The notes under the pieces: model-generated
What the model saw: the letters and a program-made list of their open reading frames with translations, nothing else
Databases searched by the model: none
Told to the model about the DNA's origin: nothing
Position numbers and translations under genes: made by a program
Shown: positions 1 to 64,000 of the stretch, piece after piece
How positions within the stretch are numbered: position 1 is the stretch's first letter
How the letters are laid out: every line of letters starts with the position of its first letter
Source of the DNA: an uncultured delta proteobacterium
GTDB taxonomy: Bacteria > Myxococcota_A > Polyangia > Palsa-1104
Assembly (NCBI GenBank): GCA_963785725.1
Contig: CAWAWS010000024.1
Coordinates: forward strand, 1-64,000
Direction: 5' to 3'
Length of the DNA: 64,000 bases

Positions 1-501
1 GGCCAAAGGCGCGCCCGGGGTCATCATCGTGCGCCATCGGCTCGGCTTCGTCGTCGCCAACGCCGGCATCGACGCGAGCAACGCCGTGCCCCCCGGCGCG
101 GGCCCGAGGCCGGCCATGGGTCCTGCTCCTGCCGGAGTCCCGGATGGGTCGGCGGCGGCGATTCGCGATCGACTGGCCGAGTCGTCGGGCGCGCGCATCG
201 GCGTCGTCATCACCGACTCGTTCGGCCGCCCGTTCCGGCGTGGGCACCGTCGGCGCGGCGATCGGCGTCGTCGGGCTTGCCGCCGCTGTGGGATCGGCGC
301 GGCGAGGCGGATCTCTTCGGGCGCGCGCTCGAAAAGACGATCACGGCGCTCGCCGATCAGGTCGCGGCAGTGGCCGACCTCGTGGCCGGTCAGGCGGCCG
401 AGGGGCGGCCGCTGGTGCTCGTTCGGGGCCTGCGCTTCGATTCCGGCGATCACGGTGCCGGAGCGTTGTCGCGCAAGCCCGAGGAGGACCTTTACGCATG
501 A
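1..501 (+). CDS. cofE: Coenzyme F420-0:L-glutamate ligase, 5'-truncated by window edge, with apparent frameshifts near 240-280
   Basis: Fragments in successive frames: [82 protein letters not shown]...RKPEEDLYA*. Stop overlaps cofD start (ATGA 498-501). Confidence 0.9.
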
Positions 502-1417
502 GAGTCGTCGCGCTTTCCGGCGGCGTCGGCGGCGCTCGTCTGCTCGACGGGCTCGTCGCGCGCGCTTGCCACCGGGCGCGCTCACGGCCATCGTCAACAC
601 CGGCGACGACTTCGTGCACTCGGGCCTGAACATCTCGCCCGACATCGACACGGTCATGTACACGCTCGCCGGTCTCGCCGACGAAGAGCGCGGCTGGGGG
701 CTCGCGGGGGAGACGTTCGCCGGCCTCGGATGGTGAAACGCTACGGGGCGCCCGACTGGTTCGCGCTCGGCGACCGCGATCTGGCGACGCACTTGCTACG
801 GACCGAGGCGCTACGCGCGGCGCGCACGCTGTCGGCGATCACCGCGCGCTTGTGCGCGGCGCTGGGCTCGTTCACGCCGTGCTGCCGATGGCCGACGCGC
901 CCTGCCGCACGATGATCGAGACGGCCGCGGACGGCACGCTGCCCGTTTCAGCAGTGGTTCGTGCGCGGCGCGCCGAGCCGGCCGTGCGCGCGGTGCGCTT
1001 CGACGGGGCGCCGAGCCCGGCGCCGGGGTCGTTGGCGGCGATCGACGCGTGCGACGTTCGTGATCGTCGGCCGTCGAACCCGTATGTCTCGGTCGATCCC
1101 ATCCTCTGCGCTCGACGGCGTGCGCGATGCGATCGCCCGCAAGCCCGTCGTCGCGCTCAGCCCCATCGTCGGCGGCGCACGCGATCAAGGGCCCGCTGGC
1201 GACGATGATTCCCGAGCTCACCGGCGAGCCGCCGTCGGCGGGCGCGGTCGCGCGGCACTACGGCGGTCTGCTCGAGCGCGATGGTCGTCGAGCGCGGCGA
1301 CGAGGCGCGGTCGTGGCGATGCCCGTGCTTGCGACGTCGACGGTGATGCGGACGCGCGACGACCGCCTGCGCCTGGCGCGCGAGGTGCTCGAGTTCGCGG
1401 CGGGGGTGACTCGATGA
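498..1417 (+). CDS. cofD: 2-phospho-L-lactate transferase, several apparent frameshifts
   Basis: [81 protein letters not shown] motifs spread over different frames. Confidence 0.9.
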
Positions 1418-2024
1418 CGCCGTCTGGGCCATCGTGCCCGCCAAGTCGTTCGCGCACGGCAAGTCGCGGCTGCGCCGGCGTGCTCGAGACGAGGAGCGGG
1501 CCGTCTTTGCGCGGCGGCTCTTGGACCACGTGCTGGTGGTGCTCGCGGCCTGCGAGCTCGACGGCGTGCTCGTGGCGACCGGCTGCGACGACGTCGCCGC
1601 GGCCGCCCATGCCCATGGCGCCGACGTGTTGCGCGACCTCGCGGCGGGCGCCGTGCTGTCGACGGTCGTCGACGGCGGCTTGGCCGCGCTGGCCGCGCGC
1701 GGCGTCACGCGCGCAATGGTGCTCATGGCCGATCTGCCGCAGCTCGTCGCCGACGACGTGCGCGCGCTGGCTGCGGCGTTCGATCGCGCCGACGTCGTGC
1801 TCGTGCGCGCCGACGACGGCCTGCACACGAACGCGCTCGGCCTCACGCCGCCCGATCGGCTGCCGACGCGCTTCGGCCGCAGCGACAGCTTCGCCGCGCA
1901 CGTCGCCGACGCGCGCGCCGCCGGATTGCGCGTCGCCATCTTGGACAACGAGCGCGTCGCCTTCGACGTCGACGGGCCCGACGATCACGCGCGCCTGCAA
2001 GCCGCGCGCGCTCGCTCGGCTTAG
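1414..2024 (+). CDS. cofC: Phospholactate/phosphoenolpyruvate guanylyltransferase, frameshift near 5' end
   Basis: WAIVPAKSFAHGKSRL, VLMADLP, TNALGL, RFGRSDSFAAH, AFDVDGPDD; ATGA overlap with cofD stop; cofE-cofD context. Confidence 0.88.
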
Positions 2025-2121
2025 TCGCACCGCCATTCCGATCGTCCCGCGCCGCGCGAACCTGCGGACGATGAGCCGACGATTACTTTTACGACGCGCG
2101 TTGGCGCGATAGGCTCGCGGA

Positions 2122-2760
2122 ATGAGTGACCGCCTCAGGCTGCATTTGCGCGACTTGGGCGGACCGCTCATCGAGGCCTGGCGCCGCGAGTTTGCCGACG
2201 TTCCCTCGGTGACGATCAGCCAAGGCGACATCTTCTCGACCAAGGACGGCCCTGTCCTCGCCAGCGATCCCATCGACGTTCGCGCCGACGCCATCGTCAG
2301 CCCGGCCAACAGCTTCGGCTTCATGGATGGCGGCGTCGACGCGGTCTACACCTATCAGCTCGGCCCGCAGGTCGAGGAGCGACTGCGCGCGCTGCTCGCC
2401 GAGCGTCACGGTGGCGAGCTGCCCATCGGCGCCGCGGTCATCGTGCCGACGGGCCGCGCCGAGATTCCCTGGTGCATCAGTGCGCCGACGATGCGTGTCC
2501 CCGGTTTCGTCGGCGACTCGCTCAACGCCTACCTCGCCTTTCGCGCGGCCTTGCTCGCCGTCGTCGCGCACAATCGCGGCCGCCAGGCGTCGATTCGCAG
2601 CCTCTTGTGCCCCGGCCTCGCCACCGCTGTCGGCCGCATGCCGGTCGGCCGCTGCGCACGGCAAATGCGCGCCGCGTGGGATCGCGTCATCGCCGGCAAG
2701 CCGTTCATCCCGCGCTCGCTCGCCGAAGCCGCGCGAGACGAAGACGACCTCCGCGGCTGA
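2122..2760 (+). CDS. Macro domain (ADP-ribose binding/processing) protein
   Basis: QGDIF, ADAIVSPANSFGFMDGGVD, ISAPTMRVP, LCPGLATAVG; TAGGCT -10-like hexamer 6 nt before ATG. Confidence 0.9.
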   Translation: MSDRLRLHLRDLGGPLIEAWRREFADVPSVTISQGDIFSTKDGPVLASDPIDVRADAIVSPANSFGFMDGGVDAVYTYQLGPQVEERLRALLAERHGGELPIGAAVIVPTGRAEIPWCISAPTMRVPGFVGDSLNAYLAFRAALLAVVAHNRGRQASIRSLLCPGLATAVGRMPVGRCARQMRAAWDRVIAGKPFIPRSLAEAARDEDDLRG

Positions 2761-2856
2761 CCCACGCACGCGTCGATGTGCGCCAGGCACGCGCCGAGCG
2801 CCGGCCGTGCGCCGCATCATCGACGACGCCGTGCCCTAGGCCGACACTGAGCGCCT

Positions 2857-3771
2857 ATGCTTGCCGTAGTCTTTCCCTTGGCCTTCGCGTTGTCGCTGCC
2901 GCCCTCCGACGACACCAGCCGTTATCAGGTCGACTTCACCTTGCACGCCACGCCCGCGGTCGCGCACTGGCCGATCTCGGACATCGGCGATCAGTTCGAG
3001 ATCGGCGCCAACGCGCAGCTGCAGCTGACGCTGTTCGTGCAGCCCGTCCGCAACGACGATGCGCCGCCGTCGCTGCGGCCGTTCTTGCAGCGCGTGGCCA
3101 GCCTCAGCGTCGCCGTCGGCGCCGATATCGGCTACCACAACCTCACCAGCGATTCGCCCGAGCCCACTCAGCAAAGCTTCGGCGGCACCACCGTGCGAGT
3201 CTCCGCCGAGACCTACAGCCATCGCTACCTCTACTTGGCCGCCAGCGTCGGCTACCACTTCGAGCATTTATGGACGGATGAGGGCGGCTTCACCGACATC
3301 CACGAGCCATCGGTCGCACTCGCCATCGGCGTCCGCTTCGGCGACGTCCGCATCGCCGCGGTCGGTGGCACGACGATCGACGTATTCGACGACAACGTCG
3401 TCGTCTTGCCCTACGTCGGCCTGCGCGCGCACGCCGTCATCCGCCGGCGCATCGAGCTCGACGGTGGCGCCGCGCTGTTGCTGCCGGTCGGCGGAGAAAT
3501 CGGCGAGAGCTTCGACGCGTCGGCCATGTTCTGGCTCAGCCGTAACGCCGGCCTCGGCATCGGCGGCTTCTATCGCCACGGCGCGCTCGCTGTCCTCAAC
3601 GGCGAAAACGACAGCGAATACGGCGGCGCGGTCACCGCCAAGCTGTGGCTGCAGCCGCGCACGGCGTTGACGATCGGCTACAGCCTGCGCTTCGAGACGA
3701 GCGTGGCCGACGACTCGGACGAATCGCGCACCGACCACCAGGTCACGCTCGGTCTCACGTTCCGTCAGTAG
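2857..3771 (+). CDS. Exported hypothetical protein, probable outer-membrane beta-barrel
   Basis: Signal-like N-terminus, alternating amphipathic beta-strand pattern, C-terminal VTLGLTFRQ resembling a beta-signal. Confidence 0.6.
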   Translation: MLAVVFPLAFALSLPPSDDTSRYQVDFTLHATPAVAHWPISDIGDQFEIGANAQLQLTLFVQPVRNDDAPPSLRPFLQRVASLSVAVGADIGYHNLTSDSPEPTQQSFGGTTVRVSAETYSHRYLYLAASVGYHFEHLWTDEGGFTDIHEPSVALAIGVRFGDVRIAAVGGTTIDVFDDNVVVLPYVGLRAHAVIRRRIELDGGAALLLPVGGEIGESFDASAMFWLSRNAGLGIGGFYRHGALAVLNGENDSEYGGAVTAKLWLQPRTALTIGYSLRFETSVADDSDESRTDHQVTLGLTFRQ

Positions 3772-3781
3772 GCGGTAGCGG

Positions 3782-5049
<1,268 letters not shown>

Positions 5050-5053
<4 letters not shown>

Positions 5054-6261
5054 GCCACGCTCCTGACCATCGACTGCGCGAGCTGCGACGGATGCGCGAT
5101 CGTCGCCAGCCGCGCTTGTACGCGACGCGTGGGCGCGCGCAGCCGCTCGTCGAGAAAGGTGCGATCGTCGACGTAACGATCGTAAATCGGCGGACGCGCG
5201 CGCAGCGCAAATCCGGCGCGCTCGCAGTCGCCGAAGAGCGCGTCGAGGTGCGGCCACGGATGGCGCGGATTGATGTAGTCGGGCGTCACCGGCGAGATGC
5301 CGCCGAAGTCGTTGATGCCGGCCGCCAGCAGCGCCGGCGCGCCCGCCGGATTCAGGTTCGGCGGCGCCTGCAGCGACACGCTCGCGTCGAGGATCAGGCG
5401 CGCCAAGGCCACCGAATGCGTCACGTCCGCTTCGTCCGGCTCGTCGACGTCGGCCATCGGTACGCCTTCGACCGCGCGGAAGTTCTGCACGATCACTTCT
5501 TGGATGTGCCCGTGCGCGCGATGCAGCTGCCGAATCGCCAGCAAGCTCTCGATGCGCTCGCGCCGCGTCTCGCCGATGCCGATCAGGATCCCCGTCGTGA
5601 ACGGAATCGCCAGTCGCCCGGCGGTTTCGATCATGTCGAGCCGGCGCTGCGGCCGCTTGTCGGGCGCGCGATGGTGCGGCATGCCCGGCTCGCATAAGCG
5701 CGGGCTTACATTCTCGAGCATCAAGCCCAGGCTGACGTTGACCGGCCGCAGCCGAATCATGTCCGCCTCGCTCAAGATGCCGGCGTTCGTGTGCGGCAAG
5801 AGCCCGCGCGCCAGCGCCGCTTCCGCCGCCGCGAACAGGTATTCGACCGTGCTGTCATGGCCGAACGTCGCCAGCGTCTTGCGATAGGATTTGAAGCCCG
5901 ACTCCGGCTTGTCGCCGAGGCAGAACAGCGCCTCGGCGCAGCCTTGCGCGTGCGCGCGATCGAGCCAGTCGTCGACTTCGGACGGCCGCATCGTCCACTC
6001 GCCGTCGTCGCCGGGCGAGCGGCGGAACGAGCAGTAGTCGCAGCGATTGCGGCACAGGTTCGTCAGCGGCAGGAACACTTTGGGCGAGAACGTCACGCGC
6101 CGTCCGAACGCGCGATCGCGCGCCGCCGCCGCCGCCGCGCACAACGCCGGCAGCGCGTCGGCCGGCGCGTCGGCGAGCAGGAGCGCGTGCTCATCGGCGA
6201 GCGGCACACCGTTGGCCGCGTTGGTGAGCGCGCGCTCGAGCTCGTCGTCGAGCCTGGCCAT
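5050..6261 (-). CDS. cofG: FO synthase subunit CofG (radical SAM)
   Basis: VTFSPKVFLPLTNLCRNRCDYCSF, LLPHTNAG, SLGLMLE, PFTTGILIGIGE, HIQEVIVQNF, LQAPPNL, GINDFGGISPVTPDYINP. Confidence 0.95.
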
Positions 6262-6263
6262 CG

Positions 6264-6671
6264 TCAGCCCATGACCGAGACGGACTGCGGCTCGATCTCG
6301 TAGATCACGCGCACTTCACCCGGCTGACCCCACGGATACTTGTCCTTGTCGATGTACTTCTTGGCCAAGGAATCGATGTGCGCCTGCGCGCCGTTCTCGG
6401 TCTCGCTCGCGACTCGCCCGCGAATCTGAATGTGACGATAGGGATTCTCGGGATCGAGGATCGACAGCGCCACGTGCGCATCGACCTTCATGTTCTTGTC
6501 CTTGACGCGACCGCGCGCCGTATTGACGCGGATCTTACCGCCCGTGTAATCGAACCAAACCGGTGTCACCTGCGGCGTTCCGTCGTGCATGACGGTCGCC
6601 AGATGCGCGAACGTCTTCTTCTTCGGGTCGACCAAGTCCACGTACTTGTCCGGGATCGTCGTCGTCGCCAT
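6264..6671 (-). CDS. PPOX-class (split beta-barrel) F420-dependent oxidoreductase
   Basis: AHLATVMHDGTPQVTPVW, NTARGRVKDKN, DPENPYRHIQIRG, HIDSLAKKY; directly upstream of cofG. Confidence 0.9.
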   Translation of the reverse strand: MATTTIPDKYVDLVDPKKKTFAHLATVMHDGTPQVTPVWFDYTGGKIRVNTARGRVKDKNMKVDAHVALSILDPENPYRHIQIRGRVASETENGAQAHIDSLAKKYIDKDKYPWGQPGEVRVIYEIEPQSVSVMG

Positions 6672-6795
6672 CGGTCACCTCGCGAGGCCAGAAGGTAGCA
6701 CCACGATTGGCCGCCGTCATGTCGCGCGCCACTTGGCAGAAACTGTGGGCATCATGTCATTGCAGCCAACCGCCGATCGCCCGATGATCGACCGC

Positions 6796-7497
6796 ATGCG
6801 CCACATCGGAATGCTGATCTTCGATGACGTCGAGGAGCTCGATTTCGTCGGTCCCTGGGAGGTCTTGGGCTACGCCAATCAGCTGAGCGGCCGCGACAAG
6901 CTGCTCACGATCGCCGAATCGACGCGTCCGATCCGCTGCGCCAAAGGGCTCACGATCGTGCCCGACGTCGCGCTCGCCGACGCGCCGCCGCTCGACGTCG
7001 TCCTCGTGCCCGGCGGTCGCGGCACGCGCCGCGCCGTGCACGACGCGCCGCTGATGGCGTGGCTGCGCGGCGCCGCGGCGACGGCCACGTGGGTCACGAG
7101 CGTCTGCACCGGCTCGTTGCTCTTGCACGAAGCCGGACCGGCGCGCGGCAAGCGCGTCACGACGCACTGGTCGTTCGTCGACGACTTGCGGAAGCGCGGC
7201 GACATCACCGTCGTCGACGACATGCGCTTCGTGCGCGACGGCAACCTCGTGACGGCCGCCGGCGTCTCGGCCGGCATCGACATGGCGCTGTGGCTCGTCG
7301 GGCAGCGCGACGGCATCGAGCTCGCGCGCCGCGTGCAGCGCGGCATTCAATACGAACCGGCACCGCCCTACACCGCCGAGATCTCGACTAAACGACCGCA
7401 AGCTGTCGCGAAATCGTCGCATCGTAAAGCTTCGGTAAAGGGTTGGATGGACCGCAAACGAGCGCCGTCTCAGCAGGCAGGAGGACGGAAATGCTGA
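6796..7497 (+). CDS. DJ-1/PfpI family protein (isonitrile hydratase-like); 3' end uncertain
   Basis: LIFDDVEELDFVGPWEV, VLVPGG, SVCTGS nucleophile elbow, TAAGVSAGIDMAL, QYEPAPPY. The tail after ~7385 may be a frameshift read-through. Confidence 0.88.
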   Translation: MRHIGMLIFDDVEELDFVGPWEVLGYANQLSGRDKLLTIAESTRPIRCAKGLTIVPDVALADAPPLDVVLVPGGRGTRRAVHDAPLMAWLRGAAATATWVTSVCTGSLLLHEAGPARGKRVTTHWSFVDDLRKRGDITVVDDMRFVRDGNLVTAAGVSAGIDMALWLVGQRDGIELARRVQRGIQYEPAPPYTAEISTKRPQAVAKSSHRKASVKGWMDRKRAPSQQAGGRKC

Positions 7498-7733
7498 CCA
7501 AGATGGCTCTGGCTGCTCTGGTGGCGACGGTGGGCGTGGGCGCGATGGCGACTCCGGCTTCGGCGCAAGAGCGCGGCGGCTTCGGCGGCGAGCGCGGCGG
7601 GTTCAGCCGCGGTCACGAGCGCGGCGGCGAGTACGGTCGGCGCGGCGGCGGCTTCGAACGCGGGCGCGGCGGCGAGCGCGGCTGGGGTCACGCCAGCTAC
7701 GGCTACGCGCCGGGCCGCGGCTACTGCCGCTGA
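7491..7733 (+). CDS. Small secreted Gly/Arg-rich (RGG-repeat) protein
   Basis: GGAGG RBS; signal peptide ending ASA; repeated ERGG units; ends YGYAPGRGYCR. Confidence 0.7.
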   Translation: MLTKMALAALVATVGVGAMATPASAQERGGFGGERGGFSRGHERGGEYGRRGGGFERGRGGERGWGHASYGYAPGRGYCR

Positions 7734-7784
7734 GCACTCCGCCGCGACGTCGTCCTGACGTCGCGCCACGCAACCAACGTCAAA

Positions 7785-8201
7785 TCACGCGAAGTGTAGC
7801 GGCGCGAGCGCTGGGTCCGACGACCTGACGCTCGCGTCGCGCATGGCGGCCGCGGCGTGCACGTAGTCGCGGATCATGCGCAGGTGCCGCGCGGCGGCCG
7901 CGACGAGGCGCACGCCGGTCGCGCGCACCGGCCGCGCCGGCTCGCCCGCGCGCAGCTGATCGAAGCAGACTTCGCCTTTGGCCCACACGATCTCATCGAC
8001 CTCGGGGATCTCGAACTCGAGCTGCACGATGCGGCCTTCGCGGCGGCCACGCAGCGGTCGCTCGAGCCGCAGCCCGCGCTCGGACAGGTCGACGACGAGG
8101 GCGAATTGATCCTGCTCGCCGACGACGGCGTTGCACAGCGAAGCCACCGGAACACGCGGAAACAGACGGGATCCAAACAGTTGTTCACGCATGTAGGACA
8201 T
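7785..8201 (-). CDS. PilZ domain protein
   Basis: RLFPR (RxxxR) and DLSERG (DxSxxG) c-di-GMP-binding motifs. Confidence 0.8.
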   Translation of the reverse strand: MSYMREQLFGSRLFPRVPVASLCNAVVGEQDQFALVVDLSERGLRLERPLRGRREGRIVQLEFEIPEVDEIVWAKGEVCFDQLRAGEPARPVRATGVRLVAAAARHLRMIRDYVHAAAAMRDASVRSSDPALAPLHFA

Positions 8202-8302
8202 TGTATTGAAATGTCGGCGAGACGCAAATTTCCGGTTCGCAGGTGGAGGGCGAAGGCAGGCTGTTCTCAATTGGCGACGGGAGCTGATTGAGAACAGCCC
8301 CT

Positions 8303-8875
8303 CTAGTTGGCCGGGCTGCCCGTCGTGTGCGCGACGAGCGCGGCGCGCACGCTCTCCTCGACGCCGAAGAGGTAGTTGGACGACGCGCGGCCGTGGTGGC
8401 AGGAGCTGCACTCGGCGAGCGGGCCCCACTGCGACACGCCGTTGGCCTGGACGGGCTGGCCGTTGGTGTCGGTGACGGCGAACATGAAGTCACCCGCGGT
8501 CGGGTTGTAGCCGGACTTGCACTTCATGAGCGTCGTCAGCTGCGTGACGTCGCCGGCGGCATCGCTGACCTCGCGCACGACGACGCCGCCGACCGGGAAG
8601 CCGTCGCCGCCGGTCATGCTCTCGGGCGTGACGGTCGCGTAGGCCGCGGCGGCCGCGTTCGAGACGTACATCGTGATGAAGCTGCCGGGCGTGAGCGTGC
8701 TCTCGTACGGTTTGGGGTCCATCTGCACGAAGCCGCCGCCGCGATATTGAGCGGTCGCGAGCATCGAGCCCAAGGTCGTCAGGTCCGCGGTGCCATCGGC
8801 GGTCGCAGACGACGTCCACTGCGGAACGCAGCCCACGCACGTCGTGAGGAGAAGAAGCACCAGGCTCACCTGCAT
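8303..8875 (-). CDS. Cytochrome P460/c'-beta family lipoprotein
   Basis: Lipobox-like CVGC; ITMYVS, FPVGGVVVREV, LMK, GYNPTAGDFMF, C-terminal CSSCH heme motif followed by NYLF. Confidence 0.75.
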   Translation of the reverse strand: MQVSLVLLLLTTCVGCVPQWTSSATADGTADLTTLGSMLATAQYRGGGFVQMDPKPYESTLTPGSFITMYVSNAAAAAYATVTPESMTGGDGFPVGGVVVREVSDAAGDVTQLTTLMKCKSGYNPTAGDFMFAVTDTNGQPVQANGVSQWGPLAECSSCHHGRASSNYLFGVEESVRAALVAHTTGSPAN

Positions 8876-8912
8876 CGCGGTCGCTCGAAAGGTCATCACG
8901 CCGCGGACTCTG

Positions 8913-8928
8913 TGCAACCGATGTTCCA
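8913..8928 (-). promoter_or_regulatory. Putative sigma-54 promoter of the P460-family gene
   Basis: Minus strand TGGAACATCGGTTGCA, GG-N10-GC, about 38 nt upstream of ATG. Confidence 0.6.
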
Positions 8929-9154
8929 GCCCGCGAAAGCGCTGCGGCAGGCCGATTTCTCGCGGTTTCAGAGGCTCATCGCCGGCGCTGACAAACTCCG
9001 TTGACTGGGCGCGTTGTAGTGCTCGGACCCCGATGTGGTGAGTGCCCCACTGAGCACGCGAATGAGCACACGGCAGACGCGGTGCATAAGCTTGAATCAG
9101 TGGGCAGTTTGCGCGAGTCTGGTGCCACTTTCGGGGGGCACTTTTGGGAGGCGA

Positions 9155-10672
9155 ATGCCGAACCAGGCCGAGCTCACGACCAACATCTTGGTCGTCGACG
9201 ATAACCCCGCCAATCTGACCGCGGTCGGCGCTGTTCTGGAGCCGCTCGGGCAACGCGTCGTGCTCGCCAAATCCGGCGAGGAGGCGCTGCAGCAGCTGCT
9301 CATGGGCGACTACTCCGTGGTGCTGTTGGACGTGATGATGCCGGGCATGACCGGCTTCGACGTCGCGCGCATGATGCGTGCGCGCGAACGCACGAAAAAT
9401 GTGCCGATTATCTTCTTCACGGCCAAGGAGCCCGATCCGCGCGACGTCGTCCAAGGCTACTTGCACCGCGCGTCGGACTATTTGGTCAAGCCGTTCGATC
9501 CCGATGTCTTGCGCGCCAAAGTCTCGGTGTTCGTCGACCTGTTTCGTGCGCGCGAGGCGGCGCAGCAGCTGGCGCGCGAGGAGGAGCGGCGGCGCCAGGC
9601 CGAGCACGAGCGGCGCCGGCTGTACACGCTGCTCATGCGCGCGCCGGCAGCGGTCGCCGTCATCGCCGGGCGCGACCAGCTGTTCGAGCTCGCCAACGAG
9701 CGCTTCTGCAAGCTGTTCCGCCGCACGGATTTCGTGGGCAAGCGGCTCGTCGATCTCTTCCCGCAGCCGGAGGCGACGCCGCTGTTGCAGCTGCTCGCCG
9801 ACGTCTACAAGCGCGGCGAGCCGTTCTCGGGCACGGAGCTCGAGCTGCAGCTGCGCCGCAACGGCGACGGCGCGCTCACCGCCGGCTACTTCGACTTCAG
9901 CATCGAGATCCTGCGCGACGACGACGGCCACGTGCGTGGCCTCATGGGCGCGGTGACGGACGTTACCGACTACGTCAACGCGCGCCGCATCCGCGACGAC
10001 TTCTTGGGCATCGCCTCGCACGAGCTGAAGACGCCGTTGACGACGCTGCGGCTGACCGCCGACGGCATGGCCAACGCGCTCGCCAAAGGCAACGCCAGCC
10101 CCGAGCGCATGCAGTCGAAAGTGGCGGTCATTCGTAAACAGCTCGGTCGCTTGGAGCGGCTGATTCACGACCTGCTCGACGTGTCGCGCATCGCGGCGGG
10201 GCGCTTGCCGTTGATGCTCGAAGAGGTCGATTTGAGCGGGCTGGCGCAGGAGGTCGTCGAGCGGTTCGGCGAGGAGCTGGCGGCGGTCGGCTGCGTGACG
10301 ACGGTGCACGCGAGCAAGCCGATGGTCGGCCATTGGGATCGCATGCGGCTCGATCAAGTCGTCACCAACCTCATGACGAACGCCATGAAGTACGGCAAGC
10401 GGCGGCCGATCGAAGTCATCGTCGACGGCGACGACGAGACGGCGCGGCTGACGGTGCGCGACCACGGCATCGGCATCGCGGCCGAGCATCAGGCGCGCAT
10501 CTTCGAGCGCTTCGAGCGGGCGGTGTCGGCGCGCGACTTCGGCGGGCTCGGGCTCGGCTTGTGGATCATCTCGCGCATCGTGCAGGAATTATCCGGACGC
10601 GTGCACGTCGAGAGCGAGCTCGAGCGCGGCGCGGCGTTCGTGGTCGAGCTGCCGCGCGGGCGCAAGAGCTAG
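9155..10672 (+). CDS. Hybrid sensor histidine kinase (REC-PAS-HisKA-HATPase)
   Basis: ILVVDD..LLDVMMP..KP receiver; ASHELKTPL H-box; NLMTNAMKY, DHGIGI, GLGLGL; GGAGG RBS. Confidence 0.95.
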   Translation: MPNQAELTTNILVVDDNPANLTAVGAVLEPLGQRVVLAKSGEEALQQLLMGDYSVVLLDVMMPGMTGFDVARMMRARERTKNVPIIFFTAKEPDPRDVVQGYLHRASDYLVKPFDPDVLRAKVSVFVDLFRAREAAQQLAREEERRRQAEHERRRLYTLLMRAPAAVAVIAGRDQLFELANERFCKLFRRTDFVGKRLVDLFPQPEATPLLQLLADVYKRGEPFSGTELELQLRRNGDGALTAGYFDFSIEILRDDDGHVRGLMGAVTDVTDYVNARRIRDDFLGIASHELKTPLTTLRLTADGMANALAKGNASPERMQSKVAVIRKQLGRLERLIHDLLDVSRIAAGRLPLMLEEVDLSGLAQEVVERFGEELAAVGCVTTVHASKPMVGHWDRMRLDQVVTNLMTNAMKYGKRRPIEVIVDGDDETARLTVRDHGIGIAAEHQARIFERFERAVSARDFGGLGLGLWIISRIVQELSGRVHVESELERGAAFVVELPRGRKS

Positions 10673-10753
10673 CCGCGGTAAGTTTTCCGACGCCCGCCAC
10701 AAAACACGCGCGCGGGGCTTGAGACGAGCCCGCGCGCGCACATTTACTTCTCG

Positions 10754-11581
10754 ATGTCCGCCATCGAAGAGATCGCCCAAGGCCGCCGCTTCGACTTCGG
10801 GCGCAACTGGACCTCGTTCCTCGACACGCTCAACGACGGCAAGGTCGCCGCCGCCGAAGACGCCTTGCGCGCCATGCTCGGCGTCGACGACTTGCGCGGC
10901 AAGCGCTTTCTCGACATCGGCTCGGGCAGCGGGCTCATGTCGTTGGCCGCGCACCGGCTCGGCGCCAGCGTCCGCTCGTTCGACTACGACACGGGCTCGG
11001 TCGCCTGCACGCGCACCTTGCACGATCGCTACTGCGACGACGAGGACGACTGGATCGTCGAGCAAGGCTCGATCCTCGACGCGGCGTTCGTGCGCGCGCT
11101 CGGGCAGTTCGACGTCGTCTATTCTTGGGGCGTCTTACACCACACCGGCAACATGTGGGGCGCCATCGACAATGCCTGCGCGACCGTCGCTGCCAACGGC
11201 CAGCTGTTCATCGCCATCTACAACGATCAGGGGCGCAAATCGGCCGGGTGGAAACAGGTCAAGCGGGTTTACTGTTCGGGCACGACGGGCAAGCTGGCGA
11301 TGTCGGCGCTGTTCATCCCCTACTTCGTGGCCGACGGGTTGAAGGAAGATCTGACGCATCTGCGTAATCCGCTGCAGCGCTATTCGCAGCGGGCGCGATC
11401 GACGCGCGGCATGTCGGCGGTGCACGATTGGTTCGACTGGCTGGGCGGCTTCCCGTTCGAGGTCGCGCGGCCGGAGGCGCTGTTCGCGTTCGTCAAAGAG
11501 CGCGGCTTTACGCTCGAGCGCATGACGACGACGTCGTCGCTGGGGTGCAACGAGCTCGTCTTTCGGCGATCGGCGGGCTGA
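10754..11581 (+). CDS. Class I SAM-dependent methyltransferase
   Basis: FLDIGSGSG, FDVVYSWGVLHHTG. Confidence 0.9.
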   Translation: MSAIEEIAQGRRFDFGRNWTSFLDTLNDGKVAAAEDALRAMLGVDDLRGKRFLDIGSGSGLMSLAAHRLGASVRSFDYDTGSVACTRTLHDRYCDDEDDWIVEQGSILDAAFVRALGQFDVVYSWGVLHHTGNMWGAIDNACATVAANGQLFIAIYNDQGRKSAGWKQVKRVYCSGTTGKLAMSALFIPYFVADGLKEDLTHLRNPLQRYSQRARSTRGMSAVHDWFDWLGGFPFEVARPEALFAFVKERGFTLERMTTTSSLGCNELVFRRSAG

Positions 11582-11867
11582 CGGCGAGCGCGCGGCCGCC
11601 GGTCGCGTCGGCGGGGATGTCGTGGCGCGGGAGCGCGCATGGGGCTGCGCGATTGGCGCAGCTCGCACGGGCGCCCGGTGGGCGCGTGCGAGCGGAGCTC
11701 CGTCGTGACGGACAGCGGTCGAGCGCGCAACGGCGTGGTTGGTTTATAGGGGGATCGGTCTCGGAGCGCCGACGTTCGCCTCCAAGATCAAGACGTGCAG
11801 AGCGTTCGCCGACCTCACGACGCGCCGCGCGTTCGGCTGACACGCGCGTGACCGCGAGCGGGCGCGA

Positions 11868-12035
11868 CTACGTGCCGTGATGATGGCAGCTCGGGTGGCC
11901 GCAGCCGCAGTCGTCCTTGAGCTTCGACTGCGAGGCGAGCCCCTTGGCGCAATAGTCGGAGCAGAACGCGTCGCCGCGGTTGGCCCGCTCGGTCGGAATG
12001 GGACAGTCGCAGCCTTTGTGTGCGCAGGTTTTCAT
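11868..12035 (-). CDS. Bacterial metallothionein-like peptide (55 aa)
   Basis: MKTCAHKGCDCP...FCSDYCAKG...DCGCGHPSCHHHGT; 8 Cys and 5 His; TATCTT hexamer 7 nt before ATG. Confidence 0.75.
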   Translation of the reverse strand: MKTCAHKGCDCPIPTERANRGDAFCSDYCAKGLASQSKLKDDCGCGHPSCHHHGT

Positions 12036-12154
12036 ACGGAGAAAGATAGGTTGCGCGGGAATGCGGCAACCGCGAGCTCGGTTCGATTCCTGAAACCCGC
12101 AAGCGTCACTGGTCACTAACGGCGTATGATGCGCGGCGTTTACAGGAGGTCGGC

Positions 12155-14452
12155 ATGCGCTCAGTGTCCCGCACCAGGAAGTGGGCCGTGGCTTCGTCCG
12201 CGGCCGCAGTCGTATGCGGAGTATCGTGGATCGCCGTAGGACGCGGGCCGGCGCCGTCACCGTTGTCGTCGCCGGCGAGCAAGCTGGCGCCCGCTACCGA
12301 TCAAAAGCGCGCCGTCGGTGGTGAATTGGCGCCCGTTCCCGGCGGCATGCCCGAGGCCGAAGGCGACATCCCGTTCGTCTCCGCGCGCGCCAACGCCGTC
12401 ACGACGCCGAGCGCGCCCGACGCGTGGGGTGGTCCGCGCACCGGCCAAGAGGCGACGCTGTCCGATCGCGTCGTGAAGTACGAGATCGCGGCGACGCTCG
12501 ATCCCAAAGCGCACACCGTCGAAGGCCAGGAGAAGATGACCTGGCACAACCGCAGCAATCGCCCGGTCAAATCGATCTATCTGCACCTCTATCTCAACGC
12601 GTTCGAAGGGCCGGGCAGCACGTTCTTGACCGAGCATCGCGAGAACGGCTTCGGCTTCCGCAGCGACGTCGGCGTCGAGAAGGGCGAATGGGGTCACATC
12701 GACCTGAAGAAGGTCGCGCAGAACGGCGCCGACGTGAAGTGGGCGTACGTGCATCCCGACGGCGGCCCCGAGACCGACCACACGGTCGTGCGCTTCGATC
12801 TGCCGGAAGCGGTGCCGGCCGGCGGCTCGACCAGCGTCGACATCGCCTTCCATGACCAGCTGCCGCGCGTCATCGCGCGCACCGGCTGGTGGGGCACGTT
12901 CCACATGATCGGCCAGTGGTTCCCCAAGATCGGCGTGCTCGAGCTGGCGGGCGAGCGTGGCGCGACGGCGCCGCGCTGGAACGTGCACGAGTTCCACCTG
13001 CACTCCGAGTTCTACGCCGACTGGGCCGAGTACGACGTGAAGATGACGGTGCCGAAGGACTACCAAGTGGCGTCGGCGGGCGAAGAGCAAGGCGCGCCGG
13101 TCGAAGCGAACGGCATGACGACGCACCACTTCACGCAAGGCGACGTGCACGACTTCGCGTGGATGGCGGCCAACGACTTCGCGCCGCCGCTCGTCGGCGC
13201 CTACGACGGCCCGGGCAGCCCGCACGTGACGGTCAAGGTGTTCTATCCGAAGGAGATGGAGGCGTCGGCGGCGCCGTCGTTGAAGGCGACGATCGATTCG
13301 ATCGGCTTCTTCTCGTCGACGCTCGGACCGTATCCGTACAAGACGTCGACCTGCATCGTGCCGCCGTTCAACGCCGGTGAAGCGGGCGGCATGGAGTATC
13401 AGACGATCTTCACGGGCGAGGGCTACTCGGTCGTCGAGCCCAACACGTTGCCGGCGGCGCTCGTCGACTTCGTGGTCATCCACGAGTTCGGTCACGGCTA
13501 TTTCTACGGCCTCTTGGCCTCGAACGAGTTCGAAGAGCCGCTGCTCGACGAAGGGCTCAACGAATATTGGGACATGCGCATGATGCGCGCCCGCAACCAA
13601 GACATCCACGTCACGACGCCGTTCTTGAAGCTGCTCGGCATCGAGCCGCAGACGAGCGGCTTCGCGTACGAACGCGCGACCGGCGCGCTCGATCCGCATC
13701 CGGCCGATCCCATCGGCGCCAACGCCTGGGATCGCTTCTCCAGCAACAGCTACGGCACCGTCTATTCGCGCACGGCCACGGTGTTTCACGATCTCGAAGA
13801 GCGGCTCGGTCACGACACGATCGAAAAGGCGTTCAAGCTCTATTATCAGCGCTGGCATTTCCGTCATCCGTCGACCGCCGATCTGAAGCAGGCGATCATC
13901 GACGCCTCGGGCGACGCCGCCACCGTCGAGACCGCGTTCCGCCAGAACGTCTACGGCGCCGATCCCGTCGACGATCGCGTCACCAGCGTCACCAGCGACG
14001 AGATCAAACCCGAGCCGGGCACGCGCCTCGACAAGGGCGTGTGGGTCGAAGACACGGAAGAGTCGCTGGAAAAGGAGATCTCGGCCAAGCGCAAGGAGTG
14101 GGACAAAGCGCATCCCAACGCCAAGCACGGCGAAGGGCCTTATCCCTACCGCACGATCGTGACCGTCAAGCGCGATGGCGCGCCGACGCCGCAGACGCTG
14201 GAAGTGACCTTCGAAGACGACTCGGTCGAGCGCGTGCAATGGAACGACCAAGAGCGCTGGCGCCGCTTCGTGTTCGTCAAGCCGGTGAAGGCGAAGTCGG
14301 CGATGCTCGATCCGCAGCGGCAGCGCTTCCTCGATCTCGACAAGCTCAACGACGGCAAGCTGCGCGAGCCGAGCTCGGCGGCGTCGCGTCGCTGGGGTGG
14401 TGACGTGGCCGCGATTACCGAAGTCCTCTACTCACTCTTGGGTGCGCTATGA
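12155..14452 (+). CDS. M1 family zinc aminopeptidase, exported
   Basis: GGMEY exopeptidase motif, HEFGH...LDEG (HExxH-x18-E); AGGAGG RBS; N-terminal anchor. Confidence 0.92.
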   Translation: MRSVSRTRKWAVASSAAAVVCGVSWIAVGRGPAPSPLSSPASKLAPATDQKRAVGGELAPVPGGMPEAEGDIPFVSARANAVTTPSAPDAWGGPRTGQEATLSDRVVKYEIAATLDPKAHTVEGQEKMTWHNRSNRPVKSIYLHLYLNAFEGPGSTFLTEHRENGFGFRSDVGVEKGEWGHIDLKKVAQNGADVKWAYVHPDGGPETDHTVVRFDLPEAVPAGGSTSVDIAFHDQLPRVIARTGWWGTFHMIGQWFPKIGVLELAGERGATAPRWNVHEFHLHSEFYADWAEYDVKMTVPKDYQVASAGEEQGAPVEANGMTTHHFTQGDVHDFAWMAANDFAPPLVGAYDGPGSPHVTVKVFYPKEMEASAAPSLKATIDSIGFFSSTLGPYPYKTSTCIVPPFNAGEAGGMEYQTIFTGEGYSVVEPNTLPAALVDFVVIHEFGHGYFYGLLASNEFEEPLLDEGLNEYWDMRMMRARNQDIHVTTPFLKLLGIEPQTSGFAYERATGALDPHPADPIGANAWDRFSSNSYGTVYSRTATVFHDLEERLGHDTIEKAFKLYYQRWHFRHPSTADLKQAIIDASGDAATVETAFRQNVYGADPVDDRVTSVTSDEIKPEPGTRLDKGVWVEDTEESLEKEISAKRKEWDKAHPNAKHGEGPYPYRTIVTVKRDGAPTPQTLEVTFEDDSVERVQWNDQERWRRFVFVKPVKAKSAMLDPQRQRFLDLDKLNDGKLREPSSAASRRWGGDVAAITEVLYSLLGAL

Positions 14453-15366
14453 ACGGCGTCAACGATAAGCGTTCGCTCGGCGTCGGTCAGGCGTTGAGCG
14501 CGGCGGCGCAGTGGCGCCTGTTGCTGGTGTGGACGGTCGGCCTGCTCGTGCCGACGGCGGTCGCGGCCATTCCGATCTGGCGGCTGCTCACCGTGGCGTT
14601 CGATCGGTCGCCGCGCGCGGTCGAGATCGCGCGTCACTTCGACATGCTCGCGTTCGAGGATGTCATCTCGGCGTTCGGTCGCTCGATGGCGCCGGTCGCG
14701 GGCGCGTTCTTGGCCGCGGGTCTGACGTTCGTGCTCGTGCAGCCGCTCTTGGCCGGCGTCACGGCGGCGGCGGCGCGGCAGCCGTTCGAGCCGATGCGCA
14801 TGCGCACGCTGCTCGAGCGCGGCATGGCCTTCTACGGTCGCATGTTCCGCATGATGATCGTATCGCTCGTCGTCCTCGGCGTCGTCGTCGGCAGCATCAA
14901 CGGCCTCGTCGGCATGATCGTCGGCAAGGTGACCAAGCACGCCGTCCTCGAGTCCACCGCCGATCGCGCCGGCCACGTGTCGACCGCCATCACGCTCATT
15001 CTGTTCATCCTCGTGCACGCCACGATCGAAGCCGGTCGCGCGCAGCTCGCGGCCGACGATGCGCGCCGCTCGGCTTGGGGCGCGTGGTGGGCGAGCGTCA
15101 AGCTGCTCGTGCGCCGTCCGCTGCCGGTGTTGGGGCTGTACCTCGCGCCGACGCTGGTGAGCCTGGCAGTCGCGTTCGTGTTCCTCGTCGTGCGCATCCG
15201 CTTGGACGGCGCGAACGCGTTGCTGTTCTGGCTCGCGTTCTTGGTCACGCAGCTGGCGGTGGCGACCATCGGCTGGGGTCGCGCGGCGCGGCTGTTCGCG
15301 CTGACGGACCTCGTGCGCGTGCCGCCGGTGGTCGCGCCCGCGGCCGCGACGATGTCCACGCCGTAA
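14449..15366 (+). CDS. Multi-pass membrane protein coupled to the M1 peptidase
   Basis: About six hydrophobic segments; ATGA overlap with upstream stop. Confidence 0.75.
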   Translation: MNGVNDKRSLGVGQALSAAAQWRLLLVWTVGLLVPTAVAAIPIWRLLTVAFDRSPRAVEIARHFDMLAFEDVISAFGRSMAPVAGAFLAAGLTFVLVQPLLAGVTAAAARQPFEPMRMRTLLERGMAFYGRMFRMMIVSLVVLGVVVGSINGLVGMIVGKVTKHAVLESTADRAGHVSTAITLILFILVHATIEAGRAQLAADDARRSAWGAWWASVKLLVRRPLPVLGLYLAPTLVSLAVAFVFLVVRIRLDGANALLFWLAFLVTQLAVATIGWGRAARLFALTDLVRVPPVVAPAAATMSTP

Positions 15367-15506
15367 CTGCAGCGCGCCCGCGCCGCTCACGCCTACTCCC
15401 GCCCGCACCCACGCAATCCTCCCGATTGCGCCGCACGCCAATCACGTCACGAGAGCGCACCGACCGTCGAAGGAGCCCGACGTAGCGAGCGGCGGTCGGC
15501 CCGCGC

Positions 15507-15588
15507 GCGAACGCGTGGTCACATGCGAACGCGGGTCAGTCGTGGCAACGCGGTCGGCCGGGCGAACGCAGGTCAGCGGGCGAACGCG
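15507..15588. repeat. About five degenerate ~18-bp tandem units (GCGAACGCG-GGTCAG)
   Basis: Copies at 15507, 15525, 15545, 15562 and 15580, spanning the stop of the 15573-16154 gene. Confidence 0.6.
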
Positions 15589-16154
15589 CGCGCGCCTTCG
15601 GCCTCGCCGATGTCGCGGCTCAAAATCGCCGTGCGCAGCTCTGCCCACGCCGTGAACGTCTCCATGCCGTCGGCAGGCGCGGCCTTCGCCGGATTGCAGA
15701 CGCCCGGCTTGGGCGCGGCCAAGAGCGGACAATAGTCGCGCTCACACGCTTGCAGCACCGTCGTCATGCGCGCCGCCGGCTCCGGCTTGTCGAAATCGAG
15801 CTGCGCTTGCCGGCAACCGGCCTCGCGAAAGAGCGGCGCGCAGGCACGGGAAACGACAGCGGCGTCGGTGGGCTCGCCCGGCGGCGTCGGCCCACCACGC
15901 GTCGCGCGGCGCTCGGCCACTTGGGCCTGCGCGGCGCGGCAAGCCTCGACCCGCGCGTGCACGTCGCCGGCGGGCGCCGGCGCCACCGCGGCAACGGCCG
16001 GCGGCGTCGCGACCGCGGGCGCCGGCGGCGGCGCGGGAATGACCGGCGCGACGCCGAGCCCCGCCGGCGGCGGGACTGCGCTCGGCAACGCCGCCCAAAC
16101 CGCGAGCCCCATCAGCACGACGATACCGGCGATGATTCCGATCCGAGGAGACAT
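15573..16154 (-). CDS. Hypothetical membrane-anchored protein (Pro/Ala linker, Cys-containing domain)
   Basis: N-terminal TM segment, six Cys; TGGTAGCGT extended -10-like element 6 nt before ATG. Confidence 0.7.
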   Translation of the reverse strand: MSPRIGIIAGIVVLMGLAVWAALPSAVPPPAGLGVAPVIPAPPPAPAVATPPAVAAVAPAPAGDVHARVEACRAAQAQVAERRATRGGPTPPGEPTDAAVVSRACAPLFREAGCRQAQLDFDKPEPAARMTTVLQACERDYCPLLAAPKPGVCNPAKAAPADGMETFTAWAELRTAILSRDIGEAEGARAFAR

Positions 16155-16196
16155 GCGCGCACGCTACCACGCGGTCACGCGGCACAAGAACCGCGA

Positions 16197-16748
16197 TCAG
16201 CGCCCGTGTCGCAGCTGATCGAGCGTCTGCACCAGCTCCAGCGTGACCGTGCGCGGCTGATCGTCGTCGTTCCAACGCGCCGCGCGCCAATGCTGCTCGA
16301 TGCAGTCGACGAGCGCCGGCGCCATGTCGCCATCGACGCGCTGCAGGTTCGTGACGCGCCCATGATCGACGCGCACATGATGACGTATGTGCTGTGCTGG
16401 GTTGGCGTCGGCGGCCGCGTGCGCCGCGCAAGACCGCGCGGCGGCGGCGAGCGCGGCATAGGCGCGATCGAGCGTGCGTCCGAGCGGCGCCGAGGGTGGC
16501 GCAGGCGGCGCGCCCGACGGTGCGACCGCTCCGCCGTCATCTGCCGACGCGCTCGCGGTCGCGCCTGCCGGCGGCGTGGCGACGGCGCGCGCATGAGCGG
16601 GCGCCGGCGGCCGCAACCGCGGCGCGCCCGCCGGAACATGACGCACCAACAGCCACCAGGCCAAGCTGCCCAGGGTCGTCAACAGCAGCGTCGCGATGAG
16701 GCCTCGATAGCGCGTCCGCCGACGATAGCGAATGCGCGACGCCACCAC
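16197..16748 (-). CDS. Hypothetical membrane-anchored protein
   Basis: Basic N-terminus + TM + Pro/Ala linker + small Cys-pair domain; start uncertain. Confidence 0.55.
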   Translation of the reverse strand: MVASRIRYRRRTRYRGLIATLLLTTLGSLAWWLLVRHVPAGAPRLRPPAPAHARAVATPPAGATASASADDGGAVAPSGAPPAPPSAPLGRTLDRAYAALAAAARSCAAHAAADANPAQHIRHHVRVDHGRVTNLQRVDGDMAPALVDCIEQHWRAARWNDDDQPRTVTLELVQTLDQLRHGR

Positions 16749-16931
16749 AACTTGGCCCTCTCGCCGCACCGGCCGCGCCGGCAAATGCACCGTGGCGCGG
16801 CCATTTGCGCGTGCGCCGGCAGGGCGCGATCCGGCCGCCGACCGAGCCCGTCAGCGACGCGAGTCACCGGTTTGCGCCCGAAATGCACGGGACGGTCGCG
16901 CGAATGGGCTAGTCAGTGCTAACATGAGTGT

Positions 16932-17303
16932 GTGCGCGCCAAGGCCAAGGAGACCCTCTTTCGCGAGGTCATCGTCGAGCGTGTGCGCGGCGGACGCGGC
17001 ACCAAACGCGTCCACGGCTGGCTGGTCGCGCCGGTAGCGGTCGGCGGCCATCTGGTCGTGCGCCAAGATGACGAGCGGCAGATGACGTCGACGCCGATTC
17101 GCCGGCTGCTCGTCGAGGATCAAGGCAGCCACGTCGTGTATGTCGAGACACAAAATAGCCGGTATCGCGTCACATTCGTCTCGTCGACCGACGAAGCCAA
17201 CAAAGGCGCGCGGGTGTCGGCGACCGTGTCTCCGGCCGATCGCGAAGTCGAAGTGACGCTGGTCGAAGACGTGCTGTCGAAGGCTGGCAACAACGACCGC
17301 TGA
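16932..17303 (+). CDS. Hypothetical protein
   Basis: Coding-like composition; TGCTAACAT extended -10-like element 6 nt before GTG. Confidence 0.65.
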   Translation: MRAKAKETLFREVIVERVRGGRGTKRVHGWLVAPVAVGGHLVVRQDDERQMTSTPIRRLLVEDQGSHVVYVETQNSRYRVTFVSSTDEANKGARVSATVSPADREVEVTLVEDVLSKAGNNDR

Positions 17304-17326
17304 AGCGTGATACGCTAGCGAAGCCC

Positions 17327-18088
17327 ATGACGACCGGCCCGCGAGAGCGCAAGCAGTGCCTGGTCCTGCTCGTGGAGGACAGCCATACGACGTACGAGCT
17401 GTACTCCGAAATCTTGGCCAGCGCCGGCTATGCCGTCGTCGGTGCCGACAGCGGTGACGACGCCTATGCCTCGGCGCGCCAGCACAAGCCGGACCTCATC
17501 GTCATGGACTACGAGCTCAAAGGCGCCGACGGCGTCGAGGCGACGCAGCGGATCAAGAGCGATCCCGAGACGCGGCACATTCCCATCGTCATGCTCACGG
17601 GACACGTCAGCGCGCAGCACCTGGAGCGCGCGCGCGGTGCCGGCTGCGACGCGTTCTTGCAGAAGCCCTGCCGCATCGACGAGCTGCTCGACGAGGTCAA
17701 GCGACGCGTGTTGCCGCGCGCGCAGGCCGGCGGCACGATCCTCGTCATCGAGGACGACGACGACATTTGCGAAGCGCTGTCGCACATCTTGGAAGCGCAC
17801 GGGCTGCAGGTCGTCATCACGCACGACGGTCGTCAAGGCATCGACTATCTGCACGGCGCCGACGAGCCGCCGCGCCTCATCTTGCTCGATCTCATGATGC
17901 CGGTGATGGACGGCTGGGCCTTCCGCGCGGCGCAGCTGGGCGATCCGAAGTTGGCGACGATTCCGGTCGTCGTGCTGTCGGCGTCGCCCGCGGGCACGCC
18001 GGCCTCGGAGCGGCTGCACGTCGACGAATTCCTCAATAAGCCGGTCGACGTTCCGCGACTCTTGCACGCCATCGAGCGCCATCTCTGA
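17327..18088 (+). CDS. Response regulator with two tandem receiver domains
   Basis: VLLVED..IVMD..KP and ILVIEDD..LLDLMMP..KP; no output domain. Confidence 0.92.
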   Translation: MTTGPRERKQCLVLLVEDSHTTYELYSEILASAGYAVVGADSGDDAYASARQHKPDLIVMDYELKGADGVEATQRIKSDPETRHIPIVMLTGHVSAQHLERARGAGCDAFLQKPCRIDELLDEVKRRVLPRAQAGGTILVIEDDDDICEALSHILEAHGLQVVITHDGRQGIDYLHGADEPPRLILLDLMMPVMDGWAFRAAQLGDPKLATIPVVVLSASPAGTPASERLHVDEFLNKPVDVPRLLHAIERHL

Positions 18089-18161
18089 CGCACTCGCGGC
18101 TGCTGCTTCAGTCGCTCGCGCCCGATGTTTCACGCGGCCCGGTCTCGGGTAAGATCGAGCG

Positions 18162-18686
18162 ATGATCGACGACTTCGTCACGCGCGCCGCCGAGCGCCCG
18201 CAGGCGGAGTTCGTGAGCGCCTTTCCCTTCCCGTTTCTGCTCGGCGCCGCGCTCGACAAGCCGGTGACCGGACCGACGCAGACGCTGCGCGGCGACGCGG
18301 CGGCGACCTTGGCCGCGCTGCGCAAGCAGGCCGCGGTCGATCGCTTGACGGCGCCGAAGCCGCCCGAGTCGCGGCTCGTGCTGCCGGTGCGCAAGATCCA
18401 AGGCAGCTTCCCCAGCATGATCACGGTCGGCCGCACCAAGAACAATGACGTCGTGCTCGCCGATCCGCTGGTGTCGAAGTTTCACGCCTATTTTCGACTG
18501 ATCGACGGCGCCTGGCTGATCGCGGATGCCGGCTCGGTGAACGGCACGCGCATCGGCGACATCGAGCTGCCGAAGCGCGGTCAGCCGCAGCCGATCCACT
18601 GGGGCGAACGGATCGCGTTCGGCGACTGCGTGCTGACGTTCCTCGATCCGGCCGGCGCGTGGACGGCGCTGCGCGCGCGCCGCTGA
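18162..18686 (+). CDS. FHA domain protein
   Basis: TVGRTKNND, VSKFHA, DAGSVNGT. Confidence 0.9.
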   Translation: MIDDFVTRAAERPQAEFVSAFPFPFLLGAALDKPVTGPTQTLRGDAAATLAALRKQAAVDRLTAPKPPESRLVLPVRKIQGSFPSMITVGRTKNNDVVLADPLVSKFHAYFRLIDGAWLIADAGSVNGTRIGDIELPKRGQPQPIHWGERIAFGDCVLTFLDPAGAWTALRARR

Positions 18687-18689
18687 CGC

Positions 18690-18964
18690 AGCCGGCGGCC
18701 TCGGGCAGCGAAGACGTCGCCGGATACTCAATGAACGGTAGGAACGCCAACGCCAACGTCGGCGCGTAGTCCGCCCAGTCGTCGCGCGTGATGTGCTTGG
18801 CCGCGAGCACGCGCTTCCTCCGCAAGACGACATCGGCGCGAATCGTGGCCGCGTCGTGCAAGGCTTCGTCGAGCGGCGGCAACGTCGGCAGCGTCACGTC
18901 CTCGACGTCGAGCGGCTGGTCGACGGCGCCCACACGCCGCCCAACGCAACCGTAACGGCTTCAT
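18690..18964 (-). CDS. Possible small hypothetical protein, apparently frameshifted; 3' end uncertain
   Basis: ATG overlaps the Rsm22-like stop (ATGA); coding-like DQPLDVEDVTLPTLPPLDEAL continues in another frame. Confidence 0.3.
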
Positions 18965-20052
18965 CGTCGGTTGCGAGCGCCACCCGGCTGCACGACGTGG
19001 ACGTCCGATTGATCATCCAATCGCAGGCCGTCGCCACGTGTCGCCAGACGATCGATGCGCACCAGATCGCCGCGCTGCAGATCGAGGAAGCCGCGATTGT
19101 TGTCGCGCACGTGCTTGTCCGGTAACACGAGCGGAAAGCGCCCTTCGGGGCCACAGCCGACGAAGCGCTGCTTGCCCTTCTCCGGCAGCGGCTCGGACAC
19201 GATGCGAAAGAGTCGCCCAGCCGGAAGCTCGGGCCAACCTGCGCTCGGCGGCTGCAACACGAGATAGGTCATCTTGAGCGAGTCGCGATGCAGCTTGGCC
19301 GCCTGCGCCAGCTCTTCGACGAGCGGCGGCGCCGTCCACGGCTGCTCGGCGTGGCACCAATCGCCGGGCCGCACGAGCGCCGGACAGTCGCCGCGATAAA
19401 GGCAGGGCGCGCGCACGGACGCGCCCTCGTGCAGCAGTCGATCGCGCAGCTGCAAGAGCGCGCGCGACGTCTCGCGCAGCGCCGGCTCGATGATGACGAG
19501 CGCGCCCTGCGGCCGCAAGCGCGCCAGCAGCTGCAGGACGAGCGCTGCCCGTCGCTCCAAATCACCACCGTACAACTCGTTGATGACGTGGCCGGCCAGG
19601 ATCGTATCGAACGGGCCACTCGGCAGCGGGCGCGATGGATCCCACGCCTCGACCGTCAGCGCGCAACCGGCGTCCGCGGCCAACGACTTGGCGATCGCCA
19701 GCGCCGCCGGCACGCGGTCGATCGCCCGCGCCGCGGTGGCGCCGGCATCGAGCGCGGCCAGCGCCAGCGGACCGGGACCGCTGCCGAGATCGAGCACGTC
19801 GCCGAGCGGCGCCCGCAGCTCGGCGAGCACGGCGCGCGCCTGCGCGTACGAGACCGGCCAATACAGCAGTAGATAGGCGCCGAGGAGCTGCGTGTCGTCG
19901 AAGTAGCGAGCGCCGGCCAGCTCGCGGTCGCCGGTCAAGCCGCGGGTCAGTCGGGCGGCGCCGGCGACCACGTCGCGCCGCTCGTCCGCGGTCAGCGCGC
20001 CGGTCGCGGCCGAGCCGCGCAAGCGGCGCCAGGCGGCGACGAGATGCGGCAA
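18961..20052 (-). CDS. Rsm22-like SAM-dependent methyltransferase; start may lie slightly upstream
   Basis: AYLLLYWP, VLDLGSGPG, IIEPA, APC..GDCP...WCH, RIVSEP..KG...CG. Confidence 0.85.
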   Translation of the reverse strand: MPHLVAAWRRLRGSAATGALTADERRDVVAGAARLTRGLTGDRELAGARYFDDTQLLGAYLLLYWPVSYAQARAVLAELRAPLGDVLDLGSGPGPLALAALDAGATAARAIDRVPAALAIAKSLAADAGCALTVEAWDPSRPLPSGPFDTILAGHVINELYGGDLERRAALVLQLLARLRPQGALVIIEPALRETSRALLQLRDRLLHEGASVRAPCLYRGDCPALVRPGDWCHAEQPWTAPPLVEELAQAAKLHRDSLKMTYLVLQPPSAGWPELPAGRLFRIVSEPLPEKGKQRFVGCGPEGRFPLVLPDKHVRDNNRGFLDLQRGDLVRIDRLATRGDGLRLDDQSDVHVVQPGGARNRR

Positions 20053-20078
20053 CCAAGCGTCCAGCGAGGCCGCGTCGT

Positions 20079-20342
20079 TCAGAGCCCCGGCTCCTCCGCG
20101 TCGTGCGCGTGGCGCAGCGCCGCTTTGACGTCTTTCGGCAGCTTCGATCCGTCGAGGATCACCTTCTGCGAATGCACCGCCCGCACCGCGGTCCCGTGGA
20201 TGACGAAGTCGCCTGCATTCTCGATGTTGACGACGATCTCGTGCGTCTTGAAGCGCACGTCCCGGACGGCGCCGACCTCGTCGCCGCCATCTTTGAGGAA
20301 CACTTGATACCCGACCTCGATGCCCTTGAACGCGTCATCCAT
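20079..20342 (-). CDS. Small hypothetical protein (PRC-barrel-like)
   Basis: GGAGG RBS; IEVGYQVFLKDGGDEVGAVRDV. Confidence 0.7.
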   Translation of the reverse strand: MDDAFKGIEVGYQVFLKDGGDEVGAVRDVRFKTHEIVVNIENAGDFVIHGTAVRAVHSQKVILDGSKLPKDVKAALRHAHDAEEPGL

Positions 20343-20394
20343 GACTGTTCCTCCGCGGCCAGCCTGACGCGTGCGCGCGACTTCGTCCAGTCCC

Positions 20395-20426
20395 TTGACA
20401 AGGTACAAGTTTAGACACATTCTAAA
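20395..20426 (+). promoter_or_regulatory. Sigma-70-type promoter with overlapping palindromic operator TTTAGAC-ACA-TTCTAAA
   Basis: TTGACA 20395-20400, 17-nt spacer, CATTCT 20418-20423, ATG at 20430 (leaderless geometry); palindrome 20410-20426. Confidence 0.75.
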
Positions 20427-20429
20427 TCG

Positions 20430-20846
20430 ATGTTGGTACGCGACATCGGGGCTCTGTTGCGCGAGCGAGGCATCCCGCCGACCGCTCAGCGCCTGGCCGT
20501 GGCCGAGTACGTGCTGGCGACCGAGGAGCACCCGTCCGCCGACGAAGTGCTGGCTCGTGTGCGCGCGCGGCTGCCGGTCTTGTCGCGCGCGACGGTCTAC
20601 AACACGCTGCATCTGCTGGTCGACAAAGGCCTCCTCCAGGAGCTGACCTTGGCCCCCGGCCGCAGCGTCTACGACTGCAACATCGATCCGCATCATCACT
20701 TCATCGATGATCAGACCGGTCTCGTGCATGACGTTCCGTGGGACGCGCTGCGCGTCTCCAAGCTCGATTCGCTCACGGGCTACGACGTCCGCGAATACAC
20801 GGTCGTCATGCGCGGCACCAAACGGCGTAATCGCGCGCGCCACTGA
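20430..20846 (+). CDS. Fur-family transcriptional regulator (Irr/PerR-like, no CxxC)
   Basis: TAQRLAV, HPSADEV, SRATVYNTL, HHHF. Confidence 0.92.
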   Translation: MLVRDIGALLRERGIPPTAQRLAVAEYVLATEEHPSADEVLARVRARLPVLSRATVYNTLHLLVDKGLLQELTLAPGRSVYDCNIDPHHHFIDDQTGLVHDVPWDALRVSKLDSLTGYDVREYTVVMRGTKRRNRARH

Positions 20847-20867
20847 AACGAATTTTTTTGCCCGGCA

Positions 20868-20901
20868 TCTAGACACTGTCTAATTCGAGACCGATTCTAA
20901 C
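20868..20901 (+). promoter_or_regulatory. Two tandem operator copies upstream of ahpC
   Basis: TCTAGAC-ACT-GTCTAAT (20868-20884) and TCGAGAC-CGA-TTCTAAC (20885-20901), similar to the 20410 box. Confidence 0.7.
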
Positions 20902-20919
20902 AATGAGGAGATCTGAATC

Positions 20920-21456
20920 ATGCTGACCGTTGGAGACAAGCTTCCTGCATTCGACCTCGAGAGCGTGGTGGCCATCGAGCAGGGCAAAGAGTTCAAGCGC
21001 CTGAACCAGGGCTCGTTCCCGAACAAGTGGCTCGTCCTCTTTGCCTGGCCGATGGACTTTACGTTCGTATGCCCGACCGAGATCGCCGAGTTCGGCCGCC
21101 GCAACGGCGACTTCGCCGACCGCGACGCGCAAGTGCTGGGCATGTCGACCGACTCGCACTTCGTCCACTTGGCCTGGCGCCGCGATCACGCCGACCTCAA
21201 GTCGCTGCCGTTCCCGATGCTCGCCGACATCAAGCGCGAGCTGTCGCAGACGCTCGGCATCCTGCACAAGGACGGCGTCTGCTTGCGCGCGACGTTCATC
21301 GTCGATCCCGAGGGCGTCATCCGCTTCGCCAGCGTCCACGATCTGTCGGTCGGCCGTAACGTCGACGAGGTCCTGCGCACGCTCGACGCCTTGCAGACCG
21401 ACGAGCTCTGCCCGTGCAACTGGAAGAAGGGCGACAAGACGCTGGAGGCGGCGTAG
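20920..21456 (+). CDS. ahpC: Typical 2-Cys peroxiredoxin
   Basis: WPMDFTFVCPTE, GRNVDEVLR, LCPCNW; GAGGAG RBS. Confidence 0.96.
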   Translation: MLTVGDKLPAFDLESVVAIEQGKEFKRLNQGSFPNKWLVLFAWPMDFTFVCPTEIAEFGRRNGDFADRDAQVLGMSTDSHFVHLAWRRDHADLKSLPFPMLADIKRELSQTLGILHKDGVCLRATFIVDPEGVIRFASVHDLSVGRNVDEVLRTLDALQTDELCPCNWKKGDKTLEAA

Positions 21457-21998
21457 TGGAGACGACCGGCGCAGCGTCCTCGATCGAGGCGCTGCGCGCG
21501 CTCATCCCCGATGCGGCGCGTGACATCAAGCTCAACCTGCAGTCGGTGATGCAGACGAGCGTCCTGTCGCCGGCGCAGCGCTGGGGTGTGGCGTTGGCTT
21601 CGGCGATCGCGGCGCGCAATCCGCGACTGTTGGAAGCGGTGTTGGCCGAGGCGCGGACGCAAGTGGATGCGACCGTCATCGAGGACTCGAAAGCAGCCGC
21701 GGCGTTGATGGCGATGAACAACGTCTATTACCGGTTCCGCCACGTCATCGGCAAGGAGTCGTACGGGCAAAAGCCGGCGCGGCTGCGGATGAATCGGCTC
21801 GGCCAGCCGGCGTCGAACAAGGTCGACTTCGAGCTGTTCGCGCTGGCGGTGAGCGCCATCAACGGCTGCGAAATGTGCGTGCGAGCGCATGAGAAGGTCG
21901 TGACCGAGGGCGGGCTGACCGAAGATCACGTGCACGACGCCGTCCGCATCGCGGCCACGATTCAGGCGACGGCCGTCGCGCTCGAAATCCCGGCGTAG
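21456..21998 (+). CDS. ahpD: Alkyl hydroperoxide reductase AhpD
   Basis: ARDIKLNL, MAMNNVYYR, ARLRMN, AVSAINGCEMCVRAHE; start overlaps the ahpC stop. Confidence 0.95.
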   Translation: METTGAASSIEALRALIPDAARDIKLNLQSVMQTSVLSPAQRWGVALASAIAARNPRLLEAVLAEARTQVDATVIEDSKAAAALMAMNNVYYRFRHVIGKESYGQKPARLRMNRLGQPASNKVDFELFALAVSAINGCEMCVRAHEKVVTEGGLTEDHVHDAVRIAATIQATAVALEIPA

Positions 21999-22043
21999 CC
22001 GCGCCGCCGGTTGCAGCCTCGGCCCAAAACCGCGAAGGTTGTT

Positions 22044-22400
22044 CTAAAGCCCGTCTCGATCCCGCGGCGCCGAGCGTTTCCAGCGATACTTCTGCAAGTC
22101 GACGAGTCCATCCGGGGAAAACGTCACGCCCTCGGCTTCGAGCAGCGCGCGCTGGCGACCGGGGACGTCGCCATCGGTGCTCACGCCGCCCTTCGAGTTG
22201 ACGACGCGATGCCAAGGCAAGGAGCCGTCACTCGCACGCAGCGCCCAGCCCACGCCGGCCGGTGACAAGCGACCGTCGATCAGCTCCGAGAGCTGCCCGT
22301 AGGTCGCCACGCGTCCATAAGGAATCTTTGCGACGAGCGCCTGCACGCGAGCGAAGACGGCGCCGCCGCCCGGCGCTTTGCGTCCACCGCGAGCCGCCAT
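22044..22400 (-). CDS. Alkyltransferase-like (ATL, MGMT-family) DNA-binding protein
   Basis: IPYGRVATYGQL and PWHRVVN (Trp in place of the active Cys of PCHR). Confidence 0.88.
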   Translation of the reverse strand: MAARGGRKAPGGGAVFARVQALVAKIPYGRVATYGQLSELIDGRLSPAGVGWALRASDGSLPWHRVVNSKGGVSTDGDVPGRQRALLEAEGVTFSPDGLVDLQKYRWKRSAPRDRDGL

Positions 22401-23713
22401 CAGCGCAGCGAGTCGAGCTTCCGCTGCAGCTGCGCCACCAGCTGCGGCCGGCGCTGCTCGACCGGCAGCGCCGCGGCCGCCGCCAGCGCTTGCGCGAGCG
22501 TCTTCTTCGCGCCGCCGAGATCCCCCTTGTCGCGCTGCAGGTCCGCCTTCAGATCGAACAGCCGCAACGCCCGCGGGCCGTACACCTTCGACAACGCGCG
22601 ATCGATCGCGGCCAGACCATCGTCGTAGCGCTTGGCCGCGCGGTAGATCAGCGCCAACCGCGCCGGCGCGTTGTAGTCGCCCGGGAGATCGCGCTCGCTC
22701 ATCTTGAGCGCCGCTTCGACGCGCATCGGCTCATCCATCGCCAACGCCGCATTGACGCGATGGGGATCGAACACCGCCCGCTGCTCGGCTCCGGGAGCGC
22801 GCGCCGCCTCGCCTTCGAGAAAGATGAGCCATCGCTGCGCCATCGCGCGCTTGCCGCCGGCATCATCCGCGTCCGTGCGCGCTTGCACGAGCTCCTCGTA
22901 CAACCCCGAGCGATCGTCGGCGAGCAGCCCGGGAAGCGCGACCGCCTCTTCGGCCAGTGGCGTCAACGCCGCGCGCGCCGCGGCGCCCTCCTCGCCTTTG
23001 ACGTCGAGCGCGCAGCCGAGGCCGCTCATGACCGCGTTCGCGAACGACGGGCCACGCGCCATCGTCGGCAGCAGCTCCTGCGCCGCCCGGCCGCACCCCG
23101 CTTCATCGTGTGCGAAGGACAGCGCGCCAATGAGGGCTTCGATCACGTGCGGCTTCTCGCTCGCCGGCAGCAAAGGCAGTGCCGATCGGTACGCGACCGC
23201 GGCGTCAGCCCACTTTCGCTCGCCCGCCAAACGATCGGCGCGGGCGCGCTCGCGGGCGCCGCCATCGCCGCCGCCGCGCGCCGCGCGCTCGCTATCATCG
23301 AGCAGCTTGACCAGCTGAGCGGCGTTGGCGCTCGAAGGCCAACGCAAGACCGCCGCCTCGCGCTTCGGATCGATCACGAGCAACGTCGGATAGACATCGA
23401 TCGGATACTTGCCCAAGAAGGCGGCGTTCTGTTCCTTCTCGGTGTCGATGCTCAACCAGACGAAGCGATTGGCCTCTTTGGACAATATCGGATCGCTGAA
23501 GACGTAAGCGCGCATGAAGCGGCAGGTGTGGCACCAAGTGGCCCAGCTATCGACGAAGAGCGGAACCTTGCGCTCGCGTGCCTCGGCCAGCGCGCGCGGA
23601 TAGTCGTCTTCGATGAAGGGCAGCGCTTCGTGCGCAGGAGTCGTCGGCGCGCGATCCGCGGCCGCGACGATTCGCGGCAAACCGAGCAGCAACAGCGCCA
23701 GGGCGATACGCAT
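22400..23713 (-). CDS. Exported thioredoxin-fold protein with TPR-like helical C-terminus
   Basis: Signal peptide, WATWCHTC, YPT cis-Pro loop, helical repeats. Confidence 0.85.
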   Translation of the reverse strand: MRIALALLLLGLPRIVAAADRAPTTPAHEALPFIEDDYPRALAEARERKVPLFVDSWATWCHTCRFMRAYVFSDPILSKEANRFVWLSIDTEKEQNAAFLGKYPIDVYPTLLVIDPKREAAVLRWPSSANAAQLVKLLDDSERAARGGGDGGARERARADRLAGERKWADAAVAYRSALPLLPASEKPHVIEALIGALSFAHDEAGCGRAAQELLPTMARGPSFANAVMSGLGCALDVKGEEGAAARAALTPLAEEAVALPGLLADDRSGLYEELVQARTDADDAGGKRAMAQRWLIFLEGEAARAPGAEQRAVFDPHRVNAALAMDEPMRVEAALKMSERDLPGDYNAPARLALIYRAAKRYDDGLAAIDRALSKVYGPRALRLFDLKADLQRDKGDLGGAKKTLAQALAAAAALPVEQRRPQLVAQLQRKLDSLR

Positions 23714-23748
23714 GCGCCGAGCATAACTCGTGACACAATGCTGTCGAG

Positions 23749-24834
23749 ATGAATCGCAAACGACTACGCGACCGATTCCGCGTCATTGCCGTCGCCATGG
23801 TCACGGTGATGCAGCTGCCGGCGGTCGCTTGGCTGTGCGTCCAGGCGGGCTCGCTGTGGCCGATCGCGCTCGCCGTCGCGCTGTCCTATCCTTATTTGCG
23901 GCGCTTGCGGACGCCTTGGAACACCGAAGATCGATCGTTGTCGATGTTCGTCGCGCTCGGCTGGTGGTCGGCGTGCTTCGTCTTCGCGCTGCTGCTGCCG
24001 CTGGCGTGGCTGGCGACGAAGGTCGGCGCCCCGGCCGGCGTCACGTACGGCGGCGCGGGAATCGTCGCGCTGTGGGGCGGAATCGACGCCGTGCAGCGCC
24101 GTCCGCGACTACGCCGTCGTGACATCCGAATCGACGGCTTGCCCGCCGCCCTCGACGGCTACCGCATCGGTCAGCTGTCCGACGTCCACTGCGGACCGCA
24201 CACGCCCGAGGCGCGCGTCGCGGAATGGGTCGCGCGGTTGAACGCCCTCGATCTCGACCTGATGACGGTCACCGGCGACCTCATCACCCACGGCGATAGT
24301 CACGTCGCCGCCGTCGCGCGGGCGCTCGGCGGACTGCGTGCGCGCGATGGCGTCTTCGCCTGCATGGGCAATCACGACTATTTCACCGACGGCGAGAGCT
24401 TCGTGTCCGAGCTGTCGCGCGTCGGGCTCGTCGTGCTGCGCAATCGCGGCGTCGTCATCGAACGCGGCACGGCGCAGCTGTACGTGGCGGGCGTCGACGA
24501 CACGTGGACCGAACGTCACGACGTCGTCCAGGCGCTGGCGGCGCGACCCGATGGAATGCCGACGTTGCTGCTCGCGCACGATCCCAACCTGTTCGCGCAA
24601 GCGAGCGAACATGCGGTCGATCTCATGCTGTCGGGCCACACCCACGGCGGTCAGCTCGCCATTCCCGGCGTCCGGCGACTCTCGCTCGCGCGCCTCATCA
24701 CCCAGTTCACGGCCGGCATTTACCGCCGCGGACGCTCTTGGCTTTACGTCAATCGGGGAGCCGGCACGACGGGCCCGCCCGTGCGACTCGGCGCGCCTGC
24801 CGAGCTCGCCGTTCTCACACTTCGCAGCGCCTGA
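23749..24834 (+). CDS. Membrane-anchored metallophosphoesterase
   Basis: SDVH, TGD, GNHD, AH, SGHTHGGQ; N-terminal TM segments. Confidence 0.92.
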   Translation: MNRKRLRDRFRVIAVAMVTVMQLPAVAWLCVQAGSLWPIALAVALSYPYLRRLRTPWNTEDRSLSMFVALGWWSACFVFALLLPLAWLATKVGAPAGVTYGGAGIVALWGGIDAVQRRPRLRRRDIRIDGLPAALDGYRIGQLSDVHCGPHTPEARVAEWVARLNALDLDLMTVTGDLITHGDSHVAAVARALGGLRARDGVFACMGNHDYFTDGESFVSELSRVGLVVLRNRGVVIERGTAQLYVAGVDDTWTERHDVVQALAARPDGMPTLLLAHDPNLFAQASEHAVDLMLSGHTHGGQLAIPGVRRLSLARLITQFTAGIYRRGRSWLYVNRGAGTTGPPVRLGAPAELAVLTLRSA

Positions 24835-24960
24835 TCTCGGATCCCTCCGCCGCTCCTGTCATTTAGCAGTGCAGCGCGCCCCGACCGCTCAGGTCCACGA
24901 CTGCGCTTGCTTGTTCATCGACGAGCCGCATCATCCTCCCAATCGACCAGGAGATGACGA

Positions 24961-25449
24961 ATGCGCCGATTCTTTGCCGTCGTCGGGGCCGGGCTCGCCG
25001 GTGCGGCGTCGCTCTCGATCCTCAATGAAATCAGCCGCCGCCTCGATCCGAGGGCACCTCGGCTCGAGCTCATCGGCGAACGCGCGCTCGCCGCCGGGCT
25101 ACGCCGCGCGGGTGCTCGCCGTCCACGACCGACGAAGCTGCGGCGGCTCGGCATCTTGAGCGATCTCGTCGCCAACTCGATCGTTTATGGCGCGCTCTTC
25201 GCCGGTCGACCGCGCCCGTGGCGACGCGGCACGCTCGGCGGCCTCGTCGCCGGCATCGCGGCGCTCGCGACCGCTCCTGCGCTCGGCATCGACCGTCGAC
25301 TGCGCGCAGCGCCCGCCGCGACGCAGCTCGCGCTCGCACGCTACCTCGGCGCCGGCCTGGCGGCGTCCGCGCTGTATGCCGGGCTCATGGCGGAGCGACG
25401 ACCGATGCATACGCAGTCGCTGCCGATCTCGCGCGCCGCGCTGCAATGA
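24961..25449 (+). CDS. Hypothetical membrane protein
   Basis: AGGAG RBS; several hydrophobic segments. Confidence 0.65.
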   Translation: MRRFFAVVGAGLAGAASLSILNEISRRLDPRAPRLELIGERALAAGLRRAGARRPRPTKLRRLGILSDLVANSIVYGALFAGRPRPWRRGTLGGLVAGIAALATAPALGIDRRLRAAPAATQLALARYLGAGLAASALYAGLMAERRPMHTQSLPISRAALQ

Positions 25450-25496
25450 GCGCGATTCGCGACCGGACGTGACGGCTGCAAGTGACAGATGCCGGC

Positions 25497-25512
25497 TGGA
25501 ACGGCGACTGCA
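25497..25512 (+). promoter_or_regulatory. Possible sigma-54 promoter
   Basis: TGGAACGGCGACTGCA, GG-N10-GC, about 60 nt upstream of the 25573 ATG. Confidence 0.4.
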
Positions 25513-25572
25513 AAGATCAACCGCGAAGCGAAGCAGGCAAAGACCACTCGGCAAACAAAGGAGGAGAATCCA

Positions 25573-25971
25573 ATGAACCGCAGGCTCGGAAATTTCGTTA
25601 GGGCGTCGTTATTCGCACTTCCGTTTGCGCTGCCCGCCGTGGCATCCGCGCAGTCGGCCGGCGGTAGCAGCTCGGGGACGATCGGAGCGACGGATAACAC
25701 ATCGGCTCGGCAGAGCGCCACGACCACGACGACGACGCAGACTGACACCTTCGATGACGGCAAGCCCACGGGCAGCGACGCGCGTACCGGCAATCTGGGA
25801 ATCGATCGCGAAGGCAACAGCACCCGTGACAGCGATCCCGTTCGGAGCAGCGATACGACCGGCGACGTCGACCAGCACATGACGAAACAAAAGGCGACGC
25901 AAGACACGACGACGACGCATGACAGCACGTCGAGCACGACCACTCCCGACAAAGACCACGACGCACCCTGA
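25573..25971 (+). CDS. Secreted Thr/Asp-rich low-complexity protein
   Basis: GGAGGAG RBS; signal peptide ending ASA; disordered T/D/S-rich body. Confidence 0.75.
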   Translation: MNRRLGNFVRASLFALPFALPAVASAQSAGGSSSGTIGATDNTSARQSATTTTTTQTDTFDDGKPTGSDARTGNLGIDREGNSTRDSDPVRSSDTTGDVDQHMTKQKATQDTTTTHDSTSSTTTPDKDHDAP

Positions 25972-25994
25972 TCTCGACAGCCTACGCGGGTAGG

Positions 25995-26462
25995 CTAAGT
26001 CGCGATCGCGCCGACGATCGCGGTCGTCGCACGAAGATAGTCCGTCGGGGCGATCATAATCTGCGTGCCGCGAACACCGGCCGAAATCGACACGACATCG
26101 AAGAGCTCGACGGTCTCGTCGACGTAGACGGGATAGTCCTTCTTGCACGCGAGCGCCGTCACGCCGCCGCGAACATAGCCCGTCAGCGGCTGCACCTCTT
26201 TGAGCGCGACGGTGTCGACCTTGCGATCGCCCGTCAGACGCGCCAACGCCTTCAGGTCGAGCTGCGTGTCTCCCGGAACGACCGCCAGGCAAACACCCTT
26301 GCGATCTCCGCGCGCGACCAATGTCTTGAACACCTGAGCGGAAGGCAGGCCAATCTTTTCGGCCACGCGTTCAGCCGTCAGATCATTCGGGTCTACTTCG
26401 TAGGTCCGGAGCTCGTAAGCGATGCCGAGCGAATCCAAGATGCGTGCTGCGTTCGTCTTCAT
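25995..26462 (-). CDS. ybaK: Cys-tRNA(Pro) deacylase
   Basis: KTNAARIL, QVFKTLV, LDLKALA, TGYVRGG, SAGVRG. Confidence 0.92.
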   Translation of the reverse strand: MKTNAARILDSLGIAYELRTYEVDPNDLTAERVAEKIGLPSAQVFKTLVARGDRKGVCLAVVPGDTQLDLKALARLTGDRKVDTVALKEVQPLTGYVRGGVTALACKKDYPVYVDETVELFDVVSISAGVRGTQIMIAPTDYLRATTAIVGAIAT

Positions 26463-26699
26463 GAGCCTCGAGCCTCATCGCGTTTCAGAAATCCTTGGAG
26501 CCCGAATGTCGCCGCCACGTCACGTCTGCCGTCACACGATTTCGCGAGCGCATACGGATAGATCCTCGAAACCGTAGCGTAGCGCTCGTGCGCGCACAAT
26601 CCTTGTGCTGACAACGGATCCAGCGTCAGCTGAAATGCCGCGTCGAGCGCGCCGAGAGCGGCGGCGTAGGTTTCCTGCAATCGAGGAATTGAGCGATCC

Positions 26700-27704
26700 A
26701 TGACCACGACTTCGAACGGAACGACGGCTATCGTGCTCGCCGGCGGCGTCGCCAAAGGGGCCTTCGAAGCGGGCGCCATTCAGGTGCTGGTCGAGCACGG
26801 CGTCAAGCTGGCACAGGTCGTCGGCACGAGCTCGGGCGCGCTCAATGCGATCCTGCTTGCCGCCGCCATTCGCGCCAACCGCGAACGCGAGGCCATGCCG
26901 GATCTGCTCAACTTGTGGCGTGACGAGGCGAGCTGGATGCACGTCTTTCACTTCACGGTTCGCGACGCGCTGCGCCGGCGGGCGCTCTCCGACTCGACGA
27001 AGCTGCTGCACTTGATGCGGACCGAAATCCCCAAAGTCGCCACGGCAGCCGTGAATCCGGTGCGTTTGCACCTCGTCGTCTCCGCCATTGACGGCGTCGT
27101 CGGCCAACTGGGCTCGGAGCGCGCCACCACCTTCGAGGGCGTGTGCTCGTTCGAAGGCGAGGACTTCGATGACGACGCCGGACGCGAGCGCGTCTACGCC
27201 GCAGCCGCTGCGTCGGCGGCCTTTCCGGTCGTCTTTCGGCCGGTGCAAGTCGCGGGCATCGGGCCCTGCTACGACGGCGCGATCGTCAACGACACGCCGT
27301 TGAAGCTGGCGATCGACGGCGGCGCCGATCGCGTCATCGTCATCGCGCCCTATCCCGCGGAGTTCAAGCCGCGGCCGACGGCGGGTGGCATCGAGATGCT
27401 CACCCACCTCGTCGACATGTTGACGCACGAACGACTGTTTCGCGATCTGCTGCAAGCGCAGAAGACGAATGACTCGATCGAGCGGTTGCGCGCGCTCGTG
27501 CTTCGCGGCGAGCTGACGGGACAGCAGCTCGACGTGATCTTGCGTCAGCTGGACATTAGACCGATCGAGGTCATCACGATCCGGCCGCCGGGCGAGCTGG
27601 AGGGAAACGCGTTCGCCGGTTTCGCCGAGCGGCGGCTTCGCGAAGCTTACCTCGTTGCCGGGCAGACGGCGGCGCGCCTGGCGCTTCCTTCGCTGCGGCG
27701 CTGA
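26700..27704 (+). CDS. Patatin-like phospholipase
   Basis: LAGGVAKGAFEAG, GTSSG, SAAFP, DGA. Confidence 0.9.
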   Translation: MTTTSNGTTAIVLAGGVAKGAFEAGAIQVLVEHGVKLAQVVGTSSGALNAILLAAAIRANREREAMPDLLNLWRDEASWMHVFHFTVRDALRRRALSDSTKLLHLMRTEIPKVATAAVNPVRLHLVVSAIDGVVGQLGSERATTFEGVCSFEGEDFDDDAGRERVYAAAAASAAFPVVFRPVQVAGIGPCYDGAIVNDTPLKLAIDGGADRVIVIAPYPAEFKPRPTAGGIEMLTHLVDMLTHERLFRDLLQAQKTNDSIERLRALVLRGELTGQQLDVILRQLDIRPIEVITIRPPGELEGNAFAGFAERRLREAYLVAGQTAARLALPSLRR

Positions 27705-27847
27705 TTCGTTCACGCGCAGTCTTCCGCGCACTGCGCTTCGTCATCCGTCGCCGTTGCGATCGCCGATTGCGCGCTCTTCCGCATCGTTCTGCCGCCCTCG
27801 TTGCGATCTACTGTGATCGGCCTAAGATCAAAAAGTAACGGCAAGAG

Positions 27848-28174
27848 ATGGAGGCGAAGATGAGCGAACGAAACAAGATCGTGCGCCAGCGCAGTCGCCG
27901 TCCGGACGACGCCGACGCCTTCCTGCCGGACCCAGACGGTGGCCCGGCGCGTATCAAAGACGATCTCGCGCAAGAGCTCGCCGAGGAATTCTTGATGGCG
28001 GCGACCTCCGGCGAGTACGTCAGCGAAGACGAAATGGACCAAGAAGTGCCTGAAGAGAGCGGCGGACCGTTTGTCATCAGCTCGAGCCGCGCCGAGTTCG
28101 CCAGCGGCACCGACGACTCCAACCCCGTCGACGCGAAGCGCGAGGCCGTGCCCTCGCCGATGCGCGGACGCTGA
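27848..28174 (+). CDS. Small acidic hypothetical protein; start may be 27860
   Basis: GGAGG before ATG 27860; E/D-rich, coding-like codons. Confidence 0.7.
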   Translation: MEAKMSERNKIVRQRSRRPDDADAFLPDPDGGPARIKDDLAQELAEEFLMAATSGEYVSEDEMDQEVPEESGGPFVISSSRAEFASGTDDSNPVDAKREAVPSPMRGR

Positions 28175-28230
28175 CGACACATCGAACGCGACATCGAGGC
28201 TGCAAAGCGAGCGTTACGGAATGTGCGGAA

Positions 28231-29505
28231 TTACGGGCAATACGTGAGGCAGGCGCTGCTCGTCGAATCGCACTGACCGGATAAGCACTGGTCGACGGCC
28301 GAATCGCTCGTATTGCAGGCGTTGCCATAAGGGACTTCGGCGGCGCACACGCTGCTGGCGTTGCAGTACAGGCCGACGTGGCAGTCGTTCGACGTCTGGC
28401 ACGAATAGCCGGCGGTGCCGATGGCCGTGCACTTCTTGCTGCCGGCGTCGCACGTGGCGTCGAAGGTGCAGCCGGTCTCGGTCGCCGTCGGATCGCACGT
28501 CTTGGTGATGTCGAGCCAGCTGGCGCAGGTGCCCGACTTGCCGACGGTCGTGCCGTCCGAGACGGTCAGGCCGATGCAGTCGAGCGACGGCCCGCACGCG
28601 TCGGAGTCGGTGCAGCTCGCGCCCGACTGCAACAGCGCCGTGCACTTGGCCGTGCCCGTGCTGACGCTGCAGTAGAGCCCGACGTCGCAGTCGGTGCTGG
28701 CGGCGCAGCTGCCGCCGCTCTTGACGACCGCGCCGCAGGTGCCGCCGGTGCCGTCGTCCGCTTCGCCTTTGCACACGAGACCGGGCTGGCACGGCTGCGC
28801 CGCGCCGCAGGGCAAGCCGCTCGTGCCTTTGGCGACGCACACGGCGGTGTCGGAAGCGCAGTAGCTGTTGTTGTCGCAGACGGCGCTGGCGCAGGAGAAG
28901 CCGGCGGTCGCAAACGCCTTGCACGTGCCGGCGCAGCCGTCGCCCGGCACCAAGCAGAAGCCGTTGGTGCACTCGAAGCTGCCGCGGCAGCCGACGCCGT
29001 TGGCGACCGTGCCTTTGATTACGCCGCTGCACGCGTTCTGGATGGCGTTGCCGTCGGCGAGCCCGCAGCCGCCGGCGGCGATGGCGGCCAAGCAGGCCTG
29101 GGTCACGGTCGTGTCGAGCGTGGCGCGATTGGCGGCGATGCCGTCGTCGGGCGTATACGGCGGCGGCGACGTGATCGACAGCGTCTGCTCGGCCTGGCAG
29201 CTGGCGTCCTCCGACGTCGCCACGAAGCCGCAGCGCTCGAAGTGTTTGCACAGCGCGGTCGCGTACTGCGCCGTGAACGTCGCGAAGGGCCCGGTCTCGG
29301 GAGCGCCTGACGGCGGCAACGGTCCGCCGGTGCCGTTGCTGAACAGATCGGCGCCGGCCAAGTCGGTGCTGAGGCCGACGTGCGTGCCCATGTCGTCGGC
29401 GCCGATGATGCCGGAGTCGACGTTGCTGATCTTGACGTTGTTGCTGCAGCCGCTCCAGCTGGCCAAGGCGAATAGGACTAAGCAGTGACACCAAGCTCGG
29501 CTCAT
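28231..29505 (-). CDS. Cys-rich repeat lipoprotein (myxobacterial type)
   Basis: LASWSGC lipobox; repeated G.SC....DC..GL.C modules. Confidence 0.85.
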   Translation of the reverse strand: MSRAWCHCLVLFALASWSGCSNNVKISNVDSGIIGADDMGTHVGLSTDLAGADLFSNGTGGPLPPSGAPETGPFATFTAQYATALCKHFERCGFVATSEDASCQAEQTLSITSPPPYTPDDGIAANRATLDTTVTQACLAAIAAGGCGLADGNAIQNACSGVIKGTVANGVGCRGSFECTNGFCLVPGDGCAGTCKAFATAGFSCASAVCDNNSYCASDTAVCVAKGTSGLPCGAAQPCQPGLVCKGEADDGTGGTCGAVVKSGGSCAASTDCDVGLYCSVSTGTAKCTALLQSGASCTDSDACGPSLDCIGLTVSDGTTVGKSGTCASWLDITKTCDPTATETGCTFDATCDAGSKKCTAIGTAGYSCQTSNDCHVGLYCNASSVCAAEVPYGNACNTSDSAVDQCLSGQCDSTSSACLTYCP

Positions 29506-29535
29506 CGATCGGTTCCCCTTTTTGGGCCCCGCTAT

Positions 29536-29551
29536 CGCAACGGCCATGCCA
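29536..29551 (-). promoter_or_regulatory. Putative sigma-54 promoter
   Basis: Minus strand TGGCATGGCCGTTGCG, GG-N10-GC, about 30 nt upstream of ATG 29505. Confidence 0.7.
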
Positions 29552-30150
29552 GCGTCGGCCGACGGCCAGGACGCGGCCGCGGCGCGCCGAGCCACCGCGC
29601 CGATCGCCAAGCGCGACGCTCGTTTACGCCGGCCGGCCGGCGTCGCCGGCGACGCAGCCGCGACCGCCTTATCCGACACGAACGCGCCCTGAACCCGACG
29701 CCGATGCTGCGTTTCGAGTGGGGCCCCAACTCCCGCGCCTGTGGCTGCCAGACTCACGCCGCGTAACATCTAAGCCGACGTACTCAGCCACGTTTTACAT
29801 CCCGATGGTTGCTTTACCGAGACGTCTCATTCGGTGCAGCTCCTGCAAAGAAACAGCGCGCCGCCCGAGCTGGCGCGGCGCGCCCGGTGGTCAGGCTCGT
29901 TCGGTCGACTCGATCAACTCAACCGAGAACCTGCAACTGCTCGCGCACGCCAGCTGCGTCTTGCGCTGCTCCCGCAAGAGCTCAGCAACTCGCCCGGCCC
30001 GTCCGATCTGACAGAGGCAACTCCAATGCGGCGAAGGAGCATCGCGAGCCGAGCGCGAGCTGGCGTGGCCGCTGTCGGTCGCGCCAAACGACATCAGACG
30101 CTGAGCAGAACGCTGTGTTGTTTGATATCAACATTGCCTTGGAAGCACAC

Positions 30151-30588
30151 ATGCGCAGCATCGTTGTGATCAGCTTGGCTCTTGCCGGATGCGGCTCGGA
30201 CACGACTGTCGCAGACCGATCGGATCTTGCTCAATCGGACCTCGCTGGGTGCCTCGGCGGTGTTACAGCGCCAACCACGTCCACGTCATGCGGTTCAATG
30301 ACGTGCGCACCGGGCTCGATCTGCGTGGCGCATCAGCCGGGTGTGCCGCCGGCCCGCGACCTGTCGTTTCCCCTCGATGGCGGGCGCGCCGTGGATGGCG
30401 GCTTGCCCGTCTCCGACCCCTACAACCACTCGTGCCTCGCGCTGCCGGCAGCATGCCAAAGCTGTGGCGGATGCGACGCACCGCCGGGCTCGGGTGGCCG
30501 GTACTTCGGCTGCTTCTCGTCGATCTGCGACTCCTACGAGACGGGCTGCAGCTTCGATGGCGCGACGCTCACCTGTATAGGCGTCTGA
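30151..30588 (+). CDS. Small Cys-rich lipoprotein
   Basis: MRSIVVISLALAGC lipobox; many Cys. Confidence 0.75.
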   Translation: MRSIVVISLALAGCGSDTTVADRSDLAQSDLAGCLGGVTAPTTSTSCGSMTCAPGSICVAHQPGVPPARDLSFPLDGGRAVDGGLPVSDPYNHSCLALPAACQSCGGCDAPPGSGGRYFGCFSSICDSYETGCSFDGATLTCIGV

Positions 30589-30700
30589 GGCAGCCGCACG
30601 TCCGTCCCGACGCTGCGCGGACGCTGGCTGCCGTTGCCGTCGGGCCCAACGTGCCCAGGTCACAGCCGCGACGACCGCGAAGCGGTATCTTCGGCTGACC

Positions 30701-31111
30701 ATGCGCCTCCAGCTCGCTCTCGTGGCCGCTCTGGTGCTGTCCCTCGGGTCCGGCTGCGCGCACCTCTCGATGACCTCCGAGCCGACGATGGTCGAGGTGA
30801 ATGGACCGCCGCCGACTCCTCCGACACTCCCGCCCGCGCCCGAGCGTTGGACCCGGCGCAAGGCGCTGTTGGCAACCGGCATCGCCATCGGCGGGGTCGG
30901 CACGGTGCTGCTGGTCGGAGGCGGAGCCGGTTACGGCGTCGCCGTGCGCGACCGCGAAGAGACCCTCAAGTCCAGTTGTAACCATCCCTCCGTCGACTGC
31001 GGTCAGTTTCCGCTCGACGCCGGCGCCGACATCGACACGATGATCGTCGGCGGCGTTCACGTGGTCGTCGGGCTGGTGCTCACGCTCGTCGGGCTCAGCC
31101 GGCACGACTGA
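30701..31111 (+). CDS. Hypothetical lipoprotein/membrane protein
   Basis: LGSGC lipobox, two hydrophobic segments. Confidence 0.65.
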   Translation: MRLQLALVAALVLSLGSGCAHLSMTSEPTMVEVNGPPPTPPTLPPAPERWTRRKALLATGIAIGGVGTVLLVGGGAGYGVAVRDREETLKSSCNHPSVDCGQFPLDAGADIDTMIVGGVHVVVGLVLTLVGLSRHD

Positions 31112-31171
31112 AGGCACCGCCGAAGATCGCGCCAGGGCGGACTGGCAGACTCACGCCAGCGACGGCAACCG

Positions 31172-31414
31172 TCAGTCGCCGGGCGTGGCATCGCTGGCGT
31201 CGACCAGCTCGAAGAACGCGTCGATCGACTGCAGCAACTGCGCGCGGATCTCGTCGCGCGTGCCCGACATCGTGTGCAGCGCCAGATCTTCGTCGGCGCC
31301 GTCGAAGCCGCGAAACGTCGCGTGCATGTGCGGACCGCCGGCCGCGGCCCGACCGTTGAAAAGGCGCAATCCATAGACGAGCGTCAGCTGCTCCCGAACG
31401 ATCTTCAACGCCAT
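31172..31414 (-). CDS. Small hypothetical protein
   Basis: GGGAGG RBS and upstream TATGTT; coding-like composition. Confidence 0.65.
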   Translation of the reverse strand: MALKIVREQLTLVYGLRLFNGRAAAGGPHMHATFRGFDGADEDLALHTMSGTRDEIRAQLLQSIDAFFELVDASDATPGD

Positions 31415-31482
31415 GACGAGGCCTCCCGGGCGCGAACATACGCGAACCTACGCCCGATTTCTCTCGTGTAGGATGCCGCGCG

Positions 31483-31974
31483 ATGGTCGATGAGAGTGAG
31501 GCGCCGCCGATTCGTCCGGTCAGGCGCGAAGATCTGCCGCAAATTCTCGCGCTGCAGAAGCTGGCCTTCGCGTCGGAAGCGGCGCGCTACGACGATCCGC
31601 TGCTGCCGCCATTGACGCAGACGCTGCCCGAGCTGGAGGCGGAATTCGCGCGCAGCCGCTTCCTGCAGATCGTCGCCGGCGACGCCGTCATCGGCTCGGT
31701 GCGCGGTCGCGTCGACGAGGCCGGCACCGGCCACATCGGCCGCCTCATCGTCGCGCCCGACGAGCAAGGCCGCGGCCTCGGCGGCCGCCTCGTGCGCGCC
31801 ATCGAGGCCGAGCTGGCCGAAGCCGTGCGCTTCGAGCTGTTCACCGGCGACCGCAGCCTCGGCCCCATCAAGCTCTACGAGCGCCTCGGCTATCGTCGCT
31901 ACAAGACCATCCCCAACGGCAGCCACGCGCTCGTCTACATGGAAAAGCGCCCATGGCCGCCGCGCGACAAATGA
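31483..31974 (+). CDS. GNAT family N-acetyltransferase
   Basis: IGRLIVAPDEQGRGLG, LYERLGY. Confidence 0.92.
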   Translation: MVDESEAPPIRPVRREDLPQILALQKLAFASEAARYDDPLLPPLTQTLPELEAEFARSRFLQIVAGDAVIGSVRGRVDEAGTGHIGRLIVAPDEQGRGLGGRLVRAIEAELAEAVRFELFTGDRSLGPIKLYERLGYRRYKTIPNGSHALVYMEKRPWPPRDK

Positions 31975-31991
31975 GCTAAGTTCGCATCGCG

Positions 31992-33089
<1,098 letters not shown>

Positions 33090-33117
33090 TTCCGGCCGCC
33101 GCGGTCGCGGCTTCGGC

Positions 33118-33649
33118 TCAGCCGCCCGGCCGCGGTCGTAGCGGAGCCGGCCGCACCACACAGCGGGCAGCTCTTCGTCAGCTCGGTGACCGTTCCGCAG
33201 TCGCGACAATCGGCTCTGTAGCCGTGAAATCCCGGCTCGTGCAGCTCGGTCGAGGTCCGCGCCTTCTCGGCGCGCTTGCCCTCGTGCAGCACCCGCGCCG
33301 GCACCAGCGCCGTATAACGCACCTCCTCGCCGTCGCAGCGCGCGCACGTCGCCGGCACCGGCCAGCGATTCTCGGTCGCCAAGATCGTCGCCAGCTGGTC
33401 GGGCGCGTTGCAGCGCGGGCAGACGTCGGCGTGCCACAGCGCGGCTTTGCAGTCGGCGCAGGCGATGTCGAACACGCCGTCGACGAAGCGCTCGCCGTCG
33501 TACATCCAGGTCAGCGCGCCCACCGGCTCGCCGCCGAGCAGCGGCAAGCGCCCATCGACGTAGGTGCGAAACAGCAGCCGATGCGAGCCACACGCCGTGC
33601 AGCCGCGATCGACCGCCGCGTCCAGCCCCGGCTCATCCAACATGCCCAT
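33118..33649 (-). CDS. Multi-CxxC (zinc-ribbon-like) hypothetical protein; probable 1-nt insertion near 33145
   Basis: CTAC, CADC, CPRC, CARC, CRDC, CPLC. Removing one base gives the ending GPLRPRPGG* at 33118 and avoids overlap with the kinase. Confidence 0.7.
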
Positions 33650-33664
33650 GCGCGAGAGCCTACG

Positions 33665-34249
33665 TCATTCTTGGGCGGAGGTAATGCGCGCTTCGATGCG
33701 CCGGTCGGGCACGAGCCACATCAGCGCCACGCCCACGTAGATCGCCGCCGCGATCCACGGACGCACGAACGCCAGCGGAATCGCCGCCAGGTACGCAACC
33801 GCCGAGGCGCGCCCTTTGAAGTCGTTGCCAATCGCCGCCGCCAGCGGCGAATCCGGCCCTTGATGGGCGACGATGAGGTTCTGCAGGATCACGTAGGCGA
33901 CGCCCGCGAACAGCAGCACCATGCCGTAAAACGCCGTCGGCAACGACGCCAAATGCGTCTCGCCGATCCAGCCGGTCGCGAACGGCACCAGCGACAGCCA
34001 AAAGAGCAGATGCAGATTGGCCCACAAGATCTTGCCGTTGATCTGCCTGGTCATATGCAGCATGTGATGATGGTTGTTCCAGTAAATCCCCACGAACACG
34101 AACGACAACACGTAGGCGCAGAACGTCGGCGCCAGCGCGCGCAGCGACGGCAAGTCCTCGCCGTGCGGCAGCTTCAGCTCGAGCACGAGGATGGTGATGA
34201 GGATCGCCAGCACGCCGTCGCTGAACGCCTCGAGCCGCCCCTTGCTCAT
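33665..34249 (-). CDS. TMEM175-family potassium channel
   Basis: RLEAFSDGVLAILITILVLEL signature; YWNNHHH; six TM segments. Confidence 0.92.
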   Translation of the reverse strand: MSKGRLEAFSDGVLAILITILVLELKLPHGEDLPSLRALAPTFCAYVLSFVFVGIYWNNHHHMLHMTRQINGKILWANLHLLFWLSLVPFATGWIGETHLASLPTAFYGMVLLFAGVAYVILQNLIVAHQGPDSPLAAAIGNDFKGRASAVAYLAAIPLAFVRPWIAAAIYVGVALMWLVPDRRIEARITSAQE

Positions 34250-34998
34250 GACGGTCGGCGGCGACGCGCGAACAGGAGCAGGAGCGCGCCGGAGAACAGC
34301 GCCGCGCCCGCCGACGAAGCCGCGCCCGCGACGACGCTGCAGCCGCTCGCATGCTTGGCCGGCGTCGCCGTCGTGCCGCCGCCGCCGGCGCCACCGCCGC
34401 CGTCGACGGTCACGGCCGTCGACTGAATCGAGATGTCGGCGCAGTGGTGATAGTAGCAGCCGCCCGGATTGTTCAGCGGATGCTGCCCCATGAACTCGAG
34501 CACCTGCAGCGTGCACTTGTCGCAGGTGACGTTGTCCGGCAGCTTCAGCTGAATCGTCTGCGGCTCGGTGAACGGCTGATCGTGCTCGAAGATGCCGTCG
34601 GCGAGCACGGGAAACACCGCCGGGGACTGGATCGGCACGCTGCCGCAGGGCGACATGTCGTCCGGCGTCACCGTCGGCTCGGGCGGCAGGTCACTGCGAT
34701 TCGTCGCCAGCGCGATCCGATAGTGCCCGGGGTGAAAGATGATCTCGTTGATCGTGATCGTGATCGTCTGTCCCGTTTGAAACGCCGTCACCGTTCCCGT
34801 CGGTGTGCCCGGCGTCTCGTCGCCGCAAGGGCCGAGCTTCTCCGGCAGCCCGAGCGAATCCTGCGACATCCAACAGGCCGGCTCCTGCAGGTTGAAGTGC
34901 GCGTCGGCGTCGCCGGCGAACAGCCCGACCGCGACGAAGACGGCCGCGCCGGCGCCGAACCGATGACGCGGCAGATGACCCGAGCGAGCGACAGCCAT
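34246..34998 (-). CDS. His-brace polysaccharide monooxygenase-like surface protein with MYXO-CTERM-like tail
   Basis: Signal peptide ending ADA|H gives His1; HPGHYRIAL; CDKCTLQV; YYHHCADI; C-terminal SGCSV-hydrophobic-RRRR; GGAGG RBS. Confidence 0.8.
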   Translation of the reverse strand: MAVARSGHLPRHRFGAGAAVFVAVGLFAGDADAHFNLQEPACWMSQDSLGLPEKLGPCGDETPGTPTGTVTAFQTGQTITITINEIIFHPGHYRIALATNRSDLPPEPTVTPDDMSPCGSVPIQSPAVFPVLADGIFEHDQPFTEPQTIQLKLPDNVTCDKCTLQVLEFMGQHPLNNPGGCYYHHCADISIQSTAVTVDGGGGAGGGGTTATPAKHASGCSVVAGAASSAGAALFSGALLLLFARRRRPS

Positions 34999-35126
34999 GA
35001 TGAACCTCCGTCGCCAGCTTACACCGCCGGGGCCGCGTCGTTCGCGCGGAAGTCGCCGCGCACATCGCCACGAAAGCTGTAACGAAATGCCGGCGCCCAC
35101 ATCCAAGCCGGCCGGCGACGACGCCG

Positions 35127-36623
35127 CTACGGCTTGGGGACGCGAATGGCGCGCTTGCGGATCGTCTTGTGCCGGTGCCGCGCGTGCAGGTCGATCTCCA
35201 GGCTCGCGTCCTCGTCCGGCTGCAGCACGAACTGCTCGGTCACGCCGCGCGCGCCCAGCTCGACCGCCAGCACGTGCACGGCGCCGGCGTCGATGCCGAC
35301 GAGGCGCGTCGGGCTGCGCTCGGGAAGCTCGTGTCCGTCGAGCCGCAGCGTCGCGCCGCCGGGCACGCTGACGACCTCGAGCGTGCCCTTCGGCCGCGGC
35401 GCCGGCGCCGGCGGCACCGGCGCGACCGTCGCCGCGCGCGTGGCCGGCTCGGGCGTGACGTGCGCCGGCTCGGTCGGCCGCGTCGTGACCGTCGCCGTCG
35501 TCGCCGTCGCCGCATGGCGCAGATGCCGCAACACGCCCGCCGTCGCGCCCGCCGTGATGGCGACGAGCGCCAGCGCCGCCGCCGTGCGCCACGTCAGGGT
35601 CGTGCGCGCCGCCAGCGGCGGCTGCGGCAGCCACGCCGGCAAGCGCGTGTCGAGCGGGCCGCTGTTGTGACCGACGGCGACCGGCGACGTCAGCGGTCGC
35701 GCCACGGCCAACGCCGTGCGGCCGCGCTCGATGCGCGTGACCTCGACGCCGTCCCAGCCGCTCGAGCCGACGAGCGCGCGCACCCACGCCGCCAACGCCA
35801 TCGCCGACGACGACGCCAGCCCTTCGTGCGCCAGCGCCTCCAGCGCCGATTGCAGCGCCCGCGCCGTCGGAAAACGTCGCCCCGACTCGCGATCGAGCGC
35901 GCGCAACACGATCGCCTCCAGCCGCGTGTCGAAGCCGCCGGCCAGCGTCGACGGCGGCGCCGGCGCGGCCTCCGAATGCAGTCGCCGTCCGACGGTCAGC
36001 TCGTAGACGAGCGCGCCCAACGCGAACACGTCGCTGCGCCGATCGAACGTCTCGCCCCGCCGCTGCTCGGGGCTGAAGTAGACGAGCCGCTCCACCGACG
36101 TCGCCGCCGGCCCGAGCTGCAGCATGATGTTTCCGTCGTGACCGATGCGCACGCGCGACGGCGCGACATGGCCGTGCACGAGCGTCCGACCGCTGCCGGC
36201 GCGACTCTCGTGAATATGGTGCAGCGCCGCCGCCAGCGCGATCGCCAGCTGCAGCGCGTGCGCCACCGGCATCCGCTGCCCGCGCTCGACGAGCTTGGCC
36301 AACACCGCGCTCAGCTCCTCGCCCGGCCGCTGCGCGACGGCGATCCACGCCGGCTCGCTTGTCGGCGAGACCGCGACGATCGGCGTCAGATGCGCGTGTC
36401 TGAGCGGCGCCAACGTGCGCGCGTCCTCGAGCAGCCGTCCCAGCGCCGCGCGATCGGGCGTCGGCGCCAGCCGCTCGACGAGCGCGAGCTCGCCCGGCGC
36501 CGCCCGGCCGAGCCAGCGTTCGGCCACGTCGCCGACCTCGAGCCGCTCGATGAGCTCGTAACGTCCCAGGCGCTGCCCCAGGACGAACGGCGCGCGATGT
36601 CGTCCCCCCTCGATGGAACGCAC
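35127..36623 (-). CDS. Degenerate Ser/Thr kinase-like protein (pseudokinase) with TM and PEGA-like domain; start uncertain
   Basis: GRYELIERL, YFSPEQ, RSDVFALG retained; catalytic motifs altered (LALVE, HGHVAPSRV, LQLG); GTLEVVSVPGGATLRLDG PEGA-like segment. Confidence 0.75.
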   Translation of the reverse strand: MRSIEGGRHRAPFVLGQRLGRYELIERLEVGDVAERWLGRAAPGELALVERLAPTPDRAALGRLLEDARTLAPLRHAHLTPIVAVSPTSEPAWIAVAQRPGEELSAVLAKLVERGQRMPVAHALQLAIALAAALHHIHESRAGSGRTLVHGHVAPSRVRIGHDGNIMLQLGPAATSVERLVYFSPEQRRGETFDRRSDVFALGALVYELTVGRRLHSEAAPAPPSTLAGGFDTRLEAIVLRALDRESGRRFPTARALQSALEALAHEGLASSSAMALAAWVRALVGSSGWDGVEVTRIERGRTALAVARPLTSPVAVGHNSGPLDTRLPAWLPQPPLAARTTLTWRTAAALALVAITAGATAGVLRHLRHAATATTATVTTRPTEPAHVTPEPATRAATVAPVPPAPAPRPKGTLEVVSVPGGATLRLDGHELPERSPTRLVGIDAGAVHVLAVELGARGVTEQFVLQPDEDASLEIDLHARHRHKTIRKRAIRVPKP

Positions 36624-36834
36624 GATAGCGACGGCGCCGCCCGCGCGGCACCAAACTAGTTGGAGAGCGCGGCAAGGAAGTTTGCGCCCTGTATTTTCGC
36701 AGGCCACATGGGAGCGCCACGCGCAATCGCGGTCGCCACCTCGCGAAGCCACAAGGACGCGCGAAACCCGTGCGGCACAACGAGCAACGAGCGGCACGAC
36801 GAGTGCACAAAGCAGCTCACACAGGGAGGCAACG

Positions 36835-37599
36835 ATGCAGGACAACGGCGGCGTGCAGAAGGTTCAGCTCAAACTGGGTGAGATCGTCTCCTCTGCATCA
36901 CAAACGTTCTCGGAAAACTGGAAGCCGCTCGTCCTCTCACAGCTCGTGCTGATGGGCTGCATCTTCATCCCCATTCTCGTCTGCGGCATCCTCGTCGGCG
37001 GCACGGCGCTGCTCACGCACGGCGCGCACAACAACTTGCTCGCCGGTGTCGGCATAACGGCCGGTGTCGGCACGGCGGCCGGCGTCGTCGTTTTGTTGAC
37101 GATGATCGGCCCAGCCAGCTTCCGCATGGTCGTGGCCGCTGCCCGCGGCGGAAAGCCGCAGATGTCCGACCTCTTCAGCCGACCGTTCCAGCGCGCCGGC
37201 ACCCTCGTCGCGTCGAGTCTGCTCGTGGGCATCGCGATCTGCTGCGGCAGCATCCTGTTCTTGATTCCCGGCCTCATGGCGGCGACGGGCTTTTCGATGG
37301 CGCACTACTTCATCATCGAGGACGACGAGATCGGTGTCGTGGATTCGATGAAGGCGAGCTGGACCTTGATGTACGGCTACAAGCGCAGGTACTTCAACGT
37401 CATGGCGCTGTTCGGGCTGTCGAGCATGTTCATCAACCTGATCCTGCAGTCGATTCCGTTCCTCTTCCCGGTGGCGCTGTCGTTCCAGCTCTTGTCGACG
37501 CTGTTCGGCTGGCTGATGGTCGCGACCATCTACGCGCGGCTGCGCCCGATGCCGGCGCCGTTGTCGCAGCAGCAGCCCGTCTTGAGCGCGTCCGCGTAA
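36835..37599 (+). CDS. Integral membrane protein (DUF975-like)
   Basis: GGGAGG RBS; LFLIPG..YFIIED..SMKASW; weak sigma-54-like site at 36792-36807. Confidence 0.75.
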   Translation: MQDNGGVQKVQLKLGEIVSSASQTFSENWKPLVLSQLVLMGCIFIPILVCGILVGGTALLTHGAHNNLLAGVGITAGVGTAAGVVVLLTMIGPASFRMVVAAARGGKPQMSDLFSRPFQRAGTLVASSLLVGIAICCGSILFLIPGLMAATGFSMAHYFIIEDDEIGVVDSMKASWTLMYGYKRRYFNVMALFGLSSMFINLILQSIPFLFPVALSFQLLSTLFGWLMVATIYARLRPMPAPLSQQQPVLSASA

Positions 37600-37605
37600 T
37601 CCTCG

Positions 37606-38847
37606 CTATTCGTAGCGCAGCGCCTCGACCGGATCGAGCCGCGCCGCCCGCCAGGCCGGAAACAGGCCGAACACGATCCCCGTCGTAATCGACAGCGCCA
37701 GGCCGAGCCCGATCGACCACCACTCGACGTGCATCGTCCAGCTGCCCAGCATCTTCGTCAGCACGAACGCGATCAGCGACGCCATCGCCACGCCGCCGAG
37801 CACGCCGATGATGCCACCCGTCAACGCGATCAGCGCCGACTCCAGCAGAAACTGCACGAGGATCGACGTCGGATTGGCGCCGATCGCGCGGCGCACGCCT
37901 ATCTCGCGCGTCCGCTCGGTCACCGTCACCAGCATGATGTTCATGATGTTGATGCCGCCGACGAAGAGCGACAACAAGCCGGTCCCGAGCAGCAGCACCT
38001 TGATGACGCTGACGATGACCTCGAACTGCTGCGCGTCCTGGCTCGAGCGATCGATCTTGAAGTTCTCGACGCCGTAATGGCGCCGCGACACGGTGGCCTC
38101 GATGGCTTTGCGCGCGATGTCCAGGCGCGCCGGCAGCGGCATCTCGCTATCGCCGATGCGCACGAAGATCGAATCGACGCTGTGCGCGCTGTCGAACACG
38201 GCGTCGAACGTCGAGCGCGGCACGAGCACCTTCGAGTTCCACATCCACGGCCCGTCGCCGCCGCCGAGGCCCGGCTTGGGCACGAGCACGCCGACGACGG
38301 TCCACTGCGACTTATCGGCGGTCAACGCCTTGCCCAGCGCGTCGCCGTCGGGGAACAGCTCGCGCGCGACGTTGGCGCCGATGACGCAGACGCGATCGCC
38401 GCGGGTCACGTCGTCAGCGCTGATGAAGCGGCCCTTGTCGATGCCGAGCCGATGCAGCGACATGGCGACGGGCTCGACGCCGGTCAACGCGATGCGCTTC
38501 TTCTCCTTGCCGTAATAAACGCGCGTCCAGCGGTCCTTCTCGCTCGTGACGTGTGCGCCCGGCAAGACCGGCGAGCCGTCGAGCACCTGGCTGTCGGCGC
38601 GCCCCAGCTCGCGCCGCGTCTTTTGCGCCTGCTTGACCGGCGCCTCGTCGGCATCGACCTGCACGACGTCGTTGCCGGTCGCGTCTTGATCGCTGTTCAA
38701 GAGCGCCTCTTCGCCGCCCGTCAACAGCGACGCCAAGAGCACGATCGAGCCGGTGCCGATCATGATGCCGAGCAGCGTCAAGAGCGTGCGCCCGACGTTC
38801 GACGTCAGCGTGTGGCGCACCGAGCGCACTTGGTCGACGAGCCGCAT
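37606..38847 (-). CDS. MacB/FtsX-type ABC transporter permease
   Basis: RTLLTLLGIMIG, GGINIMNIMLVTVTERTREIGVRRAIGA, PAWRAARLDPVEALRYE. Confidence 0.95.
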   Translation of the reverse strand: MRLVDQVRSVRHTLTSNVGRTLLTLLGIMIGTGSIVLLASLLTGGEEALLNSDQDATGNDVVQVDADEAPVKQAQKTRRELGRADSQVLDGSPVLPGAHVTSEKDRWTRVYYGKEKKRIALTGVEPVAMSLHRLGIDKGRFISADDVTRGDRVCVIGANVARELFPDGDALGKALTADKSQWTVVGVLVPKPGLGGGDGPWMWNSKVLVPRSTFDAVFDSAHSVDSIFVRIGDSEMPLPARLDIARKAIEATVSRRHYGVENFKIDRSSQDAQQFEVIVSVIKVLLLGTGLLSLFVGGINIMNIMLVTVTERTREIGVRRAIGANPTSILVQFLLESALIALTGGIIGVLGGVAMASLIAFVLTKMLGSWTMHVEWWSIGLGLALSITTGIVFGLFPAWRAARLDPVEALRYE

Positions 38848-40085
38848 CAGTTCCCTCGTATCGCGGTGATGGCGTCGAGCTTGGACGCACGCCGCGCCGG
38901 AAAGTAGCCGAACAAGAGACCGATGCCGACCGACACCGCGAGCGCGATGATGACGCTCTCGTCGGCGACCACGGTGACCCAGCGCGGCTTGAAGTGGCGA
39001 ATGAGCGTCGACGCGGCGATGGCGGCCGCGACGCCGCTGCCGGCGCCGATGAGCCCGCCCGTGCCCGATAAGACCATCGCTTCGAGCAGGAACTGGCGGC
39101 CGATGTCGCTCGGATTGGCGCCGATGGCCTTGCGGATGCCGATCTCGCGCACGCGCTCCGAGACGCTGACGAGCATCATGTTCATGACGCCGACGCCACC
39201 GACGAGCAGCGCGATGCCGGCGATGAAGCCGACGATGATCGACATGATGCGGAAAAAGCCGGTGAACTGATTCATGATCCCGGAGAAGTCGAAGATCTGG
39301 AAGTCGTCGACGCCGTGATGGCGCTCCGTCAGGATGACGTTGGCGACGCGCTTGACGATCTCGTTCGACTGCTGCACATCGCTCTTGAGCTGCAGATGCG
39401 CCGACGGCCTCACTTTGGGATCGACGTCGGCCATCGTCTCGAACGGCGCCACCAAATAGTCGAGGCGATCGAGGCCGAAGAAGTTGCCGAGGAACTCGCG
39501 GCTGTTCGACTGTCCGACGACGCGGCAGCGCAAGCCGCCCACTTGCAGCGTGTGACCGACCGCGTCGCCGTCCCACAAACGCAGCGCCGTCTTGTGGCCG
39601 ATGACGCACACTTTTTGATGGCGCATGTTCTCTTCGTCGCTGAAGAAGCGCCCTTTGCCGACGGCGAGCCCCATGTTGTCGAACCAGTCGCCGTCGCCGG
39701 CGAAGACGTCGATGCGGCCGAGCTGCCCGTTGTCGGCGATGACGTCCTTGCGCCCGAGCCGCGAGTACATCGTGTGGCCTTCGAGATGCGGCACCGTCTC
39801 GAACAGCGCGTCGCGATCTTGGCGCGTCAGACCGCGCGTGTAGCTCGACGCCTTGCCCTCTTCGCGCTCGGCCTCTTTGGGAAAGACCGCCAACAGCCGC
39901 GCGCCGCCGAGCTCCTCGAGGTCGCGCAAGAGCGTCGTCGAGCCCGACTGCGCCAGCGACGACATGAGCACGATCGAGAACGCGCCCACGGTGATGCTGA
40001 GCACCGTCAACAGCGAGCGAAACTTGTGCGCGACGAGGACTTTGCGCGCGATGTTGACGTACTCGAGCCACATGGCCATTACCAC
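38847..40085 (-). CDS. MacB/FtsX-type ABC transporter permease
   Basis: RSLLTVLSI, GGVGVMNMMLVSVSERVREIGIRKAIGA, PARRASKLD. Confidence 0.95.
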   Translation of the reverse strand: MVMAMWLEYVNIARKVLVAHKFRSLLTVLSITVGAFSIVLMSSLAQSGSTTLLRDLEELGGARLLAVFPKEAEREEGKASSYTRGLTRQDRDALFETVPHLEGHTMYSRLGRKDVIADNGQLGRIDVFAGDGDWFDNMGLAVGKGRFFSDEENMRHQKVCVIGHKTALRLWDGDAVGHTLQVGGLRCRVVGQSNSREFLGNFFGLDRLDYLVAPFETMADVDPKVRPSAHLQLKSDVQQSNEIVKRVANVILTERHHGVDDFQIFDFSGIMNQFTGFFRIMSIIVGFIAGIALLVGGVGVMNMMLVSVSERVREIGIRKAIGANPSDIGRQFLLEAMVLSGTGGLIGAGSGVAAAIAASTLIRHFKPRWVTVVADESVIIALAVSVGIGLLFGYFPARRASKLDAITAIRGN

Positions 40086-40325
40086 GCGCGCACGGGTTCC
40101 TCGAAGCTGCAGTCGCTTGCAACGGGCGAGATCGGCGATCGGGGCGAGACGGGCAGGAAGATCATGGCGCCTCTGTATAATGTCCGCTGCGAAGGGAAAG
40201 TTTCCCCTGCCGCAACGGAAAGCGCCATCGAGGTATTCCCGCGGCCGCCCGATCGTGTCGAGCGGCCGCGGAATTTATCGCGTCAAGACTGCGTGCGCAG
40301 GCTGGCGAGCCGCGGAATCAGTCGC

Positions 40326-41129
40326 TTATTGGCCGGCGCAGTAGCCGGCGCCGTTCGCCTGGTTGGCGAAGGCGTTGCACGCCAACGTCACAGCGCCCAT
40401 GTCGGTGCCGGGCGCCGTCGGGCAGGCCGTGGCCGTGCTGCAGTTCGGCAAGCACCAGTAAATGCCCTGCTGGCCCGTGCTGTCGCACTCGAGGCCGGTG
40501 GCGCAGTCGCTGTCCTGCTGGCAGGCGGTGAACTCGGCGCCGGTACCGGTCAGCTTGCACACGAAGAAGCCGTTCTCGGTCGCCTGCGTGGTGCTGATGT
40601 CGTCGACGGCGGTGCTGCAGTCGGTGCCCGTCGCGCAGTCGGTGCCGCCGGGCGTGCAGGTCGGCAAGCAGACGCCGTACTTCGACGTGAAGCCGGCGCA
40701 GGACTGGCCGCTCGTCGTGCAGGTCGAATCGGCCGTGCAGACCTTGCGGCACAAAGGCATGCCACCGACGGTGTCGTCGCAAATGAAGCCGGCGAGGCAG
40801 TTGTCCTGATTCGTCGTCATGTCGACGGTGCAGGCTTGGCCTTCGGCGACCGTGCCGTTGGCGACGCAGGTGCCGCCGCCTTTGCCGGGCACGCACTTGT
40901 CGCCCGTCGGGCAGCCTGTCTGGTTGGGCACGCTACAAGCCGGCATCTTCATGTCGGCGCCGGCGCCGCCGTCGCTGCTGCCGCTGCCGCCGCCGGCGCC
41001 GCCGACGCTCATGTCGGCGCCGCTCGACGAGCCGCCGCCGCCGCCCGAGCCGTTACCGCCGGTGCCACCCTTGTTCGAACCGCCGCAGCCAACGCTCAGA
41101 ACGAGTAGAAAGGAAAGTGTGAATCGCAT
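40326..41129 (-). CDS. Cys-rich lipoprotein with Gly/Ser linker
   Basis: LSVGC lipobox; GGAGG RBS; repeated Cys modules. Confidence 0.85.
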   Translation of the reverse strand: MRFTLSFLLVLSVGCGGSNKGGTGGNGSGGGGGSSSGADMSVGGAGGGSGSSDGGAGADMKMPACSVPNQTGCPTGDKCVPGKGGGTCVANGTVAEGQACTVDMTTNQDNCLAGFICDDTVGGMPLCRKVCTADSTCTTSGQSCAGFTSKYGVCLPTCTPGGTDCATGTDCSTAVDDISTTQATENGFFVCKLTGTGAEFTACQQDSDCATGLECDSTGQQGIYWCLPNCSTATACPTAPGTDMGAVTLACNAFANQANGAGYCAGQ

Positions 41130-41338
41130 GTGCGCCTCCGTTGAGAAAGCGCATCTGTAAGCCCGTCGGAAACGCTAGCGCAACGAGACAATGCTTTGCA
41201 CACGAGCGGAAGCAACGGATATTTAAGGTTAATCGCGGGCGGTATGGGTGGCGCCGGGACATCTTCGGCGCGACTGGGCAGGGTTACTTCCGGACTGTTC
41301 GTTTCGGCGACAGCGCTGCCGGTGAATCGGACAGTGCT

Positions 41339-41593
41339 TCAGCGGACCAACGGCTCCGGCAGCATCTCGTAGAGCGCGCCGTTGAGCCGGTGGAAGTAGT
41401 CCGACAGCCGCTGCAGGACGTCGCGGTCGACCGCGTCGCGCGCCTCCGCTTCGGCGCCGCGCAGCTCGGCACCGACGGACTGGACGGCGTCGAGCGCGCT
41501 GGCGATGACGAGCGGGCTGCGATCCTCGACCACCAGGCCGAGCAGCGCTTTGACGTGACGAATGCCGGCTTCGAGAGTCTCCAAGTCACTCAT
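41339..41593 (-). CDS. Small helical hypothetical protein
   Basis: MSDLETLEAGIRHVKALL...; sigma-54 motif immediately upstream. Confidence 0.6.
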   Translation of the reverse strand: MSDLETLEAGIRHVKALLGLVVEDRSPLVIASALDAVQSVGAELRGAEAEARDAVDRDVLQRLSDYFHRLNGALYEMLPEPLVR

Positions 41594-41606
41594 GCCTCGA
41601 ACAATG

Positions 41607-41622
41607 AGCAAGCGTCGGGCCA
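41607..41622 (-). promoter_or_regulatory. Putative sigma-54 promoter
   Basis: Minus strand TGGCCCGACGCTTGCT, GG-N10-GC. Confidence 0.65.
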
Positions 41623-41812
41623 CTTGCATCGACGCGCCAAAGCCCTAGTCGCGCGCAAAAACGGGGCGGCGCGCGCGCCGGCAGCGACGCGAAATCGACC
41701 ACACGACAGCGTGCGCTGCGAACGCCAGAATTTCGACGAGCGCCAACGCGATGTGGGCGAGCGGACGATGACCGCGGGTGAGGACGAAACGAAATGACGC
41801 GCGCGCGAGCGG

Positions 41813-43243
41813 CTACTCTTCGATATCGGTGTCGCTGTCGGACAAGCCGTACTTGCGCAGCTTGCCGTGCAACGTCGCGCGGTTGATGCCGAGCTGACGC
41901 GCGGCGTGGCTGCGATTGCCGCGACTGGCCTCGAGCGCCGAGACGATGAGCCCGCGCTCGTAAGCGTCGATGCGATCTTTGAGCTCGAGCTGGCCGGCGC
42001 CTTCTTTGGCCGCGGCCGTCGCCGCGACGGGCGCGGTCGGCAGCGGGCCGGCTTGGCTGCCCGTCGTCTGCACGGTCGCCGCGTGCGCGTGCGGATTCGC
42101 CGACGGCAAGAGCGACAGGTCGAGCTCGCCTTGCGACAGCGCGACGACGCTCTCGATCGCGTTCTCCAGCTCGCGAACATTGCCCGGCCACGAATATTGC
42201 GTCAGCCGCTCGAGCAAGGGCGGCGTCAGCTTGAACGGCCCGACACCGAAGCGGCGCGAAAACTCGCTCAAGAAGTGCTTGGCCAGCACCGGAATGTCCT
42301 CGAGTCGTTCGCGCAGCGGGGCGATCTGCAGATGCACGACTTTGAGGCGGTAATACAGATCCTCGCGGAACTTGCCTTCGTTCGCGAGCTGCAGGAGATC
42401 GCGATGCGTCGCGGCGATGATGCGCACGTCGACCTTGAAGACGCGATCCTCGCCGACGGGCCGCACTTCGCCCTCTTGCAGCACGCGCAAGAGCTTGGCT
42501 TGCGCGGCCGGCGCCAGCTCGCCGATCTCGTCGAGCAAGATCGTGCCGCCGTCGGCTTCGCGGAACAGGCCCGAGCGCGTCTTGACCGCGCCCGTGAACG
42601 CGCCTTTGGCGTGGCCGAACAGCTCCGCTTCGGCGAGCTCCGCGGTCAGCGCCGCGCAGTTGAAGCGCACGAACGGCTTCTCCGCGCGATGCGACGCCGA
42701 CACCAGCGCCTCGGCCACGCGCTCTTTGCCGGTGCCGCTCTCGCCCGTCAACAGGACGGTCACGTCGCGCGGCGCGATGCGCTGCACCAGCACCGCCAGC
42801 TTGCTCATCGCCGGCGACTGGAAGATCAGCGAGCGCGACAGATGCAGCTCGCCCGACAGGCGCTCGACCTCGGCGCCCAAGCGCACCGCTTCCGTCGCGC
42901 GCCCGACGACCGCCATCAGCTCGGTCACCTCGAACGGCTTCTTGAAGTAGTCGAACGCGCCCGCCTTGATGGCGTCGACGGCGTGGCGCTCCGAGCCGTG
43001 CGCCGTGATCATGATCGTCTTCGGCTTCTTGCCCGGTCGATCGCGAATCGCCGCCAACAGCTCGAGGCCGTTCATGCGCGGCATCTGCAGATCGGTGATC
43101 ACGATGTCGTATTCGCCCGCGTCCAGCTTCTCGAGCCCATCGACGCCATCGACCGCTTCGTCGACCGTCAGCTTGGCGTGCTCGAGGATTCCGCGGAGGG
43201 TGTAACGAACGGCCGAATCATCGTCGACGACGAGTGCGCGCAT
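41813..43243 (-). CDS. Sigma-54-dependent response regulator (REC-AAA+-Fis HTH)
   Basis: GESGTGKE, GAFTGA, LLDEIGE, WPGNVREL, RQLGINRATL. Confidence 0.97.
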   Translation of the reverse strand: MRALVVDDDSAVRYTLRGILEHAKLTVDEAVDGVDGLEKLDAGEYDIVITDLQMPRMNGLELLAAIRDRPGKKPKTIMITAHGSERHAVDAIKAGAFDYFKKPFEVTELMAVVGRATEAVRLGAEVERLSGELHLSRSLIFQSPAMSKLAVLVQRIAPRDVTVLLTGESGTGKERVAEALVSASHRAEKPFVRFNCAALTAELAEAELFGHAKGAFTGAVKTRSGLFREADGGTILLDEIGELAPAAQAKLLRVLQEGEVRPVGEDRVFKVDVRIIAATHRDLLQLANEGKFREDLYYRLKVVHLQIAPLRERLEDIPVLAKHFLSEFSRRFGVGPFKLTPPLLERLTQYSWPGNVRELENAIESVVALSQGELDLSLLPSANPHAHAATVQTTGSQAGPLPTAPVAATAAAKEGAGQLELKDRIDAYERGLIVSALEASRGNRSHAARQLGINRATLHGKLRKYGLSDSDTDIEE

Positions 43244-43267
43244 TAGGGATTCATCCGGAGACGCATC

Positions 43268-44551
43268 CTAGCAGAGCTCGCGGCCCGACTGATGCGGACA
43301 CTGCACGAGCAGATCGACGTTCGCCGCCAAGCCGCCGCCTTTGCGATTCTCGAGCGAAATCGTGCCTTGCTGCTGGTCGACGAGCGCGCGGACGATGGTC
43401 AAGCCGAGCCCGCAGCCTTTGTCCTTCGTCGTGACGCCGGGCTGAAACAGCCGCTCGATCGCCTCCGGCGCCACGCCCGGACCGCGGTCGAGCACGCCGA
43501 GCCGCACGCGATCGGAGCTGCGCGACAAGGTCAGCTCGACCGTCCCACCGGCGGGGCTGGCGTCGATCGCGTTCTGCACGAGATTGACGACCACTTGCTT
43601 CAGCTTGCGCGGATCGCAGCGCGCTTCCACCGAGTCGACGGCGCTGGTGTCGAAGCCGATCTGCTTGTCGTTGGCGACGCCTTCGTGCAGGTCGACGACG
43701 TCGAGGATGAGGTGACGCAGATCGACCGTCTCCAAGGCCAGCCGCGACATCGGCCGCGAGAAATTGAGGAAGTGATCGAGCGCGCCATGCAGCCGCTCGA
43801 CCTCTTTTTTCAGCACGGCCAGCCGCTCGGGCACGCGCTCGGGCTCGAGCTCCATCAGCGCCGCCAAGCCCTTGATGCTCGCCAGCGGGTTCTTGAGCTC
43901 GTGCGCCATCTCGGCGGAATACGTCGTCATTTCACGCATGCGCTCGACGTGCGTGTGCAAGAGCTCGTCGCGCGCTTCGTACGAGCGGCGGAAGATGGCG
44001 TCGGTGACGCTGCGAATGCGATGGCCGAGACCGTAGCCGGCGACGATGAGCGTCGACGAGCAGGACGCGAACAACAGCGTGTAGCTGCTGCTGCCGCCGG
44101 CGTTGAAGGCGCGCGGCATGATCCAGCCGCAATGCGCCAGCTGCAGCGCCGCCAACGTCCAGACGAACAGGACGCTCATGATCGTCGAGCCGAGCGCGAA
44201 GCGGCTCTCGAAGTAGACCGGCATGAAGACGGCGACCATCAACATGCCGGGCGCGATCGGGCTGGCGAGACCGCCGCTGATCGTGACCAGCATGATCGCC
44301 GCCACCGAACGCAGCACGACGCGCTTGATGGCCGGCAACCGACCGGCGAGCCAGCTCACCATGATGAAGACGAGGCAGTGCGACAGCGCGGCGATGCGAC
44401 GCCACGGCTCGATCTCGGGACCGAGCATCAGGTACAGCATCAAGACGCCCATCGCGGGCGCGGTCACCGCGGCGTGGGTCCAACGCGGCAGGCGAAAGAT
44501 TTCGCGCATGGCCCCGTCGCGCAGCTCTTGAAGCTCGGTAGAAGCAGCCAT
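43268..44551 (-). CDS. Membrane sensor histidine kinase
   Basis: Multiple TM segments; AHELKNPL; NLVQNA; DRGPG; GLGL. Confidence 0.95.
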   Translation of the reverse strand: MAASTELQELRDGAMREIFRLPRWTHAAVTAPAMGVLMLYLMLGPEIEPWRRIAALSHCLVFIMVSWLAGRLPAIKRVVLRSVAAIMLVTISGGLASPIAPGMLMVAVFMPVYFESRFALGSTIMSVLFVWTLAALQLAHCGWIMPRAFNAGGSSSYTLLFASCSSTLIVAGYGLGHRIRSVTDAIFRRSYEARDELLHTHVERMREMTTYSAEMAHELKNPLASIKGLAALMELEPERVPERLAVLKKEVERLHGALDHFLNFSRPMSRLALETVDLRHLILDVVDLHEGVANDKQIGFDTSAVDSVEARCDPRKLKQVVVNLVQNAIDASPAGGTVELTLSRSSDRVRLGVLDRGPGVAPEAIERLFQPGVTTKDKGCGLGLTIVRALVDQQQGTISLENRKGGGLAANVDLLVQCPHQSGRELC

Positions 44552-44611
44552 CGTCGGCGCTCCCAGTGTACCCAAACCGTGCTGTGCTTGTCGAACCACG
44601 GCCGCTGCTAC

Positions 44612-44627
44612 AGCAAGGGCGATACCA
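44612..44627 (-). promoter_or_regulatory. Putative sigma-54 promoter of the two-component operon
   Basis: Minus strand TGGTATCGCCCTTGCT, GG-N10-GC; AT-rich tract upstream. Confidence 0.6.
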
Positions 44628-44719
44628 GCTGCAAGTGTCGATTAAGATTACGAAACAAAAGTCAGTGTTGGGTTTCGAACAGCGGAAAAGAGCGCGCAGT
44701 GCTCAAAAGCGCGACACTA

Positions 44720-44896
44720 TTATGTGGGTGGCGCTAGGCGCGGCGCCGGCCGTCGCCGTTTGCCGGCGAGGCTGAAGACGAGCGCCAAAGCACCGGGCGT
44801 GACGTAGACGCTGCGCGCCCAGGCGTAGATGCCGAGGTCGCCCGCGGCGGCGCCGATGCGAAAAAGCTCGCTATAGAACTGGCTCACGAAGTCCAT
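44720..44896 (-). CDS. Possible 58-aa small membrane-associated protein
   Basis: MDFVSQFYSELFRIGAAAGDLGIYAWARSVYVTPGALALVFSLAGKRRR...; sigma-54 motif about 21 nt upstream. Confidence 0.5.
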   Translation of the reverse strand: MDFVSQFYSELFRIGAAAGDLGIYAWARSVYVTPGALALVFSLAGKRRRPAPRLAPPT

Positions 44897-44917
44897 CCGT
44901 TTTCCGTTCGCGCGCAA

Positions 44918-44933
44918 AGCAACGCGCGTGCCG
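44918..44933 (-). promoter_or_regulatory. Putative sigma-54 promoter (leftward)
   Basis: Minus strand CGGCACGCGCGTTGCT, GG-N10-GC. Confidence 0.7.
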
Positions 44934-45160
44934 GACGCGCGCGGTGCCGCTGGGCGGACACGCGCACGCCCGCGCACCGGCAGAGCCCAGCGACGGCACG
45001 CGCGTGCCCTAACTCGGTGCACGACCAGGCGTTGCGGCGACGTGACCGAAGTTGCCCACCGTCGCGGTTTTGACCGTTGCGTCGGGTTTTTCACCAGCAT
45101 TCGACAACGGCCGTCACCGCGAGCGAACCCGTTTTCCGCGGCCGCAGACGCTTTTGCGCT

Positions 45161-45176
45161 GGGCACGCGGCTTGCG
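45161..45176 (+). promoter_or_regulatory. Putative sigma-54 promoter (rightward)
   Basis: GGGCACGCGGCTTGCG, GG-N10-GC, 40 nt upstream of ATG 45216; tandem direct repeats at 45061 and 45081. Confidence 0.7.
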
Positions 45177-45215
45177 ATGACAGTCGGTGAACCCGCGAAA
45201 CTCGAGGAGCTGTTG

Positions 45216-46580
45216 ATGCGCCTTTTGTCTGGAGTGATCTTGACCCTGTCGGCGATTGCCTTCGCTTACGCGGTCGATCCGTCCTTGTTCGCGCAGCTGC
45301 CCGTGCCGACGGCGGGTGGCTGGCTGCTGGGCGCGGGCGTCGTGCTGTTGGGGCTCGTGTGGCGCTGGCACAGCATGATGTTGCGCGCCGTCGCGCCGTA
45401 CACCGGCGAGGCCGCGCATGCGTCGCGCTATCCGTCGGTCACGGTCATCCGCCCGGTGCGCGGCAAGGACGTGGGCGCGGAGGACAACTTCCGCGCCGCG
45501 CTCGACACCGGCTATCCGGGCGAGGTCGAGACGCTGTTCGTGTTCGACGACGAGAACGACCCCGGCCTGCCGCTCGCGCGGGAAGTGGTGGCCGCGCACA
45601 TGGCCTCGGGCCGCGCCGGCACGGCCGGCGTCATCGTCGCCGGCGCACCGCCGGCCGGCTTCACCGGCAAGCTCAACGCGATGATCGCCGGCGAGCGCCG
45701 CGCCAAGAACGAGCTGATCGCGTTCGGCGACTCCGACACGCGCCCGGACAAGAAGGTGCTGCGCGGCGTCGTCGATGCGCTGTTGTCGCGGCCGCGCGCC
45801 GGCTCGGCGTTCGCGCCCGTCCTCGTCTACCAGCCGGCGCAGTTCGCCGGCGACGCGCTCTACGCCTTCATGCAGAACTCGATGTACTCGCCGTTGGCCG
45901 CGCATGCGTCGGGCCCGTCGCGCACGCTGCCGTTCATCATGGGTCAGCTGATGGTCTTCCGTCGCCAGGCGCTGGCTTCGATCGGCGGCGTGAGCGCGGC
46001 CAAGGGTCAGCTCGTCGACGACATGGCCATCGGTCGCGCGCTGCACGAAGCCGGCTGGGAGAACGTCATGAGCCGCAACCCGCTGCACATCGCCACCGGC
46101 GGCATGACCTTGCGCGAGTTCATCCCCATTTACCGTCGCTGGATGAGCTTCTCGAAGAATGGCCTGCCGCTGTCGTTCACGTGGCGTCAGTGGCTCGTCG
46201 GCGCGTCGTTCTTCGTCGCGCTGTTCCTGTCGCTGGGCGCGCTGGCGGTGGGCGGGGTGCGGGCGGCCGTGCCGTCGCTGGCGGCGCTGTTCCTCGTCGG
46301 CGACTCGCTCTTGCTCTTGCACAAGCGCTATGGCGGCTCGCCGATTCCGCTGCGTTTGGCGTGGGCGGCGTGGGGCGTCTTCCTCATCTCTCCCTATGTG
46401 CTGGCGACCAACCTCCTCAAGCGGAAGGTCGAATGGCGCGGGCGCAGCTACGAGCTGGCGCAGGGTGACGCGCTGGCGGCGATTCCGGCGCCGATGCACG
46501 CCGAGCCCGACCTTCTCGACCACGACGCCGACGAGCATTGGCCCGCCGAGCGCCCCGCTCCGCAGCACTTGATCGCCTAA
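45216..46580 (+). CDS. GT-A membrane glycosyltransferase (ceramide glucosyltransferase/HpnI-like)
   Basis: SVTVIRPVRG, GKLNAM, FGDSD, MGQLMVFRR, LVDDMAIG, RRW, VEWRGRSY; GAGGAG RBS. Confidence 0.85.
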   Translation: MRLLSGVILTLSAIAFAYAVDPSLFAQLPVPTAGGWLLGAGVVLLGLVWRWHSMMLRAVAPYTGEAAHASRYPSVTVIRPVRGKDVGAEDNFRAALDTGYPGEVETLFVFDDENDPGLPLAREVVAAHMASGRAGTAGVIVAGAPPAGFTGKLNAMIAGERRAKNELIAFGDSDTRPDKKVLRGVVDALLSRPRAGSAFAPVLVYQPAQFAGDALYAFMQNSMYSPLAAHASGPSRTLPFIMGQLMVFRRQALASIGGVSAAKGQLVDDMAIGRALHEAGWENVMSRNPLHIATGGMTLREFIPIYRRWMSFSKNGLPLSFTWRQWLVGASFFVALFLSLGALAVGGVRAAVPSLAALFLVGDSLLLLHKRYGGSPIPLRLAWAAWGVFLISPYVLATNLLKRKVEWRGRSYELAQGDALAAIPAPMHAEPDLLDHDADEHWPAERPAPQHLIA

Positions 46581-46607
46581 CCGCCACGTCGCTCTCGAGG
46601 TATCCCC

Positions 46608-47207
46608 ATGCGTCCTCTCATGCTCATCGTCTCGATGCTCGTGTCACAGGCCGGCCCGCGCTATCAGCACGTCGGCGGCAACCATGCGGTCGAAGTCTTT
46701 CGGCAGATGGAGTCGCCGACGATCGACCTCGTGGCCGAAGGTGACATCGACGCGCCGCCGGCGCTGATTCGCAGCATTTTGCTCGACTATCCGAACGCGC
46801 ACGCGCTCAGCGATCACGTGACCGAGAGCCGCGTCCTGACGACGGGCGCGCACGAGATCATGGTCTATCAGCGGCTGAAGCTGCCGGTGGTGAGCGACCG
46901 CGACTTCACGCTGCGCGCCTTGTGGGGCGCGCGCGGCGCCAACCTGTGGACGCGCTTCACCATCGACAACAGCCACGGTCCGGCGGCGCGCGACGGCATC
47001 GTCCGCTTGACCAACATGACCGGCGGCTGGGACTTGCAGCCGATTCGCGGCGGCGCGGCCACCCACGCCGTCTACCGCGTGCAGATGGACATGGCCGGCT
47101 CGATCCCGAAGTGGATGGTCTCGGGCGGCGCCGCCAAGGATCTGCCCAAGCTGTTCGACGGCATCCGCCGCGAGGTCGTCCGCCGCTCCGTCACCGCCAG
47201 CAATTGA
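46608..47207 (+). CDS. START/SRPBCC lipid-binding domain protein, exported
   Basis: YQRLKLPVVSDRDF, GGWDLQP, DMAGSIPKWMV. Confidence 0.8.
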   Translation: MRPLMLIVSMLVSQAGPRYQHVGGNHAVEVFRQMESPTIDLVAEGDIDAPPALIRSILLDYPNAHALSDHVTESRVLTTGAHEIMVYQRLKLPVVSDRDFTLRALWGARGANLWTRFTIDNSHGPAARDGIVRLTNMTGGWDLQPIRGGAATHAVYRVQMDMAGSIPKWMVSGGAAKDLPKLFDGIRREVVRRSVTASN

Positions 47208-47242
47208 CGCCCACGCGCCGCTCCATTTCGCGTCTTCCCAAG

Positions 47243-47260
47243 CTGTCAGCTCTGTGTCAG
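47243..47260. promoter_or_regulatory. Putative WYL-regulator box
   Basis: CTGTCAGCTCTGTGTCAG, an imperfect CTGACA-N6-TGTCAG, ending 10 nt before the WYL gene ATG. Confidence 0.6.
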
Positions 47261-47270
47261 CAATGAGCAT

Positions 47271-47900
47271 ATGCGCCGCCGCGAGCGACTGTTCGCCATC
47301 ACCGAGCACTTGCGCGGCCGCCGCAGCGGCGTGACGGCCGAGACGCTGGCGGCGCGCTTCAACGTCACCGTGCGCACGATCTATCGCGACCTCGACAGCT
47401 TGCGCGACGCGGAGCTGCCGGTGAAGGCCGAGCGCGGCGCCGGCGGCGGTTACGCGCTCGATCGCGCCTACACGCTGCCGCCGGTGAACTTCACGCCGCG
47501 CGAGGCGGCGCTGCTGGTCGCGCTCGGTCGTTGGGCGGCGGAGCTGCGCATCCTGCCGTTCGTCGAGACGCTGGCCGGCGCGCTCGACAAAGTGCGCGGC
47601 GCGCTGGGCGCATCGGCGCAGCGCGAGCTCGTCGAGCACATCGACTCCATTCAGTTCGTCGGCGTGCCGGCGCTGGGCGCGTCGCCGGCGATTCGCGCGG
47701 CCATCGAGTCGGCGTGGTTCGAGCGGCAGCCGATCCGCATTCGTTATCGCGGCGCCGACGACATCGTGTCGACACGCGTCGTACGGCTGGTGACGGTGGT
47801 GATGGAGCGCAGCCTCACCCTCCTCAACTGCGACGATCTCGACAAGGGTGAGCGACGGCAGTTTCGGCTCGATCGCATCCTGGACGCCCAGCTCGTCTGA
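47271..47900 (+). CDS. HTH-WYL (YafY-like) transcriptional regulator, short form
   Basis: LAARFNVTVRTIYRDL, GAGGGY, LPPVNFT, C-terminal RQFRLDRI. Confidence 0.92.
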   Translation: MRRRERLFAITEHLRGRRSGVTAETLAARFNVTVRTIYRDLDSLRDAELPVKAERGAGGGYALDRAYTLPPVNFTPREAALLVALGRWAAELRILPFVETLAGALDKVRGALGASAQRELVEHIDSIQFVGVPALGASPAIRAAIESAWFERQPIRIRYRGADDIVSTRVVRLVTVVMERSLTLLNCDDLDKGERRQFRLDRILDAQLV

Positions 47901-47906
47901 TCTTTA

Positions 47907-47941
47907 CTGACACAAGGCTGTCAGGAGCGCGCGCGTACGCT
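47907..47941 (+). promoter_or_regulatory. Palindrome CTGACA-N6-TGTCAG followed by -10 hexamer TACGCT
   Basis: Palindrome 47907-47924; TACGCT 47936-47941; ATG at 47949. Confidence 0.7.
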
Positions 47942-47948
47942 GTTCGAC

Positions 47949-48401
47949 ATGGAGAACCATTGGCTCGGGGTGGTGTCGCGGGCGCACGTGGAGCGCGGCG
48001 TGGCGGGCGGATTCGCGCAGCTGTGTCATGGCCGCGCGGCGCCGCTCGAGCGGATGCGGGCGGGCGATTGGCTCGTCTACTATTCGGCGACGGCGGAGAT
48101 GGGCGGCGGCGAGCGAGTGCAGGCGTTCACGGCGCTCGGCCAGCTCGTCGACGATCGCATCTACGAGGTCGACTTGGGCGATTGGCGCGCCCATCGTCGC
48201 GACGTGCGCTACGAGCCGGTCGGGCAGGTGGCGCTGGCGGAGCTGGCGCCGCAACTCCATCTGACGGCGCGGCCGCACTGGGGTTTCGCGCTGCGTCGTG
48301 GCCATCTGCCGCTCGACGCGCACGATTTCGCGATCGTCGCGCAGGCGCTGCGGCAAGCCCCGCGCCGCCGTGATACGCTCGCCGCCGCCGTCGTCCGCTG
48401 A
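47949..48401 (+). CDS. EVE domain protein
   Basis: WLGVVSRAHVERGVAGGFAQLCHG, MRAGDWLVYYS, QAFTALG, WGFALRRG, DFAIVA. Confidence 0.85.
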   Translation: MENHWLGVVSRAHVERGVAGGFAQLCHGRAAPLERMRAGDWLVYYSATAEMGGGERVQAFTALGQLVDDRIYEVDLGDWRAHRRDVRYEPVGQVALAELAPQLHLTARPHWGFALRRGHLPLDAHDFAIVAQALRQAPRRRDTLAAAVVR

Positions 48402-48444
48402 CCCCAATGATAGGCGTTGCGGCACGTATGGCGCGGAGGTCCCG

Positions 48445-49386
48445 ATGATGCGCGCTTCTTCGGTAGCGACGATTTTGGGTGCGGTGGGCTTGATTGCGAC
48501 GGGCTGTAGCGGGCACTCCGGGCTGTCGGGCACGGGCGACGGCGGCAGCGGCGGCGGCGGCGGGACGACCACCGACAGCGCGACGTTCACGATGACGCCG
48601 TTCTCGGTCGCGGCCGGCCAAGAGCTGTACTACTGTCAGACGTTCGCCAATCCCTTCGGCGCCGACGTCGAGATTTCGAGCTTCGAGTCGCACATGACGA
48701 CGGGCTCGCATCATATGTTGCTGCTGTTTCAGGACGGCGCGACGGACGGGACGCTCACGCCGTGCAGCGGGTTGACGTTCGGGCCCATGCCGTACGGGAC
48801 GCAGCAGCCGGATGGCGAGATTACCTATCCGTCGGGGATCGCGGCGCTGGTGAAGTCGACGCAAGGCTTCAACTTGGTCGTGCACTACTTGAACGCGACG
48901 ATGGCCGACATCCCGTCGACCACGGTCACGGTGACGCTGCACAAGGCGACGCCGGGAACGGTGCAGCAGCACGCGGGCGTGTTCTTCTTCGACAACATCA
49001 GCGCGCTCACGCCGTCGCTCGGCGGCGGCATCCCGCCGAACACGACGAAGACGATCACCGCCAGCTACACGACGACGCAGGACATGAATGTCATTTACGC
49101 GGTGTCGCACATGCATCAGAAGTCGCTCAATCTGACGGCGACCTACGGGACGGCGGCGACGATGCTGTACACGACCGATTCGTGGGACTCGCCGCCGTTG
49201 CAAGCCTATACGCCGCCGGTGACGCTGCCGTCGGGGACGACGATCAACTGGGCGTGCACGATCGACAACGATTCGTCGACGGAGCTGACGTTCGGCGAGT
49301 CGGCGCTGACGAACGAGATGTGCATCTTCAACGGGCAATATTGGCCCGCGCCCGACGACAGCCCGACGATCAACATCATGCGCTGA
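48445..49386 (+). CDS. PHM/DBM-type (type II) copper monooxygenase-like lipoprotein
   Basis: IATGC lipobox; SHHMLL, VVHY, SHMH, NEMC supply the five His + Met ligand pattern; GGAGG RBS. Confidence 0.8.
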   Translation: MMRASSVATILGAVGLIATGCSGHSGLSGTGDGGSGGGGGTTTDSATFTMTPFSVAAGQELYYCQTFANPFGADVEISSFESHMTTGSHHMLLLFQDGATDGTLTPCSGLTFGPMPYGTQQPDGEITYPSGIAALVKSTQGFNLVVHYLNATMADIPSTTVTVTLHKATPGTVQQHAGVFFFDNISALTPSLGGGIPPNTTKTITASYTTTQDMNVIYAVSHMHQKSLNLTATYGTAATMLYTTDSWDSPPLQAYTPPVTLPSGTTINWACTIDNDSSTELTFGESALTNEMCIFNGQYWPAPDDSPTINIMR

Positions 49387-49422
49387 CGGCGTTCGCGCGC
49401 GCGCTCGTGTATGCTCGGGCGA

Positions 49423-51045
49423 ATGCGCGCGCGCGGCTTGGTCGTCGTCGCCGGGGTCCTCGTCACCGGCTGCAGCCGCTCGCCGACGTTCACGCACGAC
49501 ATCGCGCCCATCCTGCACAGCCGCTGCGCGCCCTGCCATCACACGGGCGGCGCCGGGCCATTCCCGCTCGTCACCTACGCCGACGCCAAGCCGCGCGCGC
49601 GGCAGATCGAGCGCGTGACGGCGCGCGGCTACATGCCGCCGTGGAAAGCGGCGCCGACGGTGCATTACGCGAACGAGCGCATCCTCGACGCCGGTGAGCG
49701 CGCGCTCCTGCAGCGCTGGGCGACGGCGGGCGCGCCGCGCGGCGACGGGCCCGAGCCGACCGCGCCCGATTTCCGCGACGGCTGGCAGCTGGGCACGCCG
49801 GACGCCGTCGTCAAGCTGCCGCCGTACACGCTCGCCGCCGACGGGCCCGACGTCTATCGCAACTTCGTGCTGCCGTCGCCGCTGCCGGGCACGCGCTACA
49901 TCGCCGCCTGGGAATTTCGCCCCGACACGCGCGCCATCCATCACGCGATCTTGAACCTCGACGCGACCGGCTGGGCGCGCAAACGCGACGCGCTCGACGC
50001 CGCGCCCGGCTTCGACGGCATGGACCCCGGCGACATCCAAGCGCCCGACGGCTTCTACCTCGTGTGGACGCCGGGCCAAGCGCCGACGCCGCCCGATCCG
50101 CACGCGGCCTGGCCGCTCGACGCGCGCACCGACCTCGTGCTGCAGCTGCACCTGCGACCGACGGGAAAGCCGGAGGTCATCGCGCCGACGATCGCGCTCT
50201 ATCTCGCGCCCACGCCGCCGACGCAGGCGCGCGTCACCTTGCGCATCGGCGACGTGCCCATCGATCTGGCGCCGGGCGTGCGCGACTACAAGATCCACGA
50301 TCAGTGGACGCTGCCGGTCGCCGTCGAGCTGGTGTCGCTGTTCCCGCACGCGCATTACCTGGCGCAGCACATGCGCGTCTGGGCGCGATTTCCCGACGGA
50401 CACGAGCAGCCGCTGCTGACGATCGACGACTGGGATCCGGCGTGGCAAGACGAATACGTGTTGGCCGAGCCGCTGGCGTTGCCGCGCGGCAGCACGGTGG
50501 CGATGGAGTTCACGTACGACAACTCGGCCGCCAATCCGCGCAATCCCAATCGGCCGCCGGCGCGCGTCGTCACCGGCGAGCGCACGATCGACGAGATGGG
50601 CAACGTGACGCTGGTGGCGCGCGTGGCGTCGACGGCGGACAAGCTGCAGCTGCGCGAGGCCAAGTTTCGCCGGCAGCTGGCGGCGGGCGCCGGCGCGAAG
50701 GCGCGCTACAACCTCGGCAACACGCTCATGGCCGAGGGGCGCGCCAAAGAGGCGATCGAGGAGTTTCGGCGCGCGCTCACGCTCGATGGCGACTTGATGG
50801 CCGCGCAGGTCAACTTGGGCGCGGCGCTGCTCACGGTCGGCGACGTCGAGGGTGCGCGCGCGCAGCTCGACGCGGCGGCGCGGCGCTGGCCGGAGTCGGC
50901 GACGGCGCACGCCAACTTGGGCCGGGCGCTCGTCGCCGCCGGGCAGCGCGACGCAGCCGTGGCCGAGCTGCAGCGCGCGCTGGCGCTCGATCCCAATTTC
51001 GCGCCCGCCCGCGCCACGCTCGAAGCCCTACTCCGCCAGCGGTAA
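49423..51045 (+). CDS. Lipoprotein with c-type heme motif, PHM/DBM-like copper monooxygenase domains and TPRs
   Basis: LVTGC lipobox; CAPCH and MPPW; IHHAIL, LQLHL, PHAHYL, DEMG; ARYNLG/AQVNLG/AHANLG TPRs; TATGCT 7 nt before ATG. Confidence 0.8.
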   Translation: MRARGLVVVAGVLVTGCSRSPTFTHDIAPILHSRCAPCHHTGGAGPFPLVTYADAKPRARQIERVTARGYMPPWKAAPTVHYANERILDAGERALLQRWATAGAPRGDGPEPTAPDFRDGWQLGTPDAVVKLPPYTLAADGPDVYRNFVLPSPLPGTRYIAAWEFRPDTRAIHHAILNLDATGWARKRDALDAAPGFDGMDPGDIQAPDGFYLVWTPGQAPTPPDPHAAWPLDARTDLVLQLHLRPTGKPEVIAPTIALYLAPTPPTQARVTLRIGDVPIDLAPGVRDYKIHDQWTLPVAVELVSLFPHAHYLAQHMRVWARFPDGHEQPLLTIDDWDPAWQDEYVLAEPLALPRGSTVAMEFTYDNSAANPRNPNRPPARVVTGERTIDEMGNVTLVARVASTADKLQLREAKFRRQLAAGAGAKARYNLGNTLMAEGRAKEAIEEFRRALTLDGDLMAAQVNLGAALLTVGDVEGARAQLDAAARRWPESATAHANLGRALVAAGQRDAAVAELQRALALDPNFAPARATLEALLRQR

Positions 51046-51106
51046 ACGCGGCCCGCGTCGCGCTCGAGAATTTGCCCGCCAATTGCGCGTCTACAAACGC
51101 GGCCGT

Positions 51107-51640
51107 TCACAGCGGGTCGCCGAGGGCGCAGCCGAACGCGGGCGCCTCGGCAGTCGGCGGCGCGCGGCCGGCCAGCGCGGCAGCGATCGCGTCGTCGAGC
51201 TCGTGCGTCGTCGGCGCCGGCCGCTCGCGCGCGAAATCGATCTGCCGGTCGTCGATACGGCCGCGATACACGCGCTCCCTTCCGCGGTAGACGATCGCCT
51301 CCGGCGTCACGGTCGCGCCCATCGCCCGCGCCAGCCGATGCCGCGGATCGCGCAACGCCGGCAATGCCAAGCCGTACGCCGCCTGATGCGCGCGCACCGC
51401 CGTCACGTCGTCGTCGGGATAGACGAGATAGAAGGCCACGCCGCGCGCGCGCCATTTATCGTATTGCCGGCGCAGCTCGGGCGCCGAGCGGTTCGACAGC
51501 GGACAGCCCGTCGCCACGAACACGAGCGCCGTAACCCCGCCGCCGGCCAATGGATCGACCGAGGTGCCCGCGAGATCTACGCCGCGCGCGCATCCGCTAA
51601 CGACAAGCAGCGAGCAAACGACCCAGCGGCGCGCGCCCAT
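51107..51640 (-). CDS. Redoxin (thioredoxin-fold) lipoprotein
   Basis: VSGC lipobox; GCPLS (CxxS), ATVTPE, YRGRIDD, C-terminal FGC. Confidence 0.8.
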   Translation of the reverse strand: MGARRWVVCSLLVVSGCARGVDLAGTSVDPLAGGGVTALVFVATGCPLSNRSAPELRRQYDKWRARGVAFYLVYPDDDVTAVRAHQAAYGLALPALRDPRHRLARAMGATVTPEAIVYRGRERVYRGRIDDRQIDFARERPAPTTHELDDAIAAALAGRAPPTAEAPAFGCALGDPL

Positions 51641-51723
51641 CCTTACAATGTAGGCGTTTCGAGTTACAAAGCGTCTTGCAATCGCATGCTTGACTATTAA
51701 ACCAGCGTGCTATGCTGCGCGCC

Positions 51724-53232
51724 ATGTCAAGTCGGATTCGTGTCGTCCTCGCTTCCCTCTTCACCGTCGGTGTAGCCACGGCGTGCCTCAACCCGCCCGT
51801 GGAATCACCGACCACCGTCGTCGTTCAGGACACGCCAGTGCGCGTGCCGCAGAACGAGCAAAACCAGATCGACGTCCTCTTCATGATCGACAATTCACCG
51901 TCGATGGACGCGATGCAGACCGAGCTGAAGGCGCGCTTCGCCGACTTCTTCCAGGTCTTCCAAGATCTGGCGACGAACGGCACCTACGCCGACTTGCACA
52001 TCGGCGTCGTGACGTCCGACTACGGCGCCGGCGACACGGCCGGCGGCGGCTGCCAGGCTTCGCCGGGCGGTCAGAACGGCCTCTTGCAGGCCAAGGGCGC
52101 CGCCGCCGACGCGAGCTGCGTGGCGCCGACGAACGCGCCCTACATTCAGTACGCGTTCCAGAAGAACGGCACGCCCATCAGCAACTTGCCGGCCGGGCAG
52201 GACCTCGTGCCGACGTTCACCTGCATGGCGTCGGTCGGCGCCGGCGGCTGCGGCTTCGAGCACCAGCTCGAGTCGGTGCTGCAGGCGCTCAAGAACACGA
52301 AAGAGAACAACGGCTTCTTGCGCACCGACGCGCTCCTCGCCGTCGTCTTCGTGACCAACGAGGATGACGGCTCGGCGCCGCCGACCGCCAAGTTCTACGA
52401 GTCGGCCGCCGACCCCAGCATGTACGGCGCGTACGACACGTATCGCCAGACCGAGTTCGCCGTTTACTGCGGCGGCGTCAAGATCCCGTACGGCATGCCG
52501 ATGTCGCTCACCGGCTGCGCCGCGGCGCCGAACCTCTCGCCGACGCCCGATCCGAACTTGGCGTTCGACATCTCGCGCTACACCAACGCGTTCACGCAGC
52601 CGATCAGCCGCGGCGGCATCAAGGCCAGCGCCGACGACGTCCTGCTCTTCGCCATCGACGGCCCGGAGACGCCGGTCTCGACGGCGCTCGTGACCAGCGG
52701 CACCGGCCTCGGCGTCGCGCCCAACCCGTCGTACGTGCCTTGCGGCGCGCTCGGCACCAACTGCGTGCAGCGCCTCAACCACGTCTGCCAGAACAACGTG
52801 TCGCCGCCGTTCTTCGCCGACCCGTCGGTGCGCATCAACGCCGTCGTCAACAGCGCCAAGTTCAAGCAGACGAGCAGCATCTGCGGCGACGACTTGAACA
52901 TGGCGCCCGACTTCACCTCGGCGCTGCAGGCGCTCGGCAAGCTCATCTCGTCGCAGATCAGCCCCGGCTGCATCCCGGCCAAGCTCGCCGACCTCAACAA
53001 CCCGGAGTGCATCGTCGAAGACGTGACCGATACGGCGATGGGCCAGACGATCACGTCGATTCCGGCGTGCGCGACGGCGGGCGCGAACGTGTTCCCGTGC
53101 TGGACGATCGCCCCCAACGCGCTCTGCAACGGCATCTCGCCGCAGGGCGTCGGTATGACGGTCGAGCGCAACGGCATGGCGGCGCCGCCCAACACGAACG
53201 CCTCGGTCGAGTGCAGCACCATCGCCCAGTAA
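51724..53232 (+). CDS. vWA-domain Cys-rich lipoprotein (myxobacterial type)
   Basis: ATAC lipobox; DVLFMIDNSPSM (DxSxS MIDAS), HIGVVTSD, GCGFEHQLES, GFLR, VTNEDD. Confidence 0.85.
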   Translation: MSSRIRVVLASLFTVGVATACLNPPVESPTTVVVQDTPVRVPQNEQNQIDVLFMIDNSPSMDAMQTELKARFADFFQVFQDLATNGTYADLHIGVVTSDYGAGDTAGGGCQASPGGQNGLLQAKGAAADASCVAPTNAPYIQYAFQKNGTPISNLPAGQDLVPTFTCMASVGAGGCGFEHQLESVLQALKNTKENNGFLRTDALLAVVFVTNEDDGSAPPTAKFYESAADPSMYGAYDTYRQTEFAVYCGGVKIPYGMPMSLTGCAAAPNLSPTPDPNLAFDISRYTNAFTQPISRGGIKASADDVLLFAIDGPETPVSTALVTSGTGLGVAPNPSYVPCGALGTNCVQRLNHVCQNNVSPPFFADPSVRINAVVNSAKFKQTSSICGDDLNMAPDFTSALQALGKLISSQISPGCIPAKLADLNNPECIVEDVTDTAMGQTITSIPACATAGANVFPCWTIAPNALCNGISPQGVGMTVERNGMAAPPNTNASVECSTIAQ

Positions 53233-53454
53233 GCGTTCCGCAGTCGCTTCGCCTCTCTTCGTAACGCCTTCACCTTCGCCACTTTCGTCATCCCCGCCGT
53301 CGCAGCCGCGACCGCTCAGCCACGTTCGCGAGCCGTGGACGGGGCGGCAATTCCACGACGCGTAGGCGGCGTCGGCGTGGAGCCGCGCCGCGATCACGGC
53401 CGGACGAGAGGTTGCGTTCGATTGATTGGCGATGGTTGGTGAGCTGGCTTCGCT

Positions 53455-54915
53455 TTACTTGACCGTCGCGAGCATGGCGGCGGCGATGGCAGCGGCGCCC
53501 CACAACGCGGAGACGACGGCGACGGCGCGCGCGCGCGGACGATGCGCCGGCATCGTCGCCAGCGTCCACACCGTGCCGGCGACGGCGAGGCCGGCGCCAG
53601 ACGTCACGAGCGCGGCCGACTGCGCGTTCGAGCCGTGGTGCCACAACGCCGCGCCCGTGACCGCGAGCGGCAGGCCGACGGCGATCGCGCTCCAGCCGGC
53701 GATCGTCAGCGCGTGCGCCGCGCCCTCGTCGGCATCAGCAGCTGCGGGCGCGGCGAGCAGCAGCGGCGCGGCGACTTTTCGCGCCGACATGACGGTGACG
53801 CCGGGCGCGGGCGGCCCGCCGTCGAGCGCGGCGGCGACGCGCGCGGCGGCCCGCGCAACCTCCGACGCCGCCGCGCTGCCGGCGGCGCCGCGCGCGCTCG
53901 ACGACGCCACCAGCCGCGCGCCGCGACCGTCGACGACATAGCCCCAAACGGCGACACCGGGACGACCATCGGCGGCGTCGGCGGCCAACACGTAGACCCG
54001 ACCGGCCGCGAGCGCGACCGCTAGCTGCCCGACCCAATGGGCCTCTTCGCTGGCGCGCGAAGCATGCGTGGCATAAGCGAGCCCGACGAAGCGATCGCTG
54101 CGCAGCGCGGCCTCGAAGTCGACGTCGATCGCCACCGGCACGTCGCCACGCGCGAGCGTCACGCGATGCAGCCGCCCGTCGCCGTGCTCACCGGCCGCGA
54201 ACAGCCGATAGTCGCCCGGGCGCATCGGCAGCGGACGCGCGCCATCGACGGCCTGGCCCTCGACGAACGCGTGCGCGCCCGGCGCCGGCGGCAGCGTCAC
54301 GACGAGCCGCGCCGTCGTCGCTTGCGCCGCGCCCAAGCGGTCGTGCAGCTGCACCAGCTCGCGCTCGTTGCGACCGGGATCGACCGGCAAATCGGGCACG
54401 TTGCGCAAGAGCTCCAGCATGCGCGCCTCGGCCAGCTGCGCCGCTTCCGGGCCGTGCGTCACTTGATAGGCGCGACTCAGCTTCAGCAGGATGTGCTGAT
54501 AGAGAGCGCGGGCGTCGCGATCGTGCGCCAAGGTCGCTTGCGCGTCGCCGAGGCGGGCACGCGCCGCTTCCAGCTCGTCGATGGACTCGCGCACGCGCGT
54601 GCCGCTGAAAAACAGGTTGCGCTCGGCTTGCCGCGCGCGCGCCGCGATCTCGGCCAGCGCGCTCGCCGACAGCTGCGCCGGCGCCGGGCCGAAGCGGGCG
54701 TCGATGGCGTCGGCGAGCGCGCGATCGGCGAGCGGCTGCCCGAGCGCGGCGACGACGTCGGGCAGATAGACGTGCACGTCCGACGTCTGCCCATCGGCGT
54801 CGGCGCCGGAATCGGGCTTGGCGACGACCGCTTCGATGACGATCGCGCGCGGCGCCGCCGCGGCCGAATGCGCCGCGCCGGTCACGACTGCGCACCAGAC
54901 GGCGACGCGCTTCAC
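53455..54915 (-). CDS. Exported hypothetical protein with PEGA-like segment and C-terminal TM segments
   Basis: Signal peptide; GAHAFVEG..PGDYRL; GTGA overlap with upstream stop. Confidence 0.7.
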   Translation of the reverse strand: MKRVAVWCAVVTGAAHSAAAAPRAIVIEAVVAKPDSGADADGQTSDVHVYLPDVVAALGQPLADRALADAIDARFGPAPAQLSASALAEIAARARQAERNLFFSGTRVRESIDELEAARARLGDAQATLAHDRDARALYQHILLKLSRAYQVTHGPEAAQLAEARMLELLRNVPDLPVDPGRNERELVQLHDRLGAAQATTARLVVTLPPAPGAHAFVEGQAVDGARPLPMRPGDYRLFAAGEHGDGRLHRVTLARGDVPVAIDVDFEAALRSDRFVGLAYATHASRASEEAHWVGQLAVALAAGRVYVLAADAADGRPGVAVWGYVVDGRGARLVASSSARGAAGSAAASEVARAAARVAAALDGGPPAPGVTVMSARKVAAPLLLAAPAAADADEGAAHALTIAGWSAIAVGLPLAVTGAALWHHGSNAQSAALVTSGAGLAVAGTVWTLATMPAHRPRARAVAVVSALWGAAAIAAAMLATVK

Positions 54916-56294
54916 GGCACCTCGTGCGCGCCGACGTCCCACTTGCCGTTCGTCGGCTGCGGTCGCGCGCGCCCGTCGTAGTCGTGATCGACCGGCGACG
55001 TCGTCAGCTGATCGATGCAGCAGGCCAGATTCGCCGTCGTGCGGCCGTTCAGGTGATAGTCGGTCGCGCTCACGAAGTCGGGGACGAGCGACGTCGAGCC
55101 CAATAGCGTGCAGGCGCCGCTGGTGTCGCTGATGGCGTTGCCTTCGACGATGGAGTTGGCGATGGTCGTCGCGCCCGAGCACAAGATGCCGCCGGCGGCG
55201 TTGCTGACGACGGTGTCGTGCATGAAGCCGGGCGCCGCGGCGGTCGCGCCCGAGCCGATGAGCACGCCCGCGCCACCGCTGCCATTGCCGACGATGAAGC
55301 AGTTGGTGATCGTGTAGGGCGCGCCGCTGATGGAGATGCCGCCGCCGGCGTTGCCGGGGCCGATCTGGTCGCGATCGAGCGTGACCGCGCAGGCGTTGGC
55401 GTTGAGGGCGACGCCGTTGATGCCGTGCAGCGCGCTGCGGCGGAGGGTGAGCGTGGGCCCGAGCGCGCCGTTGACGCAGGCGATGCCCGGCTGATTGACG
55501 CCGCTGCCGATGATCTGGAGCTCGTCGAGCAGCACCGTCGTCGTGGCGCCGCTGATGCCGACGGCGGGGTCGGTGGCGTCACCGCTGAGCGTGGCGGCGG
55601 GCTGGGTGTCGGCGCCGACGATGCGGATGTTGCCGCTGGTGATGGCGACGTGCGGATAGGCTGTCGACGAGCCGATGACGCGCACGAGCGGCTGCACGGC
55701 GAGCGCGGCCGTGACGTCGCAGGCGGGGTCGGCGAGCGTCGCGGCGTGGCTGCCGATGCAGGTGCCGTTGGCGTTGTCGGCGTAGGCGACGGTGGCGGCG
55801 GCGGCGCAGGTGCCGTCGGGGTTGCAGAGCGCGGCGGTGCATTCGGCGTGCGCGTCGCAGGTGCGGCAGACGCCGCTCGCGCCGCAGATGGGCGTGGCCG
55901 CGGCGCAGTCGCTGCTTTCGACGCCGGCGGTGGCGCATGCGGCGCACGTGCCGGTGGCGGCGAAGCAGCGCGGCGTCGCCGACGAGCGGCCGAGGCAGGC
56001 GCCGTCGTCGCCGCTGCCGGTGCAGGCGCGGCAGACGCGGTCGGCGCAGATGGGGTGGTCGTCGGGGCAGTCGCTGTTGGCGCTGCAGCCGGCGAGATCG
56101 GCCACGCCGAGGTCGGGGCTGCCGCCGTCGGCGAGCGCGGGCTGGCAGAGCTTGGCTTGCACGTCGCAGCGCGGATAGGCGGGATCGGCGCAGGGCCAGC
56201 GGGACGTGCCGTCGCAGTAGACGTTGCGCACGGGGACTTTGCGGCAGCCGACGAGCAGCGTGGCGACGGCGAGGACGAGGGCGCAGGCGCGCAT
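54912..56294 (-). CDS. Cys-rich lipoprotein with right-handed beta-helix domain
   Basis: LLVGC lipobox; Cys modules; ITNCFIVGN/IANSIVEGN beta-helix repeats; C-terminal DYHL...DYDGRARPQ...WDVGAHE. Confidence 0.8.
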   Translation of the reverse strand: MRACALVLAVATLLVGCRKVPVRNVYCDGTSRWPCADPAYPRCDVQAKLCQPALADGGSPDLGVADLAGCSANSDCPDDHPICADRVCRACTGSGDDGACLGRSSATPRCFAATGTCAACATAGVESSDCAAATPICGASGVCRTCDAHAECTAALCNPDGTCAAAATVAYADNANGTCIGSHAATLADPACDVTAALAVQPLVRVIGSSTAYPHVAITSGNIRIVGADTQPAATLSGDATDPAVGISGATTTVLLDELQIIGSGVNQPGIACVNGALGPTLTLRRSALHGINGVALNANACAVTLDRDQIGPGNAGGGISISGAPYTITNCFIVGNGSGGAGVLIGSGATAAAPGFMHDTVVSNAAGGILCSGATTIANSIVEGNAISDTSGACTLLGSTSLVPDFVSATDYHLNGRTTANLACCIDQLTTSPVDHDYDGRARPQPTNGKWDVGAHEVP

Positions 56295-57441
56295 CAGAAG
56301 CTCCCTACGAGCGCAATGGCGGTGGCCGCTGGGGCGACGGCCGCGATGGGTGGCGGCGGCGTGAAGTCGCGCGCGCCGAGCGGCGGTCGAGCGTCGGTGG
56401 ACGGGCGCGTCGGCGGCCACGGCGCGGTGACGGCCGCGCGCGACCACGGCGCGGCGACGGCGGCGCGCGACCACGGCGCGAACGCGGCGTCAGCCCGAGC
56501 GCGATCGGTCGGCGTGAACGCGAGGGCGCGCGGCGCCGGTTTGCGCGCGGTGACGAGCAGCGCGGCGGCGGCGGCCATGAAGGCCGCGACACCGACGGCG
56601 CCGAGCGCGATGCCGATCGTCGTGTCGTAGCGATAGCCGCAGCGGCCGGAGCACGCGGCGCGGTCGTCGTAGGCGCCGGCGGTGACGAGGCCGGCCAAGC
56701 TGCCGGCCGCGAGCCCGGCGGCGGTCGCGCCCAGCCCGAGCGCGAGCGTACGCCGCGACGTCGCGCCGGCGGCCGCGGCACCGAGCGTGACGGTGCGCGC
56801 GGCACCGGCGGCGCAGTCGATCTCCGCTCGCGCGCCCGCGGCCGCGACGGTATGTCGGCCGGCGGCGACGGAATGCGCGAACGGCGCCGCCCCGAGCGCG
56901 ACCGTATCGACGCTGACGGCCGCACCGGTCGGCGCCGCGACCGTCAGCGTGCACAGCGGCCGATTGCGCTCGTCGCGCAGGAGCGGCGCGGCGGCGCGGG
57001 CGAAGCTGTCCATCAACGCGTCGGCGCTGCAGCCCGGACAGGGCAGCTCGAGCGTGCCCGCGACTTGCGCCGCGTCGACGGCGAACGAGAGCAGGTGCGC
57101 CGTCCAGCCGTCATGGCGCCGCTCGATGCGCACCGTGATCAGCCGCTCGACCGACAGCCGATCGCCGAGCGTCAAGCTGCAGCGATCCTCGGCACAGCCG
57201 CGCAGCGCCGGCGTGGCGGCGAGCGCCGCGGCGACGGCGTCGTGCGGCGCCAACAGTGCATCGGTCGGCAGCGCCAGCGACAAGGCCCGCCAAGCGCGCT
57301 CTTCGACGGCCGCGCGCGCGGCTTCGTCGACGTCGCCTTCGACACGGATTTCGCCGATCGCCCAACGCCGCGGCGCTGCCAACGCCGTCGCCGACACGCC
57401 CAGCGCCAACGCCAGCGCCGCCATAACCGCCGACGCCCGCA

Positions 57442-57442
<1 letters not shown>
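56294..57442 (-). CDS. Exported PEGA-domain protein
   Basis: Signal peptide; LTVAAPTGAAVSVD..GAAP..GRHTV; hydrophobic C-terminal segments; coupled to both neighbours. Confidence 0.75.
56417..56480. repeat. 27-bp in-frame tandem repeat (about 2.4 copies)
   Basis: Encodes APWSRAAVA-APWSRAAVT-APW. Confidence 0.8.
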
Positions 57443-59247
<1,805 letters not shown>

Positions 59248-59265
59248 GGCGGCCCCGATCTTGTA

Positions 59266-59280
59266 GTGGTTTTAAATCAC
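59266..59280. promoter_or_regulatory. 7-1-7 palindrome, candidate operator
   Basis: GTGGTTT-T-AAATCAC, between a minus-strand TTGACA (59306-59311) and the kinase start. Confidence 0.55.
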
Positions 59281-59574
59281 ACTTTTATGCTGTGTCGTGG
59301 GCCGATGTCAATGACGCGTCGACGCAGCTGCGATCTCTACTGCCAACTCCTGACACTGTGCCAGTAACTCAATCCAGGCCAATCGCGTCATTGCTTGTGG
59401 CGAATTGACGCAGGCGAGATCTCGACAGGGATCAGGCCTCAGTCGCCTCGCCATGGTCGCTAATCCCACAAGATGCCGAGCTCGGGGCTGTTTACGACGG
59501 ACGATGCCTCGTCATGCAGTTGGTGTACCAATCCAGCGTAGATCGACGTGACCATGCTAGCGTCGCACGCGCGC

Positions 59575-60143
59575 ATGCATTCGATTCACAAGTTGTTCGG
59601 CCATCGCGTCCGCCAGCTGCGCGAGGAGCAGCAGCTGGGCGCAGCCGACGTGGCCGCGCTCATCGGCTGCGATGTCTCGCACTACTACTCGATCGAGCGC
59701 GGCGCGCATCCGCCAAGCTTTGCGTTGCTCCTGGCGATCGCCAAGACGTTCAAGGTCGACGAAGCCGATCTGTTCACGTGGCCGGGCAGCGGCTTGCGTC
59801 ACGATGTGCGCGAGCAGGTGCGATTGGCGACGCCGCCGGCGTTGGCGGCGCTCAAAGCCGCCCTCGCCAACGTCGGCGCAGGCATCGCTGGTGTCGCTGT
59901 CGGCGCAGGCGTTGTCATCGGCGCGGGCGCGGCGACCGGCACGAGCGTGAGCAGCGGCCGGGCGAACGCGGCGACCGGCACGAGCGTGAGCAGCGGCCGA
60001 GGAGCGCGGCGAGCCGGCGCGCGGCAGCGGGCGCGTCAACCTCGTCGTCGACGGCGGCGCGGCGAACGCCGGCCGAGCCGGCCGACGCCAACGGCCGCGA
60101 CGAGCCGCCGCCACGCGAGCCGCGCCGCCGCCCGAGACGCTAG
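59575..60143 (+). CDS. XRE-family HTH regulator, paralog 1; 3' end uncertain (frameshift near 60000 suspected; uncorrected ORF runs to 60429)
   Basis: FGHRVRQLRE, SHYYSIERG, FKVDEADLFTWPGSG. An alternative frame ends PRRRPRR*, like paralog 2 (KPPRR*). 33-bp duplication at 59928 and 59967. Confidence 0.8.
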
Positions 60144-60151
60144 CCGCGCGT

Positions 60152-60235
60152 GCGGCGTGCGGCGTGCGGCGTGCGGCGTGCGGCCGGCGGCGTGCGGCGT
60201 GCGGCGTGCGGCGTGCGGCCGGCGGCGTGCGGCCG
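60152..60235. repeat. 7-bp tandem repeat, 12 units of GCGGCGT/GCGGCCG
   Basis: Pattern (GCGGCGT)4-GCGGCCG twice, then GCGGCGT-GCGGCCG. Confidence 0.9.
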
Positions 60236-60426
60236 GCGAGCAACCCACCACCCGAGCCGCTGAACGCTCGCGGCAAGCCGGCGGCGGCGAGCGCGAGCGC
60301 GCGGTCCCACCGCAGCGCCACGGCGCGCCGCGCCTGCGCCAGGCTGCAACAGCCCGCCACCGGCGAACAGATCTCGACGTCGACCCGGCGTTCGCTGCCT
60401 GGGCCCTCGCCTCACCTATCATCGAC

Positions 60427-60441
60427 TGAGTTTTAAACTCA
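60427..60441. promoter_or_regulatory. Perfect 7-1-7 palindrome, candidate operator
   Basis: TGAGTTT-T-AAACTCA in an AT-rich tract upstream of XRE paralog 2. Confidence 0.6.
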
Positions 60442-60549
60442 CTAATTCATCATCATCTCCAACATGCTCGACTGATGTAACTGCCGAACACACTAAGGGA
60501 TACAGCCCCGGACGCGGCCCGAGGTCGCTTGTTAGCGTCGGGATCGTCG

Positions 60550-60894
60550 ATGCGACCCGTGCCCAAGCTCCTCGGAGCGCGCATCAAAGAGCTGCGCGAA
60601 GAGCGCAGCGAGCGCGCTGTCGACATCGCCGTCATGGTCGGCGTCGATCCGTCGCACTATTATGCGATCGAGCGCGGCACGGCCCGACCCAGCCTCGACG
60701 TCGTCATCGCGCTGGCGCACGCCTTCAAGGTCGACGAAGCCGACCTCTTCATTTGGCCGGGCACCGGCGCGCGCGCCGACCTGCACGAGATCGTGCGCCG
60801 CGTCCCCAACGCTAGCCTGGCGGAGCTGAAGCTGCAGCTGGAGCAGCACGTGCCCGCCAAAGCGCCCGCCAAGACCAAGCCGCCCCGTCGCTGA
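60550..60894 (+). CDS. XRE-family HTH regulator, paralog 2
   Basis: LGARIKELRE, SHYYAIERG, FKVDEADLFIWPGTG. Confidence 0.88.
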   Translation: MRPVPKLLGARIKELREERSERAVDIAVMVGVDPSHYYAIERGTARPSLDVVIALAHAFKVDEADLFIWPGTGARADLHEIVRRVPNASLAELKLQLEQHVPAKAPAKTKPPRR

Positions 60895-61552
60895 GCAGGC
60901 GCAAGTCGGGCCCGCGCTCGCGGCGCTGTCGCTCCGCCTCCGCCGCCTCCGCCCGTTCGCGCTCACGCTGCCACTCGAGCAACGAGCGCTCGGCACGCAC
61001 GCGCGCGATCGTCTCCGGCGCCGCCAACGCCGCCAGCCAGTCCTCCATGCGCCGTCGCCCACGCCGCGCCTCGCGCGCTTCGTGCAGCGCCTCGGTCGGC
61101 GATTCGCCGGCCTCGACGAACCAGCCCTGCCCAATGCGCAACAGCCGCGCCGCGCCGCGCGCTCGCCGCGCGAAATAGCGCGCCTGCTGGTCGTAGCCGC
61201 AGGCGACGAGCACCGCCACCAACGGCGCCGGCAAGATCACGCTCTCCAGGCCGCGCCGCCGTCGCCCGCGCGGAAACGGCAACACCCGCGGCGGCGCCCG
61301 CACCGCGTCCTTGCGCCGCCCGCTGACGATGCCGTCGCGTCGGCGTACGAATAGCCGCGGCCACGTATAACGCCGTCGCGTGCGCGCGTCGGCGTCGTCC
61401 TCGTGGCGCACCCGCTCGACGACGTAGATGTGCCCATCGAGCACGATCTCTTCGCCCACCGCCGGATGCCCCATCGCCGCCGTTCGCTCGACCTCCGCCA
61501 GCAGCTCGCCCTGCATGTTCTGGATGACGACGCGATATTCACCGATTCGCAT
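60812..61552 (-). CDS. Hypothetical protein; 3' end overlaps the XRE gene and is uncertain
   Basis: GGAG RBS; HPAVGEEIVLDGHIYVVERVRH beta-rich N-terminal domain; Arg-rich helical remainder. Confidence 0.6.
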   Translation of the reverse strand: MRIGEYRVVIQNMQGELLAEVERTAAMGHPAVGEEIVLDGHIYVVERVRHEDDADARTRRRYTWPRLFVRRRDGIVSGRRKDAVRAPPRVLPFPRGRRRRGLESVILPAPLVAVLVACGYDQQARYFARRARGAARLLRIGQGWFVEAGESPTEALHEAREARRGRRRMEDWLAALAAPETIARVRAERSLLEWQRERERAEAAEAERQRRERGPDLRLLSDGAAWSWRALWRARAAPAAASAPPG

Positions 61553-61688
61553 GCTCCACCTCGATCGCTCTTTTCCTTATCGGCGAGGCGTTCCAGAAGT
61601 TGCGTATGAAGCTGCGTATTTTGCCGGCGCCACGGCCGAGCTCACTCCGAATCGACGATTGCGCAGCTTTCTGTTATAGTTAGCCACC

Positions 61689-62699
61689 ATGTCTCCGCAA
61701 GGCGCAGCGCGCCTCGGCGCCAGCGCCGGTTCTATTGCCCTATCGATCGCCAAGAAGGTCGGCCCATACCTCATCGCCGCGATCGCTCTTTATTGGGTCT
61801 ACAAGCGCACCGATCCGACGAAGCTCGCCAAGGCGATCGAAGCGGCGCCGTTGGTCTCGTTCGTCGCGGTGTCGGCGCTGATGCTCGTCGTCAACTGCGC
61901 GGCCGACACCTTCGCGATGTCGGCGGTGTTCGCGCGCTTCGGCTGTCACGTTCGGTACAAAGATCTGTACCTCGTGCGCGCGTCGACGTACCTGCTCGCC
62001 ATCGTCAATTATCACGTCGGGCAAGCGGCGATCGTCGGTTACCTCTATCGCGTCAAGCGCGTGCCGCTGCTGCGAGCCAGCGGCTGGATCCTCTTCATCA
62101 TCGGCATCAACGTCGGCACGCTGCTCCTCCTGGCGTCGGCGGGCGCGACCCGCGAGACGGGACAAGAGAACCTACGCATCCTGCGCCTCGTTCCGCTCGC
62201 CACCGGCATCGGCGTCGTCTTCTACGCGGGGCTGTTGACGTTGAAGCCGCGCGTCTTGGCCGATCGCGCGCTCTTGAAGCCGCTGTTCGACATGGGAATT
62301 CCCGGCCACGTCATGGGCGTGCTCGTGCGTCTGCCGCATATCGGCGTGCTCCTCTTGTGGCACTTCATCTCGCTGCGCATGTTCGACGTGCATGTTCCGG
62401 TGGGCGCGGCGCTGCTCTACTTGCCCGTCTACTTCGCCGCGCAGTCGCTGCCGTTCAACGTCAACGGCATCGGCATCGCGCAGCCGGTGGCGCTGGCGTT
62501 CTTCACGCCGTTTACGGGGACGCCGGGCCATCCCAACCCGGAAGCGGTCATCGCCTATAGCCTCGGCACGTCGCTGATCTCGCTCATGTTGCAGATCCTG
62601 TTGGGCACGATCTGTCTGCGCTGGGCGACGGCGATCGGCATCAAGCCGCAGCCGATCGAGCCGGTCATGGACGTCGAGCAGACGGCGGAAGCCAGCTGA
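61689..62699 (+). CDS. Lysylphosphatidylglycerol synthase TM (flippase-like) membrane protein
   Basis: Multiple TM segments; LPFNVNGIGIAQ motif; TGTTATAGT extended -10-like element upstream. Confidence 0.7.
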   Translation: MSPQGAARLGASAGSIALSIAKKVGPYLIAAIALYWVYKRTDPTKLAKAIEAAPLVSFVAVSALMLVVNCAADTFAMSAVFARFGCHVRYKDLYLVRASTYLLAIVNYHVGQAAIVGYLYRVKRVPLLRASGWILFIIGINVGTLLLLASAGATRETGQENLRILRLVPLATGIGVVFYAGLLTLKPRVLADRALLKPLFDMGIPGHVMGVLVRLPHIGVLLLWHFISLRMFDVHVPVGAALLYLPVYFAAQSLPFNVNGIGIAQPVALAFFTPFTGTPGHPNPEAVIAYSLGTSLISLMLQILLGTICLRWATAIGIKPQPIEPVMDVEQTAEAS

Positions 62700-63112
62700 T
62701 GGCAGTCGCCTACGGCCCGCGCCGCTTCAACGCGCTCACCGCGTTCATGCTCTTGTGCGCTCTGGCCGCGGCCTATTGGGTTTGGCGCTTTTTCCCCGCC
62801 TATTTCGATGCCTGGACGGTCGATCACGCGCTGCACGAGGCGGCCTCGACGAGCTACAAAGTGGCGCGCTTGCCGGAGCCGACGCGGTCGCAGCAGCTCA
62901 AGCTCATCGTCGAGCTGGCGCGCGAGAACATCGTCAAGAAGGCCAACGTCACCGATCCCGATTTGTACGTGGGCATGAACCTCGACGGCGATATCGTGAC
63001 GGTGAGCGCGGAGTACAGCGTCGTCGTCGAGCATCCGTACATCAATAAGCGGACGACGCTGCATTTTCATCGCGCCGAGTCGACGAACATAAAACGCGTG
63101 GACTGGGAATGA
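62699..63112 (+). CDS. Hypothetical protein with single N-terminal TM (pilin/TadE-like topology)
   Basis: N-terminal hydrophobic helix, alpha-beta body; coupled to both neighbours. Confidence 0.65.
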   Translation: MAVAYGPRRFNALTAFMLLCALAAAYWVWRFFPAYFDAWTVDHALHEAASTSYKVARLPEPTRSQQLKLIVELARENIVKKANVTDPDLYVGMNLDGDIVTVSAEYSVVVEHPYINKRTTLHFHRAESTNIKRVDWE

Positions 63113-64000
63113 GCCCCGACGACGCGACCCACAGCGGCAAGCCGAGGTCGCGTCCGGGCAGCTCGTCGTGGCGCGCCTGCGCCTTCGTGTGCGGCTTGAC
63201 CGTCGCCAACACGGCCGGCGCGGCGCCGCTGCAGGTCGTCGTCGTCAAGCGCGCCGGCGTCATGGCCTACGAAGAGGTCGCCGAGGAGTTCGGCGATCGT
63301 TGCCGCGTCCACGTGCGGGTGGTCAGCTTCGGCGACGAAGGGCTGCACGGCGCGCGCTTCGGCGCCGACGAGCTCGTCGTCACCGTCGGGCAAGAGGCGC
63401 TCGACGCCGTGCGCGGCCAAAGAGCGCGCATCATTCCCACGTTGGCGTTCAATGCGTCGCCCGATCTCGTGGGACCGCCGGCGTCGCCGCATCCCGAATT
63501 GACCTTGAAGCTGCTGGCGCTGGCCAAGCCGGGTCGCATCCACGTCATCGGCGTCGTGTTCGGCAATCGCTCGGCGGCGCTGATCGCGACGGCGGAGCAC
63601 GCGGCCGCTCGGCTCGGTCTTCAGCTCATCGCCAAGCGCGTCGCCGACGGGCCGGAGGCCGTGCGCGCGCTGCACGAGCTGTCGGCGCGCGTCGACGCCC
63701 TGTGGCTGCCCGGCGACTCCGATGTCGTGACGCCGCAGGTGTTCCAGTACGCGCTCAAGCTGCAGCTCGAACGCGGCCTGCCGCTCATCGCGGCCACGCG
63801 CCAGCAGGTGCACTCGGGCGCGCTCATGGCCGCCGACTTCAGCGCGCGCGCGTCCGGCCGCATCGCCGCCGACCTGGCCAATCGCTACTTGGACGGCCTG
63901 TCGGTCGATCCGGCGCAGCTCGACCTGTATTCGGGCGCGCGGCTGACCGTCAACGCCACCGTCGCGCAGCGGCTCGGCGCCGACCTGCCGGCGCTGTCAC
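63109..64000 (+). CDS. ABC-type substrate-binding-like protein, 3'-truncated by window edge
   Basis: Open frame from ATG 63109 (not in the ORF track): VVTVGQEA, IGVVF, VDALWLPGDSDVV, GALMA, LTVNATVAQRLG. Confidence 0.75.
   Translation, partial: MSPDDATHSGKPRSRPGSSSWRACAFVCGLTVANTAGAAPLQVVVVKRAGVMAYEEVAEEFGDRCRVHVRVVSFGDEGLHGARFGADELVVTVGQEALDAVRGQRARIIPTLAFNASPDLVGPPASPHPELTLKLLALAKPGRIHVIGVVFGNRSAALIATAEHAAARLGLQLIAKRVADGPEAVRALHELSARVDALWLPGDSDVVTPQVFQYALKLQLERGLPLIAATRQQVHSGALMAADFSARASGRIAADLANRYLDGLSVDPAQLDLYSGARLTVNATVAQRLGADLPALS

What the first reader, a model, noticed from the sequence alone, without database searches (positions are those of the whole stretch)
48445..49386. Stand-alone bacterial lipoprotein with the full ligand set of animal PHM/dopamine beta-monooxygenase
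Seen: SHHMLL, VVHY, SHMH and NEMC in the right order and approximate spacing. Known: PHM uses an HH pair plus one His for CuH and HxH plus Met for CuM, in motifs like HHMLL, QVHY, HTH and EMC; these enzymes hydroxylate peptidyl-glycine or amines using an external reductant. Inferred: an active extracytoplasmic dicopper monooxygenase of unknown substrate, possibly for peptide amidation or amine/lipid hydroxylation. No obvious PAL-type lyase is in the window.
Basis: partly seen in the sequence, partly recalled or inferred. Interest (0 to 1): 0.72.

Follow-up and report, generated by a model that had tools for sequence, protein, structure and literature searches.

The report
Myxobacterial PHM-like two-copper enzyme lipoprotein
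This gene encodes a likely membrane-tethered, exported bacterial relative of the two-copper enzymes that make amidated hormones and noradrenaline in animals; it keeps all six copper-binding residues but lacks the animal peptide-binding residues, so it probably hydroxylates some other, still unknown molecule, and it belongs to a large bacterial family for which I found no biochemical study.

Summary
Observation confirmed. 48445-49386 encodes a 313-aa lipoprotein: signal peptide, Gly/Ser tether, then a 270-aa core. The core's predicted structure matches PHM/DBH (pLDDT 97, Z 25.6). It has the CuH (H89, H90, H147) and CuM (H222, H224, M292) ligands, kept together in 277 of 294 relatives, and two Cys pairs matching PHM/DBH disulfide positions. 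Peptide amidation is unlikely: PHM's substrate residues R240/N316/Y318 are V220/I294/N296, and Arg occurs there in 1 of 294. The gene is not alone: 24 bp downstream lies a second PHM-fold gene fused to a CxxCH cytochrome and TPRs, facing a redoxin. That pair is conserved in three same-genus genomes without this gene, so the adjacency looks incidental. Relatives are mostly Polyangia/myxobacteria, often multicopy, with no neighbour shared across lineages. Best reading: an outer-membrane-tethered dicopper C-H hydroxylase with an unknown, probably uncharged substrate and an external electron donor; activity is untested. Bacterial members are known to Pfam and noted in print, but I found no biochemical study. 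The scan has reported related bacterial PHM-like proteins on other DNA. New variant of a known kind.

The parts
48435..48439 (+). GGAGG ribosome-binding site supporting the ATG at 48445 (or 48448) rather than the upstream GTG at 48298
   Evidence: sequence
48445..49386 (+). Gene for the 313-aa PHM/DBH-fold dicopper lipoprotein (P0001)
48445..48507 (+). Lipoprotein signal peptide ending in the lipobox IATG-C21. The mature protein has +2 Ser and +7 Leu, neither the inner-membrane (+2 Lys/Asp) nor the matrix (+7 Ala) signal described for M. xanthus/E. coli, so it is likely outer-membrane anchored
   Evidence: PMC3222651 passages; localisation is inferred
48508..48573 (+). Gly/Ser/Thr-rich flexible tether (residues 22-43). 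A generic display format in this genome: 68 of 602 lipobox ORFs have such a tether
48574..48954 (+). CuH beta-sandwich (about residues 44-170): H89 and H90 (48709-48714), H147 (48883-48885), Cys64/Cys107 pair aligned with PHM C81/C126
   Evidence: the disulfide bond is inferred
48955..49383 (+). CuM beta-sandwich (about residues 171-313): H222 (49108), H224 (49114), M292 (49318), Cys271/Cys293 pair aligned with PHM C293/C315. V220/I294/N296 replace PHM R240/N316/Y318; conserved W247 and FGESA loop
49411..51045 (+). Neighbouring second PHM-fold lipoprotein (P0002, 544 aa): CxxCH heme motif (residues 39-43), ligands H177/H178/H247 and H313/H315/M396, C-terminal TPRs. A different clade, 18% profile identity to P0001's clade
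51107..51640 (-). Convergent redoxin (AhpC/TSA, CPLS motif) lipoprotein that travels with the P0002 orthologues, not with P0001

Best explanation
The protein is a PHM/DBH-fold lipoprotein with a complete two-copper ligand set, likely anchored in the outer membrane on a flexible tether, where it is predicted to act as a dicopper monooxygenase that hydroxylates a C-H bond of a probably uncharged, non-peptidyl-glycine substrate using electrons from an outside donor. Shown: export signal, tether, fold (predicted model), six ligands, two Cys pairs, loss of the PHM carboxylate-binding residues, no fused electron carrier. Inferred from PHM/DBH chemistry: CuH (H89/H90/H147) accepts electrons; CuM (H222/H224/M292) binds O2 and abstracts H; the two domains may close on each other during turnover. 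Inferred: the donor is a periplasmic c-type cytochrome or a small redox mediator acting in trans. Other bacterial clades fuse a CxxCH cytochrome to the same core (the neighbour gene), and the genome has 81 CxxCH ORFs. The paralogue expansion and the lack of an operon suggest a general envelope or foraging tailoring enzyme with diverging substrates rather than a step in one dedicated pathway.
For: AF2 model pLDDT 97.4, pTM 0.91. Foldseek top hits are DBH/PHM at E about 1e-13; VIA-align gives Z 25.6, rmsd 2.8 A over 258 residues, with the next unrelated fold at Z 8.5. Six ligands are conserved in 277 of 294 relatives whose identity to P0001 falls to about 30%, with C64, C107, C271 and C293 at 290-294 of 294; this points to selection for copper binding in an oxidising compartment. 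Lipobox in 136 of 166. The R240/N316/Y318 positions are mostly small or aliphatic. Multicopy in Polyangia-like genomes: up to 12-13 matches per genome. No conserved neighbours across lineages.
Against: No activity, copper or expression data. Ligand distances could not be measured because no coordinates were returned. Two second-sphere residues of PHM are not kept: Q170 is V145 (Gln in 93 of 294) and Q272, which H-bonds CuM H242, is L252 (Gln in 14 of 294; placed via the profile alignments). 17 of 294 relatives lack the full ligand set yet keep the fold, so the fold can persist without this chemistry. No substrate or donor gene is linked.
Confidence: 0.65

Rival explanations
1. It is a PHM proper: it alpha-hydroxylates C-terminal glycine of peptides or N-acylglycines, giving amides.
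For: The family profile scores PHM above DBH (64 vs 46.5 bits). HHML, HY and EMC motifs and two Cys pairs are PHM-like. The Y79 position stays aromatic (Y/F in 230 of 294).
Against: R240, N316 and Y318, which bind the substrate, are present in 1, 19 and 5 of 294 relatives; N plus Y together in 1. No precursor or PAL gene is conserved nearby. The only NHL hits in the genome are two 900-1200 aa repeat lipoproteins (genome 88% complete).
Confidence: 0.07
2. It is a DBH/TBH-like benzylic hydroxylase of phenethylamines or other aromatic amines.
For: DBH also lacks the Arg (Gln in SQLHTH). DBH chain A is among the top structural matches.
Against: No DOMON or dimerisation domain. It lacks the W-x-x-G and (Y/W)xxx(F/W)Q motifs that DBH shares with the heme-fused clade. 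No acidic residue is conserved at the position after HHM (L/F in 240 of 294; the role of that Glu in DBH is recalled, not checked).
Confidence: 0.08
3. It is a copper-binding or oxidase-type protein (Cu buffering, O2 reduction to peroxide, or ligand binding) rather than a coupled monooxygenase.
For: 17 of 294 relatives lack the full ligand set (one is an alignment gap). The 13 that entered a 163-sequence tree need about 7 independent changes, and all 17 keep the four Cys, N150 and G284. No donor is fused or linked. Second-sphere Gln residues are missing.
Against: The asymmetric His3 plus His2Met design is kept exactly in 94% of relatives. Copper-homeostasis genes are not recurrent neighbours.
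Confidence: 0.15
4. It works as a dedicated partner of the adjacent heme-fused enzyme and redoxin (one three-gene system, fed by P0002's cytochrome).
For: Same strand, 24-bp gap. P0001 has no electron carrier; P0002 has CxxCH.
Against: No P0002 or redoxin relative in the 78 loci around P0001 relatives. In three same-genus genomes P0002 orthologues (59-62%) keep the redoxin, but the closest P0001 relatives lie far away or on other contigs.
Confidence: 0.05

Closest known systems
Peptidylglycine alpha-hydroxylating monooxygenase (PHM, catalytic core of PAM, EC 1.14.17.3; PDB 1PHM, 1OPM, 6ALA)
   Same: Two beta-sandwich fold (Z 19.5-25.6); His3 and His2Met sites; Cys pairs at C81/C126 and C293/C315; exported; profile E 1e-16.
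   Different: About 17% identity. No R240/N316/Y318; Q170 and Q272 not conserved; only two Cys pairs in the core; lipid anchor with Gly/Ser tether; no PAL domain; conserved Q120, N150, W247 and FGESA motifs of its own.
Dopamine beta-hydroxylase / tyramine beta-hydroxylase (PDB 4ZEL)
   Same: Same catalytic core (Z 23.8, rmsd 2.9 A over 259 residues to closed chain A); no Arg before the HxH motif.
   Different: No DOMON or dimerisation domain; lacks the WxxG and FQ motifs; profile match weaker than to PHM (46.5 vs 64 bits).
Bacterial heme c-fused PHM-like proteins with redoxin partners (uncharacterised; the neighbour P0002 is one)
   Same: Same fold and ligand set (hhalign 99.8%); lipoproteins; co-occur in the same lineage (31 of 41 relatives).
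   Different: P0001 has no CxxCH domain, has G/A/S-x-Q in place of W-x-P-G and no WQ motif, and has no linked redoxin; 18% identity between profiles.
Pfam Cu2_monoox_C (PF03712) bacterial members
   Same: [quoted passage not shown]
   Different: Annotation only; no NCBIfam model, no solved bacterial structure among PDB hits, and no substrate.

Membership tests
Copper type II monooxygenases (PHM/DBH family) | Two beta-sandwich (CuH and CuM) domains with PHM topology | tested here: met
   AF2 pLDDT 97.4; Z 25.6, rmsd 2.8, 258 aligned; predicted model
Copper type II monooxygenases (PHM/DBH family) | CuH ligands His-His...His | tested here: met
   H89/H90/H147 align with H107/H108/H172; 282, 280 and 293 of 294
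Copper type II monooxygenases (PHM/DBH family) | CuM ligands His-x-His...Met | tested here: met
   H222/H224/M292 align with H242/H244/M314; 280, 281 and 284 of 294
Copper type II monooxygenases (PHM/DBH family) | Pfam PF03712 / PF01082 domains | tested here: inconclusive
   PF03712 passes (24.7 vs 23 bits); PF01082 is not hit for P0001 and only weakly in relatives
Copper type II monooxygenases (PHM/DBH family) | Extracytoplasmic location with disulfide staples | tested here: met
   Lipobox; four core Cys at 290-294 of 294; bonds and location are inferred from sequence
Copper type II monooxygenases (PHM/DBH family) | Binds 2 Cu and couples O2 plus 2 electrons (ascorbate) to substrate hydroxylation | not testable with these tools
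   needs protein biochemistry
PHM (EC 1.14.17.3) | Arg240 salt bridge plus Asn316/Tyr318 to the peptidyl-Gly | tested here: not met
   V220/I294/N296; R in 1, N in 19, Y in 5 of 294
PHM (EC 1.14.17.3) | Partner PAL lyase, fused or separate | tested here: inconclusive
   None fused or adjacent; a genome-wide NHL search found only two large repeat lipoproteins; no PAL-specific model was used; genome 88% complete
DBH/TBH | N-terminal DOMON and C-terminal dimerisation domains | tested here: not met
   313 aa = signal, tether and catalytic core only
Bacterial heme c-fused PHM-like proteins | N-terminal CxxCH cytochrome domain, W-x-P-G and WQ motifs | tested here: not met
   Absent from P0001, present in the neighbour P0002

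The most novel reading that the evidence does not exclude
This heme-less, disulfide-stapled myxobacterial lipoprotein clade is the closest bacterial relative of eukaryotic PHM (its profile prefers PHM to DBH, 64 vs 46.5 bits, whereas the heme-fused clade scores DBH 57 vs PHM 52). It would preserve the ancestral job of the fold: hydroxylating an envelope lipid such as an N-acyl amide or ceramide at the outer membrane, through the closed two-copper conformer that its model resembles. A related member sits beside an AONS/serine-palmitoyltransferase-family gene and an ACP gene in 7 of 7 sampled genomes of one genus.
Probability: 0.12. Interest if true: 0.82.

Novelty: new variant of a known kind. 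Interest (0 to 1): 0.48.

Why it matters
The dicopper PHM/DBH chemistry has been studied almost only in animal and algal hormone and neurotransmitter enzymes. This is one of several thousand PHM-fold clusters found by the family profile (6,328 at E<=0.001, 862 at E<=1e-30); the close ones are bacterial and have a different substrate site. A substrate would define a new bacterial C-H oxidation activity and bear on where animal PHM/DBH came from. A 270-residue core with two Cys pairs and no glycans would also be a convenient bacterial system for the open question of whether these enzymes work in the open or closed Cu-Cu state (PMC12164859, PMC6123673, PMC4846438). The existence of bacterial members is not itself new (Pfam; PMC2938197 calls these enzymes of bacterial origin), so the value lies in the untested function.

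Tried and rejected
(1) Single-sequence phmmer against PDB found no true relative; profiles were needed. (2) A conserved operon: rejected. Among 79 stretches clustered (77 loci, the paralogue locus and the window), apart from generic kinases/regulators (34 loci) and ABC ATPases (9), no neighbour family occurred in more than 6. Pfam on 126 of 133 adjacent ORFs (7 left out for the residue cap; long ones cut to 600 aa) gave scattered functions. (3) Fixed partnership with P0002 and the redoxin: rejected on synteny. A complex prediction of the P0001 core with the P0002 heme domain gave no verdict (score 0.01) and is not counted either way. (4) Sphingolipid or lipid link: a ceramide-glucosyltransferase-like GT21 gene lies 1.9 kb upstream, but tblastn found such a gene in only one other held locus (L088) while this genome has about 7 copies, so there is no enrichment. 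The SPT/AONS plus ACP adjacency is confined to one genus and is convergent. Kept only as a lead. (5) A search for fused forms of 764-2180 aa found none, which the tool calls weak evidence. (6) ESM Atlas did not hold the sequences. (7) No RNA holder was listed among sequencing runs; no evidence on expression. (8) No sigma-70 promoter-like site; one terminator-like site, at chance level. (9) No NCBIfam model. (10) A tree including eukaryotic PHM/DBH could not be built because no such sequences were held. (11) PMC9177522 was not held.

Full report
**Observation.** The stretch 48445-49386 is a real gene: 313 codons, a GGAGG just before the ATG, and 90% GC at third positions. The product has a lipoprotein signal peptide (IATG-C21), a 22-residue Gly/Ser/Thr tether and a 270-residue core containing SHHMLL, VVHY, SHMH and NEMC at the stated places. 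A loose ligand regex hits 5 of 57,090 six-frame ORFs in this genome, 2 of them not hit by the family profile, so the motif alone is suggestive, not proof.

**Fold and ligands.** Pfam Cu2_monoox_C passes its cut-off narrowly (24.7 vs 23 bits). Single-sequence search of the PDB fails, but profiles of homologues find rat PHM at E 1.5e-13 and 1.3e-16, and human DBH at 1.6e-5 and 3.6e-11. The printed alignments put H89/H90/H147 on PHM H107/H108/H172, H222/H224/M292 on H242/H244/M314, and C64/C107 and C271/C293 on C81/C126 and C293/C315 (PHM numbers counted from the alignment and checked against the ligand numbers in PMC12164859, passages). The AlphaFold2 model of the core (90-sequence alignment, no templates) has pLDDT 97.4 and pTM 0.91. 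Foldseek ranks DBH and PHM first. VIA-align gives Z 25.6, rmsd 2.8 A over 258 residues to 6ALA_A; the first unrelated fold scores 8.5. The best matches include the closed conformers 6ALA_A and 4ZEL_A (closed according to PMC6123673 and PMC4846438, passages and Discussion), ahead of open 1PHM (Z 22.4, 3.3 A) and fully open 8DSJ (Z 20.4, 3.9 A). The model is metal-free, so this is only a hint. Ligand distances were not measurable because no coordinates were returned.

**Conservation.** I pooled 333 sequences; 301 covered the core and 294 remained after removing duplicates. All six ligands are present in 277 of 294, and the four core cysteines in 290-294. The lipoprotein pattern is present in 136 of 166 full-length members versus 1,043 of 8,300 shuffles, with Gly or Ser at +2 in 105 of 136. 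By the M. xanthus rules (+2 Lys inner membrane, +7 Ala matrix; PMC3222651 passages) P0001 (+2 Ser, +7 Leu) would go to the outer membrane; whether it faces the periplasm or the surface is unknown. The lipobox-plus-tether format is generic here: 68 of 602 lipobox ORFs in the genome have it.

**Substrate site.** PHM binds peptidyl-glycine through R240, N316 and Y318. These are V220, I294 and N296 in P0001, and R, N and Y in 1, 19 and 5 of 294 relatives; an alignment-independent count of the residue two before the HxH gave Arg in 1 of 277. Q170 is V145 (Gln in 93 of 294). Q272, which H-bonds H242, maps to L252 (Gln in 14 of 294; mapping through, less certain). The clade instead conserves E60, Q65, Q120, N150, W247 and the FGESA loop. 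There is no DOMON domain, and the DBH-type WxxG and FQ motifs are absent. The residues at the PHM substrate positions are mostly small or aliphatic and variable, which fits uncharged, diverging substrates (inference).

**Surroundings.** A second PHM-fold gene starts 24 bp downstream (49411-51045). It has a lipobox, CAPCH, the six ligands and C-terminal TPRs. Its profile finds DBH at E 1.8e-14 and PHM at 4.7e-13, and its model (pLDDT 87) matches PHM/DBH. The two clades align at 99.8% probability but 18% identity. A redoxin lipoprotein faces it (51107-51640). In three same-genus genomes the P0002 orthologues keep the facing redoxin, while the nearest P0001 relatives lie elsewhere, and none of the 78 loci around P0001 relatives holds either gene. 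P0001 is therefore functionally solitary, and its position here looks incidental. The genome holds a third, 27%-identical heme-less paralogue on contig C33. No neighbour family is shared across lineages. One genus with one or two matches per genome keeps a more distant member convergent to an AONS/SPT-family gene with an ACP gene in 7 of 7 genomes fetched; this is synteny within one genus and was seen in no other held locus.

**Distribution.** Named relatives are almost all Polyangia/Myxococcales genomes and soil MAGs, including Minicystis rosea. P0001 has matches in 33 of 41 related genomes (up to 12 each); the clade profile at E<=1e-25 hits 43 of 121 class genomes (up to 13). PF03712 passes its cut-off in 89 of 201 phylum genomes and 0 of 14 control genomes. 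The profile finds 6,328 clusters at 50% identity with E<=0.001 and 862 with E<=1e-30; the weak end includes other clades and may be inflated by the Gly-rich tether in that profile.

**Mechanism.** Most likely (0.65) an outer-membrane-tethered dicopper monooxygenase: CuH relays electrons from an external donor, and CuM activates O2 and hydroxylates a C-H bond of a non-peptidyl, probably uncharged substrate. The fold, ligands, Cys pairs and export signal are shown by sequence and model; copper loading, catalysis, donor and substrate are inferred. A c-type cytochrome in trans is a reasonable donor: sister clades fuse one, the genome has 81 CxxCH ORFs, and two related loci have tandem paralogues followed by a cytochrome c lipoprotein (L037, L050). 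Against: 17 of 294 relatives lack the full ligand set while keeping the fold, in about 7 separate events among the 13 placed on a 163-sequence tree, and no donor or substrate gene is linked. Rivals: Cu-binding or oxidase role (0.15), DBH-like amine hydroxylase (0.08), true PHM (0.07), dedicated partner of P0002 (0.05).

[quoted passage not shown] 2004, which I saw only as a reference entry. Eight searches aimed at bacterial members (listings and abstract openings) turned up no biochemical study. In two reviews of PHM/PAM, word searches showed no bacterial homologue (PMC12164859, PMC6529398, passages); PMC12912966 and PMC12665527 (passages) concern other enzymes. The library omits most subscription journals and I read no supplements, so a study may exist. 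No bacterial structure of the family appeared among PDB hits. Earlier scan notes describe related bacterial PHM-like proteins in other genomes; they are unchecked and not counted as support. Verdict: a real, probably active new variant of the PHM/DBH kind, not a PHM or a DBH, with an open substrate question. Interest 0.48.

Noticed in passing
window 49411-51640: Heme c-PHM-TPR lipoprotein facing a CxxS redoxin lipoprotein; the pair is conserved in three same-genus genomes (L100-L102). Its core has no cysteines, unlike P0001.
   Followed up: yes
L001:7646-8740 (G000 contig C33): Third PHM-fold lipoprotein of this genome, 27% identical, directly downstream of a GH5 glycoside hydrolase gene on the same strand.
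   Followed up: partly
P0090, P0094, P0156, P0159, P0168, P0174, P0175, P0183, P0184, P0203, P0205, P0217, P0245 and others: Relatives that have lost most copper ligands but keep the four cysteines, N150, G284 and mostly W247: apparent pseudoenzymes that arose several times.
   Followed up: partly
L123-L129: In one genus a family member lies convergent to an AONS/serine-palmitoyltransferase-family gene with an acyl carrier protein gene, and near a MaoC dehydratase, in 7 of 7 genomes fetched.
   Followed up: partly
L037:331-5776 and L050:7491-11522: Two or three tandem paralogues with an extra Cys-rich N-terminal module, followed by a cbb3-type cytochrome c (two Pfam stretches) plus rhodanese lipoprotein: a possible electron donor.
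   Followed up: no
P0181: The only one of 294 relatives with Arg at the PHM R240 position.
   Followed up: no
window 44928-48401: Same-strand run upstream: GT21 (ceramide glucosyltransferase-like) gene, START/polyketide-cyclase domain protein, HTH-WYL regulator, EVE-domain protein; not conserved beside P0001 relatives.
   Followed up: partly
L084:459-2259: Two divergent heme-less PHM-fold lipoprotein genes in tandem in a same-genus genome.
   Followed up: no
window 51712-53232 and L001:8979-10436: An unannotated 506-aa lipoprotein has an 86%-identical copy just downstream of the C33 paralogue, so both heme-less PHM-like loci of this genome lie near a copy of the same gene.
   Followed up: no
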